A DNA stretch of 64,000 nucleotides from an uncultured Gemmatimonadaceae bacterium (GTDB taxonomy: Bacteria > Gemmatimonadota > Gemmatimonadetes > Gemmatimonadales > Gemmatimonadaceae): positions 96,001 to 160,000 of the forward strand of contig CAWHHI010000011.1 in NCBI GenBank assembly GCA_963829055.1, written 5' to 3'. The notes beneath the pieces are model-generated. The model was not told where the DNA came from and did not search any database. It was given only the letters and a program-made list of their open reading frames with translations. This document shows positions 1 to 64,000 of this stretch, piece by piece; position 1 is the first letter of the stretch, and every line of letters starts with the position of its first letter. Both the position numbers and the translations under genes were made by a program.

Positions 1-245
1 CCGGGATTTGTTGGGAACGGCCGCTCGGGACGCAGGAGTCGACGGAACGGCCGTTCCCATTGTTCGATCAGGGTCCGGCGAGGGCCAGTGTCGGTGCAAA
101 GCCCGATCCGGCCGTTTTCCGTGTCATCCGCAAAATCGTAGTCCCCACCGACCGCGGCGCGGCGATGCGTGAATGCAAAGCAGTATCCGGTAGTTTCGCA
201 GTGCAGATCCGCCGAATCGTAGTTCCCACCGGCCCGGCGCGATGG
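1..245. repeat. MITE-like palindromic repeat family B, partial copy
   Basis: Contains GGGAACGGCCGCTCGGGACGC..CGGCCGTTCCC and TCATCCGCAAAATCGTAGT(C/T)CCCACCG; near-identical blocks at ~15140-15460 and ~24238-24470. Confidence 0.8.
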
Positions 246-256
246 CGCCGAGCGGG

Positions 257-880
257 CTAGGCGTCCGGGGTGGACGACTGCGGCGTCGTCGGTGTCTGCT
301 CCGAGAGCAGCGGCGGGCTCTGGCGACGACGGATGAGCACCACGAAGACCAGCACCACGCCGACGATCAGCAACCCGGCGATGACGTCCTCGTATCGGCG
401 GATGTGGCCGAGGACGAGCAAGGCTGTTTCGCCGAAGAGCCAGCCGACGAGCGCGAATAGCGTCGACCAGATGATCGACGCCAGCGCGGTACCGATGAGG
501 TAGACCGGCAACCGCATCCGGGCCGCGCCGCAGGCGATCGGCAGCACGATGCGAATCCCGAACGCGAAGCGAACCGCGAACGTGCTCCGCCAGGGGCTTC
601 GCCTAACGAAGACGAGCAGCCGGGTCACGTACCGGCCGACCTTCCGGAATCGATTCCGCACCCACTTGCTACGCCAACGGCCGAGTGCGTAGAGCGCGAC
701 GCCGGCGGCCCAGGTGCCAATGGAACAGGCGAGGACGACTCGCACGAACCCGAGATGCCCTTCGTGCGCCGCGAATCCGCCGACGATCGGGGCGGCCTCC
801 TCAGTGATGATCCCGGATGCGCCCAGGGTCACGTACGCCCAGGCTTCGGCGAGATGGCTGAGAAGGGTATGGGATTCCAC
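257..880 (-). CDS. DedA family membrane protein
   Basis: Hydrophobic 207 aa with DedA-like motifs (LYALGRW, RFAFGIRIVLPIACG). Confidence 0.85.
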   Translation of the reverse strand: MESHTLLSHLAEAWAYVTLGASGIITEEAAPIVGGFAAHEGHLGFVRVVLACSIGTWAAGVALYALGRWRSKWVRNRFRKVGRYVTRLLVFVRRSPWRSTFAVRFAFGIRIVLPIACGAARMRLPVYLIGTALASIIWSTLFALVGWLFGETALLVLGHIRRYEDVIAGLLIVGVVLVFVVLIRRRQSPPLLSEQTPTTPQSSTPDA

Positions 881-1042
881 GGCCTAGGAATCTACGTAGG
901 GCGGGAATGGGAGGGAACGGGACGGGCCTGTCGGAAGGCGGGAACGACGCCTCGGGATCGTCAGCTCTCGCTGTCGCAGACGGCCTCCCGAGGGTCCTCG
1001 TCCGCTCCTCCGCCTACCCGCTCCCCGCTCCCGCCTCAGACG

Positions 1043-4000
1043 TCAGTCACCGGCTTCCGGCGCCAGCGCCGGCACCGGGTACTCGGCCGTCTGCTGCTTC
1101 ACGCGCATACCGAAGCGACGGGCGAAGCTGGTACGCCACTCGTCGAGGATCTCGTAGAACGTCGGGATCGCGACCAGCGTCAGGAGCGTGGACGTGATCA
1201 CGCCGCCGATCACCGAGATGCCTAACGGCGACCGGAACTGCGCGCCCTCGCCCGTCCCGAGCGCGACCGGCAACATGCCGGCGATGAGCGCGACCGTCGT
1301 CATGAGGATCGGACGGAGCCGGATCGCGCCAGCTTCAATGAGCGCCTCGCGCAGACCGAGCCCCTGCTTCTCTCGCGCCCACTTCGCGAAGTCGATCAAC
1401 AGGATCGCGTTCTTCGCCACGATGCCCATGAGCAGGATCACGCCGATGAGACTCATGATGTTGATCGTGTTTCGCGTCAGCGCGAGACCGAGCATCACAC
1501 CGATGAGCGACAGCGGGAGCGACAACATGATCGCGAGCGGATCGAGGAACGACCCGAACTGCATCACGAGGATCAGGTACATCAGCCCAATGGCGACGCC
1601 GAGCGCGAGGAAAATCTGGCCGAACAGCTCGCCCTGTTGCTGGGCTTCGCCGCCCTTCTCCACGCGGACGCCGGGCGGCGGCTGGAGCGCCAGCATCCGA
1701 GCGAAGGCATCCGACGTGACCTCGCCCATGGACCTGCCGGATGTGTTGAACTCGACCGAGACGACCTTGTCGCGGTTCAGGTGGTTGATCACCGCCGGGC
1801 CTACGCCGGCGCTCACCGTCACGACCTGGCCTAACGGGGCCGTGGACGGCAAGCCGTTAGGTCCCTGGATCACGAGCGGGAGCTGACGCAAGTCGGAAGC
1901 GCGCTTCCGCGCCTCAGGCGCGAGACGCACGTACACGTCACGCATCTCGCCGCTCGGATCCTGCCAGTCGCCCGCGTCGATACCGGCGAATGCCGGGCGC
2001 AGCGCCTGCGCGACCTGACCGACCGTGACGCCGATGCTCCCGGCAACACCACGGTTGAGATCCACCGTGAGCTCGGGCTTCTGGCCCTTGGTGGACAACG
2101 AAACGTCCACTGCGCCCGGCACAGCCTCGACTGCCTTGAGCGCGCGCTCGGAGTACGCCGCCAAGTCCTCCGTATTGCTGCCGCGGACCTGCAGCTGCAC
2201 CTGCTTCCGTCCACCGCCCCAGTCGGTGGCGAACACGGCGACTTTCGCGCCGCCCACGGACTTGAGCTCGTTGCGAAGCTGCGCCGATAGCCCCTCGACG
2301 CTGAGATTCCGCTGGCCCTTCGACACGAGGCGCACATAGACCTTCGCGACGTCCACGGCGCCGGTCTGCCCGCCGCCAATGGTCGTGTACGCGTAGCGCA
2401 CTTCCTTGTGCGTCTGAATCTGCCGCACGACTTCGTTCGCCTTGATGCGCGTGTACTCGATATTCGAGCCCGGCGGCGACTCGATCGTCACGTTCAGCTC
2501 GGCCTGATCATCCTCGGGGAAGAAGCCGAAGCCGACCAGCGTGTTGTTGCCGATCTTGATCACGGGCATGAGCAGCGCGAACACGAACGTGCCGGCCGCA
2601 ATCGCGGAGACCGACCAGCGATGGTCGAGCGCCCAGGCGATCACGTGCTTGTAGTTCTGCGCCTGACGATTGAACCAGTGGTTGAACTTGTCGAGCGTGC
2701 GCGTGATCCACGACTTCCGATGTTCTTCGACGTGCGGGTCAGCCCAGTACGCGGAGAGCATCGGGTCGAGCGAGAACGACACGAACAGCGACACCATCAC
2801 CGAGCACGCCATCGTCAGCGCGAACGGTTTGAACCACTGACCACCGATACCCGGCATGAACGCCGATCGGCACGAACACCGCGATGATCGAGAACGTCGT
2901 CGCCGCGACGGCGAGTCCGATCTCGTCGGTACCCTCTCGCGCCGCCGTGTAGTGGTCTTTTCCCATCTCCACGTGTCGCACGATGTTCTCTCGAACCACG
3001 ATCGCGTCGTCGATCAGAATACCGATCGCGAGCGAGAGACCGAGAAGCGACATCGTGTTGAGCGTGAACCCGAACGACCACACGGCCACGAAGCTCGCGA
3101 GCACGGACACCGGAAGCGCGAGGCCCGTGATCACCGTCGAGCGCCACGAATTCAGGAACAGGAACACGACGAATACCGTGAGCAATGCGCCGAGCAACAG
3201 CGACTCCTCGACGTTCGCGACGGAATTCCTGACGCGCTCGCCGCGATTCTTGACGATGTCGATGGCCGTGCCCTTCGGCAGGCGCTTCTTGATCACGTCG
3301 AGTCGCGCGATCACCTGATCGGCGACCTGGGTGGTGCTGTAGCCTTTCGACTTCTTGATGTCGATGCCGACCGACTCGCGGTTGCTGTAGCCCGCGTCGG
3401 GTCCGGTGCGCGTGCTGAACAGCGCGAGCGAGCGCGCCTCCTCGGTCCCATCGAGAATGTCGGCCAACTGGCCGAGCCGGATGACTCTTCCGTTGCGTTC
3501 GGCGACGACGATCTGCATGAACTCTTCGGGGCGCTCGAGGCGTCCGCGGAGACGGATCGAGCGCTCGTCGAGATCGCCCGTGACACGTCCGACGGGCGCC
3601 GCGAGGTTCTGGAGCTGGAGCGCCGCGACGACCTGCGAGACGCCGATGCCCGCCGCCTGGAGCGCCTGCGGCTTGATCTGCACGGTGAGCTCGCGTTCGA
3701 CCTTGCCCGGCACCTCGACTTCGGCCACACCCGGAATGGAGCGGAACTCACGCGTTAGGCCCGGATCGGCGAGCCGCGTGAGCTCACCCGGCGTGAGCGT
3801 GTTCGACGACAGCGCCAACGACACGATCGGGAGATCCGTGTCGTTGAACTTCTTGATGATCGGCTCCTTCATCTCGGTCGGCAGATCCGCACGGATGCCG
3901 GAGATGGCGTCGCGAATGTCCTGCGTCGCCTCGGAGAGCGGCTTCTCGAAAAGGAATTCGACCATCACGGTGGCGAATCCGTCCTCGGCCGTGCCGGTGA

Positions 4001-4238
4001 CGGTTTTCACGCCGCTGATGGACGAGATGGCCTCCTCGACGGGATCGAGGATTTCCTTTTCCACACCGTCGGGCGACCCGCCGGGATACGGAATGCCGAC
4101 GGTGACGATCGGCGGTGCGACGTCGGGAAACTCGTCGGTCTGGAGCTTACCTAACGCGATCAGTCCGAAGACGACGAGCGCCAGCATCGACACCACGGTG
4201 ACGATGGGCCGCTTGATCGCAAAATCCGAGATGAACAT
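1043..4238 (-). CDS. RND efflux permease (AcrB/AcrD/AcrF family), frameshift near 2865
   Basis: MFISDFAIKRP start, GILIDDAIVVRENI, GIVAKNAILLIDF, RLRPILMTT; ORFs 2739-4238 and 1043-2857 join at VFVPIG|FMPG. Confidence 0.93.
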
Positions 4239-4256
4239 ATCGTACTCTCCAATATG

Positions 4257-4446
4257 TAGCTATCAGCTATCAGCTATCAGCCATCAGCCATCAGCGTGCC
4301 CGCGTCATCCCGAGCGGCAGCGAGGGATCTTCCCGAACATCATTGTGGTCAGGTCCGCTCCAATGACATCACACGAGATCCCTCGCTGCGCTCGGGATGA
4401 CACCGCCCTCCGCCTTCGCCTCCGGCCCTCCGCCCTCCGCCCTCCG
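4257..4446. repeat. Composite intergenic repeat: (CTATCAG/CCATCAG)n heptamers, family A REP-like palindrome, (CCCTCCG)n
   Basis: GTCATCCCGAGCGGCAGCGAGGGATCT...AGATCCCTCGCTGCGCTCGGGATGAC at ~4304-4401, flanked by heptamer tandem repeats. Confidence 0.85.
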
Positions 4447-4447
4447 C

Positions 4448-5593
4448 TCAGCTTTTCGACGCCGGCGTATCCGACGGCGTGCTCACGCGAACCGGTGTGC
4501 CCGGCGAGATGCCGCGCGCCGCGCCCGTGAGCAGCGTGTCGCCCGGTGTCAGCCCGCTCTTGATCTCCACTCGCTCCGAGTCCTCGTCGCGCAGGCCGAG
4601 CTCGACTTCCACGCGCTCGACCTTGCCGCCCTTGAGCCGGATCACGAACGGCTTGACGCCCGTCACGTCCACTGCCCCCGTCGGCGCGACGAGCGCGTTC
4701 CGCCGCTCGCTCGCGACGCGCCCCTCGGCGAACAGGCCGCCGACGAGGTTGTTGCCGCTGTTCGGAATCGCCACCACCACGCGCACCTGACCAGTGCTCG
4801 GGTCAGCCGTCGGGTTGATGCGCGTGATCTTGCCCGTGAACGTGCGATCGGGATACCCGCTCACGCTGAACGAGACCGGCGAGTTGATCTTGACCGCGGA
4901 TAGCTGCGCCGCGGGCACCGACGCCTCGAGACGCATCGTGGTCGGATCGACGACGGTGAACATCTCGCCACCTGGTTGCACCACGTCGCCAGCCGAGACG
5001 TTCCGCTTCGCAACGATGCCGGCGAATGGCGCCCGCACGTGCGCGTCGGCGAGCTGCTTCTCCTGCAACGTTAGGCGGGCTTTCGCGTCGGCCAGCTGCG
5101 ACTGCGCAGCGTCGTTCTGCGTGCGCGCGGCGTCCAGGTCGCGGTCGGCGATGGCGCCGGCCGTCGACAATCGCTGGTTGCGCTCGAGGTTCCTCGCCGA
5201 CACGTCGGCCGCACTCTGCGCCGACGTCACCGCCGATCGCGCCGAGAGATACTGATCGCGAATCGTACGGTCATCGATGCGCGCGACGAGCGTGCCCGTC
5301 GCGACGCGCTCGCCTTCGTCGACGGCCGTCTGCAGCACCGTACCGCCGATCTGCGCGCGGACGGTCGCCTCCTGCGCCGCCTGCAGGTTGCCGGAGATGG
5401 CCGGCCCGCTGGCGAGATCGGCGAGCGCGACGACGACAATGTTCTCGGTCCCGACCGTCGTCGGGGCTGGCGCGGCTTCGGCCTTGGCGTCGCCGGCATT
5501 GCCGCTCTTGCAGCCAACGGACGACACCGTCAGCGCGAACGCGACGGCGAGCGAGGCGGCGCGAGCACCGCGGCGAGTGATATCTGCTTGCAT
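4448..5593 (-). CDS. RND efflux periplasmic adaptor (membrane fusion protein)
   Basis: Lipoprotein-like N-terminus, VRAPFAGIV lipoyl-like motif, RINPTADPST; lies between the TolC and RND genes. Confidence 0.92.
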   Translation of the reverse strand: MQADITRRGARAASLAVAFALTVSSVGCKSGNAGDAKAEAAPAPTTVGTENIVVVALADLASGPAISGNLQAAQEATVRAQIGGTVLQTAVDEGERVATGTLVARIDDRTIRDQYLSARSAVTSAQSAADVSARNLERNQRLSTAGAIADRDLDAARTQNDAAQSQLADAKARLTLQEKQLADAHVRAPFAGIVAKRNVSAGDVVQPGGEMFTVVDPTTMRLEASVPAAQLSAVKINSPVSFSVSGYPDRTFTGKITRINPTADPSTGQVRVVVAIPNSGNNLVGGLFAEGRVASERRNALVAPTGAVDVTGVKPFVIRLKGGKVERVEVELGLRDEDSERVEIKSGLTPGDTLLTGAARGISPGTPVRVSTPSDTPASKS

Positions 5594-5607
5594 TGGAGTC
5601 GTACTCC

Positions 5608-7365
5608 CTACTGTCCGGGTGCGGAAACGCTGGCGGACTGTCCCGCCCGCGGCTGTTGCTGTGGTTGCTGCTGTTGCTGCGTGCCACCGGCACCCCTCGC
5701 GCCGGCCGGCGTATTCGTGCTGCCGCCGATGTTCGAGCCGCCAGTGGTCGGGCCGCCAGATCCAAGCGGGAGGTCCTTCAACAGCGTTAGGCGAAGGCGC
5801 GCGACCTGGAAGTCGCGCGCGGCCTGCGCCCGGTTGGCCCGCGCCTGCTGCAGCAGCACGCGCGACTCCGTGAGCTCGAGCTGCGTCGATAGCCCCTCAC
5901 GGTAGCGAACCTCGGCAATGGTGTACGCGCGCGTCGCCTGCTGTGCCGTGCCCGAGCTTGCCGCCAGCGTTGCCGCGGCCTGCTCGAGCTGTGCGACGCT
6001 CTGCCGCGCGTCCAGCGCCGCGAACTCACGCGTCTGCTGGAGTCGCGCCCGCGCCTCGGTCACGTTCGCCCCCGCGACCTTGTTCTCGCCGCGAATGCGC
6101 CCACCAGTGAAGATCGGCATCGTGGCACCAAGCGTCACGGACCAGTTGTTCACCCACGAGCTCCAGGCGGGAATGGTCTGGCTCGGAAACGCGACGTGCG
6201 CGTATGACGACGACAACGACACGTTCGGCAGATACTCCGACCTGGTGATCCGGCGCTGCGCCCGCTCCACGTTCACGGCTTCGGTCAGCTGCCTAACGGT
6301 GGACCGCGCATCGGCGCTCGTGTCGGCCTGCTGCACGAGTGAATCCGTGAGCGCCACGACCATGGCCGCGGCATTGGCGGCGGTGTTCGTGTTCGCGGCG
6401 GAGGTGGCCAGACCAGGCGTGTCCATCTCGTCGTTGATCCCATCCGTGAGCGTGAGCGAATCGCTGTACGGCAAGTTCAGCAGCTGTTTGAGGCGCAGGT
6501 AGCTGAGCTCACGCGTCGTCTTCGCCTGCAGCGCGGCCGGCACCTGATTGTCTCGAGTGACGCGCGCCCGCAGCAGCTCGAATTCGGATTGGTTGCCGAC
6601 CTGACGGGCGAGCGACGTCTGGCGGAGCGCCTCCTCAGTCTGCACGAGAGACGAGTCGGCGATCCCGACCAATCGATCGGCGAGCGCCGCGTCGTAATAC
6701 GCCTGTGCCACGTCGAGGCGCAGTTGCGCACGCTGCGCGGCGACCTCGATGTCCGCCGAGCGACGACCGGCCGTCGCGGCCGCGTTCTGTGCGGAGAGAC
6801 GGCCACCGGTGAACAGGTTCAGCGAGCCGGTGAGCCCGAGCTGATATTGATTCTGCGATCCAAATCCGACTTTTGAGAAGTCGATGCCGCCGGTGGTCGA
6901 GCAGCGCGAAAACGTTTCCACTCCCGTGAGCCGGTCGGCCTCCGATGAGCCTTCCGGCGCGAGGTAGCGCGTGCACGGCTGGAAATACCTGGTGGTATCT
7001 GGCGGAGGAGCCCCAGGGACTTCAGGCCCCGGCGCAGTCACCGCCTGCTGCAACGCCGAGAACTGGCTCCTGAGCGTACGCGTGTACTGCGCCGATCCAC
7101 TGATCTGGGGCAGATACTGGCTGCGCGCCTGCATCTGTTGGCCGTTGGCGCGCTCGACACCAGCGCGCGCGATCTGCAGACTCTCGCTCTCACGCTCGGC
7201 GAGGCGCATCGCGTCGTCGAGCGAGAGCGCGCGCGGAGTGCCGGCCGCTGGTCGCGCCGGCGTTGACTGCTGTGCTCGAAGCGTTCCGAGCGACGAAGCG
7301 AGGATCGGCGAAGCGAGCATTGCGGCCGCGGCAACAGCGGCGCGCAGGGATATGCGGAAAACCAT
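5608..7365 (-). CDS. TolC family outer membrane efflux protein
   Basis: Signal peptide from MVFRISL, LSLDDAM motif, YREGLSTQLEL, two OEP-like repeats; operon context. Confidence 0.9.
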   Translation of the reverse strand: MVFRISLRAAVAAAAMLASPILASSLGTLRAQQSTPARPAAGTPRALSLDDAMRLAERESESLQIARAGVERANGQQMQARSQYLPQISGSAQYTRTLRSQFSALQQAVTAPGPEVPGAPPPDTTRYFQPCTRYLAPEGSSEADRLTGVETFSRCSTTGGIDFSKVGFGSQNQYQLGLTGSLNLFTGGRLSAQNAAATAGRRSADIEVAAQRAQLRLDVAQAYYDAALADRLVGIADSSLVQTEEALRQTSLARQVGNQSEFELLRARVTRDNQVPAALQAKTTRELSYLRLKQLLNLPYSDSLTLTDGINDEMDTPGLATSAANTNTAANAAAMVVALTDSLVQQADTSADARSTVRQLTEAVNVERAQRRITRSEYLPNVSLSSSYAHVAFPSQTIPAWSSWVNNWSVTLGATMPIFTGGRIRGENKVAGANVTEARARLQQTREFAALDARQSVAQLEQAAATLAASSGTAQQATRAYTIAEVRYREGLSTQLELTESRVLLQQARANRAQAARDFQVARLRLTLLKDLPLGSGGPTTGGSNIGGSTNTPAGARGAGGTQQQQQPQQQPRAGQSASVSAPGQ

Positions 7366-7391
7366 GGACGTGTTCCGAACTGAAGAGTGAA

Positions 7392-8036
7392 TCAGCGACG
7401 CGCCGACGTGCCGCGCGGTCGTTGTCTCGAGTGCGCCGCACGGGCGGGGCTGCGTCGTCGCGGAGCGTCGCATCCGACGGCACGGAGGAAAATCCTGGCG
7501 TACAATGCCGCGGCGTCCGACTCCGGCTGTGGGTAGAGCGCGGGCATCATCTCGCGTCCCATGGCGTCGGCGAAGAGCGCGCTGATGAGCATCGTCGCGG
7601 CGGTATGCACTTCGCGCTCGGTGATGGAGCCGACGACGCGATCGAGCCGGCCCGCGTATTCGAGGAGCTCGTGGAACGCGGACTGCGTGCCTTCCGACAT
7701 GCAGGGCGCCATCTCGGGATGCTCTTCGATTTCTCCCATCGCTTTGCGGATCATCGAGCGAGCGCCGCGGAGATGCGTCAGCTGCGCGTCGCACCACGCC
7801 GAGAGCTCACGTTCGGGATCGACGGGCTCGTCAGGCAGCCCGTGCGGATCCGTTCCACGAGGTGCGTGCTCACGGATCGCCTCGGCGATGAGGGCGGACT
7901 TGGAGCCGAAGAGGCGGAAGAGGGTCACTTCGTTGACCCCGGCCTCGTCGGCGATGCGGCGGGTGGTAGCGCCGCGGAAGCCGGACTCGCCGTAGATGCG
8001 TGCGGCGGCGGCGAGGAGTTTCTGTCTGCTGGCCAT
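7392..8036 (-). CDS. TetR/AcrR family regulator
   Basis: N-terminal HTH GFRGATTRRIADEAGVNEVTLFRLFGSK; first gene of the efflux operon. Confidence 0.9.
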   Translation of the reverse strand: MASRQKLLAAAARIYGESGFRGATTRRIADEAGVNEVTLFRLFGSKSALIAEAIREHAPRGTDPHGLPDEPVDPERELSAWCDAQLTHLRGARSMIRKAMGEIEEHPEMAPCMSEGTQSAFHELLEYAGRLDRVVGSITEREVHTAATMLISALFADAMGREMMPALYPQPESDAAALYARIFLRAVGCDAPRRRSPARAAHSRQRPRGTSARR

Positions 8037-8071
8037 AAGGACCGGAAAATTTAGACGGGCACTTTCGTGAA

Positions 8072-8089
8072 TGCAAGTGATTACTTGCA
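8072..8089. promoter_or_regulatory. Candidate TetR operator palindrome TGCAAGT-GATT-ACTTGCA
   Basis: Perfect 7-bp arms in an AT-rich stretch 36 nt upstream of the TetR start. Confidence 0.6.
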
Positions 8090-8270
8090 CTGGCGAGCGG
8101 AAGGCGGAAGGAGGCGGTCGGCGGACGGCGGGGATACGCGTTGGGTGCGACTGACGGGCTCACTCTGGGATGCGGATTCGCATTTGCCCTTATTGCGCCA
8201 TCCGCCGTCCGCCTTCCGGCGGCCGCTTTTCCATTCCATGTTCGGGGCGGCTGTAGACAGGAGTAGTACG

Positions 8271-9131
8271 ATGAACCCACTCGCCGATCGGATTCAGAGC
8301 GCGCTCAGCGAGCGATACGTCATCGAGCGCGAGCTCGGCCACGGTGGCATGGCGGTCGTCTTTCTCGCGCGCGATGTGCGGCATGAGCGGCCAGTCGCCA
8401 TCAAGGTGTTCCGGTCGGACATCGGCGACGCCATGGGTGCGGAACGATTTCGCCGAGAGATCCGGCTGCTCGCGCGGCTGCAACATCCGCACATCCTTCC
8501 GCTGTACGACTCCGGCACCACCGGCGAGACGAGCTTCTTCGTCAGCCCATTCGTCGATGGCGAGACGCTCCGCGAGCGGCTACGTCGCGTCGGGCAATTG
8601 ACGGTCGATGAGGCGGTGCGCATCGCGATCGAGGTCGCCGACGCGCTCGACTATGCGCATGCCCACGAGGTCGTGCATCGCGATATCAAGCCAGCGAACA
8701 TCCTGCTGCGAGATGGGCACGCGGTCGTCGCGGATTTCGGGATCGCGCGGGCCATGCGCCGGACGGTCGGCGAGTGGACCACCGCCGCGGGCATGAGTGT
8801 CGGCAGTCCCGCGTACATGAGCCCCGAGCAGGCGAGCGGCGACGGCGAGATCGACGGGCGCGCGGACATCTATAGTCTCGCCTGCGTGCTGTTCGAGATG
8901 CTCGCGGGACAGCCGCCGTTCACCGGGCGATCCGCGCACATGATCATCGTCGCTCGCCTGTCCGGCGTCGCCAGACCCGTACGCGAACTGCGCCCCACAG
9001 TGCCTGTGTCGCTCGACGCCGCGATCGCCAAGGCACTCGAACGCTTTCCGGTCAATCGCTTCGCGACCGCCGGCGACTTCCGCGCCGAGCTGGCGATGTC
9101 CCTTCAGCCATCGATAGCAACGGGGCGCTGA
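8271..9131 (+). CDS. Ser/Thr protein kinase (Hanks type, kinase domain only)
   Basis: GHGGMAVV, VAIK, HRDIKPANI, DFG, SPEQ; AGGAG RBS upstream. Confidence 0.93.
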   Translation: MNPLADRIQSALSERYVIERELGHGGMAVVFLARDVRHERPVAIKVFRSDIGDAMGAERFRREIRLLARLQHPHILPLYDSGTTGETSFFVSPFVDGETLRERLRRVGQLTVDEAVRIAIEVADALDYAHAHEVVHRDIKPANILLRDGHAVVADFGIARAMRRTVGEWTTAAGMSVGSPAYMSPEQASGDGEIDGRADIYSLACVLFEMLAGQPPFTGRSAHMIIVARLSGVARPVRELRPTVPVSLDAAIAKALERFPVNRFATAGDFRAELAMSLQPSIATGR

Positions 9132-9389
9132 TCGACGGGTTCCGACGCGTCAGTGACGTCCGTCACGTTACGCGGGCGCGGCACTGCTCGCTGTCGCGGC
9201 GCGTCGACAGAGCCCAGTCGCCTGTAGTCCACAGCCAACACCGAGCGATCGGTGTGACACGCCTGGCCTACGACTCAACCCGTTGATCGACATCGCGTTA
9301 GGTCCCGTGCCACCGCTGGCACCGGACCTGCCCTCCGTCACGGCGCAGACACGAACTCTCACACGCCAGACACACGCGAGACGGTGATC

Positions 9390-9809
9390 ATGAGACGCTT
9401 CAACCGGCGGGGCTTCACGTTCATTGAACTGCTCATGGTCATGGTGGTCATGGGCGTGCTTGCAGGCATTGGCGTTCCGCGGATTCGGTCGATGAAGGAG
9501 CGCTCGTACCAGGCGACGCTTCGCAGCGACCTTGGCGCGCTCCGCACGGCGCAGGAGGCGTACTACGCCGAGAACCTGCGGTACGCGACGGATATCTCGC
9601 AGCTCGAGTTCCGGTTGTCGACGAACGTGTCCATCGACGTCGAATCGACGGACCCGCTCAAGGGGTGGAGAGCGTCGGCGCGGCATGTGTGGCTCGCGAC
9701 GCCGTGCACGACGGCGGCTGGCCCGGATGCGCTGGGGGTCGAGGCCGGCGCGATCGTCTGCTCGAACATCGCGGCACCATCGTCGGGAGCGATGCAGGCT
9801 GGGAACTAG
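9390..9809 (+). CDS. Type IV pilin-like prepilin
   Basis: [17 protein letters not shown] class III signal; C-terminal Cys pair. Confidence 0.88.
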
Positions 9810-10105
9810 GGGACTGGGGACTCGGGACTGGGAACTACCGGCTCTCTGAGAGAGTAGAGCAGTTGCAGGTGTTGGGATCGGAAATTCGCCTGAGGGGGCC
9901 TACTACGATCCATACACGCCGCGGGGCGCAAGCTCCGCGGCGTGTATCGCATCCATACGCGGTGACCGAATACTCTGGTCACGCCTCCAGCGGCGACCAG
10001 CGACCAGCACGAGCGACGAGCGACACAGCTGCAGTTGTTGTTCGCCTCCCTACCGCGGGCCACGTGCGGCGACATATGCTGCGATGTGAACCAGCGACAC
10101 GGCGC

Positions 10106-11488
10106 ATGAGCGACTCGACGGTGAAGGAACGAGAGCGGGCGGCGATACGCGGAGCGACGCCACCAGGCCCGCGACGCAGAGTTCCCGCGCTCAACGCGCT
10201 GCGCATGGGCCGCTCCCCGCTCACGTTCCTCACGGAGCTCCGCGACCGCTACGGCGACATCGCGCGCGTCCCGTTAGGCTCCGAGACGCTCTACCTGTTC
10301 AGCCATCCGGACCTCGTGCGCGATGTGCTCGTCACGAATCACCGGAACTTCCACAAGGGGCGCGGCCTCGAACGGGCGAAGATATTGTTAGGCGAGGGGC
10401 TGCTCACGAGTGAAGGCGACTTCCACCTGCGACAGCGACGGCTCGCCCAGCCCGCGTTTCATCGCCAGCGCGTCGCGGCCTACGGAACGACGATGGCGAC
10501 GTACGCGGCCTCGCGACGTGACCGGTGGCAATCGGGAGCAACGATCGACGCGCATCAGGAGATGATGGCATTGACGCTCGCCATCGTCGGCAAGACGCTG
10601 TTCGACGCCGACGTCGAGCACGAAGCGGCGGAGATCGGGGCCGCGCTGGCGACGACGTTCGAGTCGTTCAGCTTCGGATTTTTCCTGCCGTTTGGCGAGC
10701 TGCTCGAGCGCTTGCCACTGCCGGCGACGCTGCGCTTTCGCAAGGCGAGAGCGCGCCTCGACGCGACGATCTACCGGCTCATCGAGGAGCGGCGTCGCAC
10801 TGGCGGCGATCGCGGCGACCTGTTGTCGATGCTGCTGCTGGCGCAGGACACGGAAGGCGACGGCGGCGGGATGACGGATCTCCAGCTCCGCGACGAGGCG
10901 ATGACGATCTTCCTCGCCGGCCATGAGACGACGGCGAATGCGCTGACGTGGACGTGGTACCTGCTCTCGCAGCACCCCGCCGTCGAGGCACGCCTGCACG
11001 CCGAGATCGATTCGGCGTTAGGCGGGCGGTTGCCGACGGCGGACGACCTCGCGCTGCTGCCGTACACGCGGATGGTGCTGGCCGAGTCGATGCGACTCTA
11101 TCCGCCAGCGTGGCTCGTGGGGCGGCGGGCGCTCGGCCCATTCGAATCGAACGGGTACACGATTCCCGGCCGCTCGATCATCCTGGTCTCGCAGTACGTG
11201 ATGCACCGCGACGCGCGCTGGTTCCCGGACCCGGAGCGGTTCGACCCGGAGCGCTTCACCCCCGAGCGTCAGGCGGAGCGGCCGAAGTTCGCGTACTTCC
11301 CGTTCGGCGGCGGGCCGCGGGTCTGCATCGGCGAGCAGTTCGCGTGGATGGAGGGGATCATCGCCCTTGCTACGATCGCTCAGCGCTGGAAGCTGCGGCT
11401 CGTGCCGGGGCATCCCGTCGCGCTGCAGCCGATCGTCACGCTCAGGCCGAAGCACGGGATACGCATGACCGTCGAGGCGAGGCGTTGA
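10106..11488 (+). CDS. Cytochrome P450
   Basis: AGHETT, ESMR (ExxR), [16 protein letters not shown] heme-thiolate motif. Confidence 0.96.
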
Positions 11489-11545
11489 ATTCTGCCGCCA
11501 ATCGTTAGGCCGGCACTAACGCGGCGGCATGGCCAGTACCAAGTG

Positions 11546-11677
11546 CGTCAGCGACTGATCAGCAGCAGGTGTCAGGCATCAGGTCCCGTATCCGCCGGCT
11601 TGGGGCGCGCGTGCGCGGTGGACTCCCGACTGGGCTCGGAGACTGATGCCTGACACCTCGTACTCAACGCTGACGTG
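11546..11677. repeat. Intergenic inverted repeat between convergent genes
   Basis: GTGTCAGGCATCAG / CTGATGCCTGACAC arms, nested in CGTCAGCG / CGCTGACG. Confidence 0.6.
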
Positions 11678-11717
11678 CTGAGTGACTGGCCAGGACGCCG
11701 AGATGATGCCAACTCCG

Positions 11718-12332
11718 TCACTTTCGCAGTTTCACAGGCACAACAAGCTTCTCGGCAGTATGCGTCGGCGAGAACGCCGCGACTTTCACGTCGACCAGCC
11801 CGGCCTGCTTCGCGGCAGCGAATACATCGACGTCCTTGAACGCCGCGCCCTTCCCTTTCGTGTGCACGACCCAGATCGCGCCGGCCGGCGTTAGGTAGCC
11901 GCGGAGCTTCTCCAGGCGCGAGAGGTCTGTGACGGAATTCGCTCCGAAAACGATGACGTCCGTGTCCTTCTTCGGCGTGCGGCGCGCGATATCGCTCGTA
12001 CGCTCGGCGAGCTGCTCGAGAAACGCGTCGTCATCGACGCCAAGCACGGCGACGCGCATATCGGGCTTCACGCCGAGCTTGTCGAGCAGTGATGGCGGAT
12101 TGCGAATCTTCTCCGCCCATTTGGCTGCTGAGGGGCCGAGCTCGAAAGCTGCCGTGCCATCCGGGAACGTCACACGCAACGTCCCTGCGTCCGCCTCCGC
12201 CTTCGTAATGGCCTTTCGCGGAATGTTCAGCCGAATCGTCCCGCGGAAGATGAGATGATCGGTCTCGAGCAGCGCCTTTCCTTCGGAGCGCTTCCCGTCG
12301 AAGTGCACGGTACACTGGGACTCGGAACCCAT
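11718..12332 (-). CDS. DUF3052-like protein
   Basis: LLDKLGVKP, AIWVVHTKG and GLVDVKVAAFS motifs resemble DUF3052 proteins. Confidence 0.65.
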   Translation of the reverse strand: MGSESQCTVHFDGKRSEGKALLETDHLIFRGTIRLNIPRKAITKAEADAGTLRVTFPDGTAAFELGPSAAKWAEKIRNPPSLLDKLGVKPDMRVAVLGVDDDAFLEQLAERTSDIARRTPKKDTDVIVFGANSVTDLSRLEKLRGYLTPAGAIWVVHTKGKGAAFKDVDVFAAAKQAGLVDVKVAAFSPTHTAEKLVVPVKLRK

Positions 12333-12444
12333 GGATTCTCGCTGCGTGCTGGTTGTCGCTTACAGCTTGCTGGGGCGACGCGCGCTGCGCAACCAGCCAG
12401 CCAGCGGCGAGGGCTCCGGAGGACGGACGGCGGTGAACAGGCGT

Positions 12445-12571
12445 GCCATCCCGAGCGGCAGCGATTGTCATCCCGAGCGGCAGCGAGGGCATCGAGCTCC
12501 TGTGACGTCACCGTAGTCAGTCCGGCCACGATGACGTTCGAGAAGATCCCTCGCGGATGCTCGGGATGACA
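12445..12571. repeat. REP-like palindrome family A
   Basis: (GT)CATCCCGAGCGGCAGCGA twice ... AGATCCCTCGCGGATGCTCGGGATGAC. Confidence 0.85.
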
Positions 12572-12615
12572 ACGCTTTTCTCCGCCCGTCCGCCCTCCTC
12601 CTTCCGCCGTCCTCC

Positions 12616-15030
12616 TCAGTCCCGACGCAACGCGATGATGGGATCGACGGCCGTTGCGCGGCGGGCCGGAATCCAGCTCGCCAGCGCGGCGACGGCGACG
12701 AGGAACAGCGTGATCATGCCGAAGCTCAGCGGATCCGTCGGCGTCACACCGAACAGCAGCGAGCGGACGACGCGCGTGATGCCTAACGCGCCGACGAGGC
12801 CGATCCCGAGCCCGATCCCCGCCAGCCGCATGCCCTGTCCGACGACGAGCCGCAGTACATCGACGCGACGGGCACCGAGCGCGACGCGCACGCCGATCTC
12901 CTGCGTGCGCTGCGAGACGCTATAGGAGATCACGCCGTACACGCCGATCGCCGCCAGCAGCAACGCGATCACACCGAACACCGAGAACATCGAGCCGAAC
13001 AGTCCGTACTGCCAGAATCCCAGTTGCCGCACCTTTTCCATCGTGTTGATCTCGTAGAGCGCGAGCGTCGGGTCGGCATCACGCACCGCGCGACGCAGCG
13101 CCGGCGTGATGGCCGAGGGCTCGCCGGTCGTTCGCACCACGAGCCCGAGCCCGCGCCACACGCCGAAGCGGAGCGGCAGGTAGGCGAACGACTCCGGTTC
13201 CTTGTTGTCGAGGTCATCGTTCGCGATGTCGGGCGCGAGACCGACGACCGTGAACCACGGGCCCGTGGAATCGTTGGCGTAGCGGAAACGATGGCCGAGC
13301 GGGTCGGCGCCCGGCCACATGCGCTTCGCCATCGTCTGATTGATGATCGCCACCGGTGTGCTGTCCCGCGCCTCGGCGTCCGTGAACATGCGACCGCTCA
13401 CGAGCCTAACGCCGAGCGTGGAGAAGAAGTGCGCGCTGATGCCGGCGTAGAGGCCGAAGGGCTCGTCACCCTTCTGAATGGCGCGCCCCTCGATGACGAG
13501 GCCGCCGCCACCTGCGCCGCCGGTCGCCGGGATGAGCCCCGACACGAACGCGGACTGCACGCCCGGTAATGCCTCGACGCGCTGCACGATGTCCTCCGCC
13601 CGCTGCGCGCGCAGCCCGAGCGAATCGTAGCGCGAGCCCTGCATGTAGAACCGCGTCGTCATGATCGACGTCGTCTCGAAACCGGCGCTGGTGTTCTGCA
13701 ACGACAGGAAGCTGCGTACGAACAGTGACGCGCCGACCAGCAATACGAGCGAAAGCGCGATCTCGGCGATGACGAGGCTGTTCCGAAGGCGGTTCTTGCG
13801 CACACCCGAGCCGCTGCCGCGCGCGCCATCGCGCAGTGCCTCCTGCAGACTCCCGCTGGCTGCCTGCACCGCCGGCGCGAGCCCGAACAGCAGGCCGGTC
13901 ACCACGGAGATGACCACCGTGTAGATCAGCGTCGCACGGTCGAGGCTCCACTCGATGTAATAGGGCAGCGCGTCCGTGGCCGGGATACCGGCATCGATGA
14001 GCTTGAGGCCCCACGCCGCGAGCGGAATGCCGAGCGCCCCGCCCACGACGGCGAGGATGAGACTCTCGGTGAGCAGCTGACGAACGATGCGATGCCGCCC
14101 GGCGCCTAACGCCGACCGGATCGCGATCTCGCGCGAGCGCGCCGTGGCGCGCGCGAGCATCAGGTTCGCCACGTTCGCGCACGCGATGAGCAACACGAAT
14201 GTCACCGCGCCCATCATCGTCAACGTGATGAGCTTGACATCGCCGGGAATGAACACATCGCGAAGAGGCCTGAGCTTCGCCGTCCACGTGTTGTTCTCGG
14301 GATATTCGGTCGCGAGCCGAGCGGAGACCTGGGTGAGCGCGGTGCGCGCTCCCTCGATGGTAACGCCGGGCGCGATACGACCGAACGTGAACAGATTCTT
14401 CGCCCCGCGGCTCAGCTGACCTTCGTTCTCACGGAGCGGAACCCATAGCTCGCTCTGCTCCGGGAACTTGAACCTGGGCTCCATCACGCCGATCACCGTG
14501 TAGGCGACCTCGTTGAGCATGAGCGTCTTGCCGACGATCGTCGGATCGCGTCCGAAGCGTCGCTGCCAGAGCCCGTCGCTCAGGAGGACCACCCGGTCGC
14601 CGCCTGGCTTGTCCTCGTCGGCGCGAATCAACCGTCCCAGCGCGGGCTTGACGCCGAGCATTGGGAACAGATTCCAGGAGATGGCGCTCCCCTCCAGTCG
14701 CTCCGGCTCGTCGACGTTCGCGAGCGTCATGCTCCGCCCCTGCACGGCGCCGATGTCCGAGAACGCCTTCGACTGGGTCTGCCAGTCGACGAGGTTCGGC
14801 CAGGCAACTCCGGCGGTGCCGTTGTTGCGCGTGTTCACCTCCTCGAGCACGACGAGGCGCTCCGGATCGGTGAACGCGAAGGGACGGAGCAGGATCGCGT
14901 TCGTGACGCTGAAGAGCGTGGTGTTGACGCCGATCCCGATGGCCAGGCACGCGACGGCAATGAGCGCGAACATCCGACTTCGGGACAGCGTGCGAAACGC
15001 GTAGCGAATGTCCTGCAGAAGCGTGTCCAT
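12616..15030 (-). CDS. ABC transporter permease (duplicated MacB/FtsX, ADOP type)
   Basis: MDTLLQDIRYAFR, LLIACANVANLML, RTQEIGVRVALGA, PARRATAVDP. Confidence 0.93.
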   Translation of the reverse strand: MDTLLQDIRYAFRTLSRSRMFALIAVACLAIGIGVNTTLFSVTNAILLRPFAFTDPERLVVLEEVNTRNNGTAGVAWPNLVDWQTQSKAFSDIGAVQGRSMTLANVDEPERLEGSAISWNLFPMLGVKPALGRLIRADEDKPGGDRVVLLSDGLWQRRFGRDPTIVGKTLMLNEVAYTVIGVMEPRFKFPEQSELWVPLRENEGQLSRGAKNLFTFGRIAPGVTIEGARTALTQVSARLATEYPENNTWTAKLRPLRDVFIPGDVKLITLTMMGAVTFVLLIACANVANLMLARATARSREIAIRSALGAGRHRIVRQLLTESLILAVVGGALGIPLAAWGLKLIDAGIPATDALPYYIEWSLDRATLIYTVVISVVTGLLFGLAPAVQAASGSLQEALRDGARGSGSGVRKNRLRNSLVIAEIALSLVLLVGASLFVRSFLSLQNTSAGFETTSIMTTRFYMQGSRYDSLGLRAQRAEDIVQRVEALPGVQSAFVSGLIPATGGAGGGGLVIEGRAIQKGDEPFGLYAGISAHFFSTLGVRLVSGRMFTDAEARDSTPVAIINQTMAKRMWPGADPLGHRFRYANDSTGPWFTVVGLAPDIANDDLDNKEPESFAYLPLRFGVWRGLGLVVRTTGEPSAITPALRRAVRDADPTLALYEINTMEKVRQLGFWQYGLFGSMFSVFGVIALLLAAIGVYGVISYSVSQRTQEIGVRVALGARRVDVLRLVVGQGMRLAGIGLGIGLVGALGITRVVRSLLFGVTPTDPLSFGMITLFLVAVAALASWIPARRATAVDPIIALRRD

Positions 15031-15138
15031 TGCCGGCTCGGGACGAGAGGGGTGCGGGCCCTACGGTGAGTGGCCGCTTGGCGGTTTCATGATGGGACGA
15101 TTGGCGCGGATGCCGGACGTTCGAGATCATCGCACCGG

Positions 15139-15462
15139 GGCCGGTGGGAACTACGATTTTACGGATGACACGGAAAACGGCCGGATACGGCTTTGCATCG
15201 ACGCTGGCTGGTGGCGGGCCATGAATGAAAAGGGAACGGCCGCTCGGGAGACTCCTGCGTCCCGAGCGGCCGTTCCCAAAGAATCCCGGCCCGTGGCGCG
15301 AGGGGCCGTCCCGAACGCGATCGATCCTGCTCCTTCCGCGTCATCCGCGAGATCGTCGTTCCCCCAAGCCGCGGCGCGATGAGGCCTGAATGCAAAGCCG
15401 TATCCGGCAGTTTCGCAGTACCGATCCGCCCAATCGCAGCTCCCACCGGCCCGGCGCGATGA
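15139..15462. repeat. MITE-like repeat family B
   Basis: GGCCGGTGGGAACTACGATTTT.CGGATGAC terminus, central GGGAACGGCCGCTCGGGA..TCCCGAGCGGCCGTTCCC hairpin. Confidence 0.82.
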
Positions 15463-15468
15463 CCTCGA

Positions 15469-16029
15469 CTACGGGGTGACCTGCCCCAGCTTGAGGAGGA
15501 CTCCCTTTCGGATACGCTCCTCGAGCTTGCCGGTGGATCCACACGCGATACGATCGGCGCTCGAGCCTTCCATGTTCTGCGCCGCGGCCGAGAATGCCGT
15601 CTCGAGCTCGGACGCGCCCTTCCCGTCCGGACGAATGACAGACAGGAGCGAGATGTAGATCCGGTAGTTGTTCGCGACCGGGCCGCTGAACGACTCACCG
15701 CAGTTGAGGTAGCTCGCCATCGCCTCGTTGCCCAGTCGCCGCGTTTTATAGAAATCGGTGTTCCCATACCGACCGGTAGCCGGGTCGTGCGTTCCGGGCG
15801 GAACCCCGAGCTCGTCGTACACGGCCTTCAGCGCCGCGAATGCGCGGCCGGGTGGTGCGGCGACGGGAGCCTTGGCATTCGCGAGTACGGTCGTGCGGTA
15901 CACCTGCTGGTCGTCGACGGCCACCATTCGGTCGCTCGGCAGCGCGACGTCCGGGCCCCGTGACGACGATGACGCGCACGACGTGGTGCCTAACACGAGG
16001 AACAGAAACGCGGTGCGGTGCATGAACAC
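15469..16029 (-). CDS. Hypothetical lipoprotein
   Basis: Signal-like N-terminus ending TTSC; Cys pair (YLNCG, IACGSTG). Confidence 0.7.
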   Translation of the reverse strand: MFMHRTAFLFLVLGTTSCASSSSRGPDVALPSDRMVAVDDQQVYRTTVLANAKAPVAAPPGRAFAALKAVYDELGVPPGTHDPATGRYGNTDFYKTRRLGNEAMASYLNCGESFSGPVANNYRIYISLLSVIRPDGKGASELETAFSAAAQNMEGSSADRIACGSTGKLEERIRKGVLLKLGQVTP

Positions 16030-16047
16030 TCCGACGATTGGTGGAAT

Positions 16048-16150
16048 GTCATCCCGAGGAGCGGCGCGACGAGGACTTCTCGAATGTCATTGTGACTAGA
16101 TCGGCTACGATGACATCACACAAGGTCCCTCGCTGACGCTCGGGATGACA
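16048..16150. repeat. REP-like palindrome family A
   Basis: GTCATCCCGAGGAGCGG...GTCCCTCGCTGACGCTCGGGATGAC. Confidence 0.8.
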
Positions 16151-16183
16151 CCTGCTGACGTTCGGGACGACGCTCTCCCTCAG

Positions 16184-19069
16184 CTATCCCTCGGGGAGCA
16201 GACGGACCTGCACATAACGCGACTCATTGAGATACTTCCTCGCAATGTCGCGCACCAGCGTCGGGGTCAGCATGGCCCGCAGTTCCCCCCTTCGCAGCAC
16301 CATCCGCGGGTCCTGCCCATACCGAGCCGAGGCCGCGAGTGAGTTGAGCCAGAAGCCATTCTGACGAATCTCGGTCTCCTCGGCACGACGCTGGATCTCA
16401 CGCACCTTCTCGATCTCGTCGGCTGTCGGGCCATCCGTCTTGATGCGCTCGATCTCGCGGAACACCGCCGCGCGCAGCGAATCGACGCGCTCCGGCGCCG
16501 AGCCGAAGTCGATGGAGAACTGGTACTCCTGACGCGGATCGCGCTCGCTGCTCTGGCTCACCGACACGTCGTATGTCCCGCCTAACTGCTCGCGCAGCAC
16601 GTCACGGAAGCGCATGCGGAGCACCTCGGCCAGCGACGCCATCGCATAACGATTCTCGCGCGTCCACTCGAACGGGCCATTGAACACGATCACCGTTCGC
16701 GCCTTGGGCTCGGTTCCGCGTTTCACATCGCGCGTGACGATTCCCTCGGGCGTGTGCAGCCCGACGTCCTTCCACGTTTCCTTCCGACGAATCGACGGCA
16801 GGCCACCAAGCCACGTCAGCACGAGCGGTTTGATCGAATCGACCGTGAAGTTGCCGACGATCACGAACGTGAAGTCGCTCGCGTCCGCGAAGCGATCGCG
16901 GTAGAACCGCAGCGACGCCCCGAGGTCGAGCGAGTCGACGGTCGCGACGGTAACGGGAGTCGTGCGCGGGTGATGACTCGACAGGATGACCGAGAGCGAG
17001 TCATCGAACGCCTGCTCCGGCGACACACCGCGATTCGCGAGCGCCGCGCGCAGTCGCTGCTTGAGCGCCACGACAGCGGTGCTGTCCGGGCGCGGCGACG
17101 TGAAGTACAGGTACATGAGCTGGAACACGGTCTCGAGATCCTTCGGAGAACCGCGACCGAACATCTGCTCCGAGAGCTCGCCGATGCCGGGGAACGCGCT
17201 CGCCGCCTTGCCCGCGAGCGCCTTCTGCAAGTCGATCTGACTGAAGGCCCCGACTCCGCCTTCGGTGACGAGCGTCGTTGCCTCACGCGCGCGCGCGAAC
17301 TCGGCCTGCGAGAGCGTCGACGCACCGCCGGGACTCGTGCCGAGGATGAGGACTTCGTCGGCCTTGAAGTCGGTGGGCTTGAGGATGACGCGGACGCCAT
17401 TCGAGAGCGTCCAGTTGGTGACGCCCACCTCCGGCACGCGTGTCGTTGCGACGACCGTCGCTGCTTTCGGCGCCCGTGGCACGAGCGGGCGCGACGCGTT
17501 GCCATCGTCGTACGCCGCGAGATCTCGGCCAGCCACGGAGTCGAACACCGCGAGCAGTTGCGAGGCACTCGGCACCGTCACGCCCGCCTTCTCAGGCGCG
17601 TTCACGGCGATCACGCGGTTCTTCTGACCCAGCCAGTCGCCCGCGAGTCGATTCACTTCGTCGAGCTTGATTCCGGGCACGAGCCGCTGCGCCAGCGGGT
17701 ACTCGTACTCGATGCCCGGAATCGCTTCCTGGTTCAGGAAGTTGCGAACGAGCTCGCCCACGAGCGCCGCCGACTGACGCTTGTCGCGCTCGGCGAACGT
17801 TCTCTCGTACGACCGCAGGAGATTCTGCTTCGCGCGGTTCAGCTCCGTGGCCGTGAAGCCACGTTTCTGCACGCGGACCGCCTCGGCAAGCACGGCATCG
17901 AGGCCTTTGAGGACGCCGCCGTCGGGGACGAACGCGGTGAGCGTGAACGCGTCACGGTCGCCGAGGAACGTGCTCTTTCCGCCGCCAGCGCCGATGAACG
18001 GCGCGTCCGGCTTCTGACGGATCTCATCGAGGCGGTCGTTCAGCATCTGCGTGAACAGCGACTCGGTGAGGTCCTGCCGGTAGCCGCCGACGGTCGTCGA
18101 GTTGCGGTGCGGCATCTTGAAGTACACCGACGTCGTCGTGTACTCGGCTTCCTTGTCGGTGGCGATCGCGACGAGCGTCGAGTCCTGGTCGGGCACGCCG
18201 TACTTCGTGCGGGCGCGCGCGTTAGGCTTCGCCGGGAAGTCGCTCAGGTGACTCTTGATGAGCTGCTCGACGTGGGCCGCATCGAAGTCGCCAACGGCCA
18301 CGATGGCCATGAGGTCCGGGCGATACCAGTCGGCGTAGAAGCGCGAGAGTGCCGTCGGGTTGAACGTCTCGAGCGTCTTCTTGTCGCCAATAGGCAATCG
18401 CTCGGCATACCGGGAGCCCTTGAGCAGAATCGGCAGCTGCTTGTCGGCCATGCGGGCGTCCGCGCCGCGACCGAGCCGCCACTCCTCGATGACGACGCCG
18501 CGTTCCTTGGTGATCTCCGCCGTGTCGAGAGCGATCGCGCGAGCCCAGTCCTCGAGGATGTCGAACGCCTTGCCTTCGATGCTCGCGGAATCGGTCGGGA
18601 TCTGCAGCTCGTAGATGGTCTCGTCGAAGCTCGTGGAGGCGTTGATGTCGGGACCGAAGCGCATCCCTACCGACTCGAGATAACTCACGAGCGCGTTCTT
18701 CGGGAAACGCGCGGTGCCGTTGAATGCCATGTGCTCGAGGAAGTGCGCGAGACCGCGCTGGTCGTCATCCTCGAGGATCGAACCGGCGTTGACGACGAGG
18801 CGGAGCTCGGCCCGTTTTTCCGGTTTGGCATTTCGCCGGATGTAGTAGCGCAAGCCGTTAGGCAGCGTGCCGACGACGACCTGAGGGTCGCGTGGAAGCG
18901 GCGTGGCGCTGGCGGTATCGATGGTCGCGCGCCCAGCGGCGCCGCCGACCGCCGGCTGCGCGGTCGCCGTTAACGGCGTGAGTGCGCCGGCCGCGAGCAC
19001 GGCCGCGGCGACGGGGGCAGAGGCTAAGACGGCGGCGAGGAAAGCGCGCCGCCACGAATGTGCTGGCAT
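16184..19069 (-). CDS. M16 (insulinase/PqqL-like) zinc peptidase
   Basis: Inverted zincin motif HFLEH, NASTSFDETIY, signal peptide, two-lobed 961 aa. Confidence 0.94.
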   Translation of the reverse strand: MPAHSWRRAFLAAVLASAPVAAAVLAAGALTPLTATAQPAVGGAAGRATIDTASATPLPRDPQVVVGTLPNGLRYYIRRNAKPEKRAELRLVVNAGSILEDDDQRGLAHFLEHMAFNGTARFPKNALVSYLESVGMRFGPDINASTSFDETIYELQIPTDSASIEGKAFDILEDWARAIALDTAEITKERGVVIEEWRLGRGADARMADKQLPILLKGSRYAERLPIGDKKTLETFNPTALSRFYADWYRPDLMAIVAVGDFDAAHVEQLIKSHLSDFPAKPNARARTKYGVPDQDSTLVAIATDKEAEYTTTSVYFKMPHRNSTTVGGYRQDLTESLFTQMLNDRLDEIRQKPDAPFIGAGGGKSTFLGDRDAFTLTAFVPDGGVLKGLDAVLAEAVRVQKRGFTATELNRAKQNLLRSYERTFAERDKRQSAALVGELVRNFLNQEAIPGIEYEYPLAQRLVPGIKLDEVNRLAGDWLGQKNRVIAVNAPEKAGVTVPSASQLLAVFDSVAGRDLAAYDDGNASRPLVPRAPKAATVVATTRVPEVGVTNWTLSNGVRVILKPTDFKADEVLILGTSPGGASTLSQAEFARAREATTLVTEGGVGAFSQIDLQKALAGKAASAFPGIGELSEQMFGRGSPKDLETVFQLMYLYFTSPRPDSTAVVALKQRLRAALANRGVSPEQAFDDSLSVILSSHHPRTTPVTVATVDSLDLGASLRFYRDRFADASDFTFVIVGNFTVDSIKPLVLTWLGGLPSIRRKETWKDVGLHTPEGIVTRDVKRGTEPKARTVIVFNGPFEWTRENRYAMASLAEVLRMRFRDVLREQLGGTYDVSVSQSSERDPRQEYQFSIDFGSAPERVDSLRAAVFREIERIKTDGPTADEIEKVREIQRRAEETEIRQNGFWLNSLAASARYGQDPRMVLRRGELRAMLTPTLVRDIARKYLNESRYVQVRLLPEG

Positions 19070-19186
19070 GAGACGATCCCAGTTGACGAGGAGAAACGTC
19101 TCGTAGACTACGCCGAGGTACGCATCACCGACAGGGAGCGACCGTCCCGAAACGGGCTGTTGGCGTGTCCGTCTCTGGTAGCCGGG

Positions 19187-21068
19187 TTAGCCCGCGCCCG
19201 CGGCAACCGTCCCGTTCGCGTTGCCGGCGGCTGCTCCGGTCGCGGGCCTACGGGCAACCGGAAGCGTCACGGTGAACCTCGCCCCGTTCGTTCCGTCACT
19301 CTCTCCGGTCAGGTCGCCACCCATGGCCCTGGCAAGCGAACGGCTGATCGTCAGCCCGAGCCCCGTTCCACCGACCGTCCTCGTTAGGCCGCTCTCCACC
19401 TGAACGAACGGCTCGAAGATCGCGGCCAGCTTCTCGGGCGGGAATGCCGATTCCAGTATCGACGACCGAGATCTCGACGCACCCGTTGGCCTGCCCGACT
19501 GTCACGGTGACGAGACCGCCGGCTGGTGTGAACCGAACCGCGTTCGACATGAGGTTGAGCAGGATCTGCTCGAGTCTCGCGCGGTCGGCGCGCGCGAGCA
19601 CCGTCGCCTTGCACCCATTGCACTCGCGGCGAAGCGCTTTCGCGTCGAGCAGCGGCGCCACCGACGTGAGGACGTCATCGATGACACTGCCCACCGGGAC
19701 GTCGGCCATATCGAACGGCAGCTTCTGCGCGTCGAGCCGCGCGAAATCCAGAATGTTGCCGATCAGCGTCAGCAGATGGCGCTGATTGTGTCGCACGCGA
19801 TCCAGATCTCGACGCTGATCCTCATTGACCGGCCCGCGCACACCGAGGTCGATCAGCTCGACGTAGCCACCGATGGCGTTGAGCGGCGTACGAAGCTCGT
19901 GCGACATGGTCGCGAGGAAGTCGGCCTTCGCGCGATTCGCTTCTTCCAGCCGCGCGGCCAGCGAGCGCGACTCCGCGATCTGCCGCTCCAGGTCATCGTG
20001 CGATCGCTGCACCTGCTCGGCCATCGAGTTGAATGCAGCGGCGAGGCGGCCCGTCTCGTCGTGGCGGCCCACCGGAGCGCGGTGATTGTAGTCGCCGGCG
20101 GACAATGCATCCGCGGCGACGGTGAGATCGCGGATGGGGCGCGTGATGCGACGGCTCAGGAGCCATGCCGCGATGATCGCGACGACGAGCAAACCGAACG
20201 CCACCATGATGCTTCGCTGCAGATAGGCCCTCGGTCGCTCGAGCAGCGAGGCATAGGGCACTTCCGCGATCAGGCGAATCGGCGTGTTCGCGACACGCGC
20301 GAAGACGCCGACGAAGCGTTCGTCGGGTGAGGTGCGCGTGTACCGGACAACGTTCGGTGGATCGCCAGCATGCGGCTCGAGCGTAGGCACCGGTGTGGGC
20401 TTGCCGGTCAGGCTCACCCACGTATCGCCGCTGTCGCTCGCGATGTAGATCGTGACGCTATCGCCGCCGGCCAGATCGCGGAGTTGCTGTTGCGTGCGCG
20501 GACTCGACCCAAGCATTCGCCGCTGCATCACGTAGCCGAGGATGCGTCCGTTCGCCGTGACCGGTGCACCGACCCAGTAGAACACCGAATCACCACGGCG
20601 GTACAGGTTGCCCATCGCCGCCTGGCCGCGCGCGAGCGTATCGATGAGGGTCGCCACCGGGTCGCCGTCATCGCCGAGCTCCGGGCGAGTCGCGATGCGC
20701 CTGGTCTCGCTCGCGGAACGGACCTCGGCGACGAGGACGCTGTCGGAAGGGGCGATCGAGAGCCCGCGCAATGCGTGCAGGGCGGCGCCTTGAGCACCAG
20801 GGTTGTCCCCCGGGCTGGCCAGACTCGCGATCACCGAGCTGTCGGCGGCGACCCGACGGAGAGCGGCGAATCGCTGCTGGGTGCTCGCATTCGAGAGCTC
20901 GGCGAGCTGACCCGTGAGCCGTCTCATGCGCTCGATGCCGCGCATCTCGGACGCCTGACGCACTTCGTGATAACCCGCGGCCGTGAGGCCGACGGCGAGC
21001 GCGACGAGGAAAACCGATATGAGGAGCGGGAGCTTTCGCTCCAGGGACAAAGCTGCGGAGCCACGCAT
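19187..21068 (-). CDS. Membrane sensor histidine kinase (HAMP-HisKA-HATPase), frameshift near 19440
   Basis: Two TM segments, MSHELRTPL H-box, NLMSNA, DTGIG; GGTGLGL in the next frame. Confidence 0.92.
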
Positions 21069-21455
21069 CACGGCGAATGTGAACGCTCCTCGACGCGAGT
21101 GCAAGGACGATGACACGCCCGGCAACCCGCGCGGCAACAAGGCTGACTAATGTCCGGACATGACTCGTCCACTCGCTTGACTGGAGCGTCCGCATGAGCC
21201 GTCTCAAATCGTTTATTCTTGGCTTCCCGAGCATTGTCGGCGCCCTTCCGCTCGTGCCGTTCCTCCCGCAGGCAAATCCAGTTGCCATGGCGCGCAGGTC
21301 CCGCGGATCGAACGTCTCGTCGAGATCGGCGGACTCGGTGACGCGCGTCAATCGAGCGAATCCGGCGTCGGGTCATCCGACGGACGAGCAGCGATTCGTC
21401 TCGATCATCGGGCATACGGGCCTCGCTCGGAATGACAACCGCTCGCTCGGAATGA

Positions 21456-24126
21456 CTACCGCTTCGGCGCCGCCCAGAAACCCGCCGTTCCGCTCGCCCC
21501 GTCCGCGATATCGCGACCGAACAGCGCCGCGTTGAAGACCGTGCGGAACGTCCCGAACGGCTGGCCGCGCCACTGCGGACGGAAGCCGATGAGCACAACG
21601 CGGCCGCGGCCGTGCTTCACGTCGAGCGCCGCCGCGTTGCCCTGGAGGTATTTCTCACCGAGCAAATAGCCCGACAGGCGCGGTGAGCCGGACGGCGCGT
21701 ACTTCGCGAGCGCGGATCCCTCGAAGCCGTCGAGCGTCGTGAACACCGGACTCCCGTCCACGAACACCTTGGCGTGCTCCGGCATGCCCGCCATGAGCGG
21801 ATGCGCCTGATCCGTGATGACCTCCAGAATCGATCCGCTGGCGAAGAAGTCCTTCCGCGCCACGCCGGCCACGACGTTCTTGACCGGCAGGTCGAGCGCG
21901 TCGATCGCAAAGTTCGCGCTCTGGTTGAGGCACACGAGCGTGCCGCCAGCACGCACGAACGCGTCGAACGCACGAGCGCCGGCGTCGCCGATGCCGCCCG
22001 CATAACGCGGCGGGACCGTGCCACTCCCGAACCCATCGGTGATGGCGCGCGGCGAGTCGGACGCCATGAGAATCACGTCGAAGCGCGTCGCGAGGTCGCC
22101 AGCGCGAACATCCGTCGGTGCGATCACGGTGTAGCGGAAGCCATACTGATCGAGCAACCACTCGGTCCAGCCTTCGTCCATGCTCGCGGTCCACGGCTTG
22201 AACAGCGCGATTCGCAGGCGGGCCGCCGGGACACCAGCGCTCCCGCCTAACGATACGCGTTCCGCGCGCAACGAGAGCTCGCGCGCCCACCCCTCGAGGC
22301 GCGACATCGGCACGCCCGAGACGACGTAGCGCACCCCCTGCCCTCGCGCGGCCGGCGCGACGCGCACGGCACCGCCGGCGGCGAGCGCCTGGCTGATGAG
22401 GCGGAATGCGTCGTTCTGTGCAGGGTCGACGGCGAGCCGATCGCCCGACCCGGTGATCACCGACGGTGGCGCCGTGATGCCGGATGCGACCGAATCGGTC
22501 GAGAACGGCGCATCGGCGGACGCGCGCCAGTCCGTCGGCTTCCCCCGCACGGGACGGAGGGCAGCGCGGGTTTCGTTAGGCACCGGCGAGCGGACCTCGA
22601 TGGCGTTGACGCCCATCTGGAACGGCAGCGTCCAGCCCGCGGCGTCGTACGGCTGCTCTGGCGGACCCTCCGGGTATTCGCGCAGGTCGGGATACTCCTG
22701 CACCTCGAACAGCTGCCTGACGAGCTCGGAGAACTCCTGGTCCATGGGGATGACCCAGTCGCCGCGACGATACGTCGTGCCGTCGAAGGCAGCGTCGCGA
22801 TCGAGCTGGCTCACGCGCACACCGTTGAACGCGAGGCGGCGAAGCATCTCCACCGCGGCGCCCGGATCACGTTGCGACTGCGGGATCACGTACGCATACG
22901 GCGGCTCGGCCGCATAACGCTTGATGGCGTTGCGGCCAGCCTGGTAGCGGTTGTAGAGGATGTCCTCGCGATACTTGCTTGCGTAGTCGAGCGTCGCCAT
23001 GGACGCCGTACGCATGTAGTCCACCGCGTCCTTGAGCCGCCACCAGCCGCCGGGCCATGGGCTCGGGTAGAGCGACTGCGGTCGGAGGTCGCGCATGTCG
23101 CGCGGGAAGTCGTCCAGCGTGTAGAAGTGCGGCGTTGCATAACGATAGAGCGCCGTCTCGGTCCAGTACGACGTTGATGTTCTGCAGCATCGGCATGTAG
23201 TCGATGTAGCCGGGATACCAGGCGTCGAAGCCGGTGCCCATGTGCGTCGCGCCCACCTGGCCGTTGCTCTCCAATGCCTGCGCGATCGTCATGCCGATCG
23301 TGTTCACCTGACGCGACATCAGCGCCGGCACGCGCGGCGCGATCGGCTCGGCGAACGGCGGCAGCCAGATGCGTGTGGGGAACGGCGCGGTCTGATGCTG
23401 CACGTAGATGATCTGCGGCTCCCACTCGCGCCACGTGCGCGCGACCACGCGCGACTCGACGACGTTCAGCATGTACGCGTCGCGGTTGTTGTCGTGGCCG
23501 ATGTACTTCTGATACACCTCGTGCAGTGGCGAAATCTCGTACGGCGTGCCGACGTTCTCGCGATACCAGTTGACGACGATGTTCTGACCATCGGGGTTGA
23601 TCGATGGCCAGAGAAAGAGCACGGTGTTGTCGAGGATCGCTTTGACCTTCGGATCGTCGGGCCGCGAGAGCAGATCGTACGCGAGCTGGATGGTGTGCTG
23701 CGAGCCGGCGATCTCCGACGCGTGCAGACCGCCACTGATGTCGACGAAGACCTTCCCTTCCGCGGCGAGACGATGGGCCTCGGCGTCCGTGAGCCCTGTG
23801 GGATGCGCGATCCGCTGCGCGATCTCCTTGAGGCGATCGAGGCGGGCGAGATTCTCCGGAGACGAGATGACCGCGAGCGTCCACGCGTGGCCGGTGGACG
23901 TCTTCCCGACATCGATCAGATGGATGCGGTTCGTCGCGGCGGCCAGCTTCTGGAAGTAGGCGATTGACTCATCGTACGTCGCGAGCTTGAAGTCCGCGCC
24001 GACGGTGAAGCCCAGCGACGATTCCGGGGTGGGGATTGCTGGTTGCTGGGCGCTGGTGGCTGTGGCGCTGGCCAGAGTGGCGATGATCGATACCAGGACG
24101 GCGATTTGACGGATAAAGCGGTGCAT
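21456..24126 (-). CDS. M14 zinc carboxypeptidase-like protein, frameshift near 23175
   Basis: GLHASE (HxxE), NPDG, HDNNRD, YVQHQT; C-terminal part in ORF 21456-23096. Confidence 0.88.
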
Positions 24127-24237
24127 GGCGCAGGCGCAGAGGGGGCTGAGTTGACGGGCTGCGCAATATGCGCTTTGGATCCCGGTGCGCGTAATGCGTT
24201 CGCATTCGGGCATTATCGCTCACGCATCATCGCGCCG

Positions 24238-24470
24238 GGGCCGGTGGGAACTACGATTTTGCGGATGACACGGAAAACGGCCGGATACGACTTTGCATGG
24301 ACGCTGGCTCATCGCCGGACTCTGAAATAATGGGAACGGCCGCTCGGGACGCCATTGCGTCCCGAGCGGCCGTTCCCAAGAAATCCCGGCTCGTTGCGTG
24401 AGGAGCCGGACCTACCGAGCGGTATCCTGATTCTTCCGTTTCATCCGCAAAATCGTAGTTCCCACCGGCC
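24238..24470. repeat. MITE-like repeat family B, complete copy with ~30-bp terminal inverted repeats
   Basis: GGCCGGTGGGAACTACGATTTTGCGGATGA ... TCATCCGCAAAATCGTAGTTCCCACCGGCC with a central hairpin. Confidence 0.88.
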
Positions 24471-24533
24471 GCTTGCGCGACGCAACAGTACAGATTTGGA
24501 TCACCAGTCGTCCCTACGGACTGAACAGGCGTA

Positions 24534-25640
24534 ATGAGAGTCGCACGACCGAGGCCAGCACATGCACTCATCGACGAAACCGGGATTCGATGGGTATCCG
24601 CGATCATCACAATCGCGATCGCGGCCGCCACCGCGTGCCAACAGGCGCCCAGCAAGCCTGCGATCGAATCGAAGGTCGTCTACTCGGACGCCTTCACGAT
24701 CGACACCATGTGGTCATCGATGCAGGGGCCGTATCGCGTGATGAAGGTCGAGCTCACGGACAGCACGACCCACGATCTCGTGTGGGTCGTCGGTTACGAC
24801 GCGGCCATCGTCGACGCGGACACGCGCGCGCCAAAGTCATCGGAGTTCATGTGCCACTCCAATGTCGACCTCGACATGGCTCGGCATCGACAGATCTTCG
24901 GCTGGGAGAAGTATCCGAGCCGGCGGCTGTTCACGTTGAGTGAAGGGCAGACGAACGTGCAGCTCCCCGAAGGCTTCGGGATCCCGCTCCGCTCGGACGA
25001 GCCACTGTCCGTGACGGCGCAGGTGCTGAATCACAACTATCATGGTCCGGCCATCCGCGTCAGGCAGCGCGTGACGGTGCACTTCATCCGCGATCGCGCG
25101 CTCAAGCATTCACTGATTCCTCTGTATCAGCGCGGCGTCAATACGCTCGTGCGACTGGACGGCCCCGACGGCGCGTTCAACACCGAGGTCGACGAGCACG
25201 CCATGCACGATCACGGCGGCGCCGAAGGCATGGCAGCGGACACGATGCCGTATCACGATCGCGAGGGCCGCACGTTCGCGGGCCACTGGGTCGTGAAGCC
25301 GGGCCGAGAGGTGCGGACGACGCCGATCAATGGCTGGCTGCAGATGAAGGAAGACATGAAGATCCACTACGTGAGCGTGCACCTCCACCCGTTCGCCGAA
25401 TCGCTCGAGCTCCGCGATGCGACGACGGGAAAGACGCTGCTCGCGAGCGCCGCGGAGAATCGACCGGAGCGCATCGGGCTCGCGCGCGTCGATCAGATCG
25501 CGTCACGTGAAGGGATCACGCTACACAAGGATCACGAGTACGAGCTCGTGAGTGCCTACAACAACACGAGCGGCGGCAACCGGACCGCCATGGCCGTCAT
25601 GTACCTGTACGTCGAGGACACGGAGTTCAAGCGCAGGTAG
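24534..25640 (+). CDS. Exported His/Met-rich protein, possibly copper type II monooxygenase-like
   Basis: Signal/lipobox-like AAATAC; MCHSN, VLNHNY, VHLHP and AMAVMYLY motifs; start uncertain. Confidence 0.5.
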   Translation: MRVARPRPAHALIDETGIRWVSAIITIAIAAATACQQAPSKPAIESKVVYSDAFTIDTMWSSMQGPYRVMKVELTDSTTHDLVWVVGYDAAIVDADTRAPKSSEFMCHSNVDLDMARHRQIFGWEKYPSRRLFTLSEGQTNVQLPEGFGIPLRSDEPLSVTAQVLNHNYHGPAIRVRQRVTVHFIRDRALKHSLIPLYQRGVNTLVRLDGPDGAFNTEVDEHAMHDHGGAEGMAADTMPYHDREGRTFAGHWVVKPGREVRTTPINGWLQMKEDMKIHYVSVHLHPFAESLELRDATTGKTLLASAAENRPERIGLARVDQIASREGITLHKDHEYELVSAYNNTSGGNRTAMAVMYLYVEDTEFKRR

Positions 25641-25776
25641 GGCCCCACCCGACCAGCGACCAGCTCCATCCCAGCGGCAGACTGGACTTTCTATTCGTCC
25701 CGCCTAACGGTCGTCTCGTCACCGCGCGTCACGACTCGCAGATCGCGAACAGCGCGCGCGGTGCCCGCGCCGCATC

Positions 25777-26259
25777 TTGGAAGCGTCCAGGACCGTCCAC
25801 CTCCATTCAAGGGCGCCGGCCGTGCCGATTTCGTTCACTATCGAGCCAACCACCGGGCTGCTGCGAACCGTCATCACCGGGCGGTTCAGCCGCGATGACA
25901 TGGTTGGGTATACGAACCAGATACGCTCGCATCCCTCGCTCGATCGTGTCGAGCGACGACTCGTGGACGTACGCCCGTCCGCGCTCGTGACGGCGGATGA
26001 GTTGCTCGAGCTCCTCGTGCTCGAGCACGATGTCGCCGGCAGTACGCGTCGCACGGACCGTCGCGCGATCCTGCTCAGCTCGGACAGCGGGCCGGCGCTC
26101 GGCCGCGAGCTGGTGGTGGCGGATCGCCGACATTCGGGAGTGCCGATCGCGTATCGCGTCTTCCGATCGGCAGCGCACGCATACCGCTATCTGCACGTCG
26201 AGCCGTCTCGGCTGGTGAACGCGAGACAGAGGCAGCCGATCGGGCGCCATGTGAACTGA
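25777..26259 (+). CDS. Hypothetical small protein (SpoIIAA/STAS-SEC14-like)
   Basis: ISFTIEP..LRTVITG, RRAIL, YRVFRSAAHAYRYL pattern; probable start ~25822. Confidence 0.5.
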   Translation: MEASRTVHLHSRAPAVPISFTIEPTTGLLRTVITGRFSRDDMVGYTNQIRSHPSLDRVERRLVDVRPSALVTADELLELLVLEHDVAGSTRRTDRRAILLSSDSGPALGRELVVADRRHSGVPIAYRVFRSAAHAYRYLHVEPSRLVNARQRQPIGRHVN

Positions 26260-26438
26260 CCGGCCGCGCGCACTTGGGCTCGGCGGTGCAGATCGCCTGA
26301 AGGAAGGCCCGGAGTATCTGGGGTCGCAATGCCGGTTGCCGGTGGGCTGTCACCGCCCGGTTGTCATCCTGAGCACAGCGGCCGATCTTCTCGGGCGTCA
26401 CCCCTTCCCGCGCTGCCCACGCCATTCGTGCCCGCCGC

Positions 26439-28422
26439 ATGATCAACCCAGCCGCCGAGTGGCTCGAGGCCGACGGGCTCGGCGGCTTCGCGTTTGGTCG
26501 CGCCGACGGCGTGCGCACGCGGCGATATCACGCCACGCTGGCAGTCGCGACCACGCCGCCTACCGGACGCGTCGTGCTCGTGAACGGCTACGACGCCTGG
26601 ATCGAGACCAGAGAGGGACGGTTCGCCATCTCATCGCAGCGGTACACGCCCGACGTGACGCACCCGGACGGCGCCGCTCGCATCGCGCGATTCACGCGCG
26701 ACCCGTGGCCCACGTGGACCTACGTGCTGCCTAACGGGATCGAGGTGATCCACGAGCTCGTCGCGGTTCGCGGTGCACCGGTCGTTGCGCTCTCGTGGCG
26801 CGTGAATCGCCAGGATGACGCACGCCTCATCGTCCAGCCGTACCTCTCCGGACGCGACATCCATGCGCTGCACCACGAAAACAGCGCATTTCGGTTCGAC
26901 GCACGGGTCGATGGGCACCGTGTCGCCTGGCAGCCGTATTCCACGCTACCGCCCGTCGTCGCGCTGGCGAGCGGCGACTACGAAGCAGACCCGGCGTGGT
27001 ACCGTCAATTCCAGTATGACGAGGAGCGCGCGCGCGGCCAGGACTTCGTCGAGGATCTCGCGATGCCTGGGCGCTTCACATTCTCCCTGAGGCAGCGCGC
27101 CGTGCTCGCGTTAGGTGCAGGTTCCGGTGCGGGTGAGCCGCATCGTACTCGATCTACTCTCCGCATCGCCGGAGCAATGCTGGGACTCGATCGGGACGAG
27201 CGAACGCCAACGGCGCGCGTCGTTCCCGTCCGCACTGCACCGAGCCGCCGACGACTACATAGTCGCGCGCGGCGCCGGAAAGACGATCATCGCCGGATAC
27301 CCGTGGTTCTCGGACTGGGGCCGCGACACGTTCATCGCGATGCGCGGTCTCTGCATCGCGGGCTCGGAGGCAGGCCGGCGACTCGACGACGCCCGCGAGA
27401 TCCTGCTCGAGTGGGCCGAGCATGTGAGCCACGGCATGCTGCCGAACTTTTTCCCGGAGGGCGGGAAGGCCGCCGAGTACAACTCGGTGGACGCATCGCT
27501 CTGGTATGTCATCGCCGTCTACGACTTTCTGAGTCGAGCTTCGTCGGCGCGTCCCGTCGCAGCGGCCGATCGACGCACGCTGCTCGGAGCGGTCGACGCC
27601 ATCGTGAACGGCTATGCCCGAGGCACTCGTTATGGAATCCGCGCCGACGGCACTGGTCTTCTCGCCGCCGGCGAGATGGGCGTCCAGCTCACGTGGATGG
27701 ACGCGAAGGTCGGTGACTGGGTCGTGACTCCGCGCATTGGTAAGCCGGTCGAGATCCAGGCGCTATGGATCAACGCCCTTCGTATGGCGGGACAACGATC
27801 CGATCGCTGGGCCGCGCTCGCGACGCTCGCGCAGGCGACGTTCGCGGAGCGGTTCTGGAATGACGAGCGCGGCTTCCTGTTCGATGTCGTCGACGTCGAT
27901 CATACGGACGGCGTGAACGACGCGAGCCTGCGTCCGAATCAGATCTTCGCCGTTGGCGGTCTCCCGTTCCCGATCCTCGACGGAGAACGCGCTCGACGCG
28001 TCGTGGACATCGTCGAGCATCAGCTCTGGACGCCGGCTGGCCTTCGCTCGTTAGGCCGCACCGAGCCGGGGTACACTGGTCAGTACCGCGGCACCGCCCG
28101 TGAGCGCGACGGGGCGTACCATCAGGGTACGGTGTGGCCGTGGCTCATTGGCGCATTTGTCGAGGCGTGGCTCCGCGTTCGTGGAGACACCGCGGACAAC
28201 CGGCGTGAAGCGCGCAGGCGGTTCCTCGATCCGCTGCTCCGGCACTTCGACGCGAGCGCGCCGGGACACGTGGGCGAGATCGCGGACGGCGACGCCCCGT
28301 ACCGCGCACAGGGATGTCCGTTTCAGGCGTGGTCGGTGGGTGAGGCGCTGCGACTGAGCGAGGAGGTCCTGCGCGAGCCAAGCGAATCACCGAACGCGAG
28401 CGCGCCGGGCAGAAACCGCTGA
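26439..28422 (+). CDS. Glycogen debranching enzyme (amylo-alpha-1,6-glucosidase), frameshift near 27120
   Basis: EWLEADGLGGF, TRRYH, IAGYPWFSDWGRDTFI, TWMDAK, YHQGTVWPWL, QAWSV. Confidence 0.93.
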
Positions 28423-29198
28423 TACAGCCGACGAGCGAGCACGCGGGCCTTCACTCCCGCCCATCGCGGCGGAAGCATCGACGCCGGCAACTCGGGGTCC
28501 TTCCACGCGACCTCGAGAAACGAGAGGACGACCGCGAACCGGAGCCCGAACTGCGTCGCGAGCGGGATCGTCGCCGCACGCCGACGGCCAAGCGGGTCGA
28601 AGCGTCGCAGGAACACAGCGTATTCCTCGCCGAGTCGCTCGAGGTCCCAGTAGGCGTAGGCGAAGTCGCGGTCGGAAACACCGTGGATCTTGTCGGCGCG
28701 AAATGCCGTCACGAACTCGGCGACGCCAAGATCGCCGACCGCTCGGCGAAGGCGCTCGGCGCGATCGCGGGCGTGGACGTAGGTGCCGTTGCCCAGCGGA
28801 GCAAAGCCTTCGACCTGGAGGATGTTCCGCACGCGCTCGCGCTCCAGGCGCATCTCCGTCGGAAAGCGCGTGAGCACGAGCGTCCAGTAGCCGTCCCATC
28901 CCGTTTCGGGCGTCGCGAAGATCTTCTGCACGCCGGCACCAATCTCGGCGCGCGCGTACGGGGACGCCTTGTACATCTTCACTCGACCGACCCGTCGGCT
29001 GATGAGCTCTTCGTCGCGTTCCATGCGAAAGAGCGTCTGGCGGACCGCGGCGGGCGAGACGCCTAACGACTCGAGGGCGGCGACGAACCAGGTGCCGGCG
29101 ACTTCCCCACCTCGCCGGTCGCCATAGAAGCTCAGCGCCGAGTAGATGAGGTAACTGACCGGAGCATCGGTGACGGTGGACAGCAGGGCGTCGAACAT
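28323..29198 (-). CDS. PaaX family transcriptional regulator
   Basis: AVRQTLFRM wHTH, WDGYWTLV, WDLERL, DPELPASMLP. Confidence 0.88.
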   Translation of the reverse strand: MFDALLSTVTDAPVSYLIYSALSFYGDRRGGEVAGTWFVAALESLGVSPAAVRQTLFRMERDEELISRRVGRVKMYKASPYARAEIGAGVQKIFATPETGWDGYWTLVLTRFPTEMRLERERVRNILQVEGFAPLGNGTYVHARDRAERLRRAVGDLGVAEFVTAFRADKIHGVSDRDFAYAYWDLERLGEEYAVFLRRFDPLGRRRAATIPLATQFGLRFAVVLSFLEVAWKDPELPASMLPPRWAGVKARVLARRLYQRFLPGALAFGDSLGSRRTSSLSRSASPTDHA

Positions 29199-29203
29199 AG
29201 CGG

Positions 29204-29329
29204 ATGTTGAGGGCAGGCGGTGCAGGCCCTATAGCCAGATTTGGCAAAGAGCAGGCTTACGTAACGGGCGAGCGGCCTAGCGCGTTTGCCAAATCTGGCT
29301 ACGGGGCCGGAACCGCCTGCCCTCAACAT
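29204..29329. repeat. 45-bp inverted repeat (41/45 identity) directly upstream of the PaaX-like gene
   Basis: ATGTTGAGGGCAGGCGGT...GCCAGATTTGGCAAA (29204-29248) versus its reverse complement at 29285-29329. Confidence 0.9.
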
Positions 29330-29457
29330 TGCTGACGCGTTCCACCAGTGTGCTGCCAGCTCGGCTAGTCACACTACAGTTGACAATATTGCGTCTTTCG
29401 CCGACCGTCTGGTAAGTGTCCACGCTGTAGAAGATCGGAGTCACTCGGTCCACCGCC

Positions 29458-30831
29458 ATGATCGTCGCTCGCACCGCTGTCGCCGGCATCATTGCCGGCT
29501 CGCTCTACGCTCTCGCCGGCGATGTGCCGTCGCGAGACGCGCAACACCAGGCCGACGCGCCGTTGGCTATCGTGGACGTCACCGTCATTCCCGTCGTCAC
29601 CGCGGGAACGCTCCCGCGTCAGACGGTGCTGATTCGAGACGGCAGAATCATCGCCGTCGGGCCCAGAGCGTCGGTTCGCCTTCCCGGCAATGCACGTGTG
29701 ATCGATGGGCGAGGGAAGTTTCTCGTCCCGGGTCTCGTTGACGCGCACGTTCATCTCGAAGAAGTGGCCGACCTCCCGCAGTTCGTCGCAGCGGGCGTGA
29801 CGACCGTTCGTGATCTCATGGGTTCTCCAGAAACGCTCGCGTGGCGCAAGAACACCGCTGACGGAACGGTGGTCGGCCCTCGCGTCATTGCCGCCGGGCC
29901 GCTGTTCGCCGGCCCTCAGGTCCCGTGGCGGAAGAAGTTCGTGACGGAGGATCCCGACTCGGCCCGTGCCGAGGTGCGGCGTCAACACGCGGCGGGCTAT
30001 GACCTGGTGAAGATCTACGACGGACTCACCGCGCCAGTGTACGCGGCGGTGATGGACGAGGTGCACGCGCTCGGAATCACGGCGACCGGCCACATTCCCG
30101 CGGCTGTGCACCTGAGCGGCGTGCTCGCCGCGAAGCAGAATCTCGAGCACACGGACAAGATCGCGTTCGACGTGTTCAATGGCACACCCGATACGACGCG
30201 TATCGATTCCGTGGCTCGGGCGATCGCAGCGGCAGGCGTATTCGTGACGCCGACCATCGCGAGCATGCAGCAACTGGCGCGTGTCGGGTCGGGCGCATTC
30301 GATTCGCTGCTCGCGCGGCCCGAAGCGCGGCGCGCGGGTCCGGTGACGCTCGACGTCTGGTGCACGTACACGGTGCGGCTGCGCGGCACCCGCACGGTAC
30401 CAGCGGGGACTCGCTACAACCGCGGGACCGACTTTCAGATGAGGATCGTGGACGCGGAGCGGCGGGCGGGCGTCGCGATACTCGCGGGAACCGACTACCC
30501 GAACGCGATGCTCGCGCCTGGTGGAAGTCTGATCGAGGAGATGATCGCGTTGCGCGAGGCCGGCCTCTCGAGCGCCGATGCACTCCGCGCGGCGACGCTC
30601 ACGGCCGGGCGCGCGATTGGCGATAGCACCTCGGGGCTGATCAGGGCGGGAGCGCGCGCCGATCTCGTTCTCGTCGGCGGCAATCCCCTGGACGATCTGC
30701 ACGCGCTCTCCCGAGTGGACGCCGTGGTTCTGAATGGCCGCTGGCTCTCGCGCGCAGTTCTCGACTCGATTGCGCCGCTTCCTGCCGCTGCGCCCAGTTG
30801 CCCTGGAAGCGCGCCGCGGTCGTTCGAGTGA
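29458..30831 (+). CDS. Exported amidohydrolase family protein
   Basis: PGLVDAHVH, GVTTVRD, AGTD, GARADLVL. Confidence 0.92.
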   Translation: MIVARTAVAGIIAGSLYALAGDVPSRDAQHQADAPLAIVDVTVIPVVTAGTLPRQTVLIRDGRIIAVGPRASVRLPGNARVIDGRGKFLVPGLVDAHVHLEEVADLPQFVAAGVTTVRDLMGSPETLAWRKNTADGTVVGPRVIAAGPLFAGPQVPWRKKFVTEDPDSARAEVRRQHAAGYDLVKIYDGLTAPVYAAVMDEVHALGITATGHIPAAVHLSGVLAAKQNLEHTDKIAFDVFNGTPDTTRIDSVARAIAAAGVFVTPTIASMQQLARVGSGAFDSLLARPEARRAGPVTLDVWCTYTVRLRGTRTVPAGTRYNRGTDFQMRIVDAERRAGVAILAGTDYPNAMLAPGGSLIEEMIALREAGLSSADALRAATLTAGRAIGDSTSGLIRAGARADLVLVGGNPLDDLHALSRVDAVVLNGRWLSRAVLDSIAPLPAAAPSCPGSAPRSFE

Positions 30832-30834
30832 GTT

Positions 30835-30952
30835 GTCATTCCGAGCGAGCGAAGCGAGTCGAGGAATCGCGATTGTGATGGGTAGAGGGCCCTCTATCCG
30901 TATGATCGCGATTCCTCGACTGCGCCGCTCCGCGGCTCCGCTCGGAATGACA
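30835..30952. repeat. REP-like palindrome family A variant
   Basis: GTCATTCCGAGCG..GTCGAGGAATCGCGAT / ATCGCGATTCCTCGAC..CGCTCGGAATGAC. Confidence 0.85.
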
Positions 30953-31068
30953 ACGCGCTCGTCCCCGCTTTGCGACGAGCGGGCCCACCGACGCTGACGC
31001 AGCCCAATGACCGCGCGATAGATTCGGCATACGCGTTCGATCTACTGCCGCCTCCTCCGGAGAGCTGA

Positions 31069-33481
31069 ATGGACCGCGTCAGGCACGACATCCGCTTCGC
31101 CCTCCGCGGCTTCCGCCGCTCACCGTCGTTCACGATCACGTCCGTTCTGATCCTCGCCATTGGAATCGGCATGGCCGTGGCGATGTTCACCGTGTTCGAC
31201 GCGGTCGTCATCCGCCCGCTGCCCGTCACCAGCCCCGACCGGGTGGTGGAGCTGTTCACGTACAAGGGCGACCCCAACACCGACTACTACGTCCTGCGCG
31301 AGGATCTGACGAAGGTCGCCGCCACGAGCAAGACGATGCGTGACGTCGCGGGCGTAGCGCACTGGGGCGCGCCCTCCGCGCCGCTCGTCGACGGCGACCG
31401 GCCGCTCGTGCTCAATCGGACGCTCGTCACCGGCAACTTCTTCAACGTGTTAGGCACGCGACCGCTGCTCGGCCGGCTGGTGCAGCCGAGCGACGAGGCG
31501 CCCGGCGCGGAGCTCGTGCTCGTGCTGAGCTACGGCGCGTGGCGGAAACACTTCGGTGGCGACCCGAAGATCGTCGGACGCCGGCTGATGGAGCCGTACG
31601 GCCGCAAGGATTACCGGGTCATCGGAGTCGCGCAGCCGGGGCTCGAGTACCCTGCAGCGGTCGACGTCTGGATGCCGGCGTGGCAGCCATCGGCCAACCT
31701 GTCGGTCATCGCCGTCGCGCGGCTCGCACCTAACGCGACGCCGCGGATGGCGCAGAGCGAGTTTCTGCGGATCATGAAGAGCCTGTCCGCGGACCGCGAG
31801 TACGACGGCGCGCACGTCGAGACGTTCACGCACGCGGTGGTCGGCGATGTGCAGCCCATCCTCGTCGTGCTGGCTGCCGCGGTTGGTCTCCTGCTCCTCA
31901 TCGCGTGCGTCAACGTCGGCAACCTGCTACTCCTCCGCGCAGCCAGTCGCGCCCGCGAGCTCTCGGTCCGGCGCGCGCTCGGCGCAACGTACGGCGACGT
32001 CGTACGGCAGCTCGTGGTCGAAAGCGGATTACTCGGCGTCGCGGGGGGCGTGCTCGGTCTCGCGGTCGCCGGCGCGCTCATCAAGGTGCTCGTCGCGTAC
32101 GCGCCGCCGCAGTTGCCGCGCATGGACGTGATCGGCGTTGCGGGCACGCCTGTCATCATCGCCATTGGGGTCACGCTCGCTGCCGTGCTTGTGTTCGGTG
32201 TTCTGCCGTCATTGCTGGCGTCACGCGGCGACCTCGCGTCGCCGCTGCGGTATGACTCGCGCGCGGGCACCGAGACGCGCGCGCGCCGGCGCATGCGGCA
32301 GGCGCTGGTCGCGTCACAGGTAGCGCTCGCGCTCGTCATGCTCGCCGGCGCGGCACTCCTGGGACGAAGCCTCGAGCGGCTTCAGGGGCTCTCGCTCGGG
32401 TATGATCCGAACCATCTGTCGCTCATCTCGGTCGCCTTTCCGCCGAGCACGTACGCCGACTCGGCAGGGAAGATCGATCAGCCCCGGTTGAACGCGCTCG
32501 GCGATCGGCTCGCGCCGGCCTATCGCGCGGTTCCCGGCGTGACGGCCGTGACGCAGATGCTCGTACCGCCCTTCCTCGGCACGGGGATCTTCGTCGGCCG
32601 GCTGGACCTCGAGGGTCAGACCCCGGAAGAGATGAAAACCAATCCCGTGTACCCGATGGAAGCGGGCGGCGCTGACTACTTCCGGCTCTACGGCATTCCG
32701 ATTCGGCGCGGTCGTGCGTTCACCGAGGCCGACGACGAAAAGGCCGAGAATGTCGCGGTCGTCAGCGAGTCCGCCGCGCGCCGTCTGTGGCCTAACGCGG
32801 ATCCGATCGGCAAGCGCATTCACTTCTGGAGCGCCGATTCCACCGCGCTCCGCACGGTGGTAGGGGTGGCCGGCGACATGCACTATCGATCGCTGCGCGA
32901 GTCGACGGCGGAGATCTACCTGCCGTGGAAGCAATCGTACTGGCAGGGATCGTTCGCGATCCGCACGACGGGCAGCCTCGCGTCCGTGCTCCCTGCCCTG
33001 CGGCGCGCGACGGCCGAAGTGAATCCGCAGTTGACGCTGTGGCAGGCCGACGCGATGGATGACCTGATCGCGAAACCACTGGCGCAGCCGCGCATGAGTG
33101 CGTTGCTGCTCGCGAGCTTCGCGTTCGTGTCGATGCTGCTCGCCGCGATCGGGCTGTATGGCGTGATGGCGGCTTCGGTTCGCGGCAGTATGCGCGAGCT
33201 CGGGGTGCGCTCAGCGTTAGGCGCCTCACCGGAACGCCTGCGGCGTGGCGTGCTCGCCCAGGCGCTGACGGTGACGGGAGCGGGGGCAGTGGTAGGAATC
33301 ATCGCGGCGCTGGCCGCGTCGCAGCTGCTGACGAAGTTGCTGTTCGAGGTGAGCCCGGTGGACCCGATCTCGATCGTTGGCTCGGCTGCTGCTGCTGCTC
33401 GTCGTGGCGCTCATCGCGGCGTACATCCCGGCCCGACACGCGACACGCGTCGATCCAGTGCAAGCATTGCGATCCGACTGA
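31069..33481 (+). CDS. ABC transporter permease (ADOP type), frameshift near 33385
   Basis: DIRFALRGFRRSP, LLIACVNVGNLL, RELGVRSALGA; the canonical PARHATRVDPVQALRSD* end is in another frame. Confidence 0.92.
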
Positions 33482-33548
33482 TCGGCTTGCTGCGAGGACC
33501 TGGGTGTACCCGGCATCTCGACGCACACCCTTTGTTTTCAGTACCGAG

Positions 33549-33704
33549 GGGTCAGTCGTTAGTCATCAGTTTTCAGTCGGAGTCCGTCAGTTGGTAGTAA
33601 ACGCCGAGACATCGCAGACTGGCGGCTCGCCGCGCGAGGCTCGGCAGCCGTAGCCGGCGGATACGGGGACTGAAAACTGAAAACTATGACTGAGTGACTG
33701 ACCC
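33549..33704. repeat. Inverted pair of short tandem repeats
   Basis: GGGTCAGTC..CAGTTTTCAGTC / GACTGAAAACTG..GACTGACCC. Confidence 0.7.
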
Positions 33705-33759
33705 ACTTGGTACTGGCCATGCCGCCGCCGGATAGCCATAAAACGGGCGCTTGCACAAT

Positions 33760-33878
33760 GTCATTCCGAGCGAGCGAGAGCGAGTCGAGGAATCGCGATC
33801 GTCGCTGGTAGAGGGCTCTCTACCTGCGACGCCAGGGATTCCTCGACTCCGGCCCTTCGGCGCTCCGCTCGGAATGAC
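33760..33878. repeat. REP-like palindrome family A variant
   Basis: GTCATTCCGAGCG..GAGTCGAGGAATC / GATTCCTCGACTC..CGCTCGGAATGAC. Confidence 0.85.
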
Positions 33879-33883
33879 TGCCG

Positions 33884-34933
33884 CTACGCGACCGCTGCCG
33901 TTCTTCCTTCCCTAACGAGTGGCATCACCTGCTCCGCGAATCGCTCCATCTCCTCGAGCTGCGGACTGCACTGCAGCAGCAGCAGCGACACGCCCACCTG
34001 CTCGAGCTCGATGATCCGCTCCGCCACCTGCTCCGCCGTCCCCACGAGCCCAGCGCGCAGCCCGCGATTCGAAACGGAGTAGTCCTGCAAGCTCACCTGC
34101 TGCTCGAGCTTCGTGTGCGAGATCCAGTCCTGATAGTTCGCGTAGCCCGGTGAACCCGGCTCGACGTTCGTGATCCGTTCCAGCTCGCGCTTCGCCTCGG
34201 TCTCGGAATCACGCACGATCACGTAGCCCGCGAGCCCATACGTCATGGCCGGGAGACCGAGCTTCTCGCGACGAGCCGCCATGTCGGCGACCTTCGGCGC
34301 GACGCGGTCTGGCGGATCGCCGTGCATCACGTAGGCGTCACACGACCGCGAGATGAGCGACTTCGCCGCCTCCGATTCGCCTCCCGCATAGATCGTCGGT
34401 CGCGGCCGGCGAACCGGCTTCGGCTCGACGATGAGCTCACTCACGTTGTAGTACTTGCCCGCGTAATCGAACTTGGGCTGCTTCCACGCGCCGTCGATGA
34501 CGTCGAGCCACTCGGCCGTTCGTGCATAACGATCGTCGTGCTGATCGAACTGCACGCCGTAGCGGCGCGCCTCGTCGGACCACCACGAGCTGACGACGTT
34601 GAGCGCGAGCCGCCCGTTGCTGATGCGATCGATGTTCGCCGCGTGCTTCGCGAGAATCGCCGGCTGATGGAACGTCGGCCGCACGGCAACCATGAGCTCG
34701 AGCCGATGCGTGATGGCGGCGAGCGCCGCCGCGGTGGACCACGCGTCGAGCGCCGGCGCTTCAATGCCCTTGATGTCGTTCAGAAACAGCTCGGCGATGA
34801 GCGTGAGATCGAAGCCGATCTCTTCGCTGCGCCGAGCGAGGCGGCTCACGTACGCCCACGACGTGTCCATGCGCTCGTCAGGCACGTTGCGGAGCCAGCC
34901 GCCGAAGACGGGAAGCCAGTAGCCGTAGCGCAT
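33884..34933 (-). CDS. LLM-class flavin-dependent monooxygenase (SsuD/SfnG-like)
   Basis: YWLPVFGG, LMVAVRP, GRLALNVVS, YAGGES, LVGTAEQVA. Confidence 0.9.
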   Translation of the reverse strand: MRYGYWLPVFGGWLRNVPDERMDTSWAYVSRLARRSEEIGFDLTLIAELFLNDIKGIEAPALDAWSTAAALAAITHRLELMVAVRPTFHQPAILAKHAANIDRISNGRLALNVVSSWWSDEARRYGVQFDQHDDRYARTAEWLDVIDGAWKQPKFDYAGKYYNVSELIVEPKPVRRPRPTIYAGGESEAAKSLISRSCDAYVMHGDPPDRVAPKVADMAARREKLGLPAMTYGLAGYVIVRDSETEAKRELERITNVEPGSPGYANYQDWISHTKLEQQVSLQDYSVSNRGLRAGLVGTAEQVAERIIELEQVGVSLLLLQCSPQLEEMERFAEQVMPLVREGRTAAVA

Positions 34934-34936
34934 CGG

Positions 34937-36013
34937 TTACCGTCCTGCCGTTGCGCGACCGGCACGGCGGGAACTGGGAACCGGGAACTGGGAACCGGGC
35001 GCTGCTTGCTGCACGCCGCGTGCAGCCTCCTGTTCCCTGTTCCCCGTTCCCGGTTCCCCCCGTCGCGTTTCCAGATAGTCGACGAAATCGAGCCACGGAT
35101 CAAACCCCACGACGTTCACGGCATCCGCCACGAAATTCGACAGCGCGTTCACATCGTAGTAGTAGTGCTTCCCATCGCGGTCATCGACGAGGTATTCGAT
35201 GCCACCGATATCGAGCTTCGCCGCCTGCGCGATACGCTCCACCTCCGCGATGATCTCGGCCGACGGCGTCGTGCCCTCCACGCGCAGGCCCGTCTTCGGG
35301 GCGTCGATCGCGCAGGCGCCACGCACGAGCTCCACGCCGTTCGTCGTCTGACACGCGTCCGCCGGGCAGAGGTCGAACGAGCCGACCGCCGGGAACACGT
35401 TGATCGCGTACAGGTACCGGCCGCCTAACGTCTCAACGCGCGTGATGTGACCGTTGCGCAGCGGTGCCGACTCCTGCACCAGCGCTGTGCCGTCCACGCC
35501 GAGTGTCACACGGCCCGCTTCGACTTCCGCCGCGAGCGCTTCGGGGGTGTCGTATCGCACGATGCCGGCGCCGCTGCCGCCGACGTTCGCCTTCACGAGC
35601 ACCGGGAACCGCAGCTGGCTCGCCGCCGCCGGCGCCTGCGCCGCGTCGTTGATCACGATCGAGCGTGGATACGGAAGCCCGAGCTCCGTGAGCAGATCGA
35701 GCTGCGTCGCCTTCGAGATCTCGAGGCCGTAGACGTGCGAGCCATTCACGACGGGCACGCCGAGTCGCTCGAGATGCCGCAGCAGATGGAGCGTGTAGAA
35801 CGTCGTCTGACCGTGCGCGCGCAGGTACGCCGACGGGCTCGCGCGATTCACGACGAGCGAGTACGGCGCTTCGCGTTCTGACGGATCGAACTGATGCGAC
35901 GCAGCGTCGAGTCTGACGTATGGAATCCCGCGCCGTTCGAGCTCGGCAAATAGTGGGCGGAACCAGTCTGGGTGTTCGTGGAAAATGCCGATGGGAAGTG
36001 CAGCCGTGGACAT
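34937..36013 (-). CDS. ATP-grasp (RimK/glutathione synthetase-like) protein
   Basis: VVNGS..EISK, PVLVKANVGGSGAG, LVQE, GIEYL, DVNALSN; Cys-rich insert FDLCPADAC. Confidence 0.82.
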   Translation of the reverse strand: MSTAALPIGIFHEHPDWFRPLFAELERRGIPYVRLDAASHQFDPSEREAPYSLVVNRASPSAYLRAHGQTTFYTLHLLRHLERLGVPVVNGSHVYGLEISKATQLDLLTELGLPYPRSIVINDAAQAPAAASQLRFPVLVKANVGGSGAGIVRYDTPEALAAEVEAGRVTLGVDGTALVQESAPLRNGHITRVETLGGRYLYAINVFPAVGSFDLCPADACQTTNGVELVRGACAIDAPKTGLRVEGTTPSAEIIAEVERIAQAAKLDIGGIEYLVDDRDGKHYYYDVNALSNFVADAVNVVGFDPWLDFVDYLETRRGEPGTGNREQEAARGVQQAAPGSQFPVPSSRRAGRATAGR

Positions 36014-36017
36014 GATA

Positions 36018-36602
36018 TCAACGCTCCGCGAGAGTAGGCGACGACGTCGCCGCCTGGTGAGGCTGGTGAATGCGCGCACTGAGGGTGATCGCCTCGGACG
36101 CCGCTACGTCTATCCGGGCAAGCAGGGATTGGTTCGGCACCCCATTCTCGAACGCCGAGTCGGTGCCGTAGATGGCGGTGGGCGTGATGACCGCGCCGAC
36201 GCTGGCGAACAGCGGACGCAGTCCGTGATCGATCACGAGTTGATGAGCCGGCGACCCGCCCGTGGCGATCGCGATCCCGGTCTTATCGACGAGCCCGTTG
36301 AGCGGCAGCAGGTCGAAGAAGACCTTGAGCAGCCCGCTGTACGTCGCGCGGTACACGGGCGTGCTCGCGACGACGATCGTCGCATCAGCAACTCGTGCAA
36401 GGGCTTCGTCGACCTCGCTGGAGCGACGCCGGCCGAGCAGCGCGTCGGCTGGCAGCGCGGCGAGGTCGACGAGAGCGGTCGTCGCGCCACGCTCGACGAG
36501 CGAGGCCAGCGTCCGCTCGAGGAGCGCACGCGATTTCGAGCGCGCCGCCGGGCTGCCCGAGATACCAATGGCGTTGATAGTTGTGGCGTTCATGAGTCCC
36601 AT
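36018..36602 (-). CDS. NADPH-dependent FMN reductase (SsuE-like)
   Basis: ISGSPAARSKS, STPVYRATYSGLLKVFFDLLP, ATGGSPAH; GGAGG RBS. Confidence 0.9.
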   Translation of the reverse strand: MGLMNATTINAIGISGSPAARSKSRALLERTLASLVERGATTALVDLAALPADALLGRRRSSEVDEALARVADATIVVASTPVYRATYSGLLKVFFDLLPLNGLVDKTGIAIATGGSPAHQLVIDHGLRPLFASVGAVITPTAIYGTDSAFENGVPNQSLLARIDVAASEAITLSARIHQPHQAATSSPTLAER

Positions 36603-36691
36603 GCGTGCCTCCACTAGCGCCGCCGGGCGTCACGCGAATGAACCGCGATCGAAATCCGGTCGATCGCGGATGCGATCGCGTACGACACCGG

Positions 36692-36730
36692 AAAACGAAA
36701 AACGCCCGGGCTTGATGGGGCCGCCGGGCG
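36692..36730 (-). terminator. Intrinsic terminator in the leader of the sulfur operon (attenuator candidate)
   Basis: Minus strand CGCCCGG-loop-CCGGGCG-TTTTTCGTTTT, ~90 nt upstream of the FMN reductase start. Confidence 0.75.
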
Positions 36731-36739
36731 CGTCGCGTT

Positions 36740-36784
36740 TTAGCACATTGTTTTACGTGGCGGCAATAGGCGGCAAATCACCAC
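36740..36784 (-). CDS. Putative leader peptide (M/V)VICRLLPPRKTMC
   Basis: GTG-start 14-codon ORF ending ATG TGC TAA, 9 nt before the terminator stem. Confidence 0.45.
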   Translation of the reverse strand: MVICRLLPPRKTMC

Positions 36785-36806
36785 GAGCGCTTCAGTTGTG
36801 TTTGGA

Positions 36807-36835
36807 ACTCTATGACGACGTCGTCGCCGAGTCAA
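36807..36835 (-). promoter_or_regulatory. Sigma70-like promoter TTGACT-N17-TAGAGT
   Basis: Near-consensus -35/-10 with 17-nt spacer; the spacer holds the palindrome GACGACGTCGTC. Confidence 0.65.
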
Positions 36836-36890
36836 GCGCGCGGTGCGGTAGCGAAATTGTCTCGAATATGTGTGGGGGCCGCGCGCGTAA

Positions 36891-37145
36891 GCATCAAGAA
36901 CCCAGAGTGGGAACGGATGCCGCGGAAACAACTGATGGACTTTGCTGACCAGACGGATCGTTGCACCGAAAGCGCAAACAGAAGCAACGGAAAGAAAAAG
37001 AACAGACCTCGAGACGCCGTCGGCGGAACTCGAGGTCTGTTTATGACCGCCGAACCCACTTCATTCACCGCGATGATCTCCGACACCGCACCGGAGTCAA
37101 TCAGTCGTTTCCGAAGAATCCGTTCCCACTCTGGGTTCTTGATGC
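36891..37145. mobile_element. 255-bp MITE-like element with perfect 28-bp terminal inverted repeats
   Basis: GCATCAAGAACCCAGAGTGGGAACGGAT (36891-36918) / ATCCGTTCCCACTCTGGGTTCTTGATGC (37118-37145); internal hairpin ACAGACCTCGAG..CTCGAGGTCTGT. Confidence 0.6.
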
Positions 37146-37174
37146 CTGCCGGAGCCTGCGAGCAGCCCGCAGCC

Positions 37175-37948
37175 TCAAGCCGGCGGCTTACCGAGATTCG
37201 TTAGGCGCTGCTTCACCCGCGGGTCGTTAGGCCGCTTCGTCAGCGCCGCCTGATACCGCGCGATCGCCTTCTCCTTGTCGCCCTTCTTCTCGTAGATGTC
37301 GCCGAGCTGGAAGTCGATGTCCGCCGAGTTCGCGTTGAACTCCTGATTCATCAACAACAGCGAGATGGCCGCATCCGCCTTCCCACGCTCCGCGAGCGAG
37401 CGCGAGACCGAGTTCACCGGACCTTCCGTGAAATCGTACCGCCCGTTGCCCATGTTCTCGCGCAGCTTCCGGTAGCGCGCAATGGCGGAGTCGGGCCCGA
37501 ACTTGTCCACCGCGTCCGCGATCACCGTCTCGATCGTGCCCGGAATCGGCGACCCGCGATGGCATGTCACACACTGGATGTTCACGCCCTCGTGCCGCTG
37601 CGGCAGCGACGCCAGCGTGATGCGGTTCAGCGTGTCGACCATCGCCAGCATGAAACGCGCTTTCTGCTTCTCGATCTTGTCGTCGAGCGCCGGACGCATA
37701 CGCGGCCGGCCACCCGGCTGGGCGGCGGGCTCCTCGACATGACAGTACGCGCAGTTCACGCCGAGCGCATACGTGAACCCACGCATGTACGTGAGCAGCG
37801 TGTCCCGCGGAATGTCCTTCGGGAAGAACTTGAGGTTCTCGGGCGGCGGCGGTTGCTGCCCGCCGCCCTGCGCGAGGGCGGGCACCGAGGCGGACACGAG
37901 CGCGGCTGCGGCGAGTAGTGATCGACGGACGACGAGACGGACCACCAT
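37175..37948 (-). CDS. Diheme c-type cytochrome with C-terminal TPR
   Basis: Signal peptide, CAYCH and CVTCH heme motifs, ENLKFFP..MRGFTYALGV, TPR-like C-terminus. Confidence 0.88.
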   Translation of the reverse strand: MVVRLVVRRSLLAAAALVSASVPALAQGGGQQPPPPENLKFFPKDIPRDTLLTYMRGFTYALGVNCAYCHVEEPAAQPGGRPRMRPALDDKIEKQKARFMLAMVDTLNRITLASLPQRHEGVNIQCVTCHRGSPIPGTIETVIADAVDKFGPDSAIARYRKLRENMGNGRYDFTEGPVNSVSRSLAERGKADAAISLLLMNQEFNANSADIDFQLGDIYEKKGDKEKAIARYQAALTKRPNDPRVKQRLTNLGKPPA

Positions 37949-38105
37949 GAGAGACGACTCCTGGGTGCTGTCAGAAGAACTGGGACGAATCATTGCGGCA
38001 GGCATGATGGCGGCTGGCCCGGTCCTCGGCTAGATCGCGCCGACAGCCTTGCGGCGACGGGTAAGACGCGGGTGACGGCTCGACGTGGGCTCGGGCGCGC
38101 CACCT

Positions 38106-38748
38106 TCAGCGACGCATGAGCCGGAACGCGATGTTGCGCCCCATGCCACCGATCGCCATCGAGATCCACAGGATCGCGAGATGCTCGAGCTCCCGTGCGC
38201 GAATCAACGCGCCGGCGTCCACCGCATCGAAGCCGAGATCCGTCGCGAGCTGCGCCGTCTGTCGCTTGGCGCCCGCGTCGTCACCGGCATAGAACATCAC
38301 GCTGGGCACCCCGTCGTACACGGGATCGCGCATGTTCTCATAGCCGGTGGTGTTGAACGCCTTCACCACCTTCGCGTGCGGCACGAGTGCCTGAAGCTGC
38401 TCGGCGCCCGACGCTCCACCCTCGCCAGCGAGAAGCGTTAGGCCGCGGCCGATCGGGTTCGTCGCATCGATCAGCGTCACCCCGTCGAACGCCCCCGAGG
38501 CGGCGCCGGCGGCGAGCAACGCGTCGCGTGCCGCGTCCCAGGGCGTCGCGAGTACGACGACGTCCGCACCGCGCACGGACTCACTCAGCGGGGCCACTCG
38601 CACATTCGACGGGAGCGTCGTCGCTCCCTTTCACGTCGCCGCCGTCAGCGCCACGTCTCGAACCGAACGTCACATCGTGCCCGGCTGCGGCCCACCGCCT
38701 GCCGAGCGTCCCGCCGACGTTCCCGGCCCCGATCATCGTAATACGCAT
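38106..38748 (-). CDS. NADPH-dependent F420 reductase / NADP oxidoreductase family, frameshift near 38600
   Basis: IGAGNVGGTLG, IDATNP, SGAE, VVKAFNT. Confidence 0.88.
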
Positions 38749-38899
38749 AGTTCGCCGGACTCGTAGGGGTGCACACGGGTAGGCTAGCTGGGAGGCTAGC
38801 CGGCCATTGTCGCACTGGCAGGGCCCATCATACCACTCTACATTGGCGCTTGCCACGCTGATACCTCCCCGCGGTACGGTCCGCCCCTTCGGAGGCGCG

Positions 38900-41800
38900 T
38901 TGGAAGCTGCCAGACACCCAGGCTCCATTATCGCCAGTCGCTATACGTTAGAGCGCGAGCTCGGACGTGGCGGGATGGCAACGGTGTACCTCGCCCGCGA
39001 CAGCCGACACGACTCGCTCGTCGCGATCAAGATTCTGCATCCCGAATTCGCACCGTTGTTCGGCGGCGAGCGGTTCGCGCGCGAGATCCGCATCACGGCC
39101 GGACTGCAACACCCGAACGTCGTGCCGGTGCTCGACTCGGGGGACGCCGACGGCCTGCCCTTCTACGCCATGCCATTCGTCGACGGCGAGTCGCTGGCGA
39201 CGCGGTTACAGCGAGAGCATCAGCTCCCGATCAACGACGCGCTCGGCATTGCGGCTGAGGTCGCCGATGCGCTCGCCTACGCGCACGATCGCGGCTTCGT
39301 GCACCGCGACATCAAACCGCAGAACATCCTGCTGTCGAACGGCCACGCCGTGCTCGCGGACTTCGGCATCGCGCGCGCCATGGACGTCGCCAGCGGCGAG
39401 AACATCACCGAGTCGGGTGTCGCACTCGGTACGGCAATGTACATGAGCCCCGAACAGGGTTCGGGCGGAAAGGTCGACGGACGGAGCGACATCTACGCAC
39501 TCGGCTGCGTGTTGTACGAGATGCTGGCCGGCTCGGCGCCGTTCACGGGACCGACGTTGCAGACGGTGCTGGCGCGACACGCCGTCGATCCAGTGCCGCC
39601 GATCCGCACCGTTAGGCAGACGGTCGGTCCGGCGCTGGAGGAGCTGCTCGCGAGAACGCTGGCCAAAGTTCCCGCGGACCGCTTCTCGACGGCCCACGAG
39701 CTCAGGACCGCGATTGCCGGAGCAACCGCCGAGCAGGCGACGCTGCCGACGACGGCCGCCAGACGTGCATCGCCAACGCGCACGAACCGGCGGACCGCGA
39801 TCATGGCGGCGGTCGGCCTGGCAGTCGCGGCGATAGGCGTCTTGTCCTGGCGAGCGATCAGACCCGGCGCTGATGCTCTGGACCAGAATCGCATCGCGGT
39901 CTTTCCGCTGAGCCTACCCGCCGGATACACCGGCACCCGATCGTTAGGCGAGGACATCGCGACAATGATCGGCCATGCACTCGACGGAACCGGTCCGCTG
40001 CGCGCGGTGGATGGCTGGCGTCTGCTCGAGTCGCAGCCCGCCGCAGAACGCGTCTCGCCGGCGAACACTGTGCTGCGCACGCTCGCGCGCGAGCGTGGCT
40101 GCGCGTTCTACCTCGCGGGTAGCTTCGTTCAGCCCCCCGGTGATTCGCTGCGAGTGGTGCTTCGGCTGGTGGACGTGGCGAACGATTCGCTTGTGAAGAA
40201 GACGGAGGCGGTCGGCATTGCGGCGGATCCGTGGCGCGTCGGCGTTCGCGCCCTCAATCAGGTGCTGCCCACTCTCATACCCGCTGGCGCTGAGCGTGAG
40301 CTGGTCGCCGGTTGGCTCGACCGCGATCCTCAGGTGATCGCGACCTTCCTCCTTGGCGAGGCGGCGTTCCGTCGCGCGCGTCCAGCGGAAGCACTCGCGC
40401 GTTACCGCGATGCGCTGCGTTCCGACTCTACGTTCACGCTCGCGGCCGTGCGGGGCGCGCAAGCAGCAACGTGGGACCATCGACCGAGTGAGGCCGCGTC
40501 GCTGATCCAGGCGGCACTCGCGCAGCCCATGACTCCGCGTTATGCACACTTCGCTCGCGGCTACGCGGCGTACCTCCAGGGCAACGCCGACTCGGCCACC
40601 GCCGAGTTCCACGAGGTGCTGAAGGTCGATCCCGACATGGCGACGGCGTGGATGCAGCTCGGCGAGACGTACACGCATCTGCTGCCCGTGTCGGGCGACC
40701 CGACGCTCGCGGCGGACAGCGCATTCGCCGAGGCCATGCGCCTCGACCCGTCGGCGTCGCACATGTTGTTTCATCCGATCGAGATTCGGCTGCGCCGCGG
40801 CCAGACGCCCGAGGCCGCGCCGCTCATTCGCCAGTTCCTCGCTGCGGACCCCGACTCGACGCTCGCCGAGCAGATCCGGGTCATGGATGCGTGCGTGTCG
40901 CGTGGCCCCGAAAGCGTGGATTGGGCGAAAGCGATTGCCACTCGCCCGATGGCGGTGTTGTTCGCCGCACAGTCGCTCGCGGTGGCCGGCGCCCAGTTGC
41001 CGTGCGCAGCCGCCGCGTACACGGCCATTCGCGTCCACGAGACACCGGCGATGGCCGCCGCGGACCCGGTCGTCGACACGCGGCGCTGGACTGCGCTCGT
41101 GGGGCTGCAGGGCGTCCTGCTGGCTGAAGGACTCGCGGAACAAGCGGGTCTTCACGTCGACTCGGCGGTCGCACGCGGCGAGGGTGGCCATTCGGTGATG
41201 CTCATCGACGGTGCACTGTCGCCGGCTTTCGAGGCGCGTGCCGCGCAGGCGATGCGGAAATACGAGGCGCAGTGGGGACCGCGCTGCGAGCGCTGCACGT
41301 CCAACGACCGACTCTGGCAGCTCGGCGTCTGGGCGGGGCAGCAGCGAGACACCGCGTCGCTGCGCGCGTTGTCTGCCGCACTCAAGACGCGCGCGGATTC
41401 CACCGGAGCGCGGGGGGTGGCGCTCATGGCGCAAGCCACCGCGGCGCGTGCAGCACTCGCGCGCGGGGAGCTCGCGCCCGCAACGACGGCGCTCGAGGCC
41501 GTGCTGGCAACGCCCGTCGCGAGCGGCGGGGAACTATTATGGCGCGACGCGGAGGGCCGCGGCCCAGAGCGGCTGGCACTGGCGCGTGGGCTCATGCGGC
41601 AACGGCAGTTCAGACGCGCGATCGACGTTGCCGACGTGTTCGATTCGCCGGCGACGCAGACCTACGTCGCCTATCTCCCGGCCAGCCTCGAGCTGCGAGC
41701 TGCGGCTGCGGACTCGCTGGGAGACGCCTCGATCGTACCTCGCTATCGCGCGCGGATCGCGTCGCTCCGGGCGCTGGCGTCGGAAGCACCTCGGCCATAG
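38900..41800 (+). CDS. Membrane Ser/Thr kinase with C-terminal TPR-like region
   Basis: GRGGMATVY, VAIK, HRDIKPQN, DFG, MSPEQ; TM-like AIMAAVGLAVAAIGVLSW; TPR-like helices; TTG start after GGAGG. Confidence 0.92.
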   Translation: MEAARHPGSIIASRYTLERELGRGGMATVYLARDSRHDSLVAIKILHPEFAPLFGGERFAREIRITAGLQHPNVVPVLDSGDADGLPFYAMPFVDGESLATRLQREHQLPINDALGIAAEVADALAYAHDRGFVHRDIKPQNILLSNGHAVLADFGIARAMDVASGENITESGVALGTAMYMSPEQGSGGKVDGRSDIYALGCVLYEMLAGSAPFTGPTLQTVLARHAVDPVPPIRTVRQTVGPALEELLARTLAKVPADRFSTAHELRTAIAGATAEQATLPTTAARRASPTRTNRRTAIMAAVGLAVAAIGVLSWRAIRPGADALDQNRIAVFPLSLPAGYTGTRSLGEDIATMIGHALDGTGPLRAVDGWRLLESQPAAERVSPANTVLRTLARERGCAFYLAGSFVQPPGDSLRVVLRLVDVANDSLVKKTEAVGIAADPWRVGVRALNQVLPTLIPAGAERELVAGWLDRDPQVIATFLLGEAAFRRARPAEALARYRDALRSDSTFTLAAVRGAQAATWDHRPSEAASLIQAALAQPMTPRYAHFARGYAAYLQGNADSATAEFHEVLKVDPDMATAWMQLGETYTHLLPVSGDPTLAADSAFAEAMRLDPSASHMLFHPIEIRLRRGQTPEAAPLIRQFLAADPDSTLAEQIRVMDACVSRGPESVDWAKAIATRPMAVLFAAQSLAVAGAQLPCAAAAYTAIRVHETPAMAAADPVVDTRRWTALVGLQGVLLAEGLAEQAGLHVDSAVARGEGGHSVMLIDGALSPAFEARAAQAMRKYEAQWGPRCERCTSNDRLWQLGVWAGQQRDTASLRALSAALKTRADSTGARGVALMAQATAARAALARGELAPATTALEAVLATPVASGGELLWRDAEGRGPERLALARGLMRQRQFRRAIDVADVFDSPATQTYVAYLPASLELRAAAADSLGDASIVPRYRARIASLRALASEAPRP

Positions 41801-41868
41801 GAATCGCAGTCAGTACAGGAGTTGGTGGGCAGTAGCGAATGCAGGTTTCCATTCCTCGTGAGGAACAC

Positions 41869-42162
41869 ATGATCGATCCACAACAGGACCCGTTAGGCAC
41901 TGCGGCAAGCACACGCGAAGGACCGTCCGCACCACCGGCCAAGGGCGGCGATGGCCGCGAAGGCCCGTCCGCGCCGCCGATCGGCGGCGGCGAGGGACGC
42001 GAGGGGCCGTCCGCACCGCCGCTCAAGGGCGGGGAGGGACGCGAAGGCCCGTCCGCACCACCACTCAAGGGCGGCGAGGGGCGCGAGGGCCCATCGGCCC
42101 CGCCCATCGGCGGTGGTGAAGGACGTGGCGGGCCGCCGTCGCCGCCGCCGCGCACCACCTAA
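41869..42162 (+). CDS. 97-aa tandem-repeat protein, 5.5 x REGPSAPPxxGG(D/E)G; candidate multi-peptide precursor
   Basis: GAGGA RBS before ATG; 42-bp units from 41914 differ mostly at synonymous third positions in this frame. Confidence 0.85.
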   Translation: MIDPQQDPLGTAASTREGPSAPPAKGGDGREGPSAPPIGGGEGREGPSAPPLKGGEGREGPSAPPLKGGEGREGPSAPPIGGGEGRGGPPSPPPRTT

Positions 42163-42242
42163 CGCACGGATTCCCGGGTTGCTCGCGTCGCACCACGTGC
42201 GGCGACGCGAGCGCCCCTGCCACTCATCGACCACTCCGTCCC

Positions 42243-44333
42243 ATGACCACCGAATCGACTGCTGCGCCATCCGGTGCGAAGCGCGCCCTGCTCATCGGCG
42301 TGGACCAGTACCAGTCGCCGAAGATCCCGAAGCTCCAGGGGTGCGTGAACGACGCTGGTCTCATGCGGACCATCCTGCTCGAGCAGTTCGGCGTTCCAGA
42401 GGCAAACCTGACGCTGCTCACGGATGAGCGGGCCACGCGCGATGCGATTCTCGCCGCGTTCGACAAGCTCGTCGCCGACACGGGTGCCGACGACGTCGTG
42501 GTGTTCTACTACGCGGGTCATGGCTCGCAGATGACCGACCGCGAGGGTGACGAGGCGAGTGGGCTCGACAACACGATCATGCCGGTCGATAGTGAAGGCT
42601 GGTCGGGGATCAACCGCGACATCACCGACGACGAGATCCATCTCCGTCTCGTCGCGTTAGGTAAGAAGACGTCGTACATCACGCTCATCGTGGACGCGTG
42701 CCACTCGGCCACCATCACGCGTGATGCCTTCGGTGTGATGTCCCGCGGGGTGCAGGCGGACACGCGTCCCGTGTCGGAGCTGCCACCGTCGCCCATACCG
42801 CAGGCGGCCACGCGCTCGGCGTCCGGCGTGCGGAGCGAGAGTGGTCCGAGCGGCTGGATGCCACTCGCCGATCAGTACGTGCTGATCGCCGGCTGCCGCG
42901 ATGAGGAGACGTCGTTCGAGTATCGTCCACCCGAAGGAGACGGAAAGCTCGTACACGGCGCGCTCACGTACTTCCTGTCGCAGGAGCTCGGCCGCGCCAC
43001 GCCCGGCACGAGCTACCGCGACGTGTTCGAACGCGCGGCAGCTCGCGTCACCGCGAACAACGCCAGGCAGCATCCGCAGATGGAAGGGCGCGTCGATCGC
43101 GCACTGTTCGGCGTCGCCGATCTGCAGCCGATGCATTTTACGCGCGTGGTCTCACGAACCGGCGACACGGTGACGCTGGCCGCCGGCGCCGCCCAGGGGA
43201 TGACGGTGGGATCCGTGTGGGCGGTGTACCCGCAGGGCACCAAGCACACCGAAGGCGCCTCCGAGCTCGGGACGGTCGAGATCACCCAGGTGGGCGGCGT
43301 GAGAGCCAGCGCGCGCGTGACCTCGGAAACGACCCCGAATGCGATCGCGAGCGACACACGCGCGGTGGAGCGCGTGCACGCCTACGGCACGATGCGCATG
43401 CGGGTGCAGCTCGCGCCTAACGTGGCTGCCGCTGAAGCGCGCGGTGTGGCGCAGGCCAGGTCGCTGCGTGAAGCGCTGGCCGAATCGCGCCTCATCGAGG
43501 TCGTGGGCGCCGACGATGCCACCGCCGCCGCACGCATTTATCTCGTCGAGCCGCGCGCGGCCGCTGGGCCTGACGATCCGGTTCCACAGCTCGGCCCCGT
43601 CAGCGTTGCCGTGTGGGCCGTGGTCACGACGGACGGCCAGCTGCAGATGCCGCCCAAGCCGCTCGACGCGTTCGCGGAGGTGGGTGAGAATCTCGAGACG
43701 CTCGCCCGGTGCCGGCAGGCGCTCGACCTCGAGAACCCGAGCCCGACGAGCACACTCCGCGGCAAGTTCGAGCTCGAGCTGCTGCGTCGCGGTGCCGACG
43801 GCAAGTGGGTGGTCGCGCAGCCCGAAGTCGCCGGTGGTCTGCCGGTGTTCACTGACGGCGACGACATCGCGTTCGAGATCAAGAGCCGGCACGACGTCAA
43901 CGCGTTCGTGAGCCTCCTCGATTTCAGTCCGACTGGCGCCATCTCCCTCGTCTTCCCGGCGCCTAACGCCACCGATCAGATCACGCCCACGGTACGGTTC
44001 CAGATCGGGACGCGCGGTGGTGACGACGACTTCGCGGTGTCGTTCCCGTCGGGCTACCCTTATTCGGGTGGTTCGACGACTGCCCCGACGGACGCGCTCG
44101 AGACAGTAAAGCTGTTCGTGACGACGGCGCAGGCGGACTTCAAGTTCCTCGAGCAGCGCGGCGTCCGTGGCGTCGGCCAGTCTCCTGGTGGCGCGCTGCA
44201 ACTGCTGTGGGAGACGGCGGCCGGCATGGGGTCAATGCGCGACATCGGGCGTAAATCGGTGCCCGTGGACACCGAGGACTGGACGACGGTCGTGAAGCCG
44301 TTCACAGTGCGCCGCAAGCCGGCCGGCGCCTAA
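42243..44333 (+). CDS. Caspase-family (C14, metacaspase-like) protease with C-terminal DUF4384-like domain
   Basis: ALLIGVDQY, LQGCVNDA, YYAGHGS (His), IVDACHS (Cys), GALTYFL, QHPQMEG. Confidence 0.92.
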   Translation: MTTESTAAPSGAKRALLIGVDQYQSPKIPKLQGCVNDAGLMRTILLEQFGVPEANLTLLTDERATRDAILAAFDKLVADTGADDVVVFYYAGHGSQMTDREGDEASGLDNTIMPVDSEGWSGINRDITDDEIHLRLVALGKKTSYITLIVDACHSATITRDAFGVMSRGVQADTRPVSELPPSPIPQAATRSASGVRSESGPSGWMPLADQYVLIAGCRDEETSFEYRPPEGDGKLVHGALTYFLSQELGRATPGTSYRDVFERAAARVTANNARQHPQMEGRVDRALFGVADLQPMHFTRVVSRTGDTVTLAAGAAQGMTVGSVWAVYPQGTKHTEGASELGTVEITQVGGVRASARVTSETTPNAIASDTRAVERVHAYGTMRMRVQLAPNVAAAEARGVAQARSLREALAESRLIEVVGADDATAAARIYLVEPRAAAGPDDPVPQLGPVSVAVWAVVTTDGQLQMPPKPLDAFAEVGENLETLARCRQALDLENPSPTSTLRGKFELELLRRGADGKWVVAQPEVAGGLPVFTDGDDIAFEIKSRHDVNAFVSLLDFSPTGAISLVFPAPNATDQITPTVRFQIGTRGGDDDFAVSFPSGYPYSGGSTTAPTDALETVKLFVTTAQADFKFLEQRGVRGVGQSPGGALQLLWETAAGMGSMRDIGRKSVPVDTEDWTTVVKPFTVRRKPAGA

Positions 44334-44371
44334 CGACGGTCTCGCGTCGTCCCGAGGAGCGCCAGCGGGCT

Positions 44372-44490
44372 GTCATCCCGAGCGTCAGCGAGGGACCTTC
44401 TGTGAATGTAATCGTGGCCAGATCCGGCCACGATGACCTTACGAGAAGGTCCCTCGCTGCGCTCGGGTGCCGCTGGCTCCTCGGGATGAC
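44372..44490. repeat. REP-like palindrome family A
   Basis: GTCATCCCGAGCGTCAGCGAGGGACCTTCT...AGAAGGTCCCTCGCTGCGCTCGGG..CTCGGGATGAC. Confidence 0.85.
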
Positions 44491-44498
44491 GATGACAA

Positions 44499-47400
44499 TC
44501 AGCGCGTGCACCGTTGCGGGGGTCGTGACCCCGCCGGAGCGTCGACGATCCAGCGGTCGATCGATTCCTTCGAGTACGCGACCGCGCAGGCGCGCGCCAG
44601 CCACGCTTCCGGGTCCGTCAGGATGCGTACGATCTGTCCCGCTGCGTTCACCGCCAGCAACGCGCGACCGCTGTCGCCGAACGTGAGCCCCACCGCCTGA
44701 CCCTGCCCCGTTTCGATCTCCCCGATGATGTCGCCGCGCGCCACATCGCCGAGCGTCACCACGCCGTCCGTGTCGATCGCAAACAGGCGCCCATCGGGCG
44801 AGAGCGCGAACACATCGGGAGGCGGCCCCGATTTCCAGCGAAAGCGTGACGTCGGCTCGTGCCTGCCGCGCGTCCAGAACTGCACCATGAGGCCGTCGAG
44901 CGCCGCGACCACACTACCGTCCGCGCTCGTGCCCAACCCGGCGTACACTCCGATACCACTCAGTGAATCACGGACCCGCCTGGTCGCGAGATCCCACACC
45001 AGAATCGAAAACTGCGGTCCCTGCGTGACGAGCAGGTCTCCGCGCGGACTGAATTCCACCGGCGCGGGAAGGTTCGAATCCCAGAACTTGGGGCCGTTGT
45101 CGATGCCCGCGCGGAGAGTGTCCGCGGTCCTCGCGGCGAGATCCGCTACCACGACGGTGCGCGTACCCGGCAACGCGTACGCGACGCGTGCGGTCGATGC
45201 ATCCACCGCCACGGCAGCGTCCTTCGGGCTACCGACCAGCCGGTCCGGTGCGTCGCCGGCACCCTGAAACACGTACGCCGGCCCGCCGTCGCCATCGCTC
45301 GAGCCAGCGACGAGGAGACCGCCCGATGCACCGATGTACACATCCTGGCCGACGATGCGCCGGCGCGCCGCGCGGTCGTAGACGGCGCCGCGAACAGCGG
45401 GCGACGCGGTGATATCCCACACCGCGAGCTCGCCCCCAAACCCCCGTTGCGTCACCGCGAGCCTTCCATCCTTCGTTAGGCTCGTCACTTTCGTGGCCGT
45501 GTCGATGGGTAGCGCCGAGCGACGTATCAGTGCGCTATCGGCAAGATCCCAGACGTGAACGGTGCCCTCCAACGTGAGCGTCGCGATGCGGCCGCGCGTT
45601 CCGCTCACCACCAACACGTCGGGGATGTCGCCCGCCCCGTGCAGCGTGAGCGATGGCGCTCCCGGGTCCAGAGGCTGACTCGCGTCCAGGGGGCGCTCGA
45701 ACACGCGAACCTCGCCGTTCGGCGCAGCCGCCACCAGCGCCGCGTCGCGCTCCGTGAACGCCACGTCGCTGAACGTGACGCCAGTCATGAGACGTGCAGG
45801 CCGGTTCGACCGCAGCGGCCATAACGCGAGCGTATCTCCGGACGTCATGCGACCCGAGATGACCAGCGTGGAATTGTCGCGACTCACGGCGACGCCGGGT
45901 GGGAGAAAGCGAGAGCCGCCGCGCACGGTCCGCACCAGTTTCCCCGTCGCGACGTCCCAGACGCTGGTGCGCCCATTGTCCGCCATCGTGACCACGAGCG
46001 AGCCGTCCGTGCTGAACGCCGCTGGGAACGGCGGACTCGTGTGCCCGACGAGACGACTGCGCGAGCGCCCTGTCTCGAGGTCGAACAAGACCACGTCGTT
46101 GCCCTCGCCAACGGCAACCACGTGGCGCCCGTCGGCCGTTGGCGGTCCCACCCGCCAGGCGAGCGATTCCGGCCAGCTGGTGCCTGCCACGGGTGTCTCG
46201 CCTAACGACAGCGACAGCGAGTCGGACACCGCGGCCGCAATCGCCGCGGCCTTCGTCTTCTTCGCCTCGCGCAGCTCGGCTTCGCTCCACCGGCGCACCG
46301 GGACCTCACCCAGCTTTCGCCCCGTGGCCGCGTCCCACACGCGGAGCGTCGCGACGTCCGACGTCGAGTCACCCGAGACCGAGCTATACGTCATTCCGCT
46401 CGCGTCGAGAGTGACGGCGTTGCGATTCACCTCGGCCGGAAACGCCGTCTGCCGCGTTTCTACTCCGGTCGCGACGTCCATCGTGTAGATGCCATCGGGC
46501 CCCACGAGGAGCGCCCGCTCGCCATCGGGAGCAAACACCAGCTTCGTTCCGCCAGTGGAGGTCACGCGTACCAGCGTTGGGTCGCGCGCGAGCTGCGTGA
46601 ACAGCGCGCGCCGCGCCTCGAACGTCGGCGACTGCTGGTACGACGCGACGGCGTAGAGGAAGCCCAGGTCGCGTTGTTCCGGATCTGCTGACGATGCCCG
46701 CGCGCCCCACTCGCGCGACGTGCTGTCGGCGAGCCGAGCCTGCGATTGCCGATACAGAATCCAGCTGCCGACGCCGAACGCCGCGATGAGCGCGGCCGCG
46801 GCGATCGCACCGCGAACGACCCACGCGCGACGACGTCGTGCCCGATCGCGTTCGACGCGACTCGCCGCGACGAGCGCCCGCTCCTCGTCGTTCCACGCAC
46901 GCATCCCGCTCTCGCCAGTCTCGACCACGGCCAGGTCCGCCGCATCGAGTGGAATCCCGACGTGGCCATCTTTCCACTCGGCCGACCGCCCATCGAGCAC
47001 GCGCTTCGCCCTCGGCCCTGGCAGATCGGAGCGATCGAAGCGGTCGCGGACGATTGGCGCGAGTGTATCGTGGGCGAGGCGCGCCGTCGGATCCGCGAGC
47101 GGTGCACCGGTATCGTCGGTGTCGCGCACGACCAGGAGAAACAGTCGCGCGCACATCGCGCGAAGCCCGGGCGCCGTCTCGTTCGCGTGCGGATAGCGCT
47201 TGCTCTCTTCGCTGGCCGAGTGCTCGTCGGACGTCGCCTTGGGCGTCGTATAGAAGCGGAGGAATTCGAGCGCGAGACCGGAATCGACCGCCGCGGCATT
47301 CCAGGTGCGGAGCGCCTCCAACTGCTGCGTCACGAAGCCGTCGAGCTGCTTCGCTTTCGCGCGCACCGTTTCGTACAGCGCGGCGTCGAAGCGGACGACG

Positions 47401-49143
47401 TTCGCGGGACTGCCCTTCCGAGGCGCATCGGCCCACAGCTCCGCGAGCAGGATCTGCAGCAGCGGCGCGACGTGCGACGCGCGATTCGCGAGCAGATCGT
47501 CGGCGATCACGACGTCGAGCCCAGCCTCGAGCTCGAGACGCGTTGGCATTCGTCGCGCGGGAACGCGCGTTGGTCCGGTGATCGCCTCCAGCACGCCGCC
47601 GCGTGTGAGCTGCTCCAGGCGATGCTCGGTGCGAGCAACGCGGTGCGCCTCGAGCGCGCCCTTCACTTCCGACAGCCACTCCTTCCGGAATCCGAGTACG
47701 AGTCGCCCACGTGGGCGCGTCGCAGGCGTCGCGAAGAGATTCGCGATGGCGGCGGCGAACGCGTCGAGCTCACGCGCGCCGCTGCCTGCCGCGACGCGTC
47801 CCGCATCCTCGCTCGTGTACGCCTCCTCGAGCTGGTCGACGACGACGAACAGCGGTCGCCCACACTGCGCCTCGACGGCCCGCCACCGCTCGGCCACGGC
47901 CTCCGCGTCCGTCGCACGAGTGGCCTCGACGCCGAGCGTCGTGGCGAGTGTGCCGAGCAACCCGAGCGCGCGGTCGCGAGGCGCGTAGCGGACTTCGTGA
48001 GTACTCGTTAGGCGCGGCAGCAGCCCGGCGTCGAGCAGCGACGACTTGCCGACACCGGTCGCGCCGTACAGCAGCACCACTGACTCGGACGCCGCGCTCG
48101 TGACCTTGTCGTACAGCTCGCGAATGTCCTTGCCGCGTCCGAAGAACAGCTCCGCGTGCTTGCGGCTGAACGGACGCAGGTGTCTGAACGGCTCGGTGAG
48201 CGGCTCGTCGGTTTCCGGTAGCGTCGGCAGGCCGAACAGCGGATTTCCCGCAGCTTCGGGGAGCGCCCATGGACCGACCGTCTCCTCCGCGCCGCGCCGG
48301 AAGTAGAGGTCCCATGGCCAGCGTCCGTCGTCGGTCGTGACCGCGCTCTTCCGGCCAATGTCGCGGCTGCCTGACGATTCCGGCGCTGGTTGCACCACCT
48401 GCGACGCTGCGTCCGCGGAGGCGTGCATCGAGTCCGCCGTCGAGCCGCGGGCTGACCGCTCCGTGCTTGAAGCGAACGCCTGACGCGGCCTCGTCGTACG
48501 CGCGCTTGATGCCCGCCCCGCTTCCGAGTCCCTGATACAGCAGCACCGCGAACTGATGCGCGATCGCATCCTCGACGCTCCGCGACGTCGCCACCACGGC
48601 ACCAACGCCGGCGTCGCGGAGCGCGTCGACGTGCGCCTGTGTTGCGCACGCGTTGAGCACGACGAGCTGCAGCCCACGCTGACAGCCGAGGAACGCGGCG
48701 AGACCACTGGCATCGGCGACGGCCGTGGTGCCATCGGCGGTTTCGAACAACAACCCTTCTGGCCCGGCATGTCCCGCGAAGTGCAGAACGCCGATCCGGT
48801 CGCGATACGCGTCGTTCTGAAAGACGCGCATCACCTGCTCCGGCGTCGCATCCGGCAGCGTAACGACCTCGCAGATGCCGCCGCTCTGTGCCTCGCCGAG
48901 CGCCGCGACGATGTCGTTGAGCTCGAGGCTCAAGCTCCGGAGATGCCGCGCCCCCACAGCCTCGTTCGCGGTCGCGACGAGAATGACGGGCGCTCGACGC
49001 TCTACCGGTGCTGCGGTGGACGTCGACGCGTCGAGTGTCGGAGACGCGGGAGCGACGGTGTCTATGGGTTCCTTACGCTGGGAGCGGACAGGATACGTTA
49101 GCGCGGGCTGCTGCGTGCCGGAAGCGTCCGCCACTCCAGGCAC
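44499..49143 (-). CDS. CHAT protease + STAND (nSTAND1-like) NTPase + TM + WD40 protein, frameshift near 48450
   Basis: VLHFAGHA / VVLNAC CHAT dyad; FFGR, GATGVGKSS Walker A, VVDQLEE Walker B, LAHDTLA; TM; WD40 repeats (GHTSPPFPAAFSTDG..VWD); start uncertain. Confidence 0.88.
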
Positions 49144-49164
49144 TCATACCGATCTGATTTCTGG

Positions 49165-49476
49165 AACAGCAGGACAGGACGGCCAGGATGGGCTGGATGA
49201 CGGCAACTGCAACTACAACTACATGACAGGATTGGCAGGATGGACAGGATTGAACAGAGGCTCCGTGTCGCGCCCAACGCCCCTCCCGCAACGAGCCCAG
49301 TATGAGGGGAACGGCCGCTCGGGACGCCACTCGCCCTGAGATGTGTTCCTTCATTCGTTAGGCCCCGGCGACACGCGCCCCGACGCCGAGGCGGTCATCT
49401 TCTCAATCCTGCCAATCCTGGCCATCCTGTCTTGCGGTTGCCGTTCCGCGGTTGCCGTTCCTGTCAATCCTGTCAC
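49165..49476. repeat. Inverted arrays of 9-mer (ACAGGATTG-like) repeats around a family B core
   Basis: ACAGGATTGGCAGGATGGACAGGATTG ... AATCCTGCCAATCCTG..CAATCCTGT; a similar structure lies at 53748-53836. Confidence 0.7.
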
Positions 49477-49489
49477 CGCTGCAGTTGTC

Positions 49490-51840
49490 CTACTGGCTCA
49501 CCCCACGCGAGTCACTCACCGGCAAGTGCTCGCGCAGATATCGCGTGAGCAGCGAATACAGGTGCAACGACGTCCCCTCCCCTTCGCAGATGCAGTGCGT
49601 GCGGTTCGGGTAGGCCATCATGGTGAACGGCTTGTTCGCCTTCACCAGCGCGTTGACGAGCGCTTCCGTGTTCTGATAGTGCACGTTGTCGTCGCCGCTC
49701 CCGTGCACGACCAGCAGGTCTCCCTTGAGTTGATCCGCGAACGTCACCGGTGAGCCGTTCTTGTAGCCCTCCGGATTTTCCTGCGGCAGCCCGACGTACC
49801 GCTCCTGATAGATCGTGTCGTAGTAGTGAAGGTCGGTCACGGGCGAGACCGCCATGCCCATCTTGTACACATCGGGCGTGCGGAACATGACGTTGAGCGT
49901 CGTCGCTCCGCCGCCGCTCCAGCCCCATACCGCGAGCCGCTGCGGATCCACGAACGGCCACTTCCCGATCGCGCGCGCGGCCGCTGCCTGATCGCCGCCA
50001 TTCAATACGCCCATCCTGTTGTAGATGGACTTCCGCCACTCGCGCCCGCGCGGCGCCGGCGTGCCGCGATTGTCGACGCTCATGACGATGTACCCCATCT
50101 GCGACAGCATGAGATGCCACAGATACGTGCCACCGCCCCACGAGTCCACGACCGTCTGCGACGCGGGCTCGCCATACACGTGGAACAGCACCGGATATTT
50201 CTTCGTCTGATCGAAGCCGGGCGGCTTGATCATCCATCCGTCGAGCTGCACGCCGCCGCCGATGTCCACGCGGAAGAATTCGCGCGGGCCCTGCTCGAGT
50301 CCGGCGAGCTTCGCTCGGAGCGCCGCGTTGTCCTGCAGCACTCGAACGCGACGGTGATCGGGGAGCGTGATGATCTCGACCGTCGGCGGGGCGCCGAACG
50401 ACGACCACGTGTGCACCGCATAACGCCCGTTAGGCGAGAGGAGATACGCGTGCGTTCCCGGCTGGTCGGCTGGGGTGACGCGCGTCGTGACACCCGGCTT
50501 CTTGAGCGACGTCCGATACAGGTAGAGCTGCGTCGGGTTCTGCGGCGACGCGTAGTGATAGAGATACTCGCCCGTCGCATCCGGGCCTAACACGGCAAGC
50601 GCGCCGAACGCGGACGCCGGATGTGAGACGTCCATCGCGTCCGCACTGAGCGGCGTGACGGTCGCGCCGTCGCGCGTGACGCCGTACATGCGCCGCCAGC
50701 CGCTGCGCTCGCTCATCCAGACGAACCGACGGTCGGCGTCGATCCAGCGCACGTCACTCACCACATCCACCCACGCCGAGTCACGCTCGGTGAGCACGGT
50801 GCGGACGGCGCCTGTGCTCGCGTTGGCGAGCAGCACATCGATCTGGTTCTGACGCCGGTTGAGTCGCTGGATCAGTAATTCGCTCGAGTTCTTGTCACCC
50901 GCCCAATCCATGCGCGCGAGGTACTGATTACGCGGGTCTCCATCGATGGCGAGCCATCGTGTCGCGCCGCCGGCAGCCGGGATGACGCCGATGCGGCCGG
51001 CGGAGTTCGTGGTGCCCGCTTTCGGGTACTGCACCGGATTCACGAACGAGTACAGCGAGTCGGTGTCGTCGATGAGATTGAAGTTCTTCACCCCGCTCGC
51101 GTCGAGCTGCCAGAACGCGATCGACTTGCCGTCCGGGCTCCAGCGGAAGCCGTCGCGAAGGCTCAGCTCCTCCTCGTATACCCAGTCGAACGTGCCGTTG
51201 ATGATCGTCCGCGACCCGTCGCGCGTCAGGCGCGTGATGGCACCGCTGGCGACGTCCTCGACGTAGAGGTCGTTCTGGCGCACATACGCGACGCGTCCGC
51301 CGTCGGGGGAGAACTTGGCGAACATGAGCGTGGACGCCGGCGCGTCGCCGCCGAGCTTGCGAAGGCCACGAGTGCCGAGGTCGAGCACCCAGTAGTCGCC
51401 GCGGGTGTTCTGCCGCCAGACCTTCTCCGACGCGGTGAAGACGAGGAGTCGCTTCCTGTCCGACGACCAGTCGTAGTCTTCGACGTCGAGCGGCGCGGCC
51501 GCCCCGTTAGGCGTGAGCCACGTCGTGGGCACGATGACGTCGCGCGCGCCCGTCCTGCGCATTGAACCGCGCCAGCTCAGCCGCCCCGGGCTGCTGCGGA
51601 TTTCCCTGGAGCGCGACGTACGTCGAGTCATTCAGCCACCGAAGCTGCCCGGCGCCACGCGCGGCGAACTCGCCGGACGCGAAGATGCGCTCGAGCGTGA
51701 GACGGCTCGGGCTCGACGAAGCCGGCGGTGTGGCCTGGGCGCCGGCGTGGGCAGACGCAATCAGCGCGATGGGGGCGATCAGAAGGGCACCAGCCAGCGC
51801 GGCGCCTCGAATGCGTGTGGGACACGGGCCGTATTTCCAA
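49490..51840 (-). CDS. S9B dipeptidyl peptidase IV family, frameshift near 51560
   Basis: GWSGGG nucleophile motif, DWVYEEE, HGSGDDNVH, RTHC; start approximate. Confidence 0.92.
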
Positions 51841-52079
51841 TGCTCGGGTGAGACCGCGCCCACATCATCGGGCACGGTCTCTCATATGGTAGCCGCCGGC
51901 CCCACGCGTCTCAACGGCAATGATGCCAGTCGCTCGTGAGCACGCACGCCGATCAGACAACGCGCGACCCGTCCGCGCCGCGACTGACCCCTCGATTTCC
52001 GCGACCCGCCACAAGAGCGTACTGCGCCTCGCCCGTGAGACACAGATTGCCGGCTCAATTCCCAATGACCGGAGCTGTC

Positions 52080-53595
52080 ATGCCCTTGCCTCGCCTCCTG
52101 CGCCCTGCCGGCGCTGCCGCCTTCGCATTCGCCACGACGGGCGCGTTTCTCCCGATGCCGGCGTCTTCCCTCCGCCTTCCGCCATCCGCCCTCCGACTTC
52201 CGTCGGCGCCTTCGGCGCCGCTCGACACCGCCATCGCCCGCATGGGCGGCGAGGAGACGCTGCGGCGGATCGAGCGCGTGCGCTTCGAGATGATGACCCT
52301 GTGGCAGCGGCTCACGTTCGAGAACCGACCGTCCGATCTCATCGGCACGTACGAGCTGCACAGCGATCTCCGCAACTACACGCTCGGCGCGTGGCGCAAC
52401 ACGCGGCGGTTCGTCAGCGGCCCGACGTTGCGCGAGATGACCGACATCGTGCAGAAGGACGCCGGCATCCGGCGCATCCCGAACCCGGACGGGACATTCG
52501 CCCCCTGGGCGCCGATCAACATCGCCTACATCGACGAACGCAAGGAGATCTTCGCGTTCGCGCCCGAGCGCCTGCTTCTGGCCGCGCGCGCGGCGAGCGA
52601 TCTGCGAGCGTTGTCCGACACGACCATCGCGGGACTGCCTCACGCGCGGGTGGCGGCGACCATCGATGGCTTCCCGACGACGATTTTCCTGCGCCGGAAC
52701 GACGGCTTCCTCGCGATGGCCCGCTATCATGCCGCCCAGCCTAACGACTTCGGGCTCGCGCCGTGGGGCGACATGGAAGTCGAGATGTGGTACTCCCGAT
52801 GGGGGAAATACCCGATGCCTGGCACGAACGGCGTCGGCTACCCATCTCAATGGGACGTCCGACGCGTCGGACACATGTACAAGCGCGTCACGGTGCTCGC
52901 CGCGACGTTCGATGCCGCGGCACCGGCCGACTCGTTCGCGATCTCCGACTCGCTGCGTACGGTCTTTGCCAGCAGCAGCGCCAGCCGGCCGATGTGGGAC
53001 CTTCCCATGGATTCGGCGAAGATCATCGAGCCGCGACTGGCGCGCTTCGGCAACATCGGCCAGGCGCAGACCGCCGTGAAGCTGGGCTCGCAGTGGCTCT
53101 TGCTCGAGGGGACAGGCGTCCCGCAGCGCAACGAGACCGACCTCCAGTGGCTCACGTCCGCCGATGCGGGTTCGTCGGTCGCGGGCTTGCTGATCACCGT
53201 ACCTAACGCGGGCCGCGGTGGCGCCGCGTGGTTCGCGAGCCACAAGCTGCCGGTGTACGTCGCGCCCGGTGCCGCCAGCGCAACGGCAGCGACACTCGCC
53301 AACTGGAAGCAGCCGCGCACGGCCGCGACGGTCGTCACGAAGCCGCAGTGGCTGCGGATCGGCGCGGATTCGCTCTGGCTCGAGACGCATCGACTATCCG
53401 GACTACGCCGGCGCACTGGTCGCGTACGTGCCGTCGATGCGCTGGGTGTACAGCGGCCTGGCGGCGTCGCCGCTCAACCTCGACCTGCTCGCCGCTCGCA
53501 TCCGCGAACGCGGCTGGACGGTGGACCGTATCGGCTCAGCCCGTTCCCTCGACGCAGCCTGTGCCCGGCAGAACCGCGTCGCGTTAGGCGACTAG
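52080..53595 (+). CDS. Exported hypothetical protein, frameshift near 53390
   Basis: Long ORF with signal peptide and GGAG RBS; C-terminus (GALVAYVPSMRWVY) loosely resembles a degenerate metallo-beta-lactamase fold. Confidence 0.6.
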
Positions 53596-53900
53596 GGTCA
53601 TCCCGAGCCTCAGCGAGGGACCTTGCGTGATGTCATGAGCTGGTCCGGCCACGAGTATTTCACAGAAGGTCTCTCGTCATGCACCCGTCTGCGGCGGTCC
53701 GCGCTCCTCGGGATGACACGGCATACGACTACAACAAAAAACAGCAGACAGGATTGCAGGATGGACAGGATTGGACAGCACACGGGAGTTCCTGCGTCGC
53801 GAGCGCTTCAAATCCTGCAATCCTGCCAATCCTGTCTCTGGTCGTGACCGATCACCGCCACCAGTACCTCACAAGAGATCCCTCGCTGACGCTTCGCGGA
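53596..53900. repeat. Family A palindrome plus 9-mer inverted arrays
   Basis: GTCATCCCGAGCCTCAGCGAGGGACC..CTCGGGATGAC; ACAGGATTG arrays; AGATCCCTCGCTGACGCT. Confidence 0.75.
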
Positions 53901-54163
53901 TCGGGATCGAGCGCTCCTCTAACGCGCCGGACCTGAAACCTGACACCTCCCGCTGAGTGACTGACGCGCTTGGAACTGGCCAAGCCCTGCCGCGATGTCG
54001 ACAGCCCCACCACCTTGAGCCACATGGCAGCGAGGCATGGTCATGGCATACGTGCCGTCGTGCCGCTTTCTTTACGCGGATGACCATATCCAGCCGGAAT
54101 TCGAGCGACATCGAACGGCTCTCCCAGCGAGGCGACAACTGACGCCGGGAACGCCGCTCACCA

Positions 54164-55387
54164 ATGGGTCTGCCACTATCCAGCCTCCGGCGTCGGGGTG
54201 GCGGGACGACGGACGCGGGTTCGTTGGAACGCGCCCGAAATGGTCGCTCATCATCCTCGCGTGGCTCGTTCCTTCGGCGATCGCAATGCTTCAGGCGACC
54301 GCCGGCTACGCGCTGCGCGGTGAGCTGGGCAAGGACTGGCCGTGGGTGCTGATGCAATTCCCGCGGTCGATGACGTGGGCGCTGTTCACGCCCCTCATCT
54401 TCGCTGCCGCGAATCGATTTCCGTTTCGACGCGACCGCCTCGCGGCGTCGGTGTGGATGCACGTGCTGATCGCGATGGGCATCTCGGCGCTCATCGAGGT
54501 CGTCTGGCTGCAGCTTAGCCTCGCTGCTGCAGTCGTACATCGAGCCCGAGATGATGGAACGCGTTCGGTCCAACTGGGCCGAAGTCTACGCAACGGCTGT
54601 GCTGAGTCGCGTCGTTAGCGGCGCGTTCACGTACGCCGCCGTGCTCGGCGTGGCGACGACGCTCGCGTATCACCGCCGCTTCCGTGAGCGAGAGCTCCGC
54701 ACCGCCCAGCTCGAGGCCCAGCTGGCGCTCGCCCAGGTGCAGGCACTCAAGATGCAGGTGCACCCGCACTTTCTCTTCAACACGCTGCACGCCATCACCG
54801 TGCTCATTCGCGAGGATCCGACCGCGGCGACACGCGTCGTGACCCGTCTCGGCGACCTGTTGCGCCTAACGCTGTCGCGCGCCACCACCACGCAGGTCAG
54901 CTTCCGACGCGAGCTCGAGATCCTCACCCTGTACCTCGAGATCGAGCGCACGCGCTTTCAGGATCGGCTCGAGATCTCCTACGATGTGCAGCCCGCCACG
55001 CTCGGCGCACTCGTCCCGGATCTCATTCTCCAGCCGCTCGTCGAGAACGCGATCCGGCACGGCGTCAGCCCTAACGCCGGCATCGGCCGGATCGAGGTTC
55101 GGTCACGACACGATGGTCAATCGCTCGTGCTCGAGATTCGCGACAACGGAATGGGGCTACCACAGGGTCAGCCGCTCCGCGAAGGCATTGGCCTCTCGAC
55201 GACCAAGGCGCGACTCGAGCGGCTGTACGGGACACGACAGGAGCTCGAGCTCGCGAATCTGCCCGAGGGTGGATGCGTTGCTCGCATTCGGATCCCGTTC
55301 CAGCCCGCGAGCGACGACCGGCCCGATGGGCTGGCCGACGTGGGGAACCTGGCACCCGTGTCATCATCGGCGGCGGCCGGTCGGTGA
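54164..55387 (+). CDS. LytS/YehU-type sensor histidine kinase, frameshift near 54520
   Basis: TM N-terminus; LKMQVHPHFLFNTL, LQPLVENAIRHG, DNGMG, GIGLS; start approximate. Confidence 0.9.
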
Positions 55388-56163
55388 CTGATCCCGTGAC
55401 CGACGTTCGCGTGGTAGTGGCGGACGACGAGCCACTCGTCCGACGAGGGCTCCGCACGTTCATCGCCGCCGAGAAGGGTCTGACGTTCGTGGGCGAGGCG
55501 CGAAATGGGCCGGAAGCCGTCGCGCTGATTCGGGCGGAACGGCCGGACCTCGTCTTCCTGGACGTCCAGATGCCGGAGCTCGACGGCTTCGGTGTGCTCG
55601 AGACGCTCGAGGGCGAGCCGCTCCCAGCCGTGGTCTTCGTGACCGCGTATGACGAGTACGCGATCCGCGCGTTCGACGTCCACGCCGTGGACTACCTGCT
55701 CAAGCCGTTCGACGAAGAGCGCTTTCGCGTCGCCCTGGGTCGCGTGCGCTCCCGCCTCGGCGAGCGTCGGAGTACGTCACTCGATCAGCGGCTCGAAGCC
55801 GTCCTCACTGAGCTGCGGGGGCGCGAGCAGTACACGGACCGACTGCTGGTGAAGTCCGACGGCCGGGTGACCGTGCTCCAGGTCGACGAAGTCGACTGGA
55901 TCGAGGCAGCGGACAACTACGCGCGTGTTCACACGGCGCGCGGGCGGTATCTGGTGCGCGAGCCCATCAAGACGCTCGAGCGGAAGCTCAACCCGCGCCA
56001 ATTCGCCCGCGTCCACCGCTCGGCCATCGTGAACCTGGCCCGTGTTCGTGAGCTTCAGCCAATGTTTGGCGGCGAGTATGTCATTATCCTTTCCACGGGC
56101 GCCAAACTGACGCTAAGTCGGGGCTACCGCGACGCGTTCCGCAACGCACTTGGCAATGAGTAG
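55384..56163 (+). CDS. LytTR family response regulator
   Basis: ADDE, FLDVQMP, FVTAYD, DYLLKP; LytTR RVHRSAIVN; GTGA overlap with the kinase. Confidence 0.95.
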   Translation: MTDPVTDVRVVVADDEPLVRRGLRTFIAAEKGLTFVGEARNGPEAVALIRAERPDLVFLDVQMPELDGFGVLETLEGEPLPAVVFVTAYDEYAIRAFDVHAVDYLLKPFDEERFRVALGRVRSRLGERRSTSLDQRLEAVLTELRGREQYTDRLLVKSDGRVTVLQVDEVDWIEAADNYARVHTARGRYLVREPIKTLERKLNPRQFARVHRSAIVNLARVRELQPMFGGEYVIILSTGAKLTLSRGYRDAFRNALGNE

Positions 56164-56278
56164 TAGGTCCGACTCGCGTCGTGCGTGAACGCGGAGCAGG
56201 TTGTGGAGTACGCTCGTTACCCGAGGAAGCAGCAGCGACCTTCGGTGCCGATGTAGCATTCCTCCCTTTTCATCGCTA

Positions 56279-57583
56279 ATGGCTGGATTCCGTTCGCCGC
56301 TCGACGCTTACCGCGAGGACCTGTCGCGCGCCGGTGATCGCAAGCGTTTCGCCACAGGCGATGAATTCTGGATCCTCCTCGCGACCGGCCTTCGTCGCGT
56401 TGTGCAGGAGCCACACGTCCGCCGGCCGGCCGCCGCGCGGCGGCTCGCGAACATCCTGTTGACGTTCGGCAAGGAGCTCGCGAAGTGCCCGGCACCGACG
56501 ATCGAGATCGGCGAAGCCGGGCCCGCGGTGGTCGTCGAACGGGCCGCGGCCGTGGCCGACGCGCTGGCGCGGTTTCCCGAGGCCGACGACGCGGGGCTTC
56601 TCGTTAGGCACGTCTGCGCGGCAGCCGCCGATGCCGAGGAGGCCGGCGCGGTGGGGCTCGCGCGCGAGATCGTCACCGACCTTCGGGTGCTGTCGTCGCA
56701 CGCACAGCCGCTGGATCGCGGTCTCGTGCTCATGCAGTTGGCGCGCATCGCCCGCACGCTCGGGGAGCTCGACGCCACGCTCGATCTCCTGCGAGCTGTC
56801 GGCGACCTGGGACGCGCGACCGGCACGCGTGAGCTCGAAGTGCGTGAAGCGGTAGGTGAAGGGGTGTTGGCGCACACGCGCGGGAATCATCCGGAGGCGC
56901 GTCGCCTGTTCGAGACGGCGCTCGCGGGCGCATCCGAGTTGGGGCTGGTGGATGTCATCGGATTGGCGCACCAGGGCCTCCTGATTATCTGCGCCAGCGC
57001 CGGCGAGTTCGACCTCGCGCTCCACCACGGCTGGAATGCCCTGAGCGCTGCGCGCACGGAAGGAACTCGCGAAGCCGAGGCGCTGGGCAACCTCGCGGAG
57101 CTCTGCGCGAAGGCGGGCTACCACGACGCCGCGTTAGGTGGCTTCGCCCTGGCGCTCACCCGCACGGCCGCACCGCGCATACGCCTGCCGGCGCTGGCCG
57201 GCGTCGCGACCGCCGCCGGCCGGCTTGGCGACGCGCCGCGGCTGCGCATGGCTGACGAGGCAATCGCCCGGGAGGCCAATGACGCGTTCCCGTACGAGAC
57301 GGCGGGCGCCTGGCTCGCGCTCGCGCGCGCGAAGCGCGCCCTGGGGGACGCCGCGGGGGGCGATGCGGCAGCGAAGAAGGCCGCCGTCATCGCGCACGCG
57401 CACGGGTTTTTCGAGATCGCCCACTACCTGCATCAGGATGCCCAGCCCGCGCCGGCACCCCTCGCCGAACCGGCGCTTCAGGTCATTCGCTCACTGACAG
57501 CGTGGTCCGGCGACAATGCTGCCGATCTCGTGCTTAGCTACACGTCCACGGACGACTCCAGTCACACACGTCATCGGGATTAG
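56279..57583 (+). CDS. TPR-like alpha-helical repeat protein
   Basis: Ala/Leu-rich helical repeats (RGNHPEARRLFETAL, EALGNLAELC). Confidence 0.7.
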   Translation: MAGFRSPLDAYREDLSRAGDRKRFATGDEFWILLATGLRRVVQEPHVRRPAAARRLANILLTFGKELAKCPAPTIEIGEAGPAVVVERAAAVADALARFPEADDAGLLVRHVCAAAADAEEAGAVGLAREIVTDLRVLSSHAQPLDRGLVLMQLARIARTLGELDATLDLLRAVGDLGRATGTRELEVREAVGEGVLAHTRGNHPEARRLFETALAGASELGLVDVIGLAHQGLLIICASAGEFDLALHHGWNALSAARTEGTREAEALGNLAELCAKAGYHDAALGGFALALTRTAAPRIRLPALAGVATAAGRLGDAPRLRMADEAIAREANDAFPYETAGAWLALARAKRALGDAAGGDAAAKKAAVIAHAHGFFEIAHYLHQDAQPAPAPLAEPALQVIRSLTAWSGDNAADLVLSYTSTDDSSHTRHRD

Positions 57584-57716
57584 CCTTCACGGGGGCTGCT
57601 TTCACAGCGGTTGCTGCCGACTTAGCTGACTCTGTGGGAGCGGTGGGATTCTGCGAGCAGGCCCCCAGGACCGAGGCGGCGGTGACCAGCATGACCAGAC
57701 GGATCGTGCGAGACAT
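57534..57716 (-). CDS. 60-aa lipoprotein with C-terminal CDWSRPWTC motif
   Basis: GGAG RBS, signal peptide with lipobox LGA|C, Ala/Pro/Thr linker. Confidence 0.75.
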   Translation of the reverse strand: MSRTIRLVMLVTAASVLGACSQNPTAPTESAKSAATAVKAAPVKANPDDVCDWSRPWTCS

Positions 57717-57812
57717 TGATAGCTCCGTATTGTTGGAGCGCCATCGATACGACCGCCGGCGACGTCGAACGGACATCGCCGGGGGCGATCTCATACACGG
57801 GGGGGCGTTTCG

Positions 57813-58622
57813 TTGACGGCCCCCCTGCGCGTCGTCGCTCTGGTGGTCGGCGCGAAGTGCCGAGCGCGAATCCGCGGCGGCGTTGTGGGGCGGGCCGACG
57901 TCCGATTCTGTGACCTCCGCGGCGAGCTGGTTCCTCTAGCGGCGACGGCGCACGCGAGCTGTGTGATCGCCGAGCCTCGCGATCGCGCGGGGGAAGACGT
58001 GAGTCCGGCGGTCAGCGCCCTGCGCGCCGGCATGCCGTCGGTCCCGGTAATCGCCTACTTCGCCGACGACCACGTGAGCTCGGGTGACATCCTCGCGATG
58101 GCCCGTGCGGGCGTGCATGACCTCGTCCGTGCCGGCTTCGATGACGTGAGCGGCGCGCTGCGGACTGTGCTCGCGAGCGCGACCGCGGCCTGCGCGGCGG
58201 CGGCGGTGCGCGACGAGCTCGAGCGCGTGATTCCGAGCGAGGCCTGGCTGTTCGTGTCCTACTGCCTGGCGCGGGCGAACGCGCCCATCTCCATCCGCTC
58301 GGCCGCGGATGCGCTCGCGCTCGACCGGCGGACGCTCGTTCGCCGATTGGAACGAGCCGGACTGCCTGGCCCACGCCGCATTGCCGGCTGGTGCCGTGTG
58401 ATCGTCGCGGTGCGACTGTTGGACGAGCCGATCTACACGCTCGAACAGGTAGCCCTCCGCCTCGACTTTCCGTCCGGAACGGCACTGCGCAACATGCTCA
58501 TTCGCTACACCGGTCTCGGACCGCGCGAGCTCCGCGAGAACGGTGGCGTGCGATGCGCGCTGCACCTGTTCAAGCGCGAGCTCGGCGCGTGTGTCGGCGC
58601 GCCCGCGTGTCCGCCGGCCTGA
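57813..58622 (+). CDS. AraC-like HTH regulator with degenerate receiver-like N-terminus
   Basis: ADALALDRRTLVRRL, TLEQVALRLDFPSGTALRNMLIRYTGLGP. Confidence 0.82.
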   Translation: MTAPLRVVALVVGAKCRARIRGGVVGRADVRFCDLRGELVPLAATAHASCVIAEPRDRAGEDVSPAVSALRAGMPSVPVIAYFADDHVSSGDILAMARAGVHDLVRAGFDDVSGALRTVLASATAACAAAAVRDELERVIPSEAWLFVSYCLARANAPISIRSAADALALDRRTLVRRLERAGLPGPRRIAGWCRVIVAVRLLDEPIYTLEQVALRLDFPSGTALRNMLIRYTGLGPRELRENGGVRCALHLFKRELGACVGAPACPPA

Positions 58623-58679
58623 GGCCTGATGGCGCGGTGGCTCGATGCGCCGTTAGTGCGGCGTGCATCTGATGCGACG

Positions 58680-59467
58680 TCACCGCGTCCAGATGATCAC
58701 CGTGCATCCCGGCGCGAGCCCGGGGAACGCCGTCGCCGAGAACTCCACCGGCGTCGTTGCGGCGCCTGCGTAGACCTCGATCGCCTCGATCTCGGCCGGC
58801 GAGATCCAGTCGAGCCTCAGGTCGCGCCGGATCGGCTCACTTCGGCGACCGCCGCAACGGCGCACCGATCTTGTCCGGCGGGACCATCGCGCCGTCAACG
58901 TAGATCGTAGCGTTACTGGCGCACGTCGCTGATCCGCCCGCCACGGTCCTTGATCAGATCACTGATCTGCTGCGGTTGGCGTCGCTCGATCTCGTCCCGC
59001 GTTATGAACGATGATCGAGACGCCGCACTCGTCCGCATGCGCTCCGCGAATCCCGCCATCTTGCCCCGGTATCGCTCCTCCCGCGCCTTGACGGTCACCT
59101 CCGCGAGTTGGAGCGCCAGGACATGCATCTCGATCCGCATGGTGACCGTGTCTTGGGCGGCCATGTCGACGCTCACCGACCGCGGGCCGAAGCCGAGCCT
59201 CGTCGCGCGCAGCAGGTAGCTGCCAGGATCGAAGGCGAACCGGAACGCACCCAGGCTATCGCTGCGCGCCAGGCGCGTCGTGCCTAACACGCGGACTTCC
59301 ACGTTCGGAACGGGAAGTCCCGTGGACGGCTCGACAACGACACCGATGAGAGTGCCACGACCCTGTGCGAGCACCCCTCGCGGGCTCGCCACGATGACTG
59401 CTCCCGCAAGAGCGATCGATGCGAACGCGGCTCGGACAGCGCGGGCCAGGCAGTCGGCCACCGTCAT
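58680..59467 (-). CDS. Carboxypeptidase-regulatory-like domain + TonB plug-like domain protein, frameshift near 58915
   Basis: GTLIGVV..SDSLGAF, FITRDEIER, IYVDG, IEAIEVY..VIIWTR. Confidence 0.75.
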
Positions 59468-59660
59468 GCGACTCTCCTGTCGGCGATGGGTCAGCCTCTC
59501 ACCAGTGGATGATAACGGCGGCTGCGCGCCCGCGCCGTCCCCCGCGTTGGACGGTCGCATAACGATCGGCATGCGTTGGCGGCACCGTGCTACGCTGGTG
59601 CAAGACGGCCGGTGTGCACGCACCCATCCTTGGGTCGAATCGTCCCAGGGAGATCTATCC

Positions 59661-60125
59661 ATGCACGCTGTGCCAGGACACCCCACCGTACCGGCCACCG
59701 CGCCGGTGCGCACGCGACCACTCCGCATCGACGCCAATACAGACGCTCCACCCCTACCGGACTCTGTGAGCGGCGCCCCCGACGTCGTCCTCGTCAAGTC
59801 CGGCTTCAAACAGGTCGCCATCCACATTCACGAGATCACGTTCGCCGAGGCCGCCCGGAACTACGTACTCGTGCACCTCGAGAGTGGTGCGGTGATCAAG
59901 AGTCGTGTCCCGATCGAGCGGCTCGCGGAGCACCTCGGAACTGCGCGATTCCTGCGCATCCATCGCGGACGCCTGGTCAACGTCGAGCGCATCCGCGCGG
60001 TCACGCCGCTCACGGGCGGACGGCTCCGCCTGGCACTTCTCGACGGAGCGACCATTCTGGTCGCGCGCGACAGGCGTCGTGCAGTGCTCGCCGAGCTCAC
60101 CGCATTGGCGGCGCGCGGCGCTTGA
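59661..60125 (+). CDS. Stand-alone LytTR DNA-binding domain protein
   Basis: EAARNYV, FLRIHRGRLVN, VARDRR; no receiver domain. Confidence 0.85.
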   Translation: MHAVPGHPTVPATAPVRTRPLRIDANTDAPPLPDSVSGAPDVVLVKSGFKQVAIHIHEITFAEAARNYVLVHLESGAVIKSRVPIERLAEHLGTARFLRIHRGRLVNVERIRAVTPLTGGRLRLALLDGATILVARDRRRAVLAELTALAARGA

Positions 60126-60279
60126 CCCGCGCGCCCCTCGGCAGCGCGTCCGGACCACGTTAGGCATGCAGATCCTCGCCGGCGGTTCGTCACGCCCGTC
60201 CGCCGGCCCGGCCCATAGAGGGACGGCCCGTCCGAACGGCGCGTCCCACACCTGCTAATCTCCGCTTATCCCGTCGGGT

Positions 60280-61180
60280 TTGGCACTCGCTGGTCCCGGT
60301 ACTTTCTTCGGTGCACGTGCCGAGACGAACCCGAGCCATCCAGGCGGCCAATGTCGATGCGTGCGGCGACCCCCGACGAGGCGGTACTGCGACGAACCGC
60401 GGACCTGACCCGCGGCCGCGTGCGCCTCGTCGAGCACAACTGGCCAGGCGATGTCAGTACGCCTGGCGAGCATCGCGACGCCGCGCACATTCTGCTTTCT
60501 CGCGCACGGCGCCATCGAGGAACGTCGTCCCCATTCGACCGTGTGGCGCGTTGCCCCGAGCGTGCGCGTCTCGCCCCCTGGCGATGAGCACGCGTGCTGC
60601 TACGGCAACGTCGGCGGGCGATGCCTCGTCATCGAGCCGATGGCGTTGCTCGGCGGCGATGACGGCGTGCCGTCGCCGAACGAGCCGACGATCGTTCAGG
60701 ATCATCGCATCGTCGAGCTGGCCGCGCGCGTGTACACGGAGTTGCGCGCTGACTCTCCACACTCCGTGTCGGGGCTCGTGATCGAGAGCATCGCACTCGA
60801 GGTGCTCGCGCAAAGTGCCCGGTGGGAACGACCGCGTGCCGATCGTCGGCCGCCGGCGTGGCTCGCGCAACTGCAGGACTATCTCGCGAGCGATCTCGCG
60901 AGTCGTGCCCGACCTGGTGACACTGGCGGCGATCGCTGGCGTGCACCGCGTGCACGTCGCGCGCGCGTTCCGCGATCATCTCGGCTGCACGGTGGGCGAT
61001 TACGTCCGCCGGCTTCGCGTCCGCTGTGCGTGCGAGCTGCTCACCGCGACGGCCGTCCCACTCACCGACGTCGCGATGCGTGCCGGCTTCTTCGATCAGA
61101 GCCACATGACGCGCGTCGTGAAGCGATTCCTCGGCGTCACGCCGGCATCGCTGCGTCGCGCGACTGGTCGGTGCGAGTGA
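60280..61180 (+). CDS. AraC family regulator (frameshifted; start approximate)
   Basis: PPAWL, LAAIAGVHRVHVARAF, GFFDQSHMTRVVKRFLGVTP. Confidence 0.8.
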
Positions 61181-61198
61181 AACCGAACGGCTGTTAGG

Positions 61199-61413
61199 AG
61201 GGACTGGGGACTCGGGACTGGAACTGCGGCTGGTTGCTGGGTGGTCGTGCTGGCTGCTGGGTGATGCTGGGTGCGGTTGCGCGCAGCGAGCAGCACTTGG
61301 TGTCCTGGGCGCTAATAGCAGCAGCGGGCAGCGTGCGGCCGCAGCATGCAGCCGGCGGCAGGTGTGCCCAGCGTGCAGCCGCTCCAGTCTCCAATCCCCA
61401 GTCCCCAGTCCCC
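61199..61413. repeat. Inverted (GGGACTG)n heptamer arrays
   Basis: GGGACTGGGGACTCGGGACTGG ... CCCCAGTCCCCAGTCCC; similar units at 9809-9837 and 34968-35060. Confidence 0.7.
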
Positions 61414-61454
61414 GTCCTTGGTTGCCTAACAACGCACCGACTGCAGCGCTCCGA

Positions 61455-61808
61455 CTAGACCCGCTCGTCCACCGCGTCCGGAATGGGCACGAGCATGCGA
61501 GCCCCGTCGGGGCGCTGCGGCTCAGGCTCGGCGTCCAGGCCATGCAGTCGGCGCCAGTAGGCCCGGAGCACGGCGCCGGCCATCTCGTCGCCCTGGGCGA
61601 ACCCACGTGCCGTGAACCACCGTGTGAGCGGAGCGTCTTCCCGCCACAATCCCAGCACGTTGCGAATGGCGAGTCCCAAGCCCCAATGCTCACGATCGAG
61701 CCCCGACTCATCGAGGGAGCGGAGGTACTGTTTGGTGGCGGCGGGAATCAGCGTGTCCAGCGAGTCCAACGCATCGGCGAACGTCGCCGGCCAATTCTGA
61801 CCGGTCAT
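61455..61808 (-). CDS. Hypothetical protein (DUF6794-like)
   Basis: HWGLGLAIRNVLGLW..DEM motif; ATGA overlap with the upstream gene. Confidence 0.6.
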   Translation of the reverse strand: MTGQNWPATFADALDSLDTLIPAATKQYLRSLDESGLDREHWGLGLAIRNVLGLWREDAPLTRWFTARGFAQGDEMAGAVLRAYWRRLHGLDAEPEPQRPDGARMLVPIPDAVDERV

Positions 61809-62044
61809 CCGATCGCGGCGATCGACTTGGCCTCTGCCGAGCCGCCGCCGAAGGACGGGGGAGTCTCGACCTGGCCCTGGACGGGAAGCGCCTCCGACCG
61901 CGCGCGCAGCGCCCGCTCGAGGACCCGCCGTTCGAGCGGGTGCATGGGCGTCGCGGCAATGCGGTTCACGACGGCAGAGAGTCCAGCCTCGCTGTCGACT
62001 CTCGCGATGGCATTGACCAGTTCGAAATACAGCGAAGCGTTCAT
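61805..62044 (-). CDS. Small hypothetical protein
   Basis: 79-aa helical ORF (MHPLERRVLER) coupled to the downstream gene. Confidence 0.55.
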   Translation of the reverse strand: MNASLYFELVNAIARVDSEAGLSAVVNRIAATPMHPLERRVLERALRARSEALPVQGQVETPPSFGGGSAEAKSIAAIG

Positions 62045-62316
62045 AACGCGCTCGTGACTATGTTGGGTGTAGCGACCGATTGCCGCCGCACTTCGCAATC
62101 ACCGCGCCGAGGCCGGTACGTCCCTGATATGAGGCCGGTTAGGCGGCCAACCCGGCGTTTGCCGCACCCGCACTCCCACACACGTGCGCGAATCTCGTCT
62201 AACCGCGCCTAAACGCGCCAGCTTTGGCGCGTGCGCCACATAGTGCTGCACGGAAGCGCCACAAATGTTAGGCGCTCGACCGCTCGGCTCATCGGGTCGA
62301 CGCAGCACACGGATCA

Positions 62317-63276
62317 CTATCGAGGGTCGAGATACAGCTCCGCCTTGAACACGATCACTGCATCGCGACCGATCCGGACGCGCACTGGCACGTCGCCCTC
62401 GATGTCCACCTCGACGTGCACCACGCCGCGTCTGCCAACGCTCGCGCCCTGGGTCGAGAGGAATCGGAAGCCACGGCCGTCATGCTGCACCAGCCGGTGC
62501 TGCACCAGGTAGGCACCGAGCGGCCCGTTCCCGTTCCCCGTCACCGGATCCTCCGCGACGCCAATCGCGGGCGCGAACATGCGGCAGCTCGTGAGGAGAC
62601 GATCGTCACCGGTATCGAACGTGAAAACGTGATACCCGTTGCACGCGATGTCACGGCTCAATGCCGCGAGCGCCGCCATGTCCGGCGAGAGCCCGAACAG
62701 CGTCGCCCGGTCGCGAAGACCGACGATCACCTTCCCGTGCCCCGCCGCGGCAACCTGCACCGGGGCGTTAGGCAACAGCGCGCCGGCGGTCACGCCCAGT
62801 GCCGCCAGGAGCCGCGCCACATGCGCGTCCCGGAGCGGAGGCTCGAAGGTCGGCGGCGCCAGCGTCAACGTCACCTGGTAGTCTCCGCCATCGCGGGTGA
62901 GCGCGACCGGGAGGTCTCCCGCCCTGCCACGTTGTACCACCGTGCCAGCGGGGACCCCGCCAACCACCGCGCGCGTGTAATGCGCCGCGATCGTGGCGTG
63001 CCCGCAGAGAGGCACCTCGGTTTTCGGCGTGAAGTAGCGGATGCGCACGTCGTGCCCCGGACCGTCAGCCGGAAACAGAAACGCCGTCTCGGGATTCCCG
63101 AGCTCGAACGCGATATGCTGCATCTCCGCGTCCGAGAGGTCCGATGCGTCGAGCACGACGCCGGCGGGGTTGCCCGTGAAGCGGTCCTTCGTGAACGCGT
63201 CCACCTGGTAGACGGTCACCGCGCGACGACCGAGCGAGGAGCGCATGGGAGCAACCAGCGTCGTGCTGTCCGCCAC
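62317..63276 (-). CDS. PhzF family isomerase
   Basis: QVDAFT..GNPAGV, ETAF, EVPLCGHATIA, EDPVTG. Confidence 0.93.
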   Translation of the reverse strand: MADSTTLVAPMRSSLGRRAVTVYQVDAFTKDRFTGNPAGVVLDASDLSDAEMQHIAFELGNPETAFLFPADGPGHDVRIRYFTPKTEVPLCGHATIAAHYTRAVVGGVPAGTVVQRGRAGDLPVALTRDGGDYQVTLTLAPPTFEPPLRDAHVARLLAALGVTAGALLPNAPVQVAAAGHGKVIVGLRDRATLFGLSPDMAALAALSRDIACNGYHVFTFDTGDDRLLTSCRMFAPAIGVAEDPVTGNGNGPLGAYLVQHRLVQHDGRGFRFLSTQGASVGRRGVVHVEVDIEGDVPVRVRIGRDAVIVFKAELYLDPR

Positions 63277-63283
63277 GCAGCGA

Positions 63284-63748
63284 TCAGCGCGAGAATCGAA
63301 GGTCGAGTCGAACCGTGTCCGGCGCGACGCCGTCGGTGACCGCGCGGAATCGCGTGACGAGCGTCGTGGTATCGCGCCAGACCGGATCGCCCGAGCGCGT
63401 GCTCAATACGACGAGACACATTGGCGCCGCCAAGGCGGTGACACGGAGGTCGGACACGAACAGGCCGTCGCGTGGCGGCTGAACGGACCAGTAACCCAGG
63501 AGCTTATCCCCGGTGCAGCCGAATTCACCGCCCGGTTTGCCGTTGAAGAGCACCTGTATGGTGACGATCGCGTTCGCGATCGGGGCACCCGACGCCGTTC
63601 CAGCGCGCCCGATGACCACGAGTGCCTGCTCGCGTGCCTGCTCGGCGGACGTCACCGAGGCGTGCCCGTCGCCGCCACACGCGGTGAGTGCCACGGCACC
63701 GATGAGCGCACACCCAACGGACATGGCTCGGACATTGACGTTAGGCAT
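63284..63748 (-). CDS. Hypothetical lipoprotein
   Basis: Lipobox LTAC after a hydrophobic stretch. Confidence 0.6.
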   Translation of the reverse strand: MPNVNVRAMSVGCALIGAVALTACGGDGHASVTSAEQAREQALVVIGRAGTASGAPIANAIVTIQVLFNGKPGGEFGCTGDKLLGYWSVQPPRDGLFVSDLRVTALAAPMCLVVLSTRSGDPVWRDTTTLVTRFRAVTDGVAPDTVRLDLRFSR

Positions 63749-64000
63749 CCCGTCTCCCCCTACTGCGCTCGATGCGGTCGCGAACGGCCGTGGCCAACGC
63801 GTCCAGTGTGAATGGCTTCTGAATCGACACGATCCCGGGCCCGCCAAGCCCCCGTCGCGAGATCTCCTCCGCGCTGTACGCGGACATGAAGAGGATCGGG
63901 ACATTGATCCCCTCCGCCGCCATGCGCGCCGCGAGCTGCTGGCCGTTGACGTTCGGCATCACCAGATCGGAGAGCACGAGGGCCACCTTGCCCGCGTTGG
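63741..64000 (-). CDS. Receiver domain, C-terminal part (truncated by window edge)
   Basis: LVLSDLVMP, LFMSAY, IQKPF. Confidence 0.85.
   Translation of the reverse strand, partial: NAGKVALVLSDLVMPNVNGQQLAARMAAEGINVPILFMSAYSAEEISRRGLGGPGIVSIQKPFTLDALATAVRDRIERSRGRRDA

Follow-up and report, generated by a model that had tools for sequence, protein, structure and literature searches.

A conserved kinase, repeat micro-protein and metacaspase-like protease in a Gemmatimonadota accessory island, a candidate bacterial peptide-precursor circuit

An accessory island of 11.6 kb in a soil Gemmatimonadota genome (about 37.9-49.5 kb of the window, by which we mean the whole stretch of 64,000 nucleotides that was analysed) combines a metacaspase-like C14 protease and a CHAT-nSTAND1-TM-WD40 gene with a membrane Ser/Thr kinase and an unannotated repeat micro-protein. 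The arrangement looks like a candidate bacterial circuit of peptide precursor, protease and receptor. In three genomes of the same genus (G001, G002 and G006) the sequences flanking the island adjoin, with only 250-330 nt between them, so that the island represents one insertion/deletion unit. The block has been gained or lost in one piece. The original prediction had placed kinase, 97-aa repeat ORF and caspase in the same orientation with gaps of 68 and 80 nt, and the coordinates agree; for the domains and catalytic motifs of the four genes, Pfam scan and motif reading gave the same result (Table 1).

Table 1. Features of the island and its borders, with positions in the window.
Feature	Position	Strand	Basis or remark
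Split remnant of F420-dependent NADP oxidoreductase gene	38106..38928	-	Two ORF pieces match C- and N-terminal parts of PF03807
Hanks-type Ser/Thr kinase	38900..41800	+	Pfam, TM scan, AF2 model of tail
Kinase domain	about 38942-39697	+	
Kinase, single TM	39794-39850	+	
Kinase, alpha/beta domain and TPR superhelix	39920-41797	+	
Unannotated 97-aa micro-protein	41869..42162	+	ORF, TRF repeat, conserved position and frame in related loci
Five 14-aa units	41914-42123	+	
GC-rich hairpin, 11-12-bp perfect stem	42180..42213	+	Between micro-protein stop and caspase start
Metacaspase-like C14 protease, 696 aa	42243..44333	+	Pfam, full-length homolog alignment, AF2 and Foldseek, phmmer
Protease domain	42279-43091	+	His93/Cys153; motifs YAGHGSQ and DACHS
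REP-like palindromic repeat	44368..44470		Sequence and contig depth; convergent intergenic region, not a system member
CHAT-nSTAND1-TM-WD40 gene	44499..49143	-	Pfam, TM scan, frameshift comparison
WD40 propellers	44502-46612	-	
TM helix	46770-46826	-	
nSTAND1	47205-48191	-	
CHAT	48475-49026	-	
MITE-like repeat, 245-280 bp, inverted ends	49166..49460		Right border of indel block

The longest ORF of the kinase is 38807..41800 (+), but a TTG start at 38900 with GGAGG 4 nt upstream puts the Pkinase domain (156.9 bits, Pfam cut-off 31.7) at residues 15-266, matching the homologs. The catalytic motifs VAIK, HRD and DFG can be read from the translation. A TM scan predicts that the alpha/beta domain and the TPR tail are extracytoplasmic. 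TPR matches in the tail (residues 578-690) stay below the Pfam threshold, while its AF2 model (pLDDT 92.7) is a long TPR superhelix which resembles those of TTC7B, OGT/SPY and Tom71. As modelled, the tail is thus a confident TPR superhelix, a fold type that binds extended peptides. It carries two invariant Cys and has no second copy in the genome.

For the protease, the expectation of a C14 enzyme with intact His/Cys motifs was borne out: Peptidase_C14 is matched with 106.7 bits (Pfam cut-off 21.4), and all of 48 homologs keep H93 and C153 as well as D37 and D151. We take the two Asp to form the acidic S1 pocket that selects Arg/Lys, following the TbMCA2 literature. Foldseek with the AF2 model returned AtMC4 as the top match (E 1.8e-13), then Yca1 and TbMCA2, and also GSU0716 and MALT1. 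In phmmer against the PDB, Yca1-type chains were found at about 1e-20; in these alignments YAGHG pairs with the metacaspase His motif and DACHS with DSCHSG. By sequence and model, the protease is metacaspase-like with an acidic S1 pocket. Its C-terminal region of about 400 aa is beta-rich and conserved in the full-length homolog alignment and includes a DUF4384-like stretch under the Pfam cut-off.

The convergent gene had been described as a CHAT-STAND-TM-WD40 gene carrying a second caspase-clan dyad. Domains and dyad (HFAGHAG and LNACAT in the CHAT part) are as stated, but the frame is not continuous here: one extra base near 48452 puts the nSTAND1-TM-WD40 part (frame of 48770) out of frame with the CHAT part (frame of 49143). 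This frameshift is confined to the present assembly. Contigs from three further runs (X1, X2 and X9) do not have the base, the orthologs in L015 and L018 are intact, and L015, a metagenome contig with 98% identity, has a single open frame of 1565 aa. CHAT (51.7 bits, Pfam cut-off 24) and nSTAND1 (117 bits, cut-off 27.1) are clear matches, and the many WD40-type propeller matches are each under their own cut-off. The TM helix between nSTAND1 and WD40 is conserved, and the TM scan predicts a cytoplasmic position for CHAT protease and NTPase and an outward one for the propellers. CHAT and nSTAND1-WD40 genes recur next to the caspase, and in relatives they have operon orientation.

The micro-protein ORF is preceded by GAGGA and has an alternative ATG at 41839. 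It consists of an acidic head of 15 aa, five Arg-delimited Pro/Gly-rich units of 14 aa with the consensus REGPSAPP[AIL][KG]GG[DE]G, and a degenerate sixth unit, RGGPPSPPPRTT. The repeat is genuine, as originally proposed (TRF: period 42, 4.3 copies, 81% matches at 41913-42092). The units are nearly identical as protein although their DNA is only 81% identical, as is the pattern in multi-copy peptide precursors. Of the nucleotide differences between units, 72 of 96 are at codon position 3 (14 and 10 at positions 1 and 2), and three of four population variants in the ORF are third-position changes; since the antisense frame (41610..42158) is also open and its third positions coincide with the sense ones, this argument alone cannot choose the strand. 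What selects the sense strand is where the ORF lies, the context of its start and its conservation among loci, and translation is strongly supported by these sequence features. The micro-protein matches no Pfam family and has no recognisable signal peptide. Among 1.84 billion protein representatives there were 23 matches, including one credible called homolog (P0129).

Conserved co-occurrence, the check suggested with the original prediction, was clearly confirmed by a caspase-centred survey of 141 related loci. A homologous kinase lies just upstream on the same strand in 36 of these, and a small Pro-rich ORF stands between kinase and caspase in 36 of 36, while a repeat array was found in 0 of 43 kinase-less loci (counting loci where the caspase is full-length and 3.2 kb or more of sequence is available upstream); as all 29 kinase-linked caspases in the caspase tree fall within one 50-row clade, these counts go back for the most part to a single ancestral arrangement and lack independence. 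The 36 intervening ORFs comprise 29 clear arrays, 3 degenerate arrays and 4 cases of a helix plus one unit. In 28 periodic arrays with units of 12-14 aa, the consensus unit always contains one Arg and no more, together with one or more Asp/Glu and two or more Pro, the single Arg being subject to the caveat that the host genome has 67% GC and Arg is therefore counted as common there. The rest of the unit varies (REGPSAPPIKGGEG, REGAPPPPPGGG, RGDITPPPPPEEG, RTGDSPPPAAKG, RDPQPKPTEAID and others). One distant array, in L182, has no Arg.

The association was also followed from the kinase side. Among 28 kinase-centred loci (a count that leaves out L181, from an unpublished genome), 20 have a small Pro-rich ORF whose start lies no more than about 50 nt from the kinase stop codon, whether a caspase is present or not. 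In 13 of these 20 the ORF combines a Trp-helix with a PGG..PPPPPK[FWY]PP tail, and 12 of the 13 were aligned. PF00656 was searched in 28 genomes and C14 genes were counted within 7 kb of the kinase. Such a gene is found in 6 of the 7 genomes with Arg-delimited arrays, including two whose C14 protein belongs to another subfamily (G176, G224), and the seventh locus ends at a contig end. For the Arg-less kinase-linked small ORFs the count is 0 of 21 genomes, 17 of which have no C14 gene anywhere. Of its two neighbours, kinase and caspase, the micro-protein has the closer tie to the kinase. Because it follows the kinase even where there is no caspase, the kinase is its primary partner.

We tentatively favour the interpretation that the island is a membrane-spanning conflict-type system, for defence or kin-signalling, in which the array is a multi-site protease substrate and its unit is bound by the TPR groove. 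A core of known kind, the soluble metacaspase-like protease and the CHAT-nSTAND1-TM-WD40 protein, would have been joined by a two-gene cassette found in Gemmatimonadota, a receptor-type Ser/Thr kinase and, directly behind it, a short Pro-rich protein that is translated. In the lineage linked to a caspase, the micro-protein may have turned into a tandem array of 12-14-aa units, with one Arg marking the boundary of each. Most likely it would serve the adjacent Arg/Lys-specific protease as a dedicated substrate with many cleavage sites. Cutting after each ...GG(E/D)G-R would release about five near-identical 14-mers (EGPSAPPxxGGxGR), and the Pro-rich unit may be a ligand of the TPR groove. The rule of one Arg per unit and the link between arrays and C14 genes would fit cutting at each Arg. 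We infer the cleavage, the binding to the kinase, and the trigger and outcome of the system.

Two parts of the original interpretation fared less well than co-occurrence and metacaspase likeness, which both hold. Sensing by the TPR or WD40 regions appears weakened by topology: both are predicted outside the membrane and the micro-protein lacks a recognisable signal peptide, so this step needs export or cell lysis. Phosphorylation of the peptides by the kinase does not work as a general mechanism, since 9 of the 28 units have neither Ser nor Thr nor Tyr.

Instead of being consumed, the array could have a regulatory effect on the metacaspase, acting as multivalent pseudosubstrate, inhibitor, antitoxin or monomer-gathering scaffold with each Arg in an S1 pocket, which we consider unlikely. 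The company of Arg-delimited arrays and C14 genes is the same evidence as for a substrate, and micro-protein and protease would both be cytoplasmic. Near-identical loci differ in copy number (7 versus 6 in L019/L038, 6 versus 7 in L143/L146), and such shifts fit valency over dosage. However, in 21 genomes a kinase-linked small ORF occurs without a nearby C14 gene, and thus it is not primarily a protease partner. Also, the whole unit is under strong purifying selection, beyond what a docking Arg requires, and a hairpin sits between micro-protein and caspase. This hairpin begins about 19 nt past the micro-protein stop (intergenic fold: MFE -33.5, z -2.06), and similar ones occur in most related loci, with z <= -2 in 23 of 34 folded intergenic regions. 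By analogy, it resembles hairpins behind abundantly expressed precursor genes.

It is equally doubtful that the micro-protein partners the kinase alone, as a ligand or co-sensor of the TPR or as a cytoplasmic docking or phosphorylation partner. It would then never be cut by the caspase, the Arg would belong to a binding motif and the caspase adjacency would reflect shared regulation. This agrees with the small ORF behind the kinase in loci with and without caspase, with the 13 Trp-helix forms and with the peptide-binding fold type of the tail; Ser/Thr occurs in 19 of 28 units, often as [ST]-[AP]-P-P. It leaves the C14 association of Arg-delimited versus Arg-less genomes unexplained, the remaining units have no phospho-acceptor, and the topology problem of TPR binding applies equally.

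A role as regulatory leader seems very improbable. Ribosomes would stall at Pro runs (APP, PPP, PPG), and in combination with the downstream hairpin this would set the amount of transcription or translation that gets as far as the caspase gene, the peptide itself being irrelevant. Most units do have strong polyproline stretches, and the strong hairpin recurs in related loci. However, 60-130 aa is well above the length of known leader peptides, the invariant Arg and acidic residues are left unexplained, RDPQPKP-type units have no Pro-Pro, in four loci the genes are just 4-12 nt apart and a hairpin is absent, and the same ORF family stands behind the kinase where no caspase follows. That the repeat is not a gene, being a non-coding tandem DNA repeat or the reverse of a real antisense gene, can practically be dismissed: gene callers missed the ORF (a word-indexed protein search gave zero matches, the window's own ORF included) and the antisense frame is open, but orientation, position and head-array-tail layout are common to at least 36 loci whose DNA differs greatly, the ATG has a Shine-Dalgarno-like site, one member is called as protein, the antisense ORF would run into the kinase 3' end, and no Rfam family matches.

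The architecture had been thought undescribed in bacteria. This stands for the cassette of kinase and micro-protein, of which we found no description, and not for the STAND/CHAT/caspase core, which is of an already known kind. Two publications treat NTP-dependent conflict systems (Kaur et al. 2020 eLife, PMC7159879) and bacterial Apaf-1-like caspase-STAND-WD40 proteins (Nature 2026, PMC13581612). As outlined there, these systems likewise have caspase-clan effectors (C14, CHAT) joined to or beside an nSTAND1 NTPase with WD40 sensor repeats, and an accessory, patchy distribution; in the passages covered, kinases appear as effectors in actinobacteria (PMC7159879; PMC13581612). Compared with these accounts, the island differs by the TM helix which puts the propellers outside the membrane, by a separate soluble C14 protein with a 400-aa C-terminal region, and by the additional cassette. 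In the text of PMC7159879 there are zero occurrences of "proline-rich", "tandem repeat" and "Gemmatimonad". As far as the sources covered describe them, gasdermin systems, type III-E Craspase/Csx30 and type IV Thoeris also have a caspase-clan protease beside a would-be substrate in an immunity-type locus. The island has no gasdermin, CRISPR or TIR gene, and its candidate substrate is a repeat micro-protein, neither a pore-former nor an anti-sigma partner.

In plants, metacaspase 4 cuts PROPEP1 after Arg. The island shares with the plant system an Arg/Lys-specific protease of metacaspase fold, a candidate precursor whose junctions carry Arg, and a receptor kinase that crosses the membrane once and has a repeat domain on the outside. 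However, neither precursor nor receptor ectodomain is homologous (TPR here, LRR in plants), the island precursor is multi-copy with its units in tandem, the genes for all components are neighbours, and the island has no visible export route; its cleavage and sensing are candidate steps, in contrast to the plant damage circuit of PROPEP1, metacaspase 4 and the PEPR receptor kinase (PMC13330819; 10.1101/2020.03.09.983940).

Multi-copy precursors cut at basic residues include yeast alpha-factor with Kex2, neuropeptide precursors and multi-core RiPP precursors. The array is similar in its near-identical tandem short units bounded by a basic residue, in protein identity despite diverged DNA, in its short non-repeated head and in its degenerate last unit. 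It differs in lacking a signal peptide or leader-recognition domain, there are no modification enzymes in the island, and a cytoplasmic metacaspase takes the place of a subtilisin as candidate protease. Among kinase anti-phage systems, PADLOC models of PD-T4-6 match the kinase domain (E 7.5e-94), a match limited to the generic domain (residues 39-324 of 997). PD-T4-6 is a single-gene system; the TM, the TPR tail and the partner genes fall outside.

Other elements lie within the island or at its edge. The F420-dependent NADP oxidoreductase remnant falls in the segment missing from the same-genus genomes, within the indel block, and is probably not a system member. The MITE-like repeat has 39 matches in the genome, its own copy counted. 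The REP-like repeat has a contig depth of 995 versus about 10 (run X1), with many loose ends.

The Ser/Thr kinase, the micro-protein and the metacaspase-like C14 protease are encoded on one strand, and a gene for a CHAT-nSTAND1-TM-WD40 protein converges on this trio. The gaps between the three genes are 68 and 80 nt, in agreement with the original prediction. The GC content of the window is 67%, and the names of homologs indicate Gemmatimonadota. In three genomes from the same genus the two flanks are 250-330 nt apart, and the caspase is absent from all six same-genus genomes, so that the segment from about 37.9 to 49.5 kb is considered to be a single insertion/deletion unit. Its gene content is restricted to a remnant of a F420-dependent NADP oxidoreductase, which is split into two ORF pieces and is probably a pseudogene, to the kinase, the micro-protein, the caspase and the CHAT-STAND gene. 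The indel block contains neither a gasdermin gene beside the protease nor a transporter gene that might serve as dedicated exporter. No Rfam families were found within 37500-50000, a scan for consensus promoters and terminators gave nothing useful, and the PADLOC matches at the locus are to generic kinase and caspase models only.

Features of the island and its flanks (window positions)
Feature	Position	Strand	Remarks
Left conserved flank	37175-37884		
F420-dependent NADP oxidoreductase gene	38106-38928	-	two ORF pieces
Ser/Thr kinase, longest ORF	38807..41800	+	Pkinase, single TM helix, 626-aa tail
Kinase TTG start	38900	+	GGAGG 4 nt upstream
Kinase-domain DNA	38952-39577		
Micro-protein ORF, 97 aa	41869..42162	+	
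Peptidase_C14 protein, 696 aa	42243..44333	+	106.7 bits
REP-like nested palindrome	44368-44470		in convergent intergenic region
CHAT-nSTAND1-TM-WD40 gene	44499..49143	-	convergent on + strand trio
MITE-like element	49166-49460		245-280 bp
DPP-IV/S9 peptidase gene	49493-51631	-	
Right conserved flank	49518-51705		

The MITE-like element is placed exactly between the last island gene and the conserved flank, at the right edge of the island. It has inverted ends of about 30 bp (GACAGGATTGGCAGGATGGACAGGATTGA / its complement), and there are 39 matches in the genome, counting the element itself. The REP-like palindrome reaches a contig depth of ~995 vs ~10 in a sediment metagenome run, with numerous loose ends, and is therefore very abundant across organisms. 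A similar motif, GTCATTCCGAGCG...CGAGGAATC, occurs in the hairpin of one compared locus (L017) and in a TRF hit at 21422.

In the CHAT-STAND protein, the CHAT domain scores 51.7 bits (cut-off 24) and has the motifs HFAGHAG and LNACAT, while nSTAND1 scores 117 bits (cut-off 27.1) with the P-loop GATGVGKSS. The WD40 region of the window protein is matched by 14 propeller families, each under its own cut-off; orthologs from three other loci (L145, L023, L134) pass PF00400. One extra base near 48452 splits the gene into two frames in this assembly. The frame is open over 1565 aa in a metagenome contig of 98% identity (L015), and the extra base is missing from contigs of three other sequencing runs from three studies (X1, X2, X9). 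This makes an assembly error or a private, strain-specific lesion the probable cause of the break.

CHAT and nSTAND1-WD40 genes recur beside the caspase family. Kinase, array, caspase, CHAT and nSTAND1-WD40 follow each other on one strand in L147 and L145, and the order is kinase, array, caspase-DUF7379 and CHAT in L076 and L100. Kinase-less loci have, for example, caspase-DUF7379, CHAT and nSTAND1-WD40 (L134, a complete Rubrivirga chromosome). A comparison of L023 and L145 with L075, L076, L100, L101 and L134 shows that DUF7379 is either fused to the caspase C-terminus (1170-aa form) or encoded by a separate neighbouring gene, and may thus be an additional part of the system; it is missing from the window island. 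Five proteins share a conserved TM helix between nSTAND1 and WD40, and stand-alone CHAT proteins also have a TM helix. The predicted topology thus puts the kinase tail, the WD40 propellers and the Ig-like domains on the outer side of the membrane, and on the inner side the domains of the kinase, the NTPase and CHAT, together with the C14 protein and the micro-protein.

The Peptidase_C14 domain of the protease (cut-off 21.4) covers residues 13-283. Its catalytic dyad, H93 (YAGHGSQ) and C153 (DACHS), is invariant in 48 homologs and aligns with the motifs of Yca1 and AtMC4; in the phmmer alignment, YAGHG pairs with the metacaspase His motif and DACHS with DSCHSG. Also invariant in the 48 homologs are D37 and D151, which align with GCINDA and DSCHSG of solved metacaspases. 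We take these residues (D151 in DxCHS, D37 in GCxND), from structural work on TbMCA2, to line the acidic S1 pocket that selects Arg or Lys. With an AF2 model of the caspase (pLDDT 81), Foldseek retrieved AtMC4, C. glabrata MCA1, Yca1, TbMCA2 and GSU0716 at E-values from 1e-13 to 1e-10, and also MALT1. By domain, dyad, S1 Asp residues and modelled fold, the 696-aa protein is assigned to the metacaspases/orthocaspases, and cleavage after Arg or Lys is predicted.

The micro-protein consists of an acidic head of 15 aa, five units of 14 aa (REGPSAPP[AIL][KG]GG[DE]G) and a degenerate sixth unit. Conserved co-occurrence of kinase, small repeat ORF and caspase had been proposed as a check, and a survey centred on the caspase bears it out. 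The caspase family aligns over its full length and comprises at least 560 matching proteins, with 355 matching stretches in one-genome-per-species contigs. Its hosts belong to Gemmatimonadota, Acidobacteriota, Chloroflexota and Rhodothermota and include Scytonema, a Methanoperedenaceae archaeon and Paraglaciecola. Among the 141 loci surveyed (62 from a first search, 79 from one-genome-per-species contigs), 36 have a kinase homolog, including the tail, just upstream of the caspase on the same strand, and in all 36 a small Pro-rich ORF lies between the two. These are 29 clear tandem arrays, 3 degenerate arrays and 4 proteins with an N-terminal helix and a single C-terminal unit. The small ORF is also present in nine more loci, which stop short of the place where a kinase might be seen. 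Arrays are absent from all 43 kinase-less loci with a full-length caspase and at least 3.2 kb of upstream sequence. In a FastTree phylogeny of 97 caspases, all 29 kinase-linked rows fall within one clade of 50 rows (support 99), with none among the other 47. The arrangement is thus old and largely inherited, and the counts do not represent independent events.

Unit sequences vary widely (REGPPAPPIASDG, REGAPPPPPGGG, REGATAPPPAGG, RGDITPPPPPEEG, RTGDSPPPAAKG, RGDGDTPPPAPPPK, RDPQPKPTEAID), and copy number differs among near-identical loci. However variable, the consensus units of the 28 periodic arrays all contain a single Arg, together with one or more acidic residues and no fewer than two Pro. 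Ser, Thr and Tyr are all absent from 9 of the 28 units, and phosphorylation, which had been suggested as a role of the peptide, is ruled out as a general function by these nine. The units are net neutral, and a reading as proline-rich antimicrobial peptide was dropped for this reason.

We tentatively favour the interpretation that the island is a conflict-type system of STAND, CHAT and metacaspase proteins to which a kinase/micro-protein cassette has been joined. The Arg-specific protease would have the Arg-delimited array as its dedicated substrate, cut at multiple sites, and the Pro-rich unit would be what the kinase binds. Tandem near-identical units, each bounded by a basic residue, are present as in a multi-copy peptide precursor. 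Linkage to the protease and a single Arg per unit could also be found in an array that serves as pseudosubstrate or scaffold of the protease, which we regard as unlikely.

The kinase is of the Hanks type (Pkinase 156.9 bits, cut-off 31.7; VAIK, HRD and DFG present). The match to the anti-phage kinase PD-T4-6 is confined to the kinase domain. In each genome of the genus (G000-G006), kinase-domain DNA has dozens of matches, with 68-72% identity, which suggests a very large family of Ser/Thr kinase paralogs. The tail is single-copy in its own genome and occurs in 47 of 301 sampled genomes of the phylum (31 of 128 genera). It has two invariant Cys, and its AF2 model (pLDDT 92.7) shows a small alpha/beta domain followed by about 12 TPR-like repeats. 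The model resembles the superhelices of TTC7B, OGT/SPY and Tom71, in which extended peptides are held. The TPR ectodomain corresponds to window positions 39920-41797.

When the comparison is centred on the kinase (best 28 loci; a 29th, from an unpublished genome, was left out), the start of a Pro-rich small ORF is at most about 50 nt away from the kinase stop in 20 of the 28. These 20 comprise seven Arg-delimited arrays, a single array devoid of Arg, and 12 ORFs for a Trp-containing helix plus a PGG..PPPPPK[FWY]PP tail, a form without any match in Pfam. Hence the micro-protein is primarily a kinase partner. A search for PF00656 covered 28 of the kinase-carrying genomes. In four of the seven Arg-array genomes, the caspase is adjacent. 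The fifth has a different C14 protein of 444 aa 3.7 kb downstream, in another the kinase is immediately preceded by a C14-nSTAND1-WD40 protein, and a second, divergent C14 gene is present, and in the seventh the contig ends within the upstream nSTAND1-WD40 gene. Where the small ORFs lack Arg (21 genomes), no C14 gene occurs near the kinase, and C14 is missing altogether from 17 of these genomes. A linked C14 protease thus accompanies the tandem Arg-bounded form, and C14 proteins of other subfamilies are among these proteases. That the micro-protein is solely a kinase partner and is never cut would fit the Arg-less forms; given the pattern of the Arg-bounded form, we do not consider this probable. 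An Arg just before the tail of the helix-plus-tail forms was rejected as marker of caspase linkage, as the contrast, assessed by eye, is weak (5 of 5 caspase-linked vs 4 of 11 caspase-less). Behind a distant kinase homolog in L186 (G300:C172) lies an array without Arg (DPIGPGGPPA x5), and farther downstream TPR-S plus a trypsin-like peptidase takes the place of a caspase.

The multi-site substrate interpretation can be extended to a circuit that would be the bacterial equivalent of damage or alarm-peptide signalling, with precursor, processing protease and receptor kinase all in one 11.6-kb island. Upon firing of the STAND/CHAT sensor, the cytoplasmic metacaspase would cut the array into about five identical Pro-rich 14-mers. 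These would be set free by cell death or leakage, and kin cells would detect them via the outward-facing TPR superhelix of the kinase and respond before attack. We consider this extension rather doubtful. By the predicted topology, sensing by an outward-facing TPR or WD40 region would require export of the micro-protein or lysis, and no hydrophobic N-terminal segment that could act as signal peptide was found among the array forms. Lipoprotein-type N-termini of three distant small ORFs (L175, L177, L179) were rejected as sign of a periplasmic location because alternative internal starts exist. The DPP-IV/S9 peptidase was rejected as trimming enzyme since it belongs to the conserved flank, which is present in island-less genomes. 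Such prolyl peptidases adjoin two Pro-rich peptide loci (the window and L125:2063-4189); in the window, where the gene lies outside the island, this closeness is probably due to chance.

A GC-rich hairpin is found 3′ of the small ORF in most loci (z <= -2 in 23 of 34 intergenic regions), as would suit a polyproline leader with an attenuator hairpin, an improbable reading. That the repeat is not a gene is highly improbable. Pfam has no family for the window ORF, nor for any of 19 small ORFs when matches up to E <= 1 are allowed. The units have 81% DNA identity, and 72 of the 96 nucleotide differences between units are at codon position 3. The antisense frame of the repeat is also open and its third positions coincide with those of the sense frame, so that this argument by itself cannot select the strand. 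The sense strand was chosen because of an ATG with GAGGA upstream, because 3 of 4 population variants are at third positions and, above all, because of the comparative data.

The micro-protein is nearly always missed by gene callers. A word-indexed protein search with the small ORF returned zero matches, not even the ORF of the window itself. An exhaustive search of 1.84 billion representatives returned 23 matches at E <= 0.001, of which 17 were judged from the match table alone. Among the six that were fetched, only a database protein of 111 aa (P0129) looks homologous, the other five being unrelated low-complexity repeats.

Islands with caspase, CHAT and STAND genes are a recognised, almost untested class of bacterial conflict systems, and few targets of their proteases are known. 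Here, a candidate for a dedicated substrate adjoins the protease: an unannotated micro-protein family, always paired with a receptor-type kinase, whose form co-varies with the presence of the protease. In bacteria, this may be the first example of a eukaryote-like receptor kinase coupled to a peptide signal that a protease releases. Should the peptide hypothesis prove wrong, the family of kinase-linked small proteins would still be a new annotation for Gemmatimonadota. We found no description of the triad of kinase, Arg-delimited micro-protein and metacaspase in the papers and abstracts covered, which included abstracts on the plant Pep system, bacterial gasdermins, Craspase and type IV Thoeris. 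Bacterial orthologues of Apaf-1 that carry caspase-like proteases at the N-terminus and WD40 sensors have been described (PMC13581612), and nSTAND1 and CHAT have been placed in putative conflict systems (PMC10907252). In the accessible text of PMC7159879, 'proline-rich', 'tandem repeat', 'Gemmatimonad' and 'DUF4384' have zero occurrences.

Further arrangements were observed among the compared loci. In some Longimicrobiales and Gemmatimonadales loci (L103, L092, L093), one and the same small ORF encodes R-G-D-PPPPPP units in fusion with long, histone H1-like repeats rich in Lys and Ala. In the Methanoperedenaceae archaeon (L121), a caspase homolog of 1264 aa is found after genes for baseplate-J, tail-P2-I and a stand-alone DUF4384 protein, and is followed by a C14-BACON-FGE-sulfatase protein. 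This neighbourhood could represent a contractile-injection-like context.
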